Both the position numbers and the translations under genes were made by a program. Positions 1 to 64,000 of a DNA stretch of 64,000 bases are shown in pieces (within the stretch, counting starts at the first letter, position 1; every line of letters starts with the position of its first letter). The notes under the pieces were generated by a model. The model saw only the letters and a program-made list of their open reading frames with translations. It was not told the DNA's origin and did no database searches. Source of the DNA: Octopus vulgaris (taxonomy: Eukaryota); contig OX597837.1 in the NCBI GenBank assembly GCA_951406725.2, positions 29,822,001 to 29,886,000 on the forward strand. Reading direction: 5' to 3'.

Positions 1-233
1 CAAGCGAGGCCGTCTGCCAGCCTCGTCTGGCACCTGTGTCGGTGGCACATAAAATCACCCACTACACTCTCGGAGTGGTTGGTGTCAGGAAGGGCATCCA
101 GCTGTAGAAACACTGCCAGATCTGACTGGCCTGGTGCAGCCTTCGGGCTCCCCAGACCCCAGTCGAACCATCCAACCTATGCTAGCATGGAAAGCGGACG
201 TTAAACGATGATGATGATGATGATGATGATGAT
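1..233 (+). mobile_element. Non-autonomous retroposon (SINE-like, (GAT)n tail), family C
   Basis: Signature ggtggcacgtaaaaagcacccactacact..aggaagggcatccagctgtagaaac..catgctagcatggaaagcggacgttaaacg(atg)n. Other copies at about 5808-6141, 17572-17927, 22474-25035, 25275-25433, 36210-36549 and 50500-50881. Confidence 0.8.
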
Positions 234-351
234 TAAATTTGTGAAATACATCAGGAAGTGCCCTTTTCTCTGAATAGTCTTCTGTTTGATATTGAACCTG
301 TATTAAAATATATCTTTTTCACCATCTGTTTTCTCTCTTCTTATCTTTCAG

Positions 352-399
352 CTCACCATGCCTTCTTCCACCTGAAAACAGAGGGTTACACCGAGATGG
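352..399 (+). CDS. TNF-like ligand gene 1, penultimate 48-nt exon (HHAFFHLKTEGYTEM)
   Basis: ttatctttcag acceptor and gtaagt donor, phase 1/1. Same length and motif as the exons at 36902-36949 and 54400-54447, with homologous flanking intron sequence. The motif resembles TNF strand A (xAHL). Upstream exons lie before the window. Confidence 0.8.
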
Positions 400-449
400 G
401 TAAGTTCATTTATACAGAGTTATTGCACACTTTTTCTTATAATTTATGC

Positions 450-682
450 CTATTTCTTTACTACCCACAAGGGGCTAAACACAGAGAGGACAAACAAGGA
501 CAGACAAACGGATCAAGTCAATTACATCGACCCCAGTGCGCAACTGGTACTTATTTAATTGACCCCGAAAGGATGAAAGGCAAAGTCGACCTTGGCGGAA
601 TTTGAACTCAGAGCGTAGCGGCAGACGAAATACCCCTAAGCATTTCGCCCAGCATGCTAACGTTTCTGCCAGCTCACCGCCT
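450..682 (-). mobile_element. tRNA-derived SINE family B (core gcctttcatcctttcggggtcgataaattaagtaccag)
   Basis: About 230-bp repeat with a B-box-like gagttcaaattc. Copies at about 15389-15621, 19398-19627, 29728-29954, 33312-34505, 52295-52476, 55011-55672 and 62990-63770. Confidence 0.8.
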
Positions 683-867
683 CTTCATAATTTATATCAC
701 ACCCTTAATCTTTCTGTTATCTGAATGTGCTTGAGTCTTTTGCTCTATTAGTGTTTGTATTGTGGATTGCTTATTCATTATTAGTTGTGTCCTTCAGTTG
801 GATATCGGAAGTGACATTAAGGGATGAGTCCATCTGTTCAGTGTGAAATTTAAAATAATAATAATAA

Positions 868-1665
868 TAATGAAATTATTGTATCCAGTGCTCAGGTGCA
901 CCACAACTTGTCAGAAAGTGCACATAAAGTGTATGCAGTAATGTACAAATGTCTGGAAAGCGAACAATGTATGAGTCAGATACATGCTTGCGTGTGTATG
1001 GAGGGGAGAAAATCAGGTGTAGTGTTGACGAATCTCAGGAAGCATGGAAGTTTTGAAGGATGCATTGCTCCGACAACTAACAACTGATGCCGGCAGTTTG
1101 TTCCATGCTTCAGCAACTCTCAGCGTGAAAAAATGTTTCCTAAAGTCATGGGAGCTGTGCTGTTTTCTGACTTTGTAAACATGTCTACAGGTGTTAGACG
1201 GGTGGAGTTTGAAAAGGTGCTCAGAGTTATTGTTTGTAAGATGGTTGATAATTTTATGGGTGTCTGCCAAGTCAGCTGCCAGACATTGTGTCCATGCCCA
1301 GGGTAAGGCGTAAGTAAGGCGTTCAGAATATGGCAAATGCCTGATGGAGGGTATTCTTTTGGTTGCACATCGCTGAACGGCTTCCAGACGATTGATATCC
1401 TGGGCAAAATAAGGGTTCCAGACCGGTGATGCAAATTCCAGGTGAGGTCTTACCATAGCTATATAAAGCCGCAGATAGATAGTCGGAGAGCGGCTCACAA
1501 AGGATTTAGTGAGTGATGCCAAGACACCCTCAGCCTTCTTGACAATTTTAGCGATGTGTTTTGTCCAACGCAAATCACTGTTAATAATAACACCTAGGTC
1601 ACGTTCACACGAAGACTTTTTGAGATTAGTGTTGTGGAGGGAATAGGTGGACGCTGACAGAACAC
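868..1665 (-). mobile_element. CR1/L2-group LINE 3' fragment (RT C-terminus plus 3' UTR)
   Basis: ERDLGV..VRPHLEFASPVWNP..HFFTLRVAEAWNKLP motifs. Near-identical copies at 5727-6560 (-) and 13630-14345 (+). Confidence 0.88.
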
Positions 1666-1958
1666 TGCCTCCAGCCATGTAATGGGGCTTTTTTTTGTAT
1701 CGTGCTTACCCAAGGTTTACAGAATGAAATTCACCAACATTTCTTGAGAGCTTTATCAAATGAGCTCAGCTGTCCCCTTTACACGGTTTAAAAAGAAATG
1801 AAAGGAACTTGTTGCAGCTTTTGTTAAAGGCATTTAAATACTATGTGCTCATTGCTGGTTTGTTCTGTGTATGTATGGAGGCTATTACATGTTCGTGTGT
1901 GAATTGTATAAACACAAATATTATACTGGTTGATGTATAACTGAGAAATAGCAATGTG

Positions 1959-2042
<84 letters not shown>

Positions 2043-2044
2043 GT

Positions 2045-3968
2045 TACTTTTTTTCTTCTTTTTTAAATTTGCTTCCATTTCTTGCCGAGTGCCTTCCCGA
2101 CTCCTAGGGCAAAGAAACTCATAGTATACATTGGTAGGCCATTAAACCAAACTCAATAGTTCGTTCGTTCATTTTTTTTTTTTTTTAAGTTAAATTAAAA
2201 TACATGAGCAGCAACAGTTCTCACATCGACAATGCTCTTCTCAATACGTGTGATGTACCAGTTAAGACAATCTTTTGCACTTCTTGCAGGGATGGTAAGC
2301 CAGGGATCATTCTCATATAATTTTCGGTTCCCTTCTTGATCATTCCTAGTGCTCCTACGATCACTGGTATTGTAACCGCCTTGAGATGCCACATTTTCTC
2401 AATTTCAATGAGCAGGTCTTTATATTTTCTGAGCTTGTCAAACTCTTTCGCTGAGATATTATGATCACAGGGGATGCTCATGTCGATCAATAAGCAAACT
2501 TTATTGTTTTGGTCTTTCACAACAATATCTGGTTTATTGGCCTTGATGGTTCGGTCTGTATGTACTGGAAAGTCCCACAGAATGGTTACATTTTCTCTTT
2601 CAGTTACAGCCTCAGGGTGGTGATTATACCACTTGTCGGCAGTTTTGATATTGTAATGCCGACTTATTAGCCAGTGTAGATATTGGCCAACTCTGTCATG
2701 TCTTAATTTATACTCCACTGGTGCTAAGACTTTACATCCAGAGATTAAGTGGTCCACTGTATCAATCATGTCGTTGCAGAATCGGCATTTTGGGTCTGCT
2801 CCATTTTTCATCACATTAACCCGGGTTAATAGGCTTTGATCTTGAGCAGCCAGGATGAAACCTTTGCTCTCTGCTTTTAGCCCTGAGCTCCGTAGCCACT
2901 GATGGGTTTGCTTCTGGTCAACATCAGCTTGATTGCTGCGGGTCACATATTTGCCGTGCAGAGGTTTCTCCTCCCACCTATCAGCCAATTGCTCGTGCGC
3001 TTTTTTCGTTGCCATTATTTTCACCTTCTTTGCAACAATAGTTGCTGTACTTCCCTCGGGTTGTTCAGTTTGGGTATACTGCACGAGATCAATAGCAAAT
3101 TTTTTGCTTTCCTTTATGATAGAATGAAGCTTCTTTCGTCTCTCGTAATTTTCCACGAGCTTTAGCATCCAGTCATTCGTTATTTCAAGATATTTGGCCA
3201 GTCCAATTGTGGTTGTTTTGTAAGCTAGTTCAAATTGGATCAGGCCTCGACCTCCTTGGGCTCTGGGAAGGTAAAGGCGATCTATGTCTGCCTTTGGGTG
3301 GTGCATCCTATTACAACTCAGCAGCTTGCGTATTTTCCTATCTATATTCTTTACTTCACTCATATTCCAGTTCAACACATTGTAGCTATAAGTAACAACT
3401 GGAACTGCTAAGGAATTTATAGCTAACACCTTGTTATGTGCATTTAGTTCAGATTTCAGGACTGCACGAACTCTCCTATAACATTCCTTCCTGATCTTCT
3501 CTTTCATGCTTGTATGCTGAATACCAGAGCCTTCATTTATCCCTAAATATTTGTATGTTTGTTCTTGCTCAAGCTCTCTTATGACTGTGTCAACATCTAA
3601 CACGACTGAATTTGTAGTCTTCACTTTTCCTTTCTGGAAAGTGGCCTTGGCACACTTCTCAAGTCCAAACTACATCCCGATATTATCGCTGAATGCTTTC
3701 ACAGTGCGCAATAGGCCTTCAAGTTCATTATTGTCTTTACCATAAAGTTTTAAGTCATCCATATAAAATAGATGGCTTATTTTCTTATTGGCAATTTTAT
3801 ACCCATACCCTGTTCTGTTTAATTCACTTGTAAGGGGTATTAGGACTATGCAGAATATTAAAGGTGAAAGTGAGTCACCTTGAAAAATTCCACAGTTGAT
3901 GTTTATATTTTCTGAGGCAAGTACTCGATTAGAGTGGTATAATTGGAGATTCGTATTCCATAACGACA
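2045..3968 (-). mobile_element. 5'-truncated R4/Dong-clade non-LTR retrotransposon (RT, CCHC finger, restriction-like endonuclease)
   Basis: GIFQGDSLSP and YMDDLKLY RT motifs, CRFC..HLISGC zinc knuckle, RHD and KPDIVV..LIDMSIP..KLRKY RLE motifs. One in-frame stop at about 3670. Flanked by (TAA)n tracts. Confidence 0.88.
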
Positions 3969-4010
3969 TATTATTAATATTATTATTATTAATATTATTA
4001 TTATTATTAA

Positions 4011-4047
<37 letters not shown>

Positions 4048-4133
4048 ATTATTATTATTAATATCAATATTATTATTAATATTATTATTATTAATATTAT
4101 TATTATTAATATTAATATTATTATTATTATTAA

Positions 4134-4167
<34 letters not shown>

Positions 4168-4189
4168 ATTATTATTAATATCGTCATCG

Positions 4190-4220
<31 letters not shown>

Positions 4221-4239
4221 TATTATCACTATTATTATT

Positions 4240-4769
4240 GAGTGAGAGAGCGGTGAAAGTGACACTGGGGTAAAATATACGAAGCCCAGTATACCCATCA
4301 TGACTACCCGTCTGATAAGGGTACACCAGGCACATGCATCACAACCATATGTGTGCAACATGGTGATCTCATATCAAGATAAACAGCACATGACCTTGCA
4401 GGTGGGGCCCAGTTAGAATTTTCTGCTGGTCGAGTAACCCATCCCACTCAAAAGGTCCCTGAGTAAGGGTTGTTTAAGGATGTTGAACGAAACACCCATG
4501 TTTCCAGAGGTGAATTATTCAAACCCCAAAGAATCCCTCTCAACACGTGGCTATGATGTTCCCCCACTACTTCTGCTCGTGATCAGAGATGCACATATCG
4601 TCAGCCACTAAGGTTAAGATCAAACAACTGACAAGCAAATCTGTGGTATTGAGCAGAATATTTGCTGTAGCCTATCTTTTATATCAAGACAAAACAATGT
4701 ACATGATAACACTTCCAATCAGTTAAGATCAGAAGCCACGAGAGCCACTGCCTGGCACTGCATCAGGGC

Positions 4770-4772
<3 letters not shown>
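4240..4772. mobile_element. About 530-bp non-coding interspersed repeat flanked by (TAA)n
   Basis: Reverse-complement copies at about 61850-62175 (partial) and 62200-62750, also bounded by (AAT)n. Confidence 0.75.
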
Positions 4773-4809
<37 letters not shown>

Positions 4810-5006
4810 ATCATCATCATCATTTATGATTTATTATTATTTATTATTTATTATCATTTATTATTATTATTTATTATTATTATTATTATTTTATTTTTAT
4901 TCTTCTTCTTCTTCTTCTTCTTCTTCTTATTATTATTATTAATTATTATTATTATTTATTATTAATTATTATTATTATTATTTATTATTTATTATTATTA
5001 TTATTA

Positions 5007-5039
<33 letters not shown>

Positions 5040-5102
5040 TATTATTATTATTATTTATTATTATTATTATTTATTATTATTTATTATTATTATTATTTAT
5101 TA

Positions 5103-5144
<42 letters not shown>

Positions 5145-5211
5145 TATTATTTATTATTATTTATTATTATTATTATTATTTTATTATTATTATTATTTAT
5201 TATTATTATTA

Positions 5212-5240
<29 letters not shown>
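4772..5240. repeat. Degenerate (TTA)n/(TTTA) microsatellite abutting the gene 1 acceptor
   Basis: Directly visible in the sequence. Confidence 0.95.
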
Positions 5241-5242
<2 letters not shown>

Positions 5243-5253
5243 TCTTTTTTCAG

Positions 5254-5627
5254 AAAAAGTAACTAATTTGCACTGGGAGAAAAACAAAGACCAGAATGTG
5301 GGCAACATTCAGTTGGTTGACGGAACTTACATATATATTCCACAGGATGGGATTTACGAAATAAACTGTGCCATACAGTTGTACATCCCAAGAGATACTC
5401 CCTCAAGGGTTGTAACCCTGATGTTTCAGAAAAAGAATGGAACAAAATATGAATATATGAAAGAAAGTTCAAACTCCTTAGAAGATTTACCAGAACATGT
5501 TGTCATACAATCATCATTTACATACTATTTGAAAACAAATGATACAATGTTTTTGAAGATGAACATGGCAAAATACGTCAGTCCCAATAAACCCTCAAGC
5601 TATTTAGCTATCACCAGCTTACACTAA
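5254..5627 (+). CDS. TNF-like ligand gene 1, terminal exon (THD-like: NLHW..YIYIPQDGIYEINCAIQL..SSYLAITSLH*)
   Basis: tttcttttttcag acceptor in phase 1, joining in frame to exon 352-399. LxW and IPQDGxYxI motifs are typical of TNF homology domains. AATAAA at 5638-5643. Two paralogues in the window. Confidence 0.82.
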
Positions 5628-5726
5628 AATACTCATCAATAAAATGTTTGTGTTGTGATTCGGGGCTCAGATCAAGTGTTTTCTTTAAAAGTTCTTTTTG
5701 ACCTTAAAACATCTTGTAATATAATA

Positions 5727-6560
5727 ATGAAATTATTGTATACAGTGCTCAGGTGCACCACAACTTGTCAGAAAGTGTGTATATAGAATATGCAGTAATG
5801 TACAGCGCCGCTCCGCCCCAACTGGCCTCCATGCCGGTGGCACGTAAAAAGCACCATCCGATCGTGGCCGTTGCCAGCCTCGCCTGGCCCCATGCCAGTG
5901 GCACGTAAAAAGTACCATCCCTCCGTGGCCGTTTGCCAGCCCCATCTGGCACCTGTGCCGGTGGCACGTAAAAAGCACCCACTACACTCACGCAGTGGTT
6001 GGCATTAGGAAGGGCATCCAGCCGTAGAAACATTGCCAGATGAGACTGGGCCTGGTGCAGCCTTCTGGCTTCCCAGACCCCAGTTGAACCGTCCAACTGA
6101 TGCTAGCATGGAAAGCGGACGCTAAATGATGATGATGATGTACAAATGTCTGGAAAGTGAACAGTGTATGAGTCAGATACATGCTTGTGTGTGTATGGAG
6201 GGAAGGAAATCAGGTGTAGTGTTGGCGAATCTCAGGAAGCATGGAAGTTTTGAAGGATGCTGTGCTCCGACAACTAACTACTGATGCCGGCAGTTTGTTC
6301 CATGCTTCAGCAACTCTCAGCGTGAAAAAATGTTTCATAAAGTCATGGGAGCTGTGCTGTTTTCTGACTTTGTAAATATGTCCACGAGTGTTAGATGGGT
6401 GGAGCTTGAAAAGGTGCTCAGAGTTATTGTTTGTAAGATGGTTGATAATTTTATGGGTGTCTGCCAAGTCAGCTGCCAGACATTGGAGTTTCAATGTATC
6501 CATGCCCAGGGAAGTAAGGCGTTCAGAATATGGCAAATGCCTGATGGAGGATATTCTTTT
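5727..6560 (-). mobile_element. CR1/L2-group LINE 3' fragment interrupted by a family C SINE (5808-6141)
   Basis: Same RT C-terminus as 1013-1678. The SINE sits between two atgtaca copies, a likely TSD. Confidence 0.85.
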
Positions 6561-6685
6561 GAAGAGATTCATTTAATTATATCAAGCTGTTTGTAATTTG
6601 CCTGGTACTTATTTAGTCCTACTCATCTTAATACTTCAAAAAGCAAAGTTGGTTTGTATGTTAACCACTATTTTCATTAAATAAA

Positions 6686-7412
<727 letters not shown>

Positions 7413-7424
7413 TTATAAGTCTTT

Positions 7425-8870
7425 TGTGTGGCACAGAATTAAAAACCTTAGCAAAGTCCAGGTAAACAACATCCACCCAGGAGCTGCCATCAGTGATTCG
7501 GGTAATGTCCTCAAGAAATTCGATGAGTTGATTACAGCAGCTGGATTTAGGAATAAATCCAAATTGTGATGGCTGGATGAGGCTGTGAGACTTCTAGAAG
7601 TTCCAGAGGGTTTCTCTGATACAGGATTCCATCAGTTTGGTGATGCAGCTAGTAAGACTAACGGGGCGATATTTGACAGGCGATGTGCGGTCACCTTTTT
7701 TGAACAGAGGGATGACACTGGCAGTTTTCCACTGCTCTGGAATAATACCATTGTCAAGAGAGAATAGAAAAAATAGTGTAAGTTGGTTCAGAAGAAAGTA
7801 CCCACCGTGTTTGAGAAGTAGGTATGTAACACCATCGAGACCAGGAAAGGCATAGTTACCTTTATTCTTAAGGTGGCGTTGTAGCATTGCTGGTGTAAAT
7901 TTCATAGTAGTTATAGAGTCCGGTGTCAGAGGTGATGGAGATGGAACATTTTGATCTTCGACAGTAAAGATGCCTGCATAGCATCCAGCAATGATTTCTG
8001 CACATTCTTTGGGATTGTCAGTAATCTGGCCTGTGTGGGTATTGCGAAGGGGACCAACTGGAGAGTGAGGTCTCTGCTTTGAATGTACATACTTCCAGAA
8101 CACTTTGCTGTGAGGGTTGGTTGCTATGCGCTGTTCGAATTCAAGCACTGCTTTTTTTGTCACCTGCTTGAGATGGTTGGATGATCTATTGCGCTTTTTC
8201 CTGTTGATCTCTGATTTGTGCATTTTGTATTCCTGTTCAGCATTACGGCGTTCTTTCCTGGCAAGTTGGACTGCTGCAATCTCCCAATTTGCACTATTGG
8301 GTGGTTTTTGGTGCTTGTGTGGTACCAGTGCTGCACATGCCGTCCATATTGAATTCAAGATGTTCTAAAGTATAGTGTTTACATTTCCATAAACATAAAA
8401 TTCGAGCCAGTTTGAGCGTTGCAGCTCGGTACGATAAGAGTTCCAGTCTGCTTTATTCCAGTCAAAGCAGGCAGTTTGAAGATGTTTGCGGTTTTTTTTT
8501 ACAATCAGTCAGAGACAAGTCAGCAATGATCATGGAATGATCAGAGTCACCTAAAGGTTCTTCAGTAGCGACACTAATGATTGTTTCAGGAGAAGCGGTA
8601 AGTAGCAGATCCAAAGTGTTGTTACCCCTTGTGGGGGAGGTAACGACTTGGGACCAATTTGAATTCAGCACTAGCTTAACGAAATCGTCTGCACTTTGCG
8701 GCCAATGGAAGGCTTCCCTGTCAATCTCAGGGAAATTGAAGTCCCCTGCAATATAAACATATATGGCTGTTTCCATGGCAGCAAGTCTGAGGATATCAAA
8801 AAGTTGTGTGTCTTGATGATAATTTGGGGGGCAGTAAACAACTCCAAGTAGAAGTGTTGACATGGTTATG
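7425..8870 (-). mobile_element. CR1/L2-group LINE ORF2 fragment (APE endonuclease plus RT N-terminus), degraded
   Basis: GDFNFP, PTRGNNTLDLLL and SDHSMI APE motifs. PLFKKGDR..YRPVSLTS and VYLDFAK RT motifs. Confidence 0.88.
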
Positions 8871-8872
8871 TG

Positions 8873-9330
8873 TACACTACCGTCAGAAATTAATTAGCAC
8901 CCTTGATTTGCTCTTCACTCAAGGTATGTGCTGTCACCTAGTGGCCATATCTCGAACTATTGCTTTGTTGTGAGTTCACTGTTGCGCAGAACGATGACGT
9001 AACTTTGTTTGCAGAGCAGTTTGAGAGTCTACAGCCTTATGATGTTGACATAGCAGTGCAACAACAACTTGGAGTGCGGATGCAGACAAATCTTCCTTTG
9101 TTTAATAGATATAGGTAGCGCCTCGCAAGGACCGAAATCACCATACTAAGTTTTCTCATCGCGTAAGACGTTTTGAACAGCTCATAGGTTAATTAATTTA
9201 ACCTATTTAATGTAGAAAATTGAGAAGTGCTAATTAATTTCTGACGCAAGTGTATATTGCAGAAAAATACTTCCTGTTGAGATTGGTCCAAATCATCACA
9301 AGAAATTGCCGATAGGTTTGAACGAACGTT
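8873..9330 (+). mobile_element. Probable Tc1-like DNA transposon left end
   Basis: ta-cactaccgtcagaaattaattagcacc resembles a Tc1 TIR. Degenerate HTH-like ending (..EIADRFE). Confidence 0.4.
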
Positions 9331-10071
9331 TTGGTCACTTGTCATTGTCACCATGAGGCCCAATGTTCAAAGACCATGCTTCACCACCTTATCCCATGTC
9401 TTCCTAGATCTATTTCTTCCACAGATTCCTTCCACAGTTAGAGTTCAGCACAATTTTACACAGCTGCCCTCGTCCATATGCATTATATGCCCATACCAGC
9501 ACAGTCATCTCTCTTGCACACCACATTTGATGCCTCTTATGTCCAGCTTTTCTTTCAAGACACTTACACCCTATCGTACAAGCACACTGATATTGCACAT
9601 CTAGTGAAGCATACTAGCTTCATTTTTTTCAAGTATATCTATGTCCTTGGTGGTCAACGCTCATGTTTAACTACTGTGTAGCATGGCTGTTTGCACACAG
9701 GCATCATACAGTCTGCTTTTCACTCTGAGGGAGCAGCCCTTTGTTATCAACAGAGAGCCTTTGTTACCAACTTCAGGAAACACAAGATACCAGAACAGAA
9801 ACAAGGGAGACTGGAGCCTCAAGCTGATAGAAAAGCTTGCTTAAGAGAACAGGGGTTTACAAAACAACTTCAAAGTAATGCAGCCAGAAATGTTTCCTCC
9901 AGAGAACAGGAAACATCAGAACGATGACAAGTTGGTTTAGAATTTAGACCTTTTTTTCGTGAAGACTGGAAACTAGCAAGTTTTAGCTACAATTCGACTC
10001 CTGGGCATTACAAGAGATGCATGTGAGTACAGTACAGACCAGGGCAAAAGTTGGGTGACTGCTAGTGAGAC

Positions 10072-10299
10072 TTAACCCTTTAGCATTTAAACCGGCCATA
10101 TCCGGCCAAAATATTTAACCTGTTTTACATTGAAACTGACCAGATCTCACCTCTCACCTCAGGCCTACCATGTCATTCTACAACTGAAAAATCACATCAC
10201 TGCAATCTCTAAACTACAAGATAATGCAGGATTAATTCAAACCATTTTAAATAAACAAATATCACATTTGATAGAATAATCTGAACACTAAAGGGTTAA
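10072..10299. mobile_element. piggyBac-like MITE (TTAA-CCCTTT...AAAGGG-TTAA)
   Basis: TTAA TSD with short terminal inverted repeats. Related elements at 12509-13460, about 37007-37205, 52684-52910 and up to 53408. Confidence 0.7.
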
Positions 10300-10624
10300 A
10301 ATACAGAGGATGTTGATTTAAAGGGGAGATAATTCAGTTGGATGAACATCGGCAGGTATTTCTGCATAACATACATCAACATCAAATTAAAAATCAAATG
10401 GATATTGTAGTTGTGATACCCGTGCCGGTGGCACGTTGGGCCTCACAGAGGAAATGACGAAAAACTGAGATATTCTGTGACTGCGAAGACCCGACAAATG
10501 AAGTGAGTCCATGGCTCACAAGACAGCCTGCTGTGCTAACCTTGGATCGTAGAGTGACCTGCTGTGCTTGAGGAGACCTATTGAGTCAAGTATGTCAATA
10601 TCATCAAAATAAAAATCAAATGGC

Positions 10625-10917
10625 ATATTTTCGGTTTGAACGGCAGTTTTTAACATAATTTCTAGGTAACTAAAAAATTTTAAACTTCGTATACTGGTAG
10701 AATGTGTTTATAAAACATTATTTTCTCTGTTTAAGAAACAGATTGGGTTTATTTACATTTGTGAAGAAAAATAAAAAAACCTTCACCCCCACCCCTAACC
10801 CAAACCCTAACCCTAAAATAGATTGAAATGCAATAGATCGATACTAGGGTCATAATTGTGGGTGATAATTTCATACGACACCGCTAGAAAAAACTGCCAT
10901 TCAAACCGAAAAGATCT
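10625..10917. mobile_element. MITE with about 25-bp TIRs and internal (CCCTAA)n
   Basis: ttttcggtttgaacggcagtttt / aaaactgccattcaaaccgaaaa inverted termini. Related left end at about 48757-49020. Confidence 0.65.
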
Positions 10918-11225
10918 GTCATACAACCATTCTCCCAATTTCTCAACTATGCTGAGATCACGCAGTTTGTGACATATCATTTCATGACCAACTTTGTCGA
11001 AAGCCTTTGCAAAGTCGAGATATATCGCATCCACATTCGAGTGGTTGAGGAGCTGTTTCAACACCCAGTCATAATGTTGTAAGAGTTGTGTTAGGCAGCT
11101 TCTTACAGGTCAGAAACCATGTTGGGTGTCAGTCAGCAAGTAATTTTCCTTAACGAAGGTGATTAGTTTTCTTCTAACTATCTGCTCCATGACTTTGCTG
11201 ATGTGTGATGTCAGAGAGATAGATC
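10918..11225 (-). mobile_element. LINE RT fragment (CR1/L2-like)
   Basis: VDAIYLDFAKAFDKV motif with an upstream QHGF motif. Confidence 0.8.
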
Positions 11226-11450
11226 TCAGATCCTAAAGTCTCCAGTTTCAGGACATATCATTAGCCACAAATAGCCACTGACCTTATTAATAATTCTATG
11301 TGTGACTATGTGGACCAGATCACTTGCATTTGTGTGATGTGTGTGTGCATTTGTATGAGCAAGTGTTGTGTGCCAGACCATGTATGTATGGGGGGATTTG
11401 TACATCCATGTTTACTTAGGTTATACCTAATATTTTTTCACTGTATTATG

Positions 11451-11966
11451 TACTAGCAGTATCGCCCGGCGTTGCTCGGGTTTGTAAGGGAAATAACTAT
11501 ATAAGCATTTTTAGAGAGTTACTTCCCTTATAGATGCCAATTCGGGCTTTCTTAGCCATTTCTGTTTTGGTGTCTTCAAGCCATGAAGTCGTTGTTCTAA
11601 AAGAACGCTGGTCTCCTTGACAACGCTTTACGACGTTGATTTCCTTACACTCCCTTCCCCACAGCTTCATGAGGGAAGGAAGAAGGGGGAGAAGCAAACA
11701 GGTGCAGGTGTGACCATGGACGCCAACTCCGCCGCCATCGACACACGAAAAATTGTGCATTAAAATGGAATAAAAAAATGATGTTAAATTATTTTTAAAA
11801 TCGTAGACTCATCGTAGACGCGCGCTAATACTCAGACGGGCTCGATATGAATTATAACTATAAGATACCCGAATTTGGTTAAACTGCACCGCAAAATGTG
11901 GGAGTAGTTAGGAATCTAAATCGAAGGGGACAGACACTCACACAACTACAGTTTTATATATATAGA
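11451..11966 (+). mobile_element. Helentron/HINE-like non-autonomous element
   Basis: Starts actagcagtatcgcccggcgttgctcggg (subterminal hairpin) and ends ttatatatatagat. Related copies at 54558-54864 and about 18490-18814. Confidence 0.6.
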
Positions 11967-12059
11967 TTTGTTTCTTTTTGTATCTGATCTTTGTTATGGG
12001 TCTTCTATAAAAATGAAGCTGTGTCATTTACAATATCATTTCTATAAATTGGTTTTATT

Positions 12060-12482
12060 TGGGTTTTATGCTTGGAAGGAGGACAACAGAAGCAGTGTTC
12101 ATTGTAAGGAGATTGCAAGAGAAATACTAAGATAAGGAGGAGTTGTACATGTGCTTTATTGATCTGGAGAAGGCATTTGATAGGGTTCCAAGGAAGGTGA
12201 TTGAGTGGGCATTGAGGAAGAGAGGTGTACTTGAGGTAATAGTGAGGGCAGTGATGAGTTTGTATGAGGGGGTAAAGACAAGAGTTAGAATTGGATCAGA
12301 GCTGTCGGAGGAGTTTGCAATGAAAGTTGGTGTGCATTAGGGATCTGTGTTGTCACCATTGTTGTTTGTAACAGTGGTTGATGTGGTGATGGGGAGTGCA
12401 AGAGAGGGATTAGTAATGGAGATACTGTATGCAGATGATCTTATTCTGAAGTGTGAGATGATGGAGGGATTGCGGGAGAAGT
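12060..12482 (+). mobile_element. RTE-clade LINE RT fragment with stops
   Basis: FIDLEKAFDRVPR, VGVH*GSVLSPLLF and LYADDL motifs. Confidence 0.85.
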
Positions 12483-12508
12483 TTATTATTTGAATCATTT
12501 ACTTATTT

Positions 12509-13460
12509 TTAACCCTTTAGTGTTCGCATTATTCTGCCAAAATTAATCCTTTTTTTATCCACATTGTTTTGAACTATAATCATGCATTATCTTGTAACTA
12601 TGAGAATTTGATGAGGTAGCTGTTAATTTTTAAAAAGGTTTTGTAGGGTTGGTGTGAAAGACCAGATCTGGCCAGTTTGAACATAAAACAGGCAGAATAT
12701 TTTTGGCCGGATATGGCCAGTTTAAATGCATTATCTTGTAACTATGAGAATTTGATGAGGCAGATGTTAATTTTTAAAACGGTATTGTAGGGTTGGTGTG
12801 AGAGACCAGATCTGGTCAGTTTGAACATAAAACAGGCAGAATACTTTTGCCCGGATATGGCCAGTTTAAATGCATTATCTTGTAACTATGAGAATTTGAT
12901 GAGGCAGATGTTAATTTTTAAAACGGTATTGTAGGGTTGGTGTGAAAGACCAGATCTGGCCAGTTTGAACATAAAACAGGCAGAATACTTTTGCCCGGAT
13001 ATGGCCAGTTTAAATGCATTATCTTGTAACTATGAGAATTTGATGAGGCAGATGTTAATTTTTAAAACGGTATTGTAGGGTTGGTGTGAAAGACCAGATC
13101 TGGCCAGTTTGAACATAAAACAGGCAGAATATTTTTGGCCGGATATGGCCAGCTTAAATGCATTATCTTGTAACTATGAGAATTTGATGAGGCAGATGTT
13201 AAGTTTTAAAACGATATTGTAGGGTTGGTGTGAAAGACCAGATCTGGCCAGTTTGAACATAAAACAGGCAGAATACTTTTGGCCGGATATGGCCAGTTTA
13301 AATGCATTATCTTGTAACTATGAGAATTTGATGAGGCAGATGTTAAGTTTTAAAACGATATTGTAGGGTTGGTGTGAAAGACCAGATCTGGCCAGTTTGA
13401 ACATAAAACAAGCAGAATACTTTTGGCCGGATATGGCCGGTCTAAATGCTAAAGGGTTAA
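12509..13460. repeat. piggyBac-like MITE containing six tandem 144-bp units
   Basis: tgcattatcttgtaactatgag recurs at 12583, 12727, 12871, 13015, 13159 and 13303. Termini are TTAACCCTTT and AAAGGGTTAA. Confidence 0.85.
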
Positions 13461-13629
13461 ATATGTTTATCATATGTAATTAAATGTCTTAAAAATGATA
13501 ATGAAATATAATTAAAAACCATTACTGTTTAACATCTACTTTTCCATGCTTGCATACATCAGACAGAATTTCTACAGCCAGGTGCCCTACCTGTTGCCAA
13601 CCTTCATCTCTTTCTAAGCAAGGTAATAA

Positions 13630-14345
13630 ACACCAGTGGACTTATTTACAAAGTCAGAAAACAGCACAGCTCCCATGACTTTGGGAAACATTTTTTCATG
13701 CTGAGAGTTGCTGAAGCATGGAACAAACTGCCGGCATTGGTTATTAGTTGTCGGAGCACTGCATCCTTCGAAACTTCCATGCTTCCTGAGATTCGCCAAC
13801 ACTACACCTGATTTTCTCCCCTCCATACACATGCAAGCATGTATCTGACAACCAAGAGAATACCCTCCATCAGGCATTTGCCATATTATGAACGCCTTAC
13901 TTCCCTGGGCATGGACACATTGAAACTCCGACGTCTGGCAGCTGACTTGGCAGACACCTATAAAATTATCAACCATCTTACAAACAATAACTCTGAGCAC
14001 CTTTTCACACTCCACCCGTCTAACACCCGTGGACATATTTACAAAGTCAGAAAACAGCACAGCTCCCATGACTTTGGGAAACATTTTTTCACGCTGAGAG
14101 TTGCTGAAGCATGGAACAAACTGCCGGCATCAGTTGTTAGTTGTCGGAGCACTGCATCCTTCAAAACTTCCATGCTTTCTGAGATTCGCCAACACTACAC
14201 CTGATTTTCTCTCCTCCATACACATGCAAGCATGTATCTGACTCATACATTGTTCGCTTTCCAGACATTTGTACATTACTGCATATGCTTTATATGCACT
14301 TTCTGACAAGTTGTGGTGCACCTGAGCACTGTATACAATAATTTA
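13630..14345 (+). mobile_element. CR1/L2-group LINE 3' end, partially duplicated, with (TTA)n tail
   Basis: Same family as 868-1665. The segment 13630-13847 is repeated within 14025-14240. Confidence 0.85.
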
Positions 14346-14394
<49 letters not shown>

Positions 14395-14407
14395 CCATAG
14401 AGATATG

Positions 14408-15200
14408 TATGAAGGTGGGCTGAAAAGTTCACAGGCTGACTATGAAGGAGTACTGCTAGAGCTGTGAAATCTTGCAAGCATTAATTTCAACTCTTCTTAC
14501 CAGATGAACTGACATCTGAGTATTTGAAGAAGACTTGAAAATTAACTAGTAGCGAATTGTTTTGAAAATGGACAAAATTTGGCATTGTGTTGTTATCAAG
14601 TACCTGCAAAAATGTTGTAGCTTCAAAGGGCATCCATGCTGACATCATTAATATGTCAGGTGATAATGCACCAGTTTTATCAGTTGTGTAAAAGTGAGCA
14701 GCTGAAATTAGGAGGCAAAGGCAGAGCAGTTAGCATTGTTTTTGACTGTGTCCCACATATGATGGCGGGGGGGGGGAGGTGTCTCCAGTAGAGGAGATGT
14801 CATGCCACACCACAATTTTGAACAGGATACTACGCTCAATTCAAACCCTGGTTGGAGAGGTTTGCTGCTGGAAGGCCATATATGTGGAAGCAGGCTTTTT
14901 CTCTTTGCTATTGTTCTGGAGAGAATCAGAAGTGGTCGTTGGAGAATCTCTATGACTTCACCAACCCAAATTTCTGGCCTCCTAATTCCACCAATTGCAA
15001 TCTATATGTAGGGTGTGGTCAAGAACAACACCAGCCATTCTGCCAACAACACCAATGCTGAGCAGGTAGCCAAGATCAAGGAAGTGTTTGAAGATCTTCC
15101 CAGGAATGCAGTGAGGAACAAATGCACAACGTTCTGGAGCTGTCCTCAGACTGTTGAGTGCATCTACTTAGAGTGAACACTTATTTTCCAGCCGTAATCT
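14408..15200 (+). mobile_element. Degraded mariner/Tc1-type transposon remnants
   Basis: tatgaaggtgggctgaaaagttc TIR-like start, MDKIW..VIKYL..IHAD HTH-like remnant and WPPNS motif. Confidence 0.6.
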
Positions 15201-17435
15201 TGTTGATACTTTTCGATTTAAAAAAAAAAAATTCTATTTTTGGATGGAATATTGTGTTTCCTTTTCCTTTTAAGCAAAGTATCAGTGAAAGTGCATGGCT
15301 TAGTGGTTAAGGGTACTCATTTTAGAATAACAAGCTCATTAGTTAGATTCCTGGGAGTGAGTTCTGTCTTTGAGCAGGACACTGTATATCTATTTCTTTA
15401 CTACCCACAAGGGGCTAAACATAGAGGGGACAAACAAGGACAGACAAAGGGATTAAGTCGATTACATCGACTCCAGTGTGTAACTGGTACTTAATTTATC
15501 GACCCCGAAAGGATGAAAGGCAAAGTCGAACTCGGCAGAATTTGAACTCAGAACGTAACGGCAGACGAAATACGGCTACACATTTCGCCCGGTGTGCTAC
15601 CGTTTCTGCCAGCTCGCCGCCTTGACACTGTATATCACATTGCTCCAGGTCACTCAGCTTGCAAAAATAGTGGTACCTGTCTTTCAAATGGCCAACCTTG
15701 TCACATTCTGTGTGACACTAGATCTCTTGCAGAAGTACTTTAAGGCTATGTATATATATTTATTTAGACACTTACCCAAAATGCAGTGGAGTGGGACTGA
15801 ACCTGAAACCACATGGTTACAAAGCAAGCTTCTCAGCCATACAGCTATACCTATACCTGTATGATTGTTTTGGTCATCAATATATATTATAGCCACTCCA
15901 GCTGGAATAGATATTCTGAAACTAACATTTACTCTTTTACATGTTTCAGTCATTTGACTGCGGCCATGCTGGAGCACCGCCTTTAATCGAGCAACTCGAC
16001 CCCAGGACTTATTCTTTTGTAAGCCCAGTACTTATTCTATCGGTCTATTTTGCCGAACCGCTAAGTAACGGTAGCGTAAACACACCAGCATCAGTTGTCA
16101 AGCAATGCTAGGGGGACAAACACAGACACACAAGCACACACACCCACATATATATATATGATGGGCTTCTTTCTGTTTCCGTCTACCAAATCCACTCACA
16201 AGGCTTTGGTCGGCCCGAGGCTATAGTAGAAGACACTTGCCCAAGGTGCCACGCAGTGGGACTGAACCTGGAACCATGTAGTTGGTAAACAAGCTACTTA
16301 CCACACAGCCACTTCTGCACCTATACCAGTTTTCATCAGTGATTTTCATTAAAAATGCATTTTAATTAACATTTCTGATTGTCATCAAACATAAGTTGAT
16401 TTTTCTTTTCAGTTTTACTTTTAAAGTTTACAGTTTACTTTTCTGCATTGTAGGTCTTCTTACACGATTTCAAGGTGTGCCAACTATAGTTATTTTCAGG
16501 AAGTCACAATTAAAGTAGATATTTTATTTGAAGTCATTTTTAAGATATATTTTGTAGTTTTTCCATGTCTCACTTACCACCAGATAATTGATATCACAAC
16601 TTACCTTTTTTTTGGTTCACTTATTTATCCTACTTCAGATATGCATTCACACTGAAATACAGGTGAGACGAGGTTTTTATTTATTTTCTTGCTGTTGTTG
16701 CAGTCACAACAATTCTTTTTTTCTTACTTTTTTTTTTGTTGTTGTGATTTGTTAAAGGTAATCATGCAAAGAAAACCTGTGTCAGAAATTTAGAATAAAA
16801 TCTCGCAGGTGATGACACGGAGAAATTTAAGAATTTCATAGACTGAGAAGTAACAATTGTGTACAGGTATAAGTGTGGGGCTGGGAGGGAGTCTTTTCAG
16901 TGAAGATACGTCGCTTAGAGATTGGGAGTACTCAGTAGACAATCACAATGTCTTGACTTGGATTCCTGGCAGTAAGTTGTGCCCTTGAACAAGACACTGT
17001 ACGTCACGTTGCTCCAGCCTATTCAGCTGCTTAAAATGTGTAGTACAGGTGTACGATGCTTTATCCAGAGATCTAAAGTCCTAAAAGCCCCCAAAACCAA
17101 ACTTCTTTTGTGGAGGGTGAAGCATTGTTATTCGAATTGGTACAGCCATGAAACGATCGTAGTGTTTTACTCTTTATCTTTTATTAAACTTTTAATACTT
17201 TTGATATATATTAAAAAAATAAATAATAAATAAATAAATAAATAAAATAATATATAAATATAAAAATATACATACATACATATATATATATATATTTGTA
17301 TATATATATATAAAATTTATAAGTTTAAATTATTTAAATAATTTTTTATTTTTAACTTTTATATTTTTTAATTAATTTTATGTATTGGCTTATGTTTTTC
17401 ACTGTTTGATTTGCCTAATAGTGGTTTTATCTCTA

Positions 17436-17492
<57 letters not shown>

Positions 17493-17925
17493 TATATACA
17501 TATATATATATATATCTATATATATATATATACATATATACATATATATATATATATATCTATATATATAAATCAAATGGAAATTGTAGTTGTGATACTT
17601 GTACCGGTGGCACGTAAAAAGCACCATCCGAATGTGGCCGATGCCAGCGCCACCTGACTGGCATCTGTGTCGGTGATACGTAAAAAGCACCAACCGATCA
17701 TTGCCGTTTGCCAGCCTCTTCTGGCCCCCATGCCGGTAGCACGTAAAAAGCACCCACTACACTCACGGAGCGGTTGGCATTAGGAAGGGCATCCATCTGT
17801 AGAAACACTGCCAGATCAGACTGGAGCCTGGCACTGCCTCCTGGCTTCCCAGACCCCGGTCGAACCATCCAACCCATGCTAGCATGGAAAGTGGACGTTA
17901 AACAATGATGATGATGATGATGATG

Positions 17926-17959
<34 letters not shown>

Positions 17960-19037
17960 GGAGTTAAACGCAGATGTTATTCAAATTCTTTTACTTTCGA
18001 CATATGTTTCGATGACAACATTGGTTTTATTCCAAGGGAATAAAAGGTGCAAAATAATGCAATCTTCTCAGCAGGAAAGAAAGAGAATCCATCTCAACAA
18101 CAAGACATTATAATAATTTTGATGACTGCATAAACAGAATGCTATTAAGTATTTTAAAAAAGTAACCATTAGTAGATCTGACGTCAAAGGTAGACCATAT
18201 AAAGAGAAGGGGTAAAGAAATAATAAGTAGAGAACAAATAAAGGAGAAATATAGAGGGATATATCGGTTGAAAATACTATACAAATTACTGCACATCAAC
18301 CTGGAGTTTCTACCTTTGAATAGGTCACTACATCCTTGTTACTTGTGTGAATTTTGCTACCCTGGTAACTGTTTATTGAAGTTTCCATGTTAACTGTAAA
18401 CAAAGGATAATTCATTCATCCATTTACATACACACACATATATATATTGATTTATTCTATTACTAGCTCTATGTGGTAGTGCATGCATATACAGCTGCGT
18501 GCGTGCACACATACACGCGAGTACTGTCCAAATCTCTGACCAATCACATACAGCTAGCTGGCATTCAATTTGCGTATCAAGTTTCAGGCATTTTGATTGG
18601 GTTTTGGATAGAAAATTCACAAAAAAGTCACTTCTATTGATTTTTTAATGGCTTTGCGGGGTGACTGGGGAAATCTAAAGATGTGCACGACCACCCTTGG
18701 ACGGTTTTGAATGACCATAGAAAGTGCGAGCCCTCTAACTGAAAAATTGTGGATTTTTATAAAGGACACACAGACACACACATACAGACATTTTGCCGTT
18801 TATATATATAGAGATGCATTTCAGTAACCAGTTCTGATTGTCCTCAAATAAAAGCTGACAATTTTTTTTTCCAGTTTTACATTCAAAATTTACTATTTAT
18901 TTTACTGCATTGTCCATCTTAGATATTTTTTTCTGTCTTTTGCTGACAAATTGTAGTTGAAGAAGGCGTAAAGTTATTTTTATTATTGACATGTAAGGAA
19001 ACTGTATTTCACTATGCAACTATGATATACAATAAAA

Positions 19038-19306
19038 TAGTGGTTCCCAAACTTTTATGGGCTGTCGCCCCCTTGACACCCAGCTCACATTCCTAACGCC
19101 CTCACATTCCTAACGCCATCACAAATATAGACCTCCTTCTGAGGTCTATATTTGTATTTCACAAATAAAGGTTTACTTAATGAACCCATTATTTTGTTGT
19201 TTTTACAGGAACTGCTACCTTCTTATCGCCCCACTTTTCTTCGACACCCCCTTGGAAATTCCCACTGCTCCTAGGGATGCAATACCACCCAATTTGGGAA
19301 CCACTG
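19038..19306. mobile_element. hAT (Charlie-like) MITE
   Basis: Inverted termini tagtggttcccaaa / tttgggaaccactg. Confidence 0.65.
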
Positions 19307-20494
19307 CTATAAATTATATTAAACACTTTTTTATAAGAAAACACTGTGTTCTACTGTGTTAGCAGTGCTATTACATCATTTGTTCAGGTTGTTTCTAGCG
19401 GCGAGCTGGCAGAAACGTTAAACACTGGGTAAAATGCTTAGCAGTATTTCATCTGCTGTTACGTTCTGAGTTCAAATTCTGCCGAAGTCGAATTCGCCTT
19501 TCACCTTTTCGGGGTCGATAATTGAAGTACCAGTTACGCACTGGGATCGATGTAATCGACTTAATCTCTTTGTCTGTCCTTGTTTGTCCCCTCTGTGTTT
19601 AGCCCCTTGCGGGCAATAAGGAAATAAAGTTGTCTCTACTGATTTTCTACAGAAATTATAGCCCGCATTAATTTTGCTACAACGGATACGAAACGTTGTG
19701 ACAAACTCAGTGCTGGCCATAATTTGTATTGAAAATCTGTATAGATAGCCTTAAAAAGCAATGTTATTTTTAACCCTTTACCATTAAAACTCTGGCCTCA
19801 ATATTCTGGCCTAAATATTCAACGAACTTTATGTTAAAACTGGCAAGATCCGGACTCTCTTTTACTCTTTTACTTGTTTCAGTCATTTGACTGCGGCCAT
19901 GCTGGAGCACCACCTTTTAGTACTTATTCTATCGGTCTCTTTTTGCCGAACCGCTAAGTGACGGGGACCTAAATACACCAGCATCGGTTGTCAAGCAATG
20001 CTAGGGGGACAAACACAGACACACAAACACACGCATACATATATATATACATATATACGACAGGCTTCTTTCAGTTTCCGTCTACCAAATCCACTCACAA
20101 GGCATTGGTCGGCCCGGGGCTATAGCAGAAGACACTTGCCCAAGATGCCACGCAGTGGGACTGAACCAGCAACCGTGTGGTTGGTTAGCAAGCTACTTAC
20201 CACACAGCCACTCCTGCGCCTCTGACACTTATGCAACAATATCTTTTTAAAACTAAACAACCATGTCATGTCAATATCTTAGCTACAAGGTAGTCTTTTA
20301 GTCTTTTAGTCTTTTACTTGTTTCAGTCATGTGACTGTGGCCATGCTGGAGCACCGCCTTTAGTCGAGCAAATCGACCTCAGGACTTAGTCTTTATAAGC
20401 CTAGTACTTATTCTATCGGTCTCTTTTGCCGAACCGCTAAGTTACGGGGATGTAAACACACCAGCATCGGTTGTCAAGCGATGTTGGGGGCCAA

Positions 20495-20545
<51 letters not shown>

Positions 20546-20946
20546 CGATGGGCTTCTTTTAGTTTCCGTCTACCAAATCCACTTACAAGGCTTTGGTCGG
20601 CCCGAGACTATAGTAGAAGACAATTTCCCAAGGTACCACGCAGTTCTGGGTTCAGTCCCACTGTGTGGCACCTTGGGCAAGTGTCTTCGACTATAGCCTT
20701 GGGCCAACCAAAGTCTTGTGAGTGGATTTAGTAGACGGAAACTGAAAGAAGCCTGTCGTATATATATATATATATATATATATATACGCAGGAGTGGATG
20801 TGTGGTAAGTAGCTTGTTTACCAACCACATGGTTCTGGGTTCAGTCCCACTGTGTGGCACCTTGGGCAAGTGTCTTCTACTATAGCCTCGAGCCAACCAA
20901 AGTCTTGTGAGTGGATTTGGTAGACGGAAACTGAAAGAAGCCCGTC

Positions 20947-20980
<34 letters not shown>

Positions 20981-21346
20981 ATATATATATGTGTGTGTGC
21001 GTGTATGCTTGTGTGTCTGTGTTTGTCCCTCTACCATTGCTTGACAACTGATGCTGGTGTGTTTATGTCCCCCGTCAATTAGCGGTTCGGCAAAAGAGAC
21101 CGATGGAATAAGTACTGGGCTTACAAAGAATAAGTCCCAGGGTCGAGTTGCTCGATTAAAAAAAAAAAAAGGCGGTGCCCCAGCATGGCCGCAGTCAAGT
21201 GTACTGAAACAAGTAAAAGAGTAAAGAGTATATACATCCACATATTTAAACACATATAAAAAAAAACAATAAGCTTCCACACAGTTTCCATCTACAAAAT
21301 ACACTCACAAGGCATGAGCTGGTCATGGCTATATTAGAAGATGTGT

Positions 21347-21730
21347 GGAAGCACAATGGCCCAGTGGTTAGGGCAGCGGACTCGTGGTCATAGGATTGCG
21401 GTTTCGATTCCCAGACCGGGCGTTGTGACCGTCTATTGAGCGAAAACACCTAATGCTCCACGAGGCTCTGGCAGGGGATGGTGGTGATCCCTGCTGTACT
21501 CTTTCACCACGACTTTCTCTCACTCTTACTTTCTGTTTCTGTTGTACCTGTATTTCAAAGGGCCGGCCTTGTCACTCTCTGTGTCACGCTGAATATCCCC
21601 GAGAACTACGTTAAGGGTACACGTGTCTGTGGAGTGCTCAGCCACTTACACGTTAATTTCACGAGCAGGCTGTTCCGTTGATTTGGATCAACCGGAACCC
21701 TCGTCGTCGTAACCGACGGAGTGCTTCCAC
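21347..21730 (+). mobile_element. tRNA-derived SINE family D
   Basis: tggcccagtggttagggc..ggtttcgattccc tRNA-like head. Reverse copy at 51536-51906. Confidence 0.8.
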
Positions 21731-22018
21731 ATAAAGTCAAAACGTATTAAAAAATAGAGGTATTTATATATTTTAGCTTATAAGTATAATTCAAACTCTT
21801 TTACTTGTTTCAGTCATTTGACTGTGGCCATGCTCAAGCATCGCTTTTAGTCAAGCAAATCGACCCCGGGACTTTCCGTTGATTCGGATCAACCGGAACC
21901 CTCGTCGTCGTAACCGACGGAGTGCTTCCATCCAGTGATTTCATTAATGTTACAATATATTACAGAGTCAAGATAATTTTATTGAGACATGGAAGGTGGA
22001 ACGGTGGAAGTAACTTAC

Positions 22019-22049
22019 ATCGTGGAGGTGACTGTTGCTTATTGTCCTT
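22019..22049 (-). pseudogene. Orphan 31-nt stalk exon (KDNKQQSPPR) of a fourth TNF-like paralogue
   Basis: ctgttttag acceptor and gtaagt donor, same 31-nt length and phases as gene 2 exon 2. Flanks at about 21910-22140 align with 55880-56100. I found no matching exon 1, 3 or 4. Confidence 0.55.
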
Positions 22050-22523
22050 CTAAAACAGAAAGAAAAGAAGGTGAGAAAAGGAAAATTAACACAACATGGT
22101 GACTGATGCTTTTATTACTTTCATCATATTATTGTCACCTTTATATGTATGTATACTCTTTTACTCTTTTACTTGTTTCAGTCATTTGACTGCGGCCATG
22201 CTGGAGTACCGCCTTTAGTCGAGCAAATCGACCATAGGACTTATTCTTTGTAAGCCCAGTACTTATTCTATCGGTCGTCATAACCGACGGAGTGCTTCAA
22301 GAAAAAAAAATTAGATGTATGTTCAAAATGCAGTGTAGAGGGACCGAACATGAGACCATGTTGCAAAGCAAGCTGCTTAACCACACGGCTACACCTGTGC
22401 CTGTATGATAAGTTTGGTCAATAAAACATATTATATCCATTCTATTTGGAATTAATATTTTGAAAGTAATATTACATCAACATCAAAAAATCAAATGGAA
22501 ATTGTAGTTGTGATACCCGTGTC

Positions 22524-24990
22524 GGTGGCATGTAAAAAGCACCATCCGAACGTGGCCGATGCCAGCGCTGCCTTGACTGGCTTCCGTGCCAATGGCATGT
22601 AAAAAACACCAACCGATCATGGCCATTTCCAGTCTCCCCTGGCACCTGAGCCGGTGGCATGTAAAAAGCACCATCCGAACGTGGCCGATGCCAGCGCTGC
22701 CTTGACTGGCTTCCGTGCCAATGGCATGTAAAAAACACCAACCGTTCACGGCCATTTCCAGCCTCCCCTGGCACCTGAGCTGGTGGTATGTAAAACGCAC
22801 CATCCGAACGTGGCCGATGCCAGCGCCGCCTTGACTGGCTTCCGTGCCAATGGCATGTAAAAAACACCAACCGTTCACGGCCATTTCCAGCCTCCCCTGG
22901 CACCTGAGCCGGTGGCATGTAAAAAGCACCATCCGAACGTGGCCAATGCCAGCGCCGCCTTGACTGGCTTCCGTGCCAATGGCATGTAAAAAACACCAAC
23001 CGTTCACGGCCATTTCCAGCCTCCCTGGCACCTGAGCCGGTGGCATGTAAAAAGCACCATCCGAACGTGGCCGATGCCAGCGCCGCCTTGACTGGCTTCC
23101 GTGCCAATGGCATGTAAAAAACACCAACCGTTCACGGCCATTTCCAGCCTTCCCTGGCACCTGAGCCGGTGGCATGTAAAAAGCACCATCCGAACGTGGC
23201 CAATGCCAGCGCCGCCTTGACTGGCTTCCGTGCCAATGGCATGTAAAAAACACCAACCGTTCACGGCCAATTCCAGCCTCCCCTGGCACCTGAGCCGGTG
23301 GCATGTAAAAAGCACCATCCGAACGTGGCCGATGCCAGCGCCGCCTTGACTGGCTTCCGTGCCAATGGCATGTAAAAAACACCAACCGATCATGGCCATT
23401 TCCAGTCTCCCCTGGCACCTGAGCCGGTGGCATGTAAAAAGCACCATCCGAACGTGGCTGATGCCAGCGCCGCCTTCACTGACTTCCGTGTCAATGGCAT
23501 GTAAAAAACACCAACCGTTCACGGCCATTTCCAGCCTCCCCTGGCACCTGAGCCGGTGGCATGTAAAAAGCACCATCCGAATGTGGCCGATGCCAGCGCC
23601 GCCTTGACTGGCTTCCGTGCCAATGGCATGTAAAAAACACCAACCGTTCACGGCCATTTCCAGCCTCCCCTGGCACCTGAGCCGGTGGCATGTAAAAAGC
23701 ACCATCCGAACGTGGCCGATGCCAGCACTGCCTTGACTGGCTTCCGTGCCAATGGCATGTATAAAACACCAACCGATCATGGCCATTTCCAGTCTCCCCT
23801 GGCACCTGAGCCGGTGGCATGTAAAAAGCACCATCCGAACGTGGCCGATACCAGCGCCACCTTGACTGGCTTCCGTGCCAATGGCATGTATAAAACACCA
23901 ACCGATCATGGCCATTTCCAGTCTCCCCTGGCACCTGAGCTGGTGGCATGTAAAAAGCACCATCCGAACGTGGCCAATGCCAGCGCCGCCTTGACTGGCT
24001 TCCGTGCCAATGGCATGTATAAAACACCAACCGATCATGGCCATTTCCAGTCTCCCCTGGCACCTGAGCCGGTGGCATGTAAAAAGCACCATCCGAACGT
24101 GGCCGATGCCAGCGCCGCCTTGACTGGCTTCCGTGCCAATAGCATGTAAAAAACACCAACCGTTCATGGCCATTTCCAGTCTCCCCTGGCACCTGAGCCG
24201 GTGGCATGTAAAAAGCACCATCCGAACGTGGCCGATGCCAGCGCCGCCTTGACTGGCTTCCGTGCCAATGGCATGTATTAAACACCAACCGATCACGGCC
24301 ATTTCCAGCCACCCCTGGCACCTGAGCCGGTGGCATGTAAAAAGCACCATCCGAACGTGGCCGATGCCAGCGCCGCCTTGACTGGCTTCCGTGCTAATGG
24401 CATGTAAAAAACACCAACCGTTCACGGCCATTTCCAGCCTCCCCTGGCACCTGAGCCAGTGGCATGTAAAAAGCACCATCCGAACGTGGCCGATGCCAGC
24501 GCCGCCTTGACTGGCTTCCGTGCCAATGGCATGTATAAAACACTAACCGTTCACGGCCATTTCCAGCCTCCCCTGGCACCTGAGCCAGTGGCATGTAAAA
24601 AGCACCATCCGAACGTGGCCGATGCCAGCGCCGCCTTGACTGGCTTCCGTTCCAATGGCATGTAAAAAACACCAACCGTTCACGGCCATTTCCAGCCTCC
24701 CCTGGTACCTGAGCCGGTGGCATGTAAAAAGCACCATCCGAACGTGGCCGATGCCAGCGCCGCCTTGACTGGCTTCCGTGCCAATGGCATGTAAAAAACA
24801 CCAACCGTTCACGGCCATTTCCAGCCTCACCTGGCACCTGAGCCGGTGGCATGTAAAAAGCACCATCCGAACGTGGCCGATGCCAGCGCCGCCTTGACTG
24901 GCTTCCGTGCCAATGGCATGTAAAAAACACCAACCGATCATGGCCATTTCCAGTCTCCCCTGGCACCTGAGCCGGTGGCATGTAAAAAGC
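22524..24990. repeat. 129-bp tandem array (about 19 units) expanded inside one family C retroposon
   Basis: Period of 129 (ggtggcatgtaaaaagcaccatccgaacg at 22524, 22653, ...). The flanks continue as the 5' and 3' parts of family C. Confidence 0.92.
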
Positions 24991-25722
24991 ACCTACTACA
25001 CTCACAGAGTGGTTGACATTAGGAAGGGCATCCACCCGTATATATATATATACACACACACATACATATATAAGCACACATATATTTATATACATACATA
25101 GACATATGCACATCATCATTTAATATCTGTTTTCAGAGTGTCCTTTCTTACACTTGCCCCCTGTTCTTTGGTGGTCAAACTATTTGGTCTCACCAACCCC
25201 AGTGGTGACCTCCACCCCTTAGCAATTGGTTTTACTCTGCAATGGCTAACAGCAAAAGTGCATCTGTCCTCGGTTTACACTCACAGAGTGGTTGGCGTTA
25301 GGAAGGGCATCCAGCTGTAGAAACACTGCCAGATCAGACTGGAGCCTGGTGCAGCCTCCTGGCTTCCCAGACCCTGGTCGAACTGTCCAACCCATGCTAG
25401 CATGGAAAACGGACATTAAACGATGATGATGATTAACTAAGTTTCATTTGTGATTTTATTAACAATAAAATATGAACACATTAAGTATATCATTTGTGTC
25501 ACTGTGTATGCATCCATGTATGTGTTTTCTATATGTTTATATATGTTTGTATATGCATAGGTGCAGGAGTGGCTGTGTGGTAAGTAGCTTGCTTACCAAC
25601 CACATGGTTCCGCGTTCAGTCCCACTGCGTGACATCTTGGGCAAGTGTCTTCTGCTATAGCCTCGGAACAACCAAAGCCTTGTGAGTGGATTTGGTAGAC
25701 GGAAACTGAAAGAAGCCCGTCG

Positions 25723-25782
<60 letters not shown>

Positions 25783-26660
25783 TGTGTCTGTGTTTGTCCC
25801 CCTAGCATTGCTTGACAACCGATGCTTTTATGTCCCCTGTCACTTAGCGGTTCGGCAAAAGAGACCGATAGAATAAGTACTGGGCTCACAAAGAATAAGT
25901 CCCGGGGTCGAGTTGCTCGACTAAAGGCGGTGCTCCAGCATGGCCGCAGTCAAATGACTGAAACAAGTAAAAGAGTACAAAAGAGAAAAAGAGTACATAG
26001 TTCTGATTGACCTCAATTCAAAGCTAACTTTTCTTTTCAGGTTTACAGTGTAAGTTTACTATTTACTTTTCTGCATTGTACTACCTCTTTAACATATACA
26101 TGTACAGTAACTGTAGTTGCAATTGGAAGTTGCAATTGAATAAAGATAAAGTTACATTTCAGGTGTATTTTGTAATTTATCCAATCTTACAATTGACATT
26201 CATAACCTAATTTAGTTGTTGTAGTACAGTTTGTCAACTACATAAATATATATTTCATAGAAATATAGGTGTGGTAGGATTTAATTTCTTTACCTTGTTG
26301 TTGCTGCAGCAAAAAAGAATTCTGTATATTTTTTTTCTTTTGTACAAAGTTAATCATGCAAGGAAAGGCTGTGGTGGATATTTTGAATAAAATATAGCAT
26401 CTGAGGAAACAAAAATTTAAGAAAGTCATAGGCTAGGGATAAGAACAGGGTATAGGTATTAGCGTGAGGCTGGATGGGAGTCTTTACAACGGGCTTCTTT
26501 CAGTTTCCGTCTACCAAATCCATTCACAAGGATTTGGTCGGTCTGAGGTTATAGTAGAAGACACTTGCCCAAGGTGCCACACAATGGGACTGAACCCGGA
26601 ACCATGTAGTTGGTAAGCAAGCTACCTACCACACAGCCGCTCCTACGCCTATATACATAC

Positions 26661-26734
<74 letters not shown>

Positions 26735-27115
26735 TTACTTGTTTCAGTCATTTGACTGCGGCCATGCTGGAGCACCGCCTTTAGTCGAGCAGATCGACCC
26801 CGGGACTTATTCTTTGTAAGCCCAGTACTTATTCTATCGGTCTCTTTTTGCCGAACCGCTAAGTGACGGGGACATAAACACACCAGCATCGGTTGTCAAG
26901 CAATGCTAGGAGGACAAACACAGACGCACAAACATATACATACACATACATACATATATACGACAGGCTTCTTTCAGTTTCCGTCTACCAAATCCACTCA
27001 CAAGGCATTGGTCTGCCCAGGGCTATAGCAGAAGACACTTGCCCAAGGTGCCACGCAGTAGGACTGAACCCGGAACCATGTGGTTGGTTAACAAGCTACT
27101 TACCACACAGCCACT

Positions 27116-27226
<111 letters not shown>

Positions 27227-27304
27227 CAATCAAGGAACGGCCATAGTGGCAAAAAAAAAAAAAAAAAAAAAAAATTCTACAAAATTTTTTGCCACCCTAT
27301 ATTG

Positions 27305-27351
<47 letters not shown>

Positions 27352-28017
27352 ATACTATAGCCTCAGGCCAACCAAAGCCTTGTGAGTGGATTACATGGAA
27401 ACTGAAAGAAGACTGTTGTATATATGTGTATGTGTGTGTGTGTCTGCGCTTGACACCACCCTCCCCCATTGCTTGACAACCGATGTTGCTGTGTCTACGT
27501 CCCCGTATCCTAGCGGTTCGGCAAAAGACAGCGATAGAATAAGTACTAGGCTTGCAGAGAATAAATCCTGGCATAAATTTGTTCGCCCAAAGGCCGTGCT
27601 TCAGAGTATCTGCAGTTTCATGAATGAAATAAATAGAACAGTAGAAAGCCTTGCTAAGCCGGATCTGTAATAAAATGAAAGCGCAAGGATTGAAAGAAGA
27701 GTTGTGTAGAGGAATAGATAGAGAAGAACTGAGATATAGCAGGGGAGAAAGAAAAAGACAGGAAGAAAAGAAGAGAGGGATGAAAGGTAAGAGACGGAGA
27801 GAGAAGGGGAGAGAGAGAGAGAGAGAGAGGAGAAGGGAGAGAGAGAAGAAGTTATTGGAGAAGGCTACCTGTATTCAATGAGAAAAGAAGAGCAGGTGAT
27901 TAGAGGGGAAGTGAGTAATGCTAAAGTTCAGGTTAGGTAAAAAGTTGTTTTTTAGCTGCAGTTAATGTCGTGTTAGCTCAACGTCGTGTTATTTCTTTGT
28001 TTGCGAAACTTTGAAAC

Positions 28018-28545
28018 ATGCCCACTATTATACCCGCAGATCCTGATGCAATACCAGATACTGGTGCAATACCAGATACTGGTGCAATACCAGATCCTGA
28101 TGCAATACCCTATCCTAATGTAATACCCGAGTCTAATGTAATAGCTGAGCGTGATGCGTGTTTCGACGGAGACGTGGAAGGAGCTGCTAGCCAAGCCTGC
28201 AGTGAGGACAACGAACAAGACACACCAAAACACAAGGAAACTGACACCCATGTTCAAATTGATGAAGACAGTAAAGATCTACCACCAAAATTGTCATTAA
28301 CCGATGACAATAAACCTGAAGCTGAATGTTTAATTCAAGAAGGAAAAGCTAAAGTAATTTTCAAACCAGGAAGTAGAGCAGTCGACATCGAACAAAACAG
28401 TCCTAAATCAACACCTTCATTGCAACCCCAGGTACCATCAAGCAAAACTAAATCCCTGCAGTCTCTCTTAAAATATTTTCTAATCTCTATTATTCTTCTC
28501 ATTGTTGCGATAACACTGGCGATTATTGCTATTGTCCTATCTCAG
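28018..28545 (+). CDS. TNF-like ligand gene 2, exon 1 (acidic/Pro-rich cytoplasmic tail plus type II TM helix YFLISIILLIVAITLAIIAIVLSQ)
   Basis: ATG start, non-TE ORF of 176 codons ending at a CAG|gtaaac donor (phase 0). The ORF-track extension beyond 28545 is (TATC)n read-through. Confidence 0.8.
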
Positions 28546-28566
28546 GTAAACCTTAAAGTTTTATTT

Positions 28567-28663
<97 letters not shown>

Positions 28664-28788
28664 ATATCTATTTATCTATCTATTTATCTATCTTATCTAT
28701 CTATGTATCTATCTATCTTATCTAGCTATGTATCTATCTATCTATCTATCTATCTGTCTGTCTGTCTGTCTATCTGTCTGTCTGTCTA

Positions 28789-28820
<32 letters not shown>

Positions 28821-28828
28821 TCTGTCTG

Positions 28829-28900
<72 letters not shown>

Positions 28901-28910
28901 CCTTCCTATC
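28567..28910. repeat. (TATC)n/(TGTC)n microsatellite at the start of gene 2 intron 1
   Basis: Directly visible in the sequence. Confidence 0.95.
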
Positions 28911-29465
28911 TATGCGTGTATGTACTTGAGTATTTGTGTGTCTGTCAACAAACTCTGCCCCTCCCCCACTCGCTCACTTTGTTTTTTCATAATTATCAGA
29001 AAAATAGATATTGAAATTAATTTTTTTTTCTAGAAATATAGACGATCTTTCGTTAATCGCCCAAATGTCGGTATTTCAGATGGTGTAAATTTTAAACTAA
29101 GCAGAATTTAATGTCAAAAACAAATCGTTGAGCGCACACATCTACATATCACATTTCTATTTACAAACTGTAACCCATAATTTTTTTCTTTTCTTTTCTT
29201 TTTTTTTAACATCAAATTCTGATATAATCTCCACCAGTGGTTCCCAAAGTGGCCGGTATTGTCTCCCAACTTGGGAGAAAAGTGGGGCTATACTGGGGTT
29301 GTTGACATCCTTTTTGTCTCGGGAGACAATGGAGTTGCGCATAAAATAATCTACACTAAAATAGATTATTTTTGTTTGAGGTTGACTGCAAAATAACCGA
29401 CGTCCTACGGATATGAACTGGTGAAATAAATATATGCATCTACCTCTTGACTTTCTTTATATTCT

Positions 29466-30535
29466 ATACAAAGTGGTATCAAAAGGTTCTCAGACTAGTT
29501 CTGTACTGTGCCAACGGGTGGAAGTACACAGTTATATGCACAGTGTGAGCCAGCAGTGACCTTCATGAGGTACTGCGCTAAGTGAGTGCTGTGTTTACTT
29601 CTAAAGTTGTGAAATTTGCGGTTTTGTGATTACATGTATGGTGTAGTTTGCGATTTTGCCATGGACAGGAACAAAGAGCCAACATGAAATTTTGTGCTAA
29701 ACTTGGGGAGTCTGTTAGAGAAATATTTATTTCCTTACTACCCACAAGGGGCTAAACACAGAGGAGACAAACAAGGACAGACAAAGGGATTAAGTCGATT
29801 ACATCGACCCCAGTACGTAGCTGGTACTTAATTTATCGACCCCGGAAGGATGAAAGGCAAAGTCGACCTCGGCGGAATTTGAACTCGGAACGTAACGGCA
29901 GACGAAATACGGCAACGCATTTCGCCCGGCGTGCTAACGTTTCTGCCAGCTCGCCTGTTAGAAAAATATTGAGCATGCTTTGGCAAGCTTACAGCAATGA
30001 GGCAGTGAGTCGTATGCAATGTTTTAAGTGGCACAAGTGTTTCAAAAGTGGAAGAGTGTCCTTGGAAGACGATGAGTAATTTGGAAGACTTGCCATAAGC
30101 ATCACCTTCGAAAATATATTGTGCATCGAGAATTTGCCCCCTAGGGCCAGCCCTTAATCAAGAGTTCTACTGTAACATTTTGAAGCATTTGAGAGAGGAC
30201 ATTTGTTGAAAGCAACCGAGTCTGTGAAGCACGAAGAATTGGATTCTTCACCAAGTTCTCCTCATTCATGTGTTTCTTTCTCAAAACAACATAGCATCAC
30301 ATCTACACCTGCCCTATTTGCCAGATTTAGCACCTGCGGACGTCCATCTTCCCCAAGATGAAAATGACGCTCAGGGGTCATTGTTTTAACACCTTTGTTG
30401 AGATCCAGAGGGAATTCAGTAGGTCCTTGACTTGCTTGAATCCAGGTCGGATTCCAAAAGTGGCAAGGACGACGGGAACGGTGTATTGCTTCGCAAAGTG
30501 ACTATTTCAAAAGAAATGTTAAAACCTGGATAAAT
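29466..30535 (+). mobile_element. Degraded mariner transposon interrupted by a family B SINE
   Basis: QRANMKFCAKLG..WHKCFKSGRVSLEDD and PY.PDLAPAD..FPKMK motifs. The SINE at 29728-29954 is flanked by a 16-bp TSD, ctgttagaRaaatatt. Confidence 0.8.
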
Positions 30536-30955
30536 ACTCTCTTACTCTTTTACTTGTTTCAGTCATGTGACTGTGGCCATGCTGGAGCACCTCCTTTAGT
30601 TGAGAAAATCGACCCCAGGACTTATTCTTTGTAAGCCTAGTACTTATTCTATCGGTCTATTTTGCCGAACCGCTAAGTTACGGGGACGTAAACACACCAG
30701 CATCGGTTGTCAAGCGATGTTGGGTGGGTGGGGGGGACAAACACAGACACACAAACACACATATAGATGTATATATATGTATGTATATATATATATACAC
30801 ATTGAGTCGAACCAAGGGCTGCTGATGAAGGGGAATATTCCTTGTATTGTTTGTCTTGTACCCTGTTTTTTCGTTGTTAAAAAAAGTCCGTTTCCTTGTT
30901 TGATTTTATGTTTTCGTTTCTCGTTGTGTTCTACGTTTATTTGTGGTGTCCTGTA

Positions 30956-31009
<54 letters not shown>

Positions 31010-31247
31010 GATGTATGTACGTACATATATGTATGCATATGTTTTATTTGTTAAATTGTTATTATATATATATATATGTATATATACGTACATATAAACG
31101 ATGGGCTTCTTTCAGTTTCCGTCTACTAAATCCACTCAAGGCTTTGGTTGGACTGAGGCTATAGTAGAAGATACTTGCCCAAGGTGCCTTGCAGTGGGAA
31201 TGAACCTGGAACTATGTGGTTCGTAAGCTAGCTACTTACCACACAGC

Positions 31248-31301
<54 letters not shown>

Positions 31302-31557
31302 GACGTATATTTGCCATTAAATTAGAGATAAAACCACTATTAGATTATTTGTGGGTTTCTTACCTTAAAAATTAATACTTAAAAATTAAAATTCGTAGTT
31401 ATATAGTATCAATTTGCTATAGCAAATTAACTATCTTTTTATCTCATTGGCTAAATAATAACTTTCAAAAATCTTATAGTTAAAGTAAAATGATAAAATA
31501 CTTAATGAAATAATCAATTTGTAGTTATATAGTATCAATTAAATACTATAAATATAG

Positions 31558-31589
<32 letters not shown>

Positions 31590-31999
31590 TTTAAATGTGA
31601 TTAAAACTAGAGCTGCAACTTGAATGATATAATTATCATGTGTCAAGCGCATCCAGTTATATGTGTATATACATACATACATACTTACTTACATTACATA
31701 CATGTGTGTGTGTGTGTGGTTGTGTGCGTGTATAACAGAGTGCTAATGTACTGAGGGAAAAGCTTGGCATAAAGAAGAATTCGATGCAATGTACTACTAG
31801 GAAAACTGGACTGGTTTGGTCATGCGATGCATGTGAACGAGGTCAGTTGCATAAAAAAATGCTGATCAGTTAAAGTGGTTGAAATTTGCAGACGAGCGAG
31901 ACCCGGAACAAAGTGTGGAAAGCTGAACACGACATGCGAAAACTAAAACAACATACAAAAAATTTTTTTTTTTTGTTATCCAGAGTTATTGATCGGTAG

Positions 32000-33220
32000 G
32001 CTTTATACTTCACTTGGAATATAATGTCTTTGTCATTCGTCAGTCATTCTCTGAACTATCTAAAAACTATAGAGTGTAAAGAAATGCTTCAGTAGTTTGG
32101 TCATTCATTTTTATGACCATTCTTGAATAAGGGGCCATTGTGATAGAATTCAGCAAGTCCTGTAGGGTGTCACAAAAGTTTAATTTGTCAAAGAACTATC
32201 TAAAAACTATAGAGTGTAAAGAAATGCTTCAGTAGTTTGGTCATTCATTTTTATGACCATTCTTGAATAAGGGGCCATTGTGATAGAATTCAGCAAGTCC
32301 TGTAGGGTGTCACAAAAGTTTAATTTGTCAAAGAACTATCTAAAAACTATAGAGTGTAAAGAAATGCTTCAGTAGTTTGGTCATTCATTTTTATGACCAT
32401 TCTTGAATAAGGGGCCATCGTGATAGAATTCAGCAAGTCCTGTAGGGTGTCACAAAAAGTTTAATTTGTCAAACAGGTCGCGGTCTTAAAGCTTTATACT
32501 TCACTTGGAATATAATGTCTTTGTCATTCCACAGTCATTCTCTGAACTATCTAAAAACTATAGAGTGTAAAGAAATGCTTCAGTAGTTTGGTCATTCATT
32601 TTTATAACCATTCTTGAATAAGGGGCCATTGTGATAGAATTCAGCAAGTCCTGTAGGGTGTCACAAAAGTTGTCAAAGAACTATCTAAAAACTATAGAGT
32701 GTAAAGAAATGCTTCAGTAGTTTGGTCATTCATTTTTATGACCATTCTTGAATAAGGGGCCATTGTGATAGAATTCAGCAAGTCCTGTAGGGTGTCACAA
32801 AAAGTTTAATTTGTCAAACAGGTCGCGGTCTTAAAGCTTTATACTTCACTTGGAATATAATGTCTTTGTCATTCCACAGTCATTCTCTGAACTATCTAAA
32901 AACTAAGCCTGCCATCTCTACTGATTGTACACATTTGGAAAAATAAGCAATATGGTTTGTTCCATTCATCGTATTTCTTCTGAATCTGATAAAGAAAGAA
33001 CACCTTGTCTCTACTGCTTATCCCCATCTGAACATAATTGGGATTCAGGTAAATATACGGTGATTGATTGTCTGAATCTGTTGAGTAACATTTTTGTAAA
33101 GATCTTCCTGACTATAGGATGTAAAGAAATGCTTCAGTTTTTTCGTCATTCATTTTTATGACCATTCTTGAATAAGGGGCCATTGTGATAGAATTCAGCA
33201 AGTCCTGTGGGGTGTCACAA
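32000..33220. repeat. Complex tandem array of about 140-bp units (about 6 copies), possibly from an old LINE relic
   Basis: gaactatctaaaaactatagagtg recurs at 32053, 32193, 32333, about 32544 and about 32678. The minus strand near 33050 reads LLNRFRQSITVYLPESQ, which is RT-like. Confidence 0.8.
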
Positions 33221-34956
33221 GCTTACCCCATCATCTGTTTCCAATGCTGCATCTGTCTCTGCTTCTTCTGTTTTCTGTTTTTAATGATAATAATCAGAGG
33301 ATATGATTATTATCTGTTTCTTTATTACCCACAAGGGGCTAAACATAGAGGGGACAAACAAGGACAGACAACCGGATTAAGTCAATTATATCAACCCCAG
33401 TGCGTAACTGGTACTTAATTTATCGAACCCGAAAGGATGAAAGGCAAAGTTGACCTCGGCAGAATTTGAACTCAGAACGTTACAGCAGACGAAATACCTA
33501 TTTCTTTACTACCCACAAGGGGCCAAACACAGAGAGACAAACAAGGACAGACAACCGGATTAAGTCAATTATATCGACCCCAGTGCCTAACTGGTACTTA
33601 ACTTATCGACCCCGAAAGGATAAAAAGCAAAGTCGACCTCAGCGGAATTTGAACTCATTGCTACGTTCTGAGTTCAAATTCTGCTGAGGTTGACTTTGCC
33701 TTTCATCCTTTTGGGGTCGATAAATTAAATACCAGTTACGCACTGAGGTCGATAGAATCGACTTAATCCGTGTGTCTGTCCTTGTTTGTCCCTTCTATGT
33801 TTAGCCCCTTGTGGGTAATAAAGAAACAGATAATAATCAGATCCTGTAGAAGTCATTATGAATAAAATCTATGTCTCCAATGATCAACCCACAAGGGACT
33901 AAACACAGAGGGGACAAACAAGGACAGACAACCGTATTAAGTCGATTATATCGACCCCCGAAAGGATGAAAAGCAAAGTCGACCTCGGCGGAATTTGAAC
34001 TCATTGCTACGTTCTGAGTTCAAATTCTGCCGAGGTTGACTTTGCCTTTCATCCTTTCGGGGTCGATTAAATAAGTACCAGTTACACACTGAGGTCGATA
34101 GAATCGACTTAATCCGTGTGTCTGTCCTTGTTTGTCCCCTCTGTGTTTAGCCCCTTGTGGGTAATAAAGAAACAGATAATAATCAGATCCTGTTGAAGTC
34201 ATTATGAATAAAATCTGTGTCTCCAATGATCAACCCACAAGGGGCTAAACACAGAGGGGACAAACAAGGACAGACAACCGTATTAAGTCGATTATATCGA
34301 CCCCGAAAGGATGAAAAGCAAAGTCGACCTCGACGGAATTTGAACTCATTGCTATGTTCTGAGGTCGACTTTGCCTTTCATCCTTTCGGGGTCGATAAAT
34401 TAAATACCAGTTACGCACTGGGGTCGATACAATCGGCTTAATCCGTTTGTCTGTCCTTGTTTGTCCCCTCTGTGTTTAGCCCCTTGTGCGTAGTAAAGAA
34501 ACAGATAATAATCAGATCTTGTAGAAGTCATTATGAATAAAATCTATGTCTCCACTGATCAACCATCTCAAGAGTAAGCTGACAGTTGTGAGTATAACAA
34601 GATTAATAGTACAGCTACATGGCTATAATGTATGTAACAGTAATAATACATGTAACATGTTTGTAACATGAACGTAATGGCAGACTATGTAACAAGAAAC
34701 AAATACTAACAGGAATGTTACAATGGTGTATCAAGTGTAAGACAAAAGTAATTGGAGTATAACAAGTGAGTTACTGGAGAATAACAATGCTGTAACAAGT
34801 GTATCAGGTCTGTATCAGGTCTGTACCAAGACTGTGACAAGACTGTAACAAGACTGACAAATTGTAAAGGAGGGAGTAATATGATGAAAGTAATATAAAC
34901 AACACCAATTACCGTCTTAATTGTCCTTTTCTCATTTCCTTATCTTTCTACTTTAG

Positions 34957-34987
34957 CGGCAGTATCCTCTACCAGCTCCTCCACTAT
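34957..34987 (+). CDS. TNF-like ligand gene 2, exon 2 (31-nt stalk exon RQYPLPAPPL)
   Basis: Long polypyrimidine tract, ctttag acceptor and gtaagt donor. Phase 0 to 1 links exon 1 to exon 3 in frame. Flanks are homologous to 55977-56016 and 22019-22049. Confidence 0.72.
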
Positions 34988-35078
34988 GTAAGTATATATG
35001 TTGTCACCATTACACCATCCATGTGTCTATAAAATCCTCTGACACCATAACATATTGTAACGTTAAATCGCTAAACAT

Positions 35079-35987
35079 ACTTACTTACTTGCTTGTACTT
35101 GTGGCGACATTCACCCTGGGCGGGTTGAATCGGCTTCTTCTACCACCCTCGAGGCATCTTGAACCATGGCAGCTCAAGCACGACGGTCCTGTGCCAGTTC
35201 ACTGGAGATAGCGAGCCAGTGATGGTTCCATCGGCACAGGCCGATGTTGCCATTGTATTCGCCAGCGAGGATTCATGGAAGAAGTTTCGTGGGGAAAATG
35301 TGGATTTCATAAGCGGTCCCCAACAATCCCGCATGTAGAGACATCCTGTTTGCCGCACATTGTCCGCAGACGCAGGGACAGAACGACCGAGGAGCCGCCG
35401 GTTGCCGAAACAGACACTCCGACGATTTTCACCGCTGGGTTGTGGCCCTAATACCACTTGGTGTCAGACCAATCTGCCTCGGGTGGCCCTACCAGGAACT
35501 GAAGTTCCCGACAGCATAGCTATGACACTATCCCGCATGTAGAGACATCCTGTTTGCCGCAGATTGTCCGCAGGCGCAGGGACAGAACGACCGAGAAGCC
35601 GCCGGTTGCCGAAACAGACACTCCGACGATTTTCACTGCTAGGTTGTGGCCCTAATACCACTCGGTGTCAGACCAATCTGCCTCGGGTGGCCCTACCAGG
35701 AACTGAAGTTCCCGACAGCATAGCTATGACACTATCCCGCATGTAGAGACATCCTGTTTGCCACAGATTGTCCGCAGGCGCAGGGACAGAACGACCGAGA
35801 AGCCGCCGGTTGCCGAAACAGACACTCCGACGATTTTCACCGCTGGGTTGTGGCCCTAATACCACTAGGTGTCAGACCAATCCGCCTCGGGTGGCCCTAC
35901 CAGGAACTGAAGTTCCCGACGGCATAGCTATGACACTACCCGTTGCCAGCGTCCCTGCCACGGTGAGGAGGGGATGGACTTTGGGGA
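35079..35987 (-). mobile_element. Internally deleted RTE-derived element with three 204-bp tandem units
   Basis: 8-bp TSD ctaaacat (35071-35078 and 35988-35995). RTE-like 5' UTR motif gctatgccg..agggccaccc, 3' ELAQDRR..DSTRPG remnant and (AAGT)n tail. Confidence 0.7.
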
Positions 35988-36901
35988 CTAAACATGTCCT
36001 CAATACATTACAGTCTTAAGATAGGCAACTTGAAAAATATCAGACATACTAAAGAAAGAAATAGTAAAAATACCCACATCATTAAATATTTGAATGAAAT
36101 GTCTACAAGGATTAACTGGACCATGGCTTTAGATGACACTTTGATAGGATGAAGCCTCCTGTACATGTTTACTAGAATTGTACTAAACTTGGCACATTTA
36201 TGCACATCATTCGAGCGTGATCGTTACTGAGTCACCTTACTAGCACCTGTGCTGGTGGCATGTGAAACATTCGAGTGAGGTCGTCACCAGTGCCACTGGA
36301 CTGGCTCCTGTGCAGGTGGCACGTAAAAAGCACCATTTGGTCATGGCCGTTGCCAGTATCACCAAACAGGCCCTTGTGCCGGTGGCACGTAAAAGCACCC
36401 ACTACACTCTCGGAGTGGTTGGCGTTGGGAAAGGCATCCAGCTGTAGAAACTCTGCCAGATCAGATCGTCGGAGTCTGGTTCGCCAGACCTCAGTCAAAT
36501 CGTCCAACCCATGATAGCATGGAAAGTGGACATTAAATGATGATGATGAGTCCCAGCAAAGCATCGCTTCTATACAACTGACCATATTAAAGCTCATGAA
36601 ACTACAAGTGATGGGTGTAATATATAGATGTTTATATAGTCTTGGCTCACTTTCATTAATGGTTAATAATTGTTGTCTATGTAGATCATTTTCATTATGA
36701 TAATAATAATTGTGAAACAGTTGATATGTTGTATAGTTATTTATTAGATGATAATCTGAAGTATATATTAGATGATAATCTGAAGTATATATAGGAAATA
36801 CATCAAGAAATGTCCTTTCTGGTTTTAGACTTCTGTTGATATTGAACCTATATTAAAATATATCCTTCTCACTGTCTGCTTTCTCTCTTCTTATCTTTCA
36901 G

Positions 36902-36949
36902 TTCACCATTCCTTCTTTCTCCTAAAAACAAGGGGTTACACTGAGTTAG
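36902..36949 (+). CDS. TNF-like ligand gene 2, exon 3 (48 nt, FHHSFFLLKTRGYTEL)
   Basis: ttatctttcag acceptor and gtaagc donor. Exon and flanks are homologous to 352-399. Confidence 0.8.
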
Positions 36950-38097
36950 GTAAGCTGATTTATACAGATTTATTGCACGCTTTTTCTCATAAGTTGAATT
37001 ATCCCCTTAACCCTTTTGTTACCAACCCGGCTGAAACTGGCTCTGGCTACAAATGTCTTGTTATATTTAATCCTTTCGATACCAAACTGACTGAAACTGT
37101 CTCTAGCTCTGTAGTACAAATGTCTTGTTTTCATAAGTTTTGAATTAAAATATTCCACCAAGCCTTAGTCACAATTTATGTTTCTAACACTAGCTGAATG
37201 ATAACCTACGATCCCTTGACTGCGAGACCACTGCTCTAACCACTAGGCCATGTGCCTCCACTGTTGTTACATGTGGGATGGATCTGTCTATCAATCAAAT
37301 CCATAGTGATGATTGGCCCACCACCTTGCTTTACTGCAGGGGAGGCAGTTTTCCTTTGTTTGTGGGTGATTGCAAAAGCAGTTGTATGATGGACAGGGCT
37401 GAAAGGTATGAGGACAGAGACCTTGGTAGAGCCCCTATTGACTTTTTCAAGTTTTACCTTGAAAAGGAAAGTGAGGATAGAGAGGGAGGTGCTGTCCTTG
37501 AGTGAATCTATTGAAAGGTGGATGAAAATTGTGAAAATAGCAAGAGTGGATGGTACCACTACGTATAGACCTGTGAGCTAGAAAGTAGGAATTGGAGAGT
37601 GTTCTTGCCTTGGGGTTTCTCAATTATCCCTAGAGGTCCTCCTGTATCAGGAAGACCCCATCATCATCCATTTCTTACCCTTCTACTTTCTATTTACTGT
37701 TGCATACTAAGTGTACTTACTCTTTACTCTTTTACTCTTTTACTTGTTTCAGTCATTTGACTGCGGCCATGCTGGAGCACCGCCTTTAGTCGGGCAAATC
37801 GACCCTGGGACTTATTCTTTGTAAGCCCAGTACTTATTCTATCGGTCTCTTTTGCCGAACCGCTAAGTGATGGGGACGTAAACGCACCAGCATCGGTTGT
37901 CAAGCAATGCTGGGGGGACAAACACACACACACATACACATACATACATATATACTTACCTTTGTTTTATTATATACCATGTATACTTTCTTTTTTTTTT
38001 GTTTATTATTTTGTTATATCTAAACCCCCGCACATTATGTCTGTCTTTGAATTGTCCCCCTCATCCTTTGCCCTGTTGGCAAATAAAAGCAATTATT

Positions 38098-41000
38098 CAG
38101 TGGATTATTATTATTACTATTATTATTTCCTTTTCAGATGGATTATTTACAGTAGATTATTATTATTATTATTATTATTTCTTTTTCAGATGGATTATTT
38201 ACGGTGGATTATTATTATTACTATTATTATTTCTTTTTCAGATGGATTATTAACAGTGGATTATTATTATTACTATTATTATTTCTTTTTCAGATGGATT
38301 ATTAACAGTGGATTATTATTATTACTATTATTATTTCTTTTTCAGATGGATTATTTACAGTGGATTATTATTATTACTATTATTATTTCTTTTTCAGATG
38401 GATTATTTACAGTGGATTATTATTATTACTATTATTATTTCTTTTTCAGATGGATTATTAACAGTGGATTATTATTATTACTATTATTATTTCTTTTTCA
38501 GATGGATTATTTACAGTGGATTATTATTATTACTATTATTATTTCTTTTTCAGATGGATTATTAACAGTGGATTATTATTATTACTATTATTATTTATTT
38601 TTCAGATGGATTATTTACAGTGGATTATTATTATTACTATTATTATTTCTTTTTCAGATGGATTATTAACAGTGGATTATTATTATTACTATTATTATTT
38701 CTTTTTCAGATGGATTATTAACAGTGGATTATTATTTCTTTTTCAGATGGATTATTTACAGTGGATTATTATTATTACTATTATTATTTATTTTTCAGAT
38801 GGATTATTTACAGTGGATTGTTATTATTACTATTATTATTTCTTTTTCAGATGGATTATTTACAGTGGATTATTATTATTACTATTATTATTTCTTTTTC
38901 AGATGGATTATTTACAGTAGATTATTATTATTACTATTATTTCTTTTTCAGATGGATTATTTACTGTGGATTATTATTATTACTATTATTATTTCTTTTT
39001 CAGATGGATTATTTACAATGGATTATTATTATTACTATTATTATTTCTTTTTCAGATGGATTATTTACAGTAGATTATTATTATTACTATTATTTCTTTT
39101 TCAGATGGATTATTTACTGCGGATTATTATTATTACTATTATTATTTCTTTTTCAGATGGATTATTTACAGTGGATTATTATTATTACTATTATTATTTC
39201 TTTTTCAGATGGATTATTTACAGTGGATTATTATTATTACTATTATTATTTCTTTTTCAGATGGATTATTTACAGTGGATTATTATTATTACTATTATTA
39301 TTTCTTTTTCAGATGGATTATTTACAGTGGATTATTATCATTACTATTGATGATGATGATGATGATTATTTCTTTTTCAGATGGATTATTTACAGTGGAT
39401 TATTATTATTACTATTATTATTTCTTTTTCAGATGGATTATTTACAGTGGATTATTATCATTACTATTGATGATGATGATGATGATTATTTCTTTTTCAG
39501 ATGGATTATTTACAGTGGACTATTATTATTACTATTATTATTTCTTTTTCAGATGGATTATTTACAGTGGATTATTATTACTATTATTATTTCTTTTTCA
39601 GATGGATTATTTACAGTGGATTATTATTATTACTATTATTATTTCTTTTTCAGATGGATTATTTACGTGGATTATTATTATTACTATTATTATTTATTTT
39701 TCAGATGGATTATTTACAGTGGATTATTATTATTACTATTATTATTTCTTTTTCATATGAATTATTAACAGTGGATTATTATTATTACTATTATTATTTC
39801 TTTTTCAGATGAATTATTTACAGTGGATTATTATTATTACTATTATTATTTCTTTTTCAGATGGATTATTTACGGTGGATTATTATTATTACTATTATTA
39901 TTTATTTTTCAGATGGATTATTTACAGTGGATTATTATTATTACTATTATTATTTCTTTTTCATATGAATTATTAACAGTGGATTATTATTATTACTATT
40001 ATTATTTCTTTTTCAGATGAATTATTTACAGTGGATTATTATTATTACTATTATTATTTCTTTTTCAGATGGATTATTTACAGTGGATTATTATTATTAC
40101 TATTATTATTTATTTTTCAGATGGATTATTTACAGTGGATTGTTATTATTACTATTATTATTTCTTTTTCAGATGGATTATTTACTGTGGATTATTATTA
40201 TTACTATTATTATTTCTTTTTCAGATGAATTATTTACAGTGGATTATTATTATTACTATTATTATTTCTTTTTCAGATGGATTATTTACAGTGGATTATT
40301 ATTATTACTATTATTATTTCTTTTTCAGATGAATTATTTACAGTGGATTATTATTATTACTATTATTATTTCTTTTTCAGATGGATTATTTACAGTGGAT
40401 TATTATTATTACTATTATTATTTCTTTTTCAGATGGATTATTTACAGTGGATTATTATCATTACTATTGATGATGATGATGATGATTATTTCTTTTTCAG
40501 ATGGATTATTTACAGTGGACTATTATTATTACTATTATTATTTCTTTTTCAGATGGATTATTTACAGTGGATTATTATTATTACTATTATTATTTCTTTT
40601 TCAGATGAATTATTTACAGTGGATTATTATTATTACTATTATTATTTCTTTTTCAGATGGATTATTTACAGTGGATTATTATTATTACTATTATTATTTC
40701 TTTTTCAAATGGATTATTTACAGTGGATTATTATTATTACTATTATTATTTCTTTTTCAGATGGATTATTTACAGTGGATTATTATTATTACTATTATTA
40801 TTTCTTTTTCAGATGGATTATTTACAGTGGATTATTATTATTACTATTATTATTTCTTTTTCAGATGGATTATTTACAGTAGATTATTATTATTACTATT
40901 ATTATTTCTTTTTCAGATGGATTATTTACAGTGGATTATTATTATTACTATTATTATTTCTTTTTCAGATGAATTATTTACAGTGGATTATTATTATTAC

Positions 41001-41742
41001 TATTATTATTTCTTTTTCAGATGGATTATTTACAGTGGATTATTATTATTACTATTATTATTCCTTTTTCAGATGGATTATTTACAGTGGATTATTATTA
41101 TTACTATTATTATTTCTTTTTCAGATGGATTATTTACAGTGGATTATTATTATTACTATTATTATTTCTTTTTCAGATGGATTATTTACAGTGGATTATT
41201 ATTATTACTATTATTATTTCTTTTTCAGATGGATTATTTACAGTGGATTATTATTATTACTATTATTATTTCTTTTTCAGATGGATTATTTACAGTGGAT
41301 TATTATTATTACTATTATTATTTCTTTTTCAGATGGATTATTTACAGTGGGTTATTATTATTACTATTATTATTTCTTTTTCAGATGAATTATTTACAGT
41401 GGATTATTATTATTACTATTATTATTTCTTTTTCAGATGGATTATTTACAGTGAATTATTATTATTACTATTATTATTTCTTTTTCATATGGATTATTTA
41501 CAGTGGATTATTATTATTACTATTATTATTTATTTTTCAGATGGATTATTTACAGTGGGTTATTATCATTACTATTATTATTTCTTTTTCAGATGGATTA
41601 TTTACAGTGGATTATTATTATTATTATTTCTTTTTCAGATGGATTATTTAGAGTGGATTATTATTATTACTATTATTATTTCTTTTTCAGATGGATTATT
41701 TAGAGTGGATTATTATTATTACTATTATTATTTATTTTTCAG
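38098..41742 (+). repeat. 52-bp minisatellite array (about 70 units) containing the gene 2 terminal splice acceptor motif
   Basis: Unit gtggattattattattactattattatttctttttcagatggattatttaca repeated continuously. The last unit runs directly into exon 41743. Confidence 0.95.
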
Positions 41743-42116
41743 ATGGACCGACTAATTTACAGTGGATAAAAGATGAGAGCCAGGATCTAGGTAACATCAA
41801 ACTGATTAATGGCAGTTACATTGTTATACCTCAAGATGGGATTTACCAAATAACTTGTGCAGTGCAATTACATTTTCCAGTTGGTGCTCCGCCAGCAGTT
41901 ACAACCATAATGTTGGAGAGAAAGAATAGTGAAAAAGATTATGTGTTCATGAAGAAAAGTTCAAGTTCTTTAAACATAACGGAACATGCCATGATACAAT
42001 TATCATTTAGATACAAACTTACAGTTAATGACGCAGTATTTTTGAGGATGAACCAGGCAAAATTCATCAGCCCCAATAAGCCCTCTAGCTTTTTGTATAT
42101 GAGCAGGTTAAACTAA
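41743..42116 (+). CDS. TNF-like ligand gene 2, terminal exon (THD-like); spliced CDS 981 nt = 326 aa
   Basis: ttttcag acceptor, phase 1. Encodes DGPTNLQWIKDE..IVIPQDGIYQITCAVQL..PNKPSSFLYMSRLN*. It is 374 nt like the gene 1 terminal exon, and the four exons sum to a multiple of 3. Confidence 0.82.
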
Positions 42117-42699
42117 TAATCATCAATGAAATGTTGTTTTGTGATTTAAATTTGAATCTGTGTTTATGTTTAAGCCCTACTTTGGAGAATTCCACTTGAG
42201 TTTATCCTTTTTGTTCTTTGATACTTGATTTAGTTTTTCTTACCTTAATAATACTAAAACTCTATGGATGTTTGTGTGTAACTGACATATTTCAGGAATG
42301 ATATATTTTATCTTTTCTTGATGAAAATACATGGTTTCCGTGACATCAACACACATACACTCATACAGAATACATATAACGAATGTCATGTCATGTCAGT
42401 CAACACAAACACCTGCTCGCTATCTGTGACATATACACACACATCGTCTTTACGCTCTCTAAGAAAAAAGAAGAGTTGATGTACACAATATTTCAATTTT
42501 TTTTTTGTACACAATATTTCAATTATTAAATATATTTTTAACTGAATGTGATTTCATCATCCAGAGTTTGTTAATTTCCATGGAAAGATTTTATTCATTT
42601 ACTTTTGTTTTAAAGTGAGAGAAAAGAGAAAGTGAAAAATTGTATGTACATGTATATGAAATGGATGTGTGTGTGTGTGTGTGTGTATGTGTATGAAAA

Positions 42700-42732
<33 letters not shown>

Positions 42733-42809
42733 CAGAGTAACTGAAGGGGTGTGTTGTCATGTATATGTACAGACAGCAATACATATGTGTACATCTTTTT
42801 AGTATGTAT

Positions 42810-43400
42810 ATGTGTGTGATACCTCTGTAATTATTTGTATCTAAAGCGTTACCTTCACCTTTGTAGCAGTTGACTATAGTGCTGCTACACCAGTGATTGA
42901 GCATGACTCCTTCGTGTATCGCCTGGTTAACTATACAGGTGACGAGGCAACGAGGCTATAGCCAACACAGCCAGATATTTTAAGCATCTCTGCAGTGATT
43001 CCTGATGGACCGGGGGCTTTCCCTGTCTTCATACTCTTAATTGCTTTATCTACCAAGGTACTGTCAACTCAGATAGCTGGTCCCTCTGTTGGGTCGACAT
43101 TCGGCAGACTCTCTTTCTCCCATTCATTTTCTTTATTGAGCAACCTCTCATAGTGGCGTCTCCAAACCTCTCTCTTTGCAGCCTCATTTAATGCAAGTGA
43201 ACGATCATCTATGTGGGCATAGGCCGAGATATTGGTTGCTAACCCATGATGAAGTACTAATCTAATCTTAAGTATTCTGTTTCATACCCTGACAACCTCG
43301 ATTACCTTGTCCACCTATTTCTCCACAAGAAGTATACCCAAGCCCCGACCCCGTCAATGTTCCCTGCCCAGAAAAATCTTGTACCTGTGTTCTTTGCCTG
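42810..43400 (-). mobile_element. RTE LINE ORF fragments
   Basis: MKTGKAPGPSGITAEMLK and NCYKGEGNALDTNNYRGI motifs. An APE N-terminal piece (LRVDTLNVDTLKGR) lies at about 43905-43960. Confidence 0.75.
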
Positions 43401-44745
43401 TGAAGAACCTAGCGGAACCTCCTCTCCATCTTACTTCTTGGATGCAGTACATATTGACACATCTCCGTTCAAGCATCTCAACAATCTCACCAGCAGGAGT
43501 GGCTGTGTGGTAAGTAGCTTGTTTACCAACCACATGGTTCCTGATTCAGTCCCACTGCGTGGCACCTTGGGCAAGTGTCTTCTACTATAGCCTCGGGCTG
43601 ACCAAAGCCTTGTGAGTGGATTTGGTAGACAGAAACTGGAAGAAACCCGTCGTATAAATGTATATATATATATATATATATGCATGTGTGTGTTTGTGTG
43701 TCTGTGTTTGTCCCCCTAGCATAGCTTGACAACCGATGCTGGTGTGTTTATGTCCCCGTTACTTAGCGGTTCAGCAAAAGAGACCGATAGAATAAGTACT
43801 GGGCTTACAAAAGAATAAGTCCCGGGGTCGAGTTGCTCGATTAAAAGGCGGTGCTCCAGCATGGCCGCAGTCAAATGTCTGAAACAAGTAAAAGAGTAAA
43901 AGAGACCTACCTTTCAGTGTGTCGACGTTGAGAGTGTCAACCCTGAGGGTGTGGGAGTTATGGGCCTGTGAGACCCTGGGACGGAGGACAGCAGCGTCAG
44001 GTACCTGAAAAGAAAGCTCGCATTTAGCAGAATTCATAAGCAAACAATAGCTTTCAATTCAACCTGCATACACTACACTATCATATTTTTGCACTATATG
44101 ATCACTACCTTACATAGGAGATAACCCTGAGTTGGGGGTATGGATGGCATAAAGCCTTTAGAAGTGTTCATGGGAGACAACTAAAGGATGACAGAGGATA
44201 GGAACTTTCGGTACAGGTGGAGGGGTGGGATGGCGGGCATACTGCGAACTTGCAAATTTAGATGAGTGCATCTTCTGGATATGTATTCCTTTGGTGGAGG
44301 CATTAATAGAAAAAAAGAAAGAATCGAGTAGGGGAATCTGAGTGCGTGCACTAGTTTATATAGGGTGGTGGTGGTGGTGGTGGTGGTGGAGGAAGTCTTG
44401 GCTAAGCGAGTGGTAATCGAAAGAGAGAGAGGGAGACAGACAGACAGAGTGAGGCCGAGAGAGGGAGATAGAGAGAGAGAGAGTGAGGCAGAGAGAGAGG
44501 GGGGTAGTGGTTAGAACATGAGGGAGAAAAATAATATTTTGGGGATTTGTGTAGCATAATTTAACGAGACAGAAAATGAGGATAATAGTAAAATAGAATT
44601 GAAAAATCTGAGAGTTTTTGGTCAGCCAGAGCTCACTTCACTGTCCCCTACTTTTCATCATATTCCTTAAAACAATAACTGGAATTTAAGACTTGTTGCC
44701 CGTGGGAACTCCTTTTTGCTGATGAAATTATTACAGGTGGATCTG

Positions 44746-45800
44746 TTATTGAAGGTTTATTATTTTTTGGCATTCCTCAGTCACTTTCTGTAAGATTAGT
44801 TCAACATTTTGATTCAATTTTGATAATATTCTTTTTCTAATTTCCATGTCTTCCATTGCTACAAGCCCTTTAACGAATATTAGACACTTGAACATATTTG
44901 GCATTAATTCTCCAAGCTTAAACCTTTCACAAGCCTTATTAACAATACCAGCATATGTTACCAAGTCGTCAGACTCATTCTTCTTTAAATTTAAACATTC
45001 CCACTGAATGTTAAACAGTAAACTTTTTCCACTAAAAATATTAGTCAAAATAATAAGAGTTACACAAATACTAGAACTGGGCGCCACTGCATAGTGCTAA
45101 GGACTCCAAATTTGCCATCAAGATGTAGGACAAGATACTGTGATAGCCTGGGCTTCAGAGGTCCACAGCTCTTCAATATCCCCCCGAAGAACCTGAGAGA
45201 CCTGCATGGGGTGGATGCAGATGTCTTTAAAATAAAACTGGATCTCCTCCTGTCAGGTGTCCCAGATGAACCAACTTCACGGCAGGAGGTGCAGATGAGG
45301 GCAGCTGCATCGAACTCTCTCATGCACCAAATGGCAATTGCTAAAAAGCATTCGTGAAGTAAAATCATGTAGCAACACCAAATGGCGGTGTGCCCCAGCA
45401 TGGCCACAGCTCGTGAGCTGAAACTAGATAAAATAAAATAGAAATAAAATAAATTTCATCGAAACACAATTCCGTGGGCTTTCTCAGCAAAATAAAGTTA
45501 CAAAAACTTTCGTGTTCCAGGGGATCAAGTTTTTGCAAAAAGAGCCTTATCTTCCTTTCACTAGACCATCCCTTGCATTCCCTTCTAAATATGTCTCTGT
45601 ATCGTCTGTAATATGCAGTAAAAGTAGTTCCTTTATCTGGTTTGTACTGAAATTCTTTGATGGAGTTTGCAACACCGTCCACTGAAAATGATTCTGTTGC
45701 ATTTCATGACCGCAGTAACAACTCTGTTAACTTCTGTAGTTGCTGCTGCTGTTCTTCTTGTTGTTCTATGACTGCTTTCAGTAACTCCTTCCATTTCAGT
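44746..45800 (-). mobile_element. Gypsy-like LTR retrotransposon gag relic split by a LINE 3' fragment (about 45070-45450, +)
   Basis: FQYKPDKGTTFTAYYRRYRDIF..KLDPLEH..FDE and FNIQWECL..YAGIVN..FKCLIFVKGL form a continuous Gypsy gag-type sequence either side of a CR1-like GPQLFNIPP..FKIKLD insert. Confidence 0.7.
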
Positions 45801-46109
45801 ACTATTCTCAGTTTCAATGTTGTTTGAATCCTTGGTACTGTTCGAAACCTTGACACCACTGTTGTATCAGTGGCGATATTGTCCAAATCCTCGTCGCCAC
45901 TGTTGCATTGCACATTCGATGTATGATATAACAGGATAATAAATAACATCCTCACAAACTGTTCTACTCAAGATACACAATACTTGTAATTACGCTTGAC
46001 AATATGCAACTCTTGGCTTACACAACTCACTGACTCTCTCTGCACATGTCGATTTATATTGTGGCTCAGTCCATTAGGAGCCAACCAAATAGGAGTGTTC
46101 TACTTCCAT

Positions 46110-48035
46110 ACCACAAAGCTCTACCATCTTATGAAGCAAGTTTATGGGCCTAAGAGCTCTGCATCAGCTCCTTTGCCCTCCATGGAGTATTCTACTCTAT
46201 TCACTAAATCAAGAGAAATCACAGGTTGCTGGATTGAACTCCTAAACCACGAGTCAGTTGTGAATTATTGATACTATGCAACAAAAAAAGCTATCATCGG
46301 CTCCTTAAATTCCATGCCTTCAATAGATGAGGTAATGACAGCAATAAGTAAATTGAATTTTGGTAGGGGCACCTGGAAGGGATGGAATTTGTGCTGAGGT
46401 TTTGTGATTTGGTGGTGATTACATCATACAGTCTCTTCATGAACATATTAGTGTAGTCTGGAGGGATGGTGCAATGCCTAAGGACTGGAAGGATGCAATT
46501 ATTCTTCCTCTTTATAAAAGAAAAGGAGCCAGAATAATGTGTGGTAACTACAGAAGTATTGCTCTACTATCAGCTGCTGGCAGGGTTCTGACAAATATTC
46601 TTCTTACCTGCCTGAAGGGGTGTCTCGTAAATGATGTCCTATCTGAATCTCAATGTGGCTTCCGATATGGTAGAGGGACAATGGATACGATTTTCACAGC
46701 AATACAGATGCAGGAGAAGTGCTTTGAGCAGAATACGGATCTTGTCCAGGTATTTATTGATTTAACGAAGGCCTTTGATACTGTGAATAGGGCTTTTCTA
46801 TAGAAAATACTTGGCAAACTTAGATGTCCGGATCACTTTGTATCTATAATTAAATCATTTCATGATGGGATGAGGCTTGGGTTAATGCTGGTGGAGGTAT
46901 GGTTGAACCCATTCCTGTAGAGAATGGTATCACACAGGGTGACATCCTTGTCCTAACTCTCTTTCTTTTTTACTTTCCTACTGCTTTTACTCATGCTTTT
47001 GCTAAGGTTAGCTCTCTTGGAATATATGTCAGGTATTTATCTTCTGGCTGCCTCTTTAATCTGTTGCCGATTTGCTGCCAATTCAAAAGTTTTCCAGTCT
47101 CTTATTCGTGACCTCCTTTTTGTAGATGACTATGACTTAGTCACTCATACAGTGGGTAACATGATAAAATACTTATGAATCATATAGATGCTTCCTGCAA
47201 GGCATTTGGACTCAGCATTCGCCTGGACAAGACTGTTGTAATGTTCCAGCCTGCACCAGGAAATCCATATGTGGAACCAGCTATCTTGGTTGTCTACCTG
47301 GCAGCACACTCAGCTGTTCTTGCTCCGTGGATGATGAAATATCTTTCAGGCTACAGAGAACAATTGGTTCCTTCTGGTTTCTGGAGCCTCATGTCTGGTC
47401 CCAGCATGGCATCACAAGGCAAACAAAAATTGCTGTGTACCATGCATGTGTACTGACATTGCTCCTTTACTCATGTGAGACATGGACCCTTTACAAACGT
47501 CATGTAAATGTCCTTGAACGTTTCCATCAGAGATGTCTGAGACACATTCTGAATGTTGGCTGGACCTTAAAAACTCCAGACACACAGGTCTTGAGGAAAG
47601 CTGATCTCTTGAGTATTGAGGTGATGGTGCACAAGCACCGGTTACGTCGGACTGGACACCTTATTAGAATGAAGGACAGCAGAATCCCTAAACAGATGCT
47701 ATAAGGGAAACTTGTTAGTGGAAAGGGTCATCAGCAAAAATCAAGGCTGTGATTTAAGGAGTGTCAAGTCCTCATTAAAGGCCTGTGATAAGCAGGAGAC
47801 TGACTGGGAGAGCAATGTCTGTCATTGCGACAGATGGAGGAAGCAGGTTAAGGAGGGGGTCAACACCTTTGAAAAAGCACATATTCTTTATGAAGAATTT
47901 AAGTGTGCTGCTTGAAAGTACACTGATAGCATAGCGAATGGGGAAGGCTTGGTTTGCAATGTTTGCAGTCGTGTATGCTTGTCAAGAGCAGGGTTCATTA
48001 GCCACCAACAAAGCCGCAAATGCAAAATATAAGTT
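46110..48035 (+). mobile_element. Degraded RTE (BovB-like) LINE ORF2 3' half
   Basis: PKDWKDA..LYKRKG..NYRSIALL, SQCGFR, FIDLTKAFDTV, FVDD, LLYSCETWT..FHQRCLR and a terminal C..C..H zinc finger. Multiple frameshifts. Confidence 0.88.
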
Positions 48036-49273
48036 AGTCCTAGAGTGCACAATGTTCCTAAAGGTCAGCAATGAGTCCTAAGTAATGCTGGCTTCACGTT
48101 TGAGCAAAATGTGTCAAAATTGGTAAAAGTTATGGTTGAAAATGAGGTGTAGCCAATTTTAGTGGGAAATCCTATGAGGAATCGGTTTATCAGTTTTTTA
48201 TCCTGATTGAATGAAAAACCCCATATATATACATATATACATACATATACATAATATATATATATTATATATATGTATGTATGTATGTGTATATGTATGT
48301 ATGCCTGTATATATGTGAAATAATAGTTTCAGTATTAAAGTGAAACTATTAAAGTGAAAGTATCTGACATTACAATTAGGCCTTGAAAACAGTTTTATAA
48401 AACCGGTTAAAACCGGTTTTATATTATGACTTGCTAAAGGTGACCCACTCTACGTGTGGGTGAGGCTGTGGTTGTTACTTTCTCTTGCTTCCTTTCTGTT
48501 TCTTATCACCACATTCTCCCTCTTTGTTTCTCTCTCTTTTCTCACTTTTCCACTCTCTTACTCTTCCTTTCTCTCGGACTCTCCCTCACTTTCTCTCACT
48601 CTTTATCTTTCTCTATCTGTCTCTCTTCCATTTATAAAAAATTAGATTTCTGTGTTTGAATTACAAATCCACTTCCACTTTACCATGTTGAAAATTTGAT
48701 TGAAATCGGGTAAAAGGTGTCCGATCTAGACCCCGCCCAAGTGTCTCCCAAAATCGGATCTTTTCCTTTTGAATGGCAGTTGTCAACACAGTTTCTAGTT
48801 AATTAAACACTTTTAAACTTTGTATACTGGTAGAATGTGTCAAAATAAAAGACATTTTTCTCTTGGCTTTCTTGAGAAAATTGTAATTTGTAAGTTTAAC
48901 GTAGTTTAATTTTTCAATTTTAACCAATCAATGGCCTCTATTGAGCTAAAATCATTTGTTGCATCTAAAACTGAGACAACATCCTGTCACTAACTCTAAC
49001 ACTAACCCTAACCCTGAATTTTAGCCTTTCGTTTTTTTTTTCTTAATTGTTAAATTAATTTAATTGTTACACGTGTGTCTAAAATTATTTGTTTTATTTT
49101 TGTTTTGAGATACACGTGTAATGTTTAAACAATTTTCCATTGCTTAAGAAAAAAGAAACGAAAGGCTAAAACGAAAGAAACGGAAAATAATTTAAACAAT
49201 TAACAAACAAAATAATTCTATAATTTTATACACGCGCTTTCTGTACGTAAACATAATAGTGACAGGATTTTGT

Positions 49274-49690
49274 CAGAAAGTGTGCCTAAAGCCAGCTGGA
49301 GACGATGATCTCCTGGGGCTAAAAGCTACAGTAACACCTATCCTTAGTGGTTAGCCATATTGAGATGGTTAGTGTACTTTACGTTGTCGAGCGGTTACTG
49401 TTTAGATCTCTTTCAGAGATTTATTATTCCTTGCAGACAGTTTTTCGAAATCAGTGACGGAAGTTACTAGAAAAACAATAAGTATTTGCAAACAGGTCTC
49501 CCTTCATCGTAAACCGGTGATTGCTGTACGTTGACAAGAGGCAAAAACCTAGAAACTGCAGTCCGTGCGTATCACTTAGGTTTACGAGAGAGGGATGACC
49601 TCCCTTTGCAAATACCATAAGGGCACAGAAAGTGTGCCTAAAGCCAGCTGGAGACGATGATTTCCTGGGGCTAAAAGCTACAGTAACACC
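49274..49690. repeat. 65-bp direct repeats enclosing a long imperfect hairpin
   Basis: cagaaagtgtgcctaaagccagctggagacgatg..agtaacacc at 49274-49338 and 49626-49690. Inverted arms at about 49482-49616. Confidence 0.7.
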
Positions 49691-52600
49691 GACCCTCTTT
49701 TTTTCTAAATTGAGGAAGGGGAAAAAAGAAATTTACAATGTTTTTTTCAAAAAAATAATAATAAACATATACAAAAATTAAAAAATAAGTATACCGATAG
49801 ATTGTAGAGTCTTTATGCTTTTTGAGTTCAATATTTGTCCTTGGAAAAATTTCTTTGGAGGATTAAGATCCATGTGATTAAACGTGGTGCTTAGTTCATG
49901 GTGTTTGTTAAATGAATGTCAAAACAGGAAATGGGGTAGGAGTTATCCAGTTCCTGTGAGTAAGGGGAGACAACTCTGTGGATTTTATGCTCTTCAATTG
50001 GGATTATCAATTTTTTGTCAGATAGGATGTTAGAAAAAAGGAGTATGGTTATCGTGGAGTTTGCATATTAAGATGCGTTTGGAATTTTTAAATAAAAAGA
50101 TTCTCCTTGTTGATTCCTTCTTAGCCACATAGACTCGTGCGCTAAAGACAAAAATCCTAAATTTCACATATTCCCCTTGTACCAATGTAAAGACGGAATC
50201 GCTACACCAGAAAGAATCAAACACATTCACCGGTAAAATTTCCACTTTATTCTTATTTTTACTTTCCTAAAATTTTCATTGCATCTTGTAACCTTTTCAA
50301 TAGTTTTGACTCTTAATACTATTGTATAGGTTGCTAGATGTAACGAAAATTTTAGGAAATCAAAAATAAGAATAAAGTGGAAATTTTACTAGTGAATGTG
50401 TTAGATTATAAGGCACAAAAAGAAAATGACTCTCCCCAGACACAACAGAATTATTATTATTATTATATATACTTATATATATATATATATATATATAATC
50501 GAAATTGAAATTGAACCAATCCTATGATTGTCACCTGGCAGATGCCAGGACCCCTGCACTGGTGGTATGTAAAAAGCACCATCTGAATCATGGCCGAAGC
50601 CAGTGCCGCCTCGACTGGCTTCCGTGCCAGTCACACGTAAAATGCACCAATCTGACCGTGGCCGTTGCCAGCCTCGCCTGGCACCTGTGCAGGTGGCACG
50701 TAAAAAGCACCCACTACACTCACGGAGTGGTTGGCGTTAGGAAGGGCATCCAGCTGTAGAAACACTGCCAGATCTGACTGGCCTGGTTCAGCCTTCGGGC
50801 TTGCCAGACCCCAGTTGAACCGTCCAACCCATGCTAGCATGGAAAGCGAACGTTAAACGATGATGATGATGATGATGATGATATATATATATATATATAT
50901 AAAAGAAGTTTGAAAACACCACTATATAAGATAAACTTTAATTTTCTTAGAGATTTTACATGTTTCAGTTCTTGAAAAAACGAACCTTATCAAAAATACT
51001 TTTAAAAGTTAAGTGTAAGGAAAAAGTTCATAATTGTTTCTTACTAGTCTCAACAGAGTCCACGTGATGGGAAGTATAATGGTTGTCTTGACTAGGTTCA
51101 TTGGCTGTAATTGTTAAAATGACCAGTGGCCAAAATAGTAGTAGTAGCAGTGGCTGAGGGTTGTAGTAGTAGTGACCGTGGTGGTGGAGGTGGTTGGAGT
51201 TGCAGCAGCAGTGAGGGATGGGTGTGAGGGGAGAATAAGATTCAATGAAGATGGCATGAATAGACAGTCCTCCATAAAGATTTCTAGGAGAGTTGAATTG
51301 GAAATTCCAACAGAAATTAAAGTTCCTGTAGAAGCTTATAGATAGAGACTGAGTGGGAGTAAATTGAAATTTATGATAGAAATTGAGTATTATGGTAGAA
51401 ATTGAAAGATGGACTGGTAAGAGAGATTGACAGATTGTTAAATGAGAGAGAGAATTCAAGACAGAGAGATAAATTGAAAGTGAAGGACTCAGGTACTGAA
51501 GGAAATCTGATTAAATTATAATGTCACATATGGATGGAAGCACTCCGTCGGTTACAACGACAAGGGTTCCAGTTGATCTGATTAGTGGAACAGCCTGCTC
51601 ATGAAATTAACGTGTAAGTGGCTGAGCACTCCACAGACATGTGTACCCTTAACGTAGTTCTCATGGATATTCAGTGTGACACAGAGAGTGACAAGGCCGG
51701 CCCTTTGAAATACAGGTACAACAGAAACAGGAAGTAAGAGTGAGAGAAAGTTGTGGTGAAAGAGTACAGGAGAGATCACCACCATCCCCTGCCAGAGCCT
51801 CGTGGGGCTTTAGGTGTTTTCACTCAATAAACGGTCACAACGGCCGGTCTGGGAATCGAAACCGCGATCCTACGACCGCGAGTCCGCTGCCCTAACCACT
51901 GGGCCATATATGTAAGGCGTAGCAATAATAACAATAATTAAGAAGAGTGAAGAATGGGAATAGAATAAATACAAAGATAAGCAAGTTTGCTAAGTGGTTT
52001 TAGTTTTGATGTATTGCATAAGACCAGCAGAAGTGAAACTATATATGTATGGATATGTATGTGCATGTGTGTGTATGTATATATATGTGTGTGTGTATTG
52101 CATGTGTATGTGCACTTGTGTGCATGCATGCATGTGCTTGTGTGTGTGTATGTGAGTATGTGGGTGTCTTCATGTTAGTGTGTTTTTGTGTATGTCTTTG
52201 CATGTGTGGCTTCAATGGGATTGTAGGAAGAAGAGGTGGTTGAATTAAAAAACGTAGACTTTTCGTATTTAGTAGCATTTAGTATCATGTAACCGTATTT
52301 CGTCTGCCGCTTCATTCTGAGTTCAAATTCTGCCGAGGTCGACTTTGCCTTTCATCCTTTCGGGGTCGATTAAATAAGTACCAGTTATGCACTGGGGTGA
52401 TAAAATCGACTCGATCCGTCTGTCTGTCTGTCTGTCCCCTCTGTTTTTAGCTCCTTGTGGGTAGTAAAGAAATAAGTATCTTTGGAAAAGAACTAAATGA
52501 ATACCAGACAAAGTACAAAGAATTTGATACAGTCAAATGTAACTATCCAGAAAAGTGCCTCAACATAACCACAAACCAATAATTAAAATTGGTAACAGAA

Positions 52601-53406
52601 AAGAAGAAATCAAAAGAATCTCTTACCCACAAGAGGTTTTACAGTCAAAGAGAAACTCTTAAAAAAAATGATTGACTTGTGTTTAACCCTTTCGTTACTG
52701 TATTTATTTTGAGATGCTCCGTATTTCTTTCAATTACTTTAAATATAACAAAGAATTTAGTACAATAACTTAGTTATCATTCAGCTAGTGTTAGGAACAT
52801 AAATTGTAACTAAGGTTTGGTAGAAGATTTTAATTCAAAACTTATGAAAACAAGACATTTGTACTCAGAGCCAGAGCCAGTTTCAGCTGGGTTGGTAATG
52901 AAAGGGTTAATGATGATGAAGTTTCTTTTACTGAATTCTTCATTATTTTAAAAATTAATAGAAATACAGGCAGTGTATTTAAACAAAATGGATAATAATG
53001 ACAAAATTACTTAACTAAAATTCTTCAATATTATTAGAATTAACTGAAACAAAAGCAGTGCATTTCAGCTGAAATATGGTAACAAAAGGGTCAAGGGTCA
53101 AATTGGTATAAATTAAAACCTTCCAATAAAATTTCATGTTAATTTATTTTAATTTATGTTAATTTATGTCCCAAACACTATAACTGTATTTATAACTGTA
53201 TTTATTTTGAGATGCTCTGAGTTTCTTTCAATTACTTTAAATATAACAAAGAATTTAGTACAATAACTTAGTTATCATTAAGCTAGTGTTAGGAACATAA
53301 ATTGTGACTAAGGTTTGGTGGAAGATTTTAATTCAAAACTTATGAAAACAAGACATTTGTACTCAGAGCCAGAGCCGGTTTCAGCCGGGCTGGTAACGGA
53401 AGGGTT

Positions 53407-53472
53407 AAAATAAATGACCCTCAATAAAATGAGAGTGCTGTCACTCACATTTTATTGAGGTTCATTTATTTT
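53407..53472. other. 31-bp inverted repeat (hairpin) overlapping the gene 3 stop codon and AATAAA
   Basis: aaaataaatgaccctcaataaaatgagagtg-ctgt-cactcacattttattgaggttcatttatttt, with 2 mismatches between arms. Confidence 0.85.
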
Positions 53473-53837
53473 CAAAACGGTGATAGACAGGTGGCTTGTG
53501 TGCTTGTCAGGGCTGATGAATTTTACCCTGTTCATCTTCAGAAAGATTCTGTCATTAGCTTTCAATTTGTATTTAACTGATAATTCTATTGGCTCATGTT
53601 TTGTTTTATCTAAGGAATGTAAAGTCTTTTTCTTAGATTCAATCTTTGTTTCATTCTTTGTGTACAAAGTTAGGAATAAATGAAAGTCTGGTGTATCTTC
53701 TGAAAAATAAAGTTGTACTACAAATTTTATGTCATAAACTCCATCTTGTGGTATAGTAATATAGGTTCCATTGATCAATTCTATGTCGCCTTCTTGCTGG
53801 TTCTCATCTTTAATCCACTGCAAATAAGTCATTCCCT
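53452..53837 (-). CDS. TNF-like ligand gene 3, terminal exon (THD-like); spliced CDS 567 nt = 188 aa
   Basis: ttccatttcag acceptor, phase 1. Encodes EGMTYLQWIKDE..ITIPQDGVYDIKFVVQL..SPDKHTSHLSITVLKINEPQ*, a clear paralogue of genes 1 and 2. Confidence 0.82.
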
Positions 53838-54399
53838 CTGAAATGGAAATTAATAATAACAACAACAATAAATACATTTTTATTTTTTTCACACAGCAAT
53901 ATAGGCGCAGGAGTGGCTGTGTGGTAAATAGCTCGCTTACCAACCACATGGTTCCGGGTTCAGTCCCACTGTGTGACACCTTGGGCAAGTGTCTTCTACT
54001 ATAGCCTCGGGCCGACCAAAGCCTTGTGAGTGGATTTGGTAGATGGAAACTGAAAGAAGCCCGTCGTATATATGTATATATATATATGTGTGCGTGTATG
54101 TTTGTGTGTCTGTGTTTGTCCCCCCAACATCGCTTGACAACCAATGCTTGTGTGTTTACGTCCCCGTAACTTAGCGGTTCAGCAAAAGAGACCGATAGAA
54201 TAAGTACTAGGCTTACAAAAAATAAGTCCTGGGGGTCAATTTCCTTGATTAAAGGCGGTGCTCCAGCATGGCCACATGTTGGAGGCTTGCATGCTTGTTT
54301 GCTCGCAAAGTACCCTTAAATCTGTAATTTCAGTTATTTAATGGGCATAATGCAAATCATGAGAAAAAATGTGCAATAAATCTGTATAAATTAACTCAC

Positions 54400-54447
54400 C
54401 CAACTCTTTGTAACCCTTTGTTTTTAGGTGAAACAAGGCATGGTGAA
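54400..54447 (-). CDS. TNF-like ligand gene 3, exon 3 (48 nt, FHHALFHLKTKGYKEL)
   Basis: aattttcag acceptor and gtgagt donor on the minus strand. Homologous to 352-399. Confidence 0.8.
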
Positions 54448-55976
54448 CTGAAAATTAAGAAGAGAGAAAGCAGACAGTGAGAAGGATATATTTTAATATA
54501 GGTTCAATATCAACAGAAGACTATTCAAAGAAAAGAGTACCTCCTGATGTATTTCATACTAGCATTATCGCCCGGCGTTGCTTGGGTTTGTAAGGGAAGT
54601 AACTATATAAGCATTTTAGAGTTTTTCTTCCCTTATATAAAACCGAGTGAAAAATGGACTAAAAACGGGGAAAAATGATGGTAAATTTTTTTTTAAATCG
54701 TAGACTCATTGTAGACGCGCACTAATACCTAGAAGAGCTCGATATGAATCACAACTATAAGATACCCGCTTTTGGTTAAACTGCACTGCAAAATGTGGGA
54801 GTAGTTAGGAATCTAAATCGGAGTAGACAGACACACACACAACTACAGTTTTATATATAAAGATATTGAATACTTCAGATTAGCATCTAATAAACAATTA
54901 TACAACATATTAACTGTTTTACAATCATCATTAACCATAATGAAAATGAACTATATGGAGAACAAGTATTAACCATTAATGAAAGAGTGCCAAGACTAAG
55001 CATCCATTAAGGCGGCGAGGTGGCAGAAACGTTAGCACGCTGGGCGAAATGATTTGTGGTATTTCGTCTGTCGTTATGTTCTGAGTTCAAATTCTGCCGA
55101 GGTCGACTTTGCCTTTCATCCTTTCGGGGTCCATAAATAAAGTACCAGTTTCGCACTGGGGTCGATGTAATCGTCTTAATACCTTTGTCTGTCCTTGTTT
55201 GTTCCCTCTATGTTTAGCCCCTTGTGGGCAGTAAGGAAATAAGAAACATTAGCACACCGGGCGAAATGCTTTGTGGTATTTTGTCTGTCGTTACATTCTG
55301 AGTTCAAATTCCACCGACGTCAACTTTGCCTTTCATCCATTCGGGGTCGATAAATAAAGTACCAATGTCGCACTGGGGTCGATGTAATCGACTTAATACC
55401 TTTGTCTGTCCTTGTTTGTTCCCTCTATGTTTAGCCCCTTGTGGGCAGTAAAGAAATAAGAAATATTAGCACGCCGGGCGAAATGCTTTGTGGTATTTCG
55501 TCTGTCGTTACGTTCTGAGTTCAAATTCCACTGAGGTCGACTTTGCCTTTCATCCTTTTGGGGTCGATAAATTAAGTACCAGTTTTGCATTGGGGTCGAT
55601 GTAATTGGCTTAATCTGTTTATCTGTCCTTCTTTGTCCCCTGTATGTTTAGCCCCTTGTGGGTAGTATAGAAATATATATAAGCATCCATATATTTCACA
55701 CATCGCACAGTAGTTTCGTGAGCCTTAACATGGTCATCTAAAGCCATTGTCCAGTCAAATATTGTAGGCATCTCTTTCATATATTTAATGATGTGTGTAT
55801 TTTTGCCATTTATTTCTTTAGTATGTCTGTTTTTTTTCATGTTGAAGGTATTGCTATCTATTTTAAGACTGTAGTGTATTAAGATGTTCAGTGATTTCAT
55901 TGCCGTTACAATATGTTACAGTGTCATGATATTATGAACATGCAAAAAGCAAAATAATGGCAAAACATGTACTTAC

Positions 55977-56016
55977 ATTTAGAAGCTGGTGTCTGAACTT
56001 GTACTTTACTTTGTAT
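55977..56016 (-). CDS. TNF-like ligand gene 3, exon 2 (40-nt stalk exon IQSKVQVQTPASK)
   Basis: Polypyrimidine tract, atttag acceptor and gtaagt donor, phase 0 to 1. The downstream intron is homologous to gene 2 intron 2 (about 36000-36140). Confidence 0.72.
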
Positions 56017-56159
56017 CTAAATTAGAGAGAAAAAGAAAATTAAGATAAGATGGTGTTAGCTGTTGTTTGTATTAATTACATCACATTGCTGTCCTTTTTA
56101 ATGATTGTATCAAGACTGACACTGTCTTGTTATAATCTTGGATCAGACTTGATATTTGT

Positions 56160-56345
56160 ACCAATACATTTAATGTTGTAGCTGATGTTGTCATCCTTTA
56201 GCTTCCAGATTAATGTGGAGAAGGTTGTTGCATGTCTCTTCTTGTGGTGTCTGAAGGCTGAAAGATGTTTGTTGTATCTGGATTAAAATTTTTTATCTAC
56301 TGATTCAATAGAATACTTGGTCTTAGTAGTAACATCACAAGAAAG
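56160..56345 (-). mobile_element. Penelope-like GIY-YIG endonuclease relic
   Basis: F*SRYNKHLSAFRHHKKRHATTFSTLIWKLKDDNISYNIK resembles the FKxRYxNH..F...T.LS..IW.LK pattern of Penelope-like elements. Confidence 0.55.
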
Positions 56346-56606
56346 ATCCTAAGACAAAAACTATATAAGATGTTTGTTATGTTCCCTTGAAAAACGGTAT
56401 CTTTTAAAAATTTAAGAACCTCCAATGACTGTAAAAATTACAGAGAAGGAATTTTTTCTTTGTGTCTACCTTTTATAAAATACATCTTAGTGGGGATTAA
56501 ATATAGACCACCTGACACATTATAAACTATTCTAGTATGGTTTGTGTAATTTTGATATCTATAAGACACTGGTTATATTTGCTGTGGAGGTGATTATCTT
56601 CCCTGT

Positions 56607-56649
<43 letters not shown>

Positions 56650-58154
56650 CAGTATAGCCCAGCATTGCTCAGGATTAAGTTAGGATTATTAAGTGATCAA
56701 GCGCTTTATTTCAAACCAAAATAAGTGACATCGACGTCAAATTGTGACATATGACAGTATGTGTGTGTGCTTGCTGACTAGTTTTCTTTTAGTAATATAC
56801 TAAATGACTGAAACAAATATATAAATGAAAATAAATAAAAGACTATCAGTACTTAATGGGAAAAAAACTGTGGTGGACTTGTACACATTACATATAACTA
56901 CAGAATAGAAGTTGAAATTTCAAAAGCAGGTAAAAGAGAAATTGTGTTATATGACTGTATGTGTGTGTGTGCTTATTGACTAGTTTTCTTTTAGTAATTT
57001 ATTAAATGACTGAAACAAATATATAAATGAAAATAAATAAAAGACTATCAGTACTTAATGGGAATAAACTTTTGGTGGACTAGTACACATTACATATATC
57101 TACAGAATAGAAGTTGAAATTTCAAAAGCAGGTAAAAGAGAAATTGTGTTATATGACTGTATGTGTGTGTGTGCTTGTTGACTAGTTTTCTTTTAGTAAT
57201 TTATTAAATGACTGAAACAAATATATAAATGAAAATAAATAAAAGACTATCAGTACTTAATGGGAATAAACTTTTAGTGGACTTGTACACATTACATATA
57301 TCTACAGAATAGAAGTTGAAAATTCAAAAGCAGGTAAAAGAGAAATTGTGTTATATGACTGTATGTGTGTGTGTGCTTGTTGACTAGTTTTCTTTTAGTA
57401 ATATACTAAATGACTGAAACAAATATATAAATGAAAATAAATAAAAGACTATCAGTACTTAATGGGAAAAAACAGTCCCACTGCATGGCATCTTGGGAAA
57501 GTGTCTTCTGCTATAGCCCCAGGCTGACCAATGCCTTGTGAGTAGATTTGGTAGATGGAAACTGAGAGAAGCCTGTCGTATATATGTATATATATATATA
57601 TATGTGTGTATGTGTCTGTCCCCCTAGCATTGCTTGTCAACCAATGCTGGTGTGTTTACGTCTCCTGTCACTTAGCGGTTCGGCAAAAGAGACCGATAGA
57701 ATAAGTCCTGGGCTTACAAAGAATAAGTCCCGGTGTCGATTTGCTCGACTAAAAAAGGCGGTGCTCCAGCATGGCCGCAGTCAAATGACTGAAACAAGTA
57801 AAAAAAGAGTAAAAAAAGAGTAAAAAAAAGAGAGTAAAACAAATCCATTTATCTGCAAGTTATGAGGAAACAAAGTCGTTGGTGGAGTTATCATGTGTAA
57901 GAATGCATAATACTTTTTCTATTATTGGCACAAGGCCTGAAATTTTGTGGTGAGGGAAATATTCGATTAAATCAACCCAGCGCTTCACTGGTACTGGTTT
58001 TATCAACCCCGGAAAGATGGAATGTAAAGGCAACCTCAGAAGCATTTGGACTCAGAAAATAAGGATGGACAAAATGTTGTTAGACATTTTGTCCGGCGTG
58101 TTGACCGTTCTGCCTACTCGGCACCTTTGTCGAAAGTAATTAAAAAGAATTTAC

Positions 58155-58247
58155 CTGAGTTACTGCTACAACAATAGCAATGATCACTGCACATAATACT
58201 GCTAGTACACATAATACTATTAGTACTTCCTTTTTTGTTAATGCCAT
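58155..58247 (-). CDS. TNF-like ligand gene 3, exon 1 (MALTKKEVLIVLCVLAVLCAVIIAIVVAVTQ, signal-anchor)
   Basis: ATG with an upstream in-frame TAG, a 23-aa hydrophobic helix and a CAG|gtaaat donor in phase 0. The IIAIV..Q|gtaaa ending matches gene 2 exon 1. Confidence 0.75.
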
Positions 58248-59130
58248 TTTAGTATAGTTCTAATGTTTTCTAATGTTTAGTATAGTTCTAATGTTTTCTA
58301 ATGTTTAGTATAGTTCTAATGTTTTCTAATGTTTAGTATAGTTCAAATGTTTTCTAATGTTTTCCTTTAGTTTCAATATCAATGACTTTTTCTCTCCCCC
58401 TCTCTATCTATCTTCTCTCTCCCCTCTTGTCTTTCGCTTTCTATCTCCTCCCGTCACTCCTCCCTTTCTCTCTCCCCCTCTCTATCTTCTCTCTCCCCCT
58501 CTCTATCTTCTCTCCCCTCTTGTCTTTCGCTTTCTATCTCCTCCTGTCACTCCTATCTTTCTTTCTCCCCTTCTCTATCTCTCTCCCCCTCTCTATCTTC
58601 TCTCTCCCCCTCTCTGTCTTTCGCTTTCTATCTCCCTCCCTTTCTCTCTCCCCTTCTCTATCTCCTCTCTCCGCCTCTCTATCTTCTCTCTCCCCTCTTG
58701 TCTTTCGCTTTCTATCTCCTCCCATTCTCTCTCCCCTTCTCTATCTCCTCTCTCCCCTTCTCTATCTTCTCTTTCCCCTCTCTATCTTCTCTTTCCCTTC
58801 TTGTCTTTCGCTTTCTATCTCCTCCTGTCACTCCTCTCTTTCTTTCTCCCCCTCTCTATCTCCTCTCGCTCTTTGTCCTTCTCTCTCTTTCTTTCTATTC
58901 TTTTCTATCTCTCCTCCAATCACATTTACTTAATTTACTTATATCCAGTTTTTTTTATAATTTTTTTTTTTTTGCAATTGGCAATAGAAACAGTATCAAT
59001 ACCCTTTCTACTACAGGCACAAGACCTGGAATTTGGTGGGGAGAAGTTTCACTGGTACTCATTTTATTGACCCCGAAAGGACGAAAGGCAAAGTCAAGCT
59101 CAGTGGAACTCAGAATGTAGCTGCTGCCCT

Positions 59131-59149
59131 AACAACAGCAACAGCAACA

Positions 59150-59230
<81 letters not shown>

Positions 59231-59256
59231 CACAACAACAACAGCAACAACAACAA

Positions 59257-59304
<48 letters not shown>

Positions 59305-59317
59305 CAACAACAACAGC

Positions 59318-59406
<89 letters not shown>

Positions 59407-59407
59407 C
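59131..59407. repeat. (CAA)n/(CAG)n trinucleotide tract at the duplication junction
   Basis: Directly visible in the sequence. Confidence 0.95.
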
Positions 59408-60897
59408 TGGTGGTGGTGGTGGACTTGTACACATTACATATAACTACAGAATAGAAGTTGAAATTTCAAAAGCAGGTAAAAGAGAAATTGTGTTATATGA
59501 CTGTATGTGTGTGTGCTTATTGACTAGTTTTCTTTTAGTAATTTATTAAATGACTGAAACAAATATATAAATGAAAATAAATAAAAGACTATCAGTACTT
59601 AATGGGAATAAACTTTTGGTGGACTTGTACACATTACATATAACTACAGAATAGAAGTTGAAATTTCAAAAGCAGGTAAAAGAGAAATTGTGTTATATGA
59701 CTGTATGTGTGTGTGCTTATTGACTAGTTTTCTTTTAGTAATTTATTAAATGACTGAAACAAATATATAAATGAAAATAAATAAAAGACTATCAGTACTT
59801 AATGGGAATAAACTTTTGGTGGACTTGTACACATTACATATAACTACAGAATAGAAGTTGAAATTTCAAAAGCAGGTAAAAGAGAAATTGTGTTATATGA
59901 CTGTATGTGTGTGTGTGCTTGTTGACTAGTTTTCTTTTAGTAATTTATTAAATGACTGAAACAAATATATAAATGAAAATAAATAAAAGACTATCAGTAC
60001 TTAATGGGAATAAACTTTTGGTGGACTAGTACACATTACATATATCTACAGATTAGAAGTTGAAAATTGAAAAGCAGGTAAAAGAGAAATTGTGTTATAT
60101 GACTGTATGTGTGTGTGTGCTTGTTGACTAGTTTTCTTTTAGTAATATACTAAATGACTGAAACAAATATATAAATGAAAATAAATAAAAGACTATCAGT
60201 ACTTAATGGGAAAAAACAGTCCCACTGCATGGCATCTTGGGAAAGTGTCTTCTGCTATAGCCCCAGGATGACCAATGCCTTGTGAGTAGATTTGGTAGAT
60301 GGAAACTGAGAGAAGCCTGTCGTATATATGTATATATATATATATATGTGTGTATGTGTCTGTCCCCCTAGCATTGCTTGTCAACCAATGCTGGTGTGTT
60401 TACGTCTCCTGTCACTTAGCGGTTCGGCAAAAGAGACCGATAGAATAAGTCCAGGGCTTACAAAGAATAAGTCCCGGTGTCGATTTGCTCGACTAAAAAA
60501 GGCGGTGCTCCAGCATGGCCGCAGTCAAATGACTGAAACAAGTAAAAAAAGAGTAAAAAAAGAGTAAAAAAAGAGAGTAAAACAAATCCATTTATCTGCC
60601 AGTTATTTGGAAACAAAGTCGTTGGTGGAGTTATCATATGTAAGAATGCATAATCCTTTTTCTATTATTGGCACAAGGCCTGAAATTTTGTGGTGAGGGA
60701 AATATTCGATTAAATCAACCCAGCGCTTCACTGGTACTGGTTTTATCAACCCCGGAAAGATGGAATGTAAAGGCAACCTCAGAAGCATTTGGACTCAGAA
60801 AATAAGAATGGACAAAATGTTGTTAGACATTTTGTCCGGCGTGCTGACCGTTCTGCCTACTTGGCACCTTTGTCGAAAGTAATTAAAAAGAATTTAC

Positions 60898-60990
60898 CTG
60901 AGTTACTGCTACAACAATAGCAATGATCACTGCACATAATACTGCTAGTACACATAATACTATTAGTACTTCCTTTTTTGTTAACGCTAT
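60898..60990 (-). pseudogene. Duplicated copy of gene 3 exon 1 with start codon ATG>ATA
   Basis: Near-identical to 58155-58247 at offset 2743. The donor is intact, but the first codon reads ATA and the upstream in-frame TAG is retained. Confidence 0.7.
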
Positions 60991-61800
60991 TTTAGTATAG
61001 TTCTAATGTTTTCTAATGTTTAGTATAGTTCTAATGTTTTCTAATGTTTTCCTTTATTTTCAATATTAATGACTTTTTCTCTCCCCCTCTCTATCTATCT
61101 TCTCTCTCCCCTCTTGTCTTTCGCTTTCTATCTCCTCCCTTTCTCTCTCCCCCTCTCTATCTTCTCTCTCCCCTCTTGTCTTTCGCTTTCTATCTCCTCC
61201 TGTCACTCCTATCTTTCTTTCTCCCCTTCTCTATCTCTCTCCCCCTCTCTATCTTCTCTCTCCCCCTCTCTGTCTTTCGCTTTCTATCTCCTCCCTTTCT
61301 CTCTCCCCTTCTCTATCTCCTCTCTCCGCCTCTCTATCTTCTCTCTCCCCTCTTGTCTTTCGCTTTCTATCTCCTCCCATTCTCTCTCCCCTTCTCTATC
61401 TTCTCTCTCCCTTCTTGTCTTTCGCTTTCTATCTCCTCCTGTCACTCCTCTCTTTCTTTCTCCCCCTCTCTATCTCCTCTCGCTCTTTGTCCTTCTCTCT
61501 CTTTCTTTCTATTCTTTTCTATCTCTCCTCCAATCACATTTACTTAATTTACTTATATCCAGTTTTTTTTATAATTTTTTTTTTTTGCAATTGGCAATAG
61601 AAACAGTATCAATACCCTTTCTACTACAGGCACAAGACCTGGAATTTGGTGGGGAGAAGTTTCACTGGTACTCATTTTATTGACCCCGAAAGGCAAAGTC
61701 AAGCTCAGTGGAACTCAGAATGTAGCAGACAAAATACCCCAAAGCATCTTGCCTGCCGGGCTAACGATTCTGCCAGCTTGCTGCCCTGCCCTGCCCTCCC

Positions 61801-61834
<34 letters not shown>

Positions 61835-62989
61835 TTCAGACAAATACATAACATCATAGCCACGTGTTGAGAAGGATTCTTTGGGGTTTGAATAGTTCAC
61901 CTCTGGAAACATGGGTATTTCGTTCAACGTCCTTAAACAACCCTTATTCAGGGACCTTTTGAGCGGGATGGGTTACTCGATCTGAAGAAAATTCTAACTG
62001 GGCTCCACCTGCAAGGTCATGTGCTGTTTATCTTGATATGAGATCACCATGTCGCGCACATATGGTTGTGATGCATGTGCCTGGTGTACCCTTATCAGAC
62101 GGGTAGTCATGATGGGTATACTGGGCTTCGTATATTTTACCCCAGTGTCACTTTGATGGCATGCTCTGCTCACTCAATAATAATAATAATAATAATAATA
62201 CCCTGATGCAGTACCAGGCAGTGTTTCTCATGGTTTCTGATCTTAACTGATTGGAAGTGTTATCATGTACATTGTTTTGTCTTGGTATAAAGAATGGGCT
62301 ACAGCAAATATTCTGCTCAATACCAGATTTGCTTATCAGTTGTTTGACTTTAACCACTTGACCAAGTTTTCTAGTTGCTGACGATATGTGCGTCTCTGAT
62401 CACGAGCAGAAGTAGTGGGGGAGCATCATAGCCATGTGTTGAGAGGGATTCTTTGGGGTTTGAATAATTCACCTCAGGAAACATGGGTGTTTCGTTCAAC
62501 ATCCTTAAACAACCCTTACTCAGGGACCTTTTGAGCAGGATGGGTTACTCGACCAGCAGAAAATTCTAACTGGGCCCCACTTGCAAGGTCATGTGTTGTT
62601 TATCTTGATATGAGATCATCATGTCGTGCACATATGGTTGTGATGCATGTGCCTGGTGTACCCTTATCAGACGGGTAGTCATGATGGGTATATTGGGCTT
62701 CGTATATTTTACCCCGGTGTCACTTTGATGGCAGGCATTGCTCTCTCACTCAATAATGATAATAATGATGATGATGATGATGATAATAATAATGCTTTCT
62801 ACCAAAGGCACAAGGTCTGAAATTTGTGGGGAGGGAACCAGTTGATGACATTGACCCTGGTCATTCACTTGTATTTCATTTATCAACCCCAGAAGAATGT
62901 AAGGCAAAGTAGACTTGAGCGGAATTTGAACTCAGAATGTAAAGATGGATGAAATATTGCTAAGCATTTCGCCTGGCCTGCTAACGTTT

Positions 62990-63770
62990 CTTATTTCTTT
63001 ATTGCCCACAAGGGGCTAAAAATAGAGGGGACAAACAAGGACAGACAAACGGATTAAGTCGATTACATCGCCCCCAGTGCGTAACAGGTACTTATTTTAT
63101 CGACCCCGAAAGGATGAAAGGCAAAGTCAACCTCGGCGGAATTTGAACTCAGAATGTAACAACAGACGAAATACCTATTTCTTTATTGCCCACAAGGGGC
63201 TAAACATAGAGGGGACAAACAAGGACAGACAAAGGGATTAAGTTGATTACATTGATCCCAGTGCGTAACAGGTACTTAATTTATCGACTCCGAAAGGATG
63301 AAAGGCAAAGTCGACCTCGGCGGAATTTGAACTCAGAATGTAACAACAGACGAAATACCTATTTCTTTATTGCCCACAGGGGCTAAACATAGAGGGGACA
63401 AACAAGGACAGACAAAGGGATTAAGTTGATTGCATTGATCCCAGTGCGTAACAGGTACTTAATTTATCGACTCCGAAAGGATGAAAGGCAAAGTCGACCT
63501 CGGCGGAATTTGAACTCAGAACGTAACGGCAGACGAAATACCTATTTCTTTATTGCCCACAAGGGGCTAAACATAGAGGGGACAAACAAGGACAGACAAA
63601 GGGATTAAGTTGATTACATTGATCCCAGTACGTAACTGGTACTTAATTTATCGACCCCGAAAGGATGAAAGACTAAGTCGACCTCGACGGAATTTGATCT
63701 CAGAACGTAACGGCATACGAAATACTGCCAAGCATTTCACACGGCATGCTAATGATTCTGCCAGCTCAAC
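62990..63770 (-). repeat. Four head-to-tail family B SINE units
   Basis: tatttctttattgcccaca.. recurs with a period of about 183 bp. Confidence 0.85.
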
Positions 63771-63912
63771 ATCCTAACAACAACAACAATAATGATATGA
63801 CTGAGGAACACAGAAATCTCAGGAAAAGACTCATGGACGTAAGAATTGCATGAACAGAGACCAAGTCGGTGAATTTAAGTAACAATGTGAAACACGTGTA
63901 TAAGTATGTATG

Positions 63913-63969
<57 letters not shown>

Positions 63970-64000
63970 TTACAGTATATATATGCATACTCTCTTTTAC

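Follow-up and report, generated by a model that had tools for sequence, protein, structure and literature searches.

The window, that is, the whole 64,000-nt stretch of Octopus vulgaris DNA analysed here, contains a four-exon gene of the TNF family whose last intron holds a long tandem array (Table 1). The units of this array repeat the last intron-exon boundary of the gene itself, a configuration known from lancelets under the name of mirage. We call decoys the 65 spare junctions of the array that end in AG, as opposed to the real acceptor of the last exon. The four exons had GT-AG ends, were all open and in phase, and gave a product of 326 aa; read from the sequence, a hydrophobic stretch closes exon 1 and is a candidate for the single N-terminal membrane segment of a type II layout.

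Table 1. Features of the array-bearing TNF-family gene, in window coordinates.
Feature	Position	Strand	Basis
Exon 1, coding part (putative start codon, N-terminus rich in acidic residues, then a hydrophobic membrane segment; GT donor in phase 0)	28018..28545	+	Open frame, GT donor, joined frame free of stops
Exon 2, 31 nt, AG...GT	34957..34987	+	Last 30 letters precede exon 3 in the X1 contig
Exon 3, 48 nt, donor 36949; last intron opens in phase 1	36902..36949	+	Covered exactly by the X1 contig
Terminal 3' part of a high-copy element (probable retroelement)	37965..38097	+	40/40 scored matches (1172 candidates), most ending at query base 129-134
Mirage array, ~70 x 52 bp, 65 spare AG acceptors	38098..41747	+	TRF, motif count
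TAG in the TNF frame, unit 68; sole stop barring 11 in-frame decoys from the TNF domain	41649..41651	+	Scripted reversion
Off-frame TAG of unit 69, without effect as a stop but creating an in-frame AG	41701..41703	+	Scripted reversion
Authentic 3' splice site AG	41741..41742	+	Sole unit acceptor of 66 reaching the natural stop; homologues join without insert
Last exon, coding part, TNF homology domain	41743..42116	+	PF00229 match, dN/dS
First poly(A)-type hexamer (ATTAAA) past the stop	42525..42530	+	Likely signal defining the terminal exon

The last exon matched PF00229 over 41745-42113 with 28.5 bits against a cut-off of 23, and its dN/dS was 0.25-0.53 versus nine of ten paralogues and 0.89 versus the other one. 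The junction between exons 1 and 2 was placed from the genomic frame and the GT donor, not from RNA letters. Within the 384 kb of the TNF cluster, exon 1 had no other match and the terminal 30-mer of exon 2 had no second match within 7 mismatches; homologues of exon 3 were found at 14 places in the cluster. An 18-bp coding repeat occurs in about six copies in exon 1 (28037-28143). TNF-like genes 1 and 3 carry AATAAA right after the stop; gene 2, the host of the array, has a one-base variant there (42117-42135), and the hexamer at 42525, further from the stop, is therefore its likely poly(A) signal. A sense-strand AATAAA belonging to the 3' end of the high-copy element, located in the last intron just before the array (38082-38087), is a possible intronic poly(A) site.

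A search of the genome for TNF domains gave 16 matches, mostly clustered on contig C24, with some on C28. The acceptors were compared at 14 of these 16 loci, L015 and L016 being downstream pieces of L014 and L013, respectively. The other members of the Octopus TNF-homology-domain cluster share the exon layout of the host gene, including a short penultimate exon joined directly to the TNF exon, but none of the 13 other last-exon acceptors in the genome was preceded by an array (1/14 with the host gene). For six or seven of the last-exon acceptors, this recurrence test used a second AG lying 2-3 nt downstream; its outcome should be insensitive to such a shift. The named homologues all came from Octopus bimaculoides and Octopus sinensis and were uncharacterised or THD/TNF proteins (6 of 17 matches looked up), and the annotated Octopus homologues joined their last two exons directly, without an insert (9 of 17 matches read). 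Identity was 39-64% for the 11 best matches; an annotated protein of this very gene was not found among them, the best match being at 64%. Other homologue searches gave 1 match among 120 candidates, 0/3, and, for exon 1 alone, 0/7205.

Several other peculiarities were observed in this cluster. The 48-nt exon 3 (window 36902-36949) is identical to an exon at G000:C24:29934378-29934425, with near-identical flanks, the TNF domains of the two genes being just 40% alike; this is possibly the result of gene conversion or exon shuffling within the cluster. A neighbouring TNF paralogue (window 58155-61010, minus strand) has its membrane-segment exon and donor twice, 2.7 kb apart, the upstream copy without ATG, and the next paralogue has its membrane-segment exon three times at a spacing of ~2.3 kb, plus partial copies (G000:C24:29896725, 29899005, 29901272). 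These repeated exons are a donor duplication on a larger scale. Stops or frame breaks interrupt the TNF exons of L013/L016 (G000:C24:29891107-29891471) and L014/L015 (G000:C28:10094074-10094438), which are probably pseudogenes. Finally, in two other paralogues the same acceptor is immediately preceded by a very long (ATT)n tract, of ~470 nt in one (4772-5242) and ~1160 nt in the other (L005 319-1478).

TRF delimited the array with a period of 52, 70.9 copies and a score of 5743. It contains 70 junction motifs, in agreement with the first-pass annotation, which had described about 70 tandem copies of the 3' splice site of the gene. Sixty-six of them end in AG (the 65 decoys and the real site at 41742), the four others ending in CAT (three) or CAA (one). 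In the 52-bp unit, ~32 nt come from the end of the intron, with its ATT tract, its pyrimidine tract and the CAG, and are followed by ~20 nt of altered exon start. It is thus indeed a copy of the acceptor of the gene, but not an exact copy of the exon start as had been stated, since three bases stand in place of eight exon bases. The 60 full-length units differed on average by 1.5% from the commonest unit. The units fell into 29 distinct types whose succession was ordered: blocks of 2-4 units were duplicated, and some variants were specific to the edges, one of them being restricted to units 68-69. All 32 exact matches of a 32-nt junction pattern in the 2.8-Gb, 227-contig genome were inside the array, and the 17-mer spanning the real acceptor boundary recurred 67 times within 5 kb. 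A dispersed satellite family was discarded, the junction pattern matching exclusively within the array. Both flanks of the array are continuous, and the part of the region that falls in the window is free of N runs.

We next consider what the decoys would encode. By script, none of the 65 decoys reached the natural TNF stop in frame. As annotated initially, an open frame in the TNF frame extends to 41651 (39969-41651, with an ATG at 40017), and the three stops that had been named (the two TAG of Table 1 and a TAA at 41753-41755) are all present. They end 17 of the 65 decoys (11, 1 and 5), whereas the 48 others end at other stops (median, 86 added residues); the role assigned to the named stops holds for the former only. 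Both TAG variants had been thought to block fusions with the TNF domain. Scripted reversion of 41651 let 11 decoys pass to the TNF stop, whereas reversion of 41703 freed none, so that the TAG at 41649 alone matters. The variant in the last unit creates instead an in-frame AG at 41703, 39 nt upstream of the real acceptor; splicing to this AG would add 13 residues and preserve the domain. The proposal that 41742 is the sole acceptor giving an intact ligand is thus correct among the 66 unit acceptors, but its corollary, that every upstream acceptor truncates the protein, is not.

The block of the TNF frame by stops is at the level expected by chance and corresponds to ordinary mutational noise: a stop arises from 45 of the 156 possible single substitutions in the unit, a stop triplet is present in 25 of 69 units, and 716 of 2000 shuffled unit orders were without a productive decoy (P = 0.36). 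An excess of frame-blocking stops over chance, as would be expected of a functional decoy repeat, was not found in these 2000 shuffles, and we rejected the idea of selected stop codons, the same block arising in 36% of the shuffles.

RNA contigs from four runs belonging to four studies were compared with 36800-37300. In all four runs, exon 3 was covered and the flanking intron bins had zero depth. In run X1, a 1348-nt contig with a depth of 2.9 covered exon 3 exactly, and the 30 letters before exon 3 were those of the end of exon 2. The latter having no look-alike in 384 kb, this contig corresponds to spliced RNA of the host gene. In X2, X5 and X12, exon-3 depth could not be assigned to the host gene because of the paralogue with the identical exon, and it was dropped as a measure of expression. 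The X1 contig extends 789 nt beyond donor 36949, a figure given by its length rather than by its letters. A contig assembled from 31-mers should hold no repeated 31-mer. For 64 of the 65 decoys, at most 186 nt can be read before a 31-mer repeats, which excludes them as the acceptor of this contig. The acceptor is therefore 41742, 41690 or the AG at 41703, and the length fits 41742: joined at 41743, a contig with 789 nt past the donor would end at 42531, a single nucleotide beyond the first ATTAAA. The X1 run also contained each of the 62 words sampled from 41743-42400. These observations concern a single contig of low depth from an animal that may lack the array, and contigs drop rare isoforms; with the same reservation, no decoy junction was seen among the loose ends listed in the four runs. 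In at least 20 runs, no less than half of the words sampled from the last exon and UTR were found, a count that bears on presence only; none of the runs listed is on record as RNA.

The local signals do not single out the real site. Six decoys are identical to it from -20 to +3, and 51 carry the commonest 20-mer, which has one pyrimidine more than the real site. Masking of the decoys by hairpins was rejected, five units folding more weakly than 200 of 200 shuffles (z +4.5). An array of micro-exons was also rejected, the only GT of the unit being a poor match to a donor when judged by eye. The sequences downstream are dissimilar: the first 70 nt after the real site are 63% purine and 23% T, against 43% purine and 50% T after a decoy. 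With decoys locally equal to the real site and not hidden by structure, the choice would be made downstream, by exon definition. The last acceptor alone has a real, purine-rich exon after it and is the closest to the poly(A) signal, and would thus be favoured, a decoy being followed by a U-rich repeat without a good donor. The real exon start has two GAR trimers, at the low end of the range of the paralogues (2-7), which weakens the enhancer part of this mechanism. In early tandem-duplication experiments, as retold in a later paper (PMC1557585), the proximal copy of a duplicated site was favoured, which also counts against the choice of the last site.

The array begins where the (ATT)n tail of the high-copy element should be, since the nine other copies inspected all run on into ATT-rich (ATT)n tails. 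ATT tracts also precede the same acceptor in most paralogues. The closest paralogue keeps the eight exon bases, so the unit is a derived form. A family-typical (ATT)n tract abutting the tail of a retroelement may have favoured a duplication across the boundary by slippage or template switching. A slip between the ATT tract and the exon start would have produced the first unit, copying ~32 nt of intron and ~20 nt of exon and turning eight bases into three, and unequal crossing-over would then have expanded it to ~70 copies. The usual turnover of minisatellites accounts well for the blocks of unit types, the divergence of 1.5% and the variant found in units 68-69 only. Tandem repeats abound in the region, with 67 arrays of units of at least 30 bp in 384 kb, and one of 42 paralogous exon boundaries was repeated versus about one (0.96) expected from the local density of arrays; this expectation is rough, all arrays, including those derived from transposons, being treated as randomly placed.

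We thus consider that the array is a tandem repeat of the last intron-exon boundary of the gene and probably a neutral mirage, whose 65 spare acceptors are likely skipped by the spliceosome in favour of the last one. It had been suggested earlier that the array is a decoy device tuning expression or isoforms. This is unsupported, though not refuted: the stops are at chance level, the contig fits the last acceptor, and the class has been published with normal splicing. A leaky array, sending a measurable share of the transcripts to upstream units to make truncated membrane proteins without the TNF domain, with the copy number lowering or tuning the ligand, is unlikely in our opinion. It would be in line with the presence of 65 intact AG sites whose local signals match those of the real acceptor, with the unstructured RNA of the array, with the fact that no decoy yields the TNF domain and with a human intronic VNTR in ABCA7 reported to affect splicing (PMC5954066). 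The stops being in the last exon, such mRNAs would likely escape junction-dependent decay. However, the one long contig fits the last acceptor, the published mirages and the pseudo-sites of human F7 are silent (PMC3087553, PMC3902484, PMC1557585), the array is private to one of 14 paralogues, and the pattern of stops is within chance. We regard as quite unlikely that the number of 70 units sets the output of intact TNF-family ligand by diverting part of the transcripts to truncated membrane proteins ending in a hydrophobic tail of repeats, one base change at 41651 then switching 11 acceptors to long repeat-TNF fusions; if true, the array would be a heritable dial on an immune cytokine.

Two further explanations question the gene or the array itself. 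The array could cripple the allele or the paralogue by mis-splicing or intron retention, the spliced contig then coming from an animal whose array is short or absent. The animal behind the RNA need not carry the long array and the cluster includes broken members (the two TNF exons with stops or frame breaks), but the four exons of the host gene are open and in phase, its dN/dS is below 0.55 versus nine of ten paralogues (a signal that predates the array), and words of the last exon and UTR are present, in terms of presence only, in at least 20 runs; we find this very unlikely. It is still more improbable that the array was inflated or created by the assembler. Its length rests on one assembly, yet the 29 unit types succeed each other in an orderly way, with duplicated blocks and variants at the edges, the flanks are continuous without N run in the window part, and the junction pattern is confined to this locus.

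As a neutral mirage, the octopus array would extend to cephalopods a class described in lancelets. Its 65 near-identical spare sites before a terminal exon form a clean substrate for the study of distal 3' splice site choice, the candidate rules being exon enhancers, coupling to poly(A) and timing. To see in the locus a natural test of how an acceptor is chosen, as had been proposed, is reasonable but not novel, since intron 7 of human F7 and CBS 844ins68 have already served for this (PMC1557585, PMC2630376). The question being old and already testable in these two systems, the gain is modest; the array would matter more only if the use of decoys were real and tied to copy number. No report of a mirage in octopus or molluscs was found in the open-access literature, judged from titles and the beginnings of abstracts.

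According to the two papers describing them, the mirages of lancelets are tandem copies of the 3' end of an intron together with the 5' portion of the following exon, many of which keep the AG, with units of 10-160 bp, regular splicing and unstable length (PMC3087553). The amphioxus genes concerned are Adh3, the globins BflGb6 and BflGb9, troponin C and PGBD5 (PMC3087553, PMC3902484), the last two having been added by the second paper, with splicing undisturbed (PMC3902484). The octopus array is a large new case of this class. Its head-to-tail unit spans the intron-exon boundary of the host, as in BflGb6, its 52 bp fall within the published range of lengths, most units keep the AG while some have lost it (kept at 65 of 69 upstream junctions), and its homogenised interior with distinct edges recalls the repeat turnover seen in amphioxus. 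The differences are the host (a cephalopod instead of a cephalochordate), the number of units (~70 versus 3-6 in BflGb6), the position in the last intron, so that terminal-exon definition applies, and the altered exon part. Moreover, splicing is apparently normal in amphioxus, the octopus counterpart being one contig fitted by length, and amphioxus mirages vary in length between alleles and somatically, whereas the octopus array is known from one assembly.

Human genes offer two other points of comparison, and minisatellites have more generally been reported to reshape young paralogues often (PMC2812944). In F7 intron 7, the splice sites repeated by a 37-bp VNTR are identical, but the authentic site adjoining the exon is the only one in use (PMC1557585). 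As in octopus, a minisatellite lies across an exon-intron boundary and provides several identical splice sites, but F7 concerns the donor side, with 5-9 copies and 50 constructs, and the octopus array the acceptor side, with 65 spare sites and an analysis based on sequence (PMC1557585). In CBS 844ins68, a duplicated intron/exon junction leads to a strong preference for the distal site and to normal mRNA (PMC2630376); the repeated junction is shared with the octopus array, CBS differing by having a single 68-bp duplication (PMC2630376).
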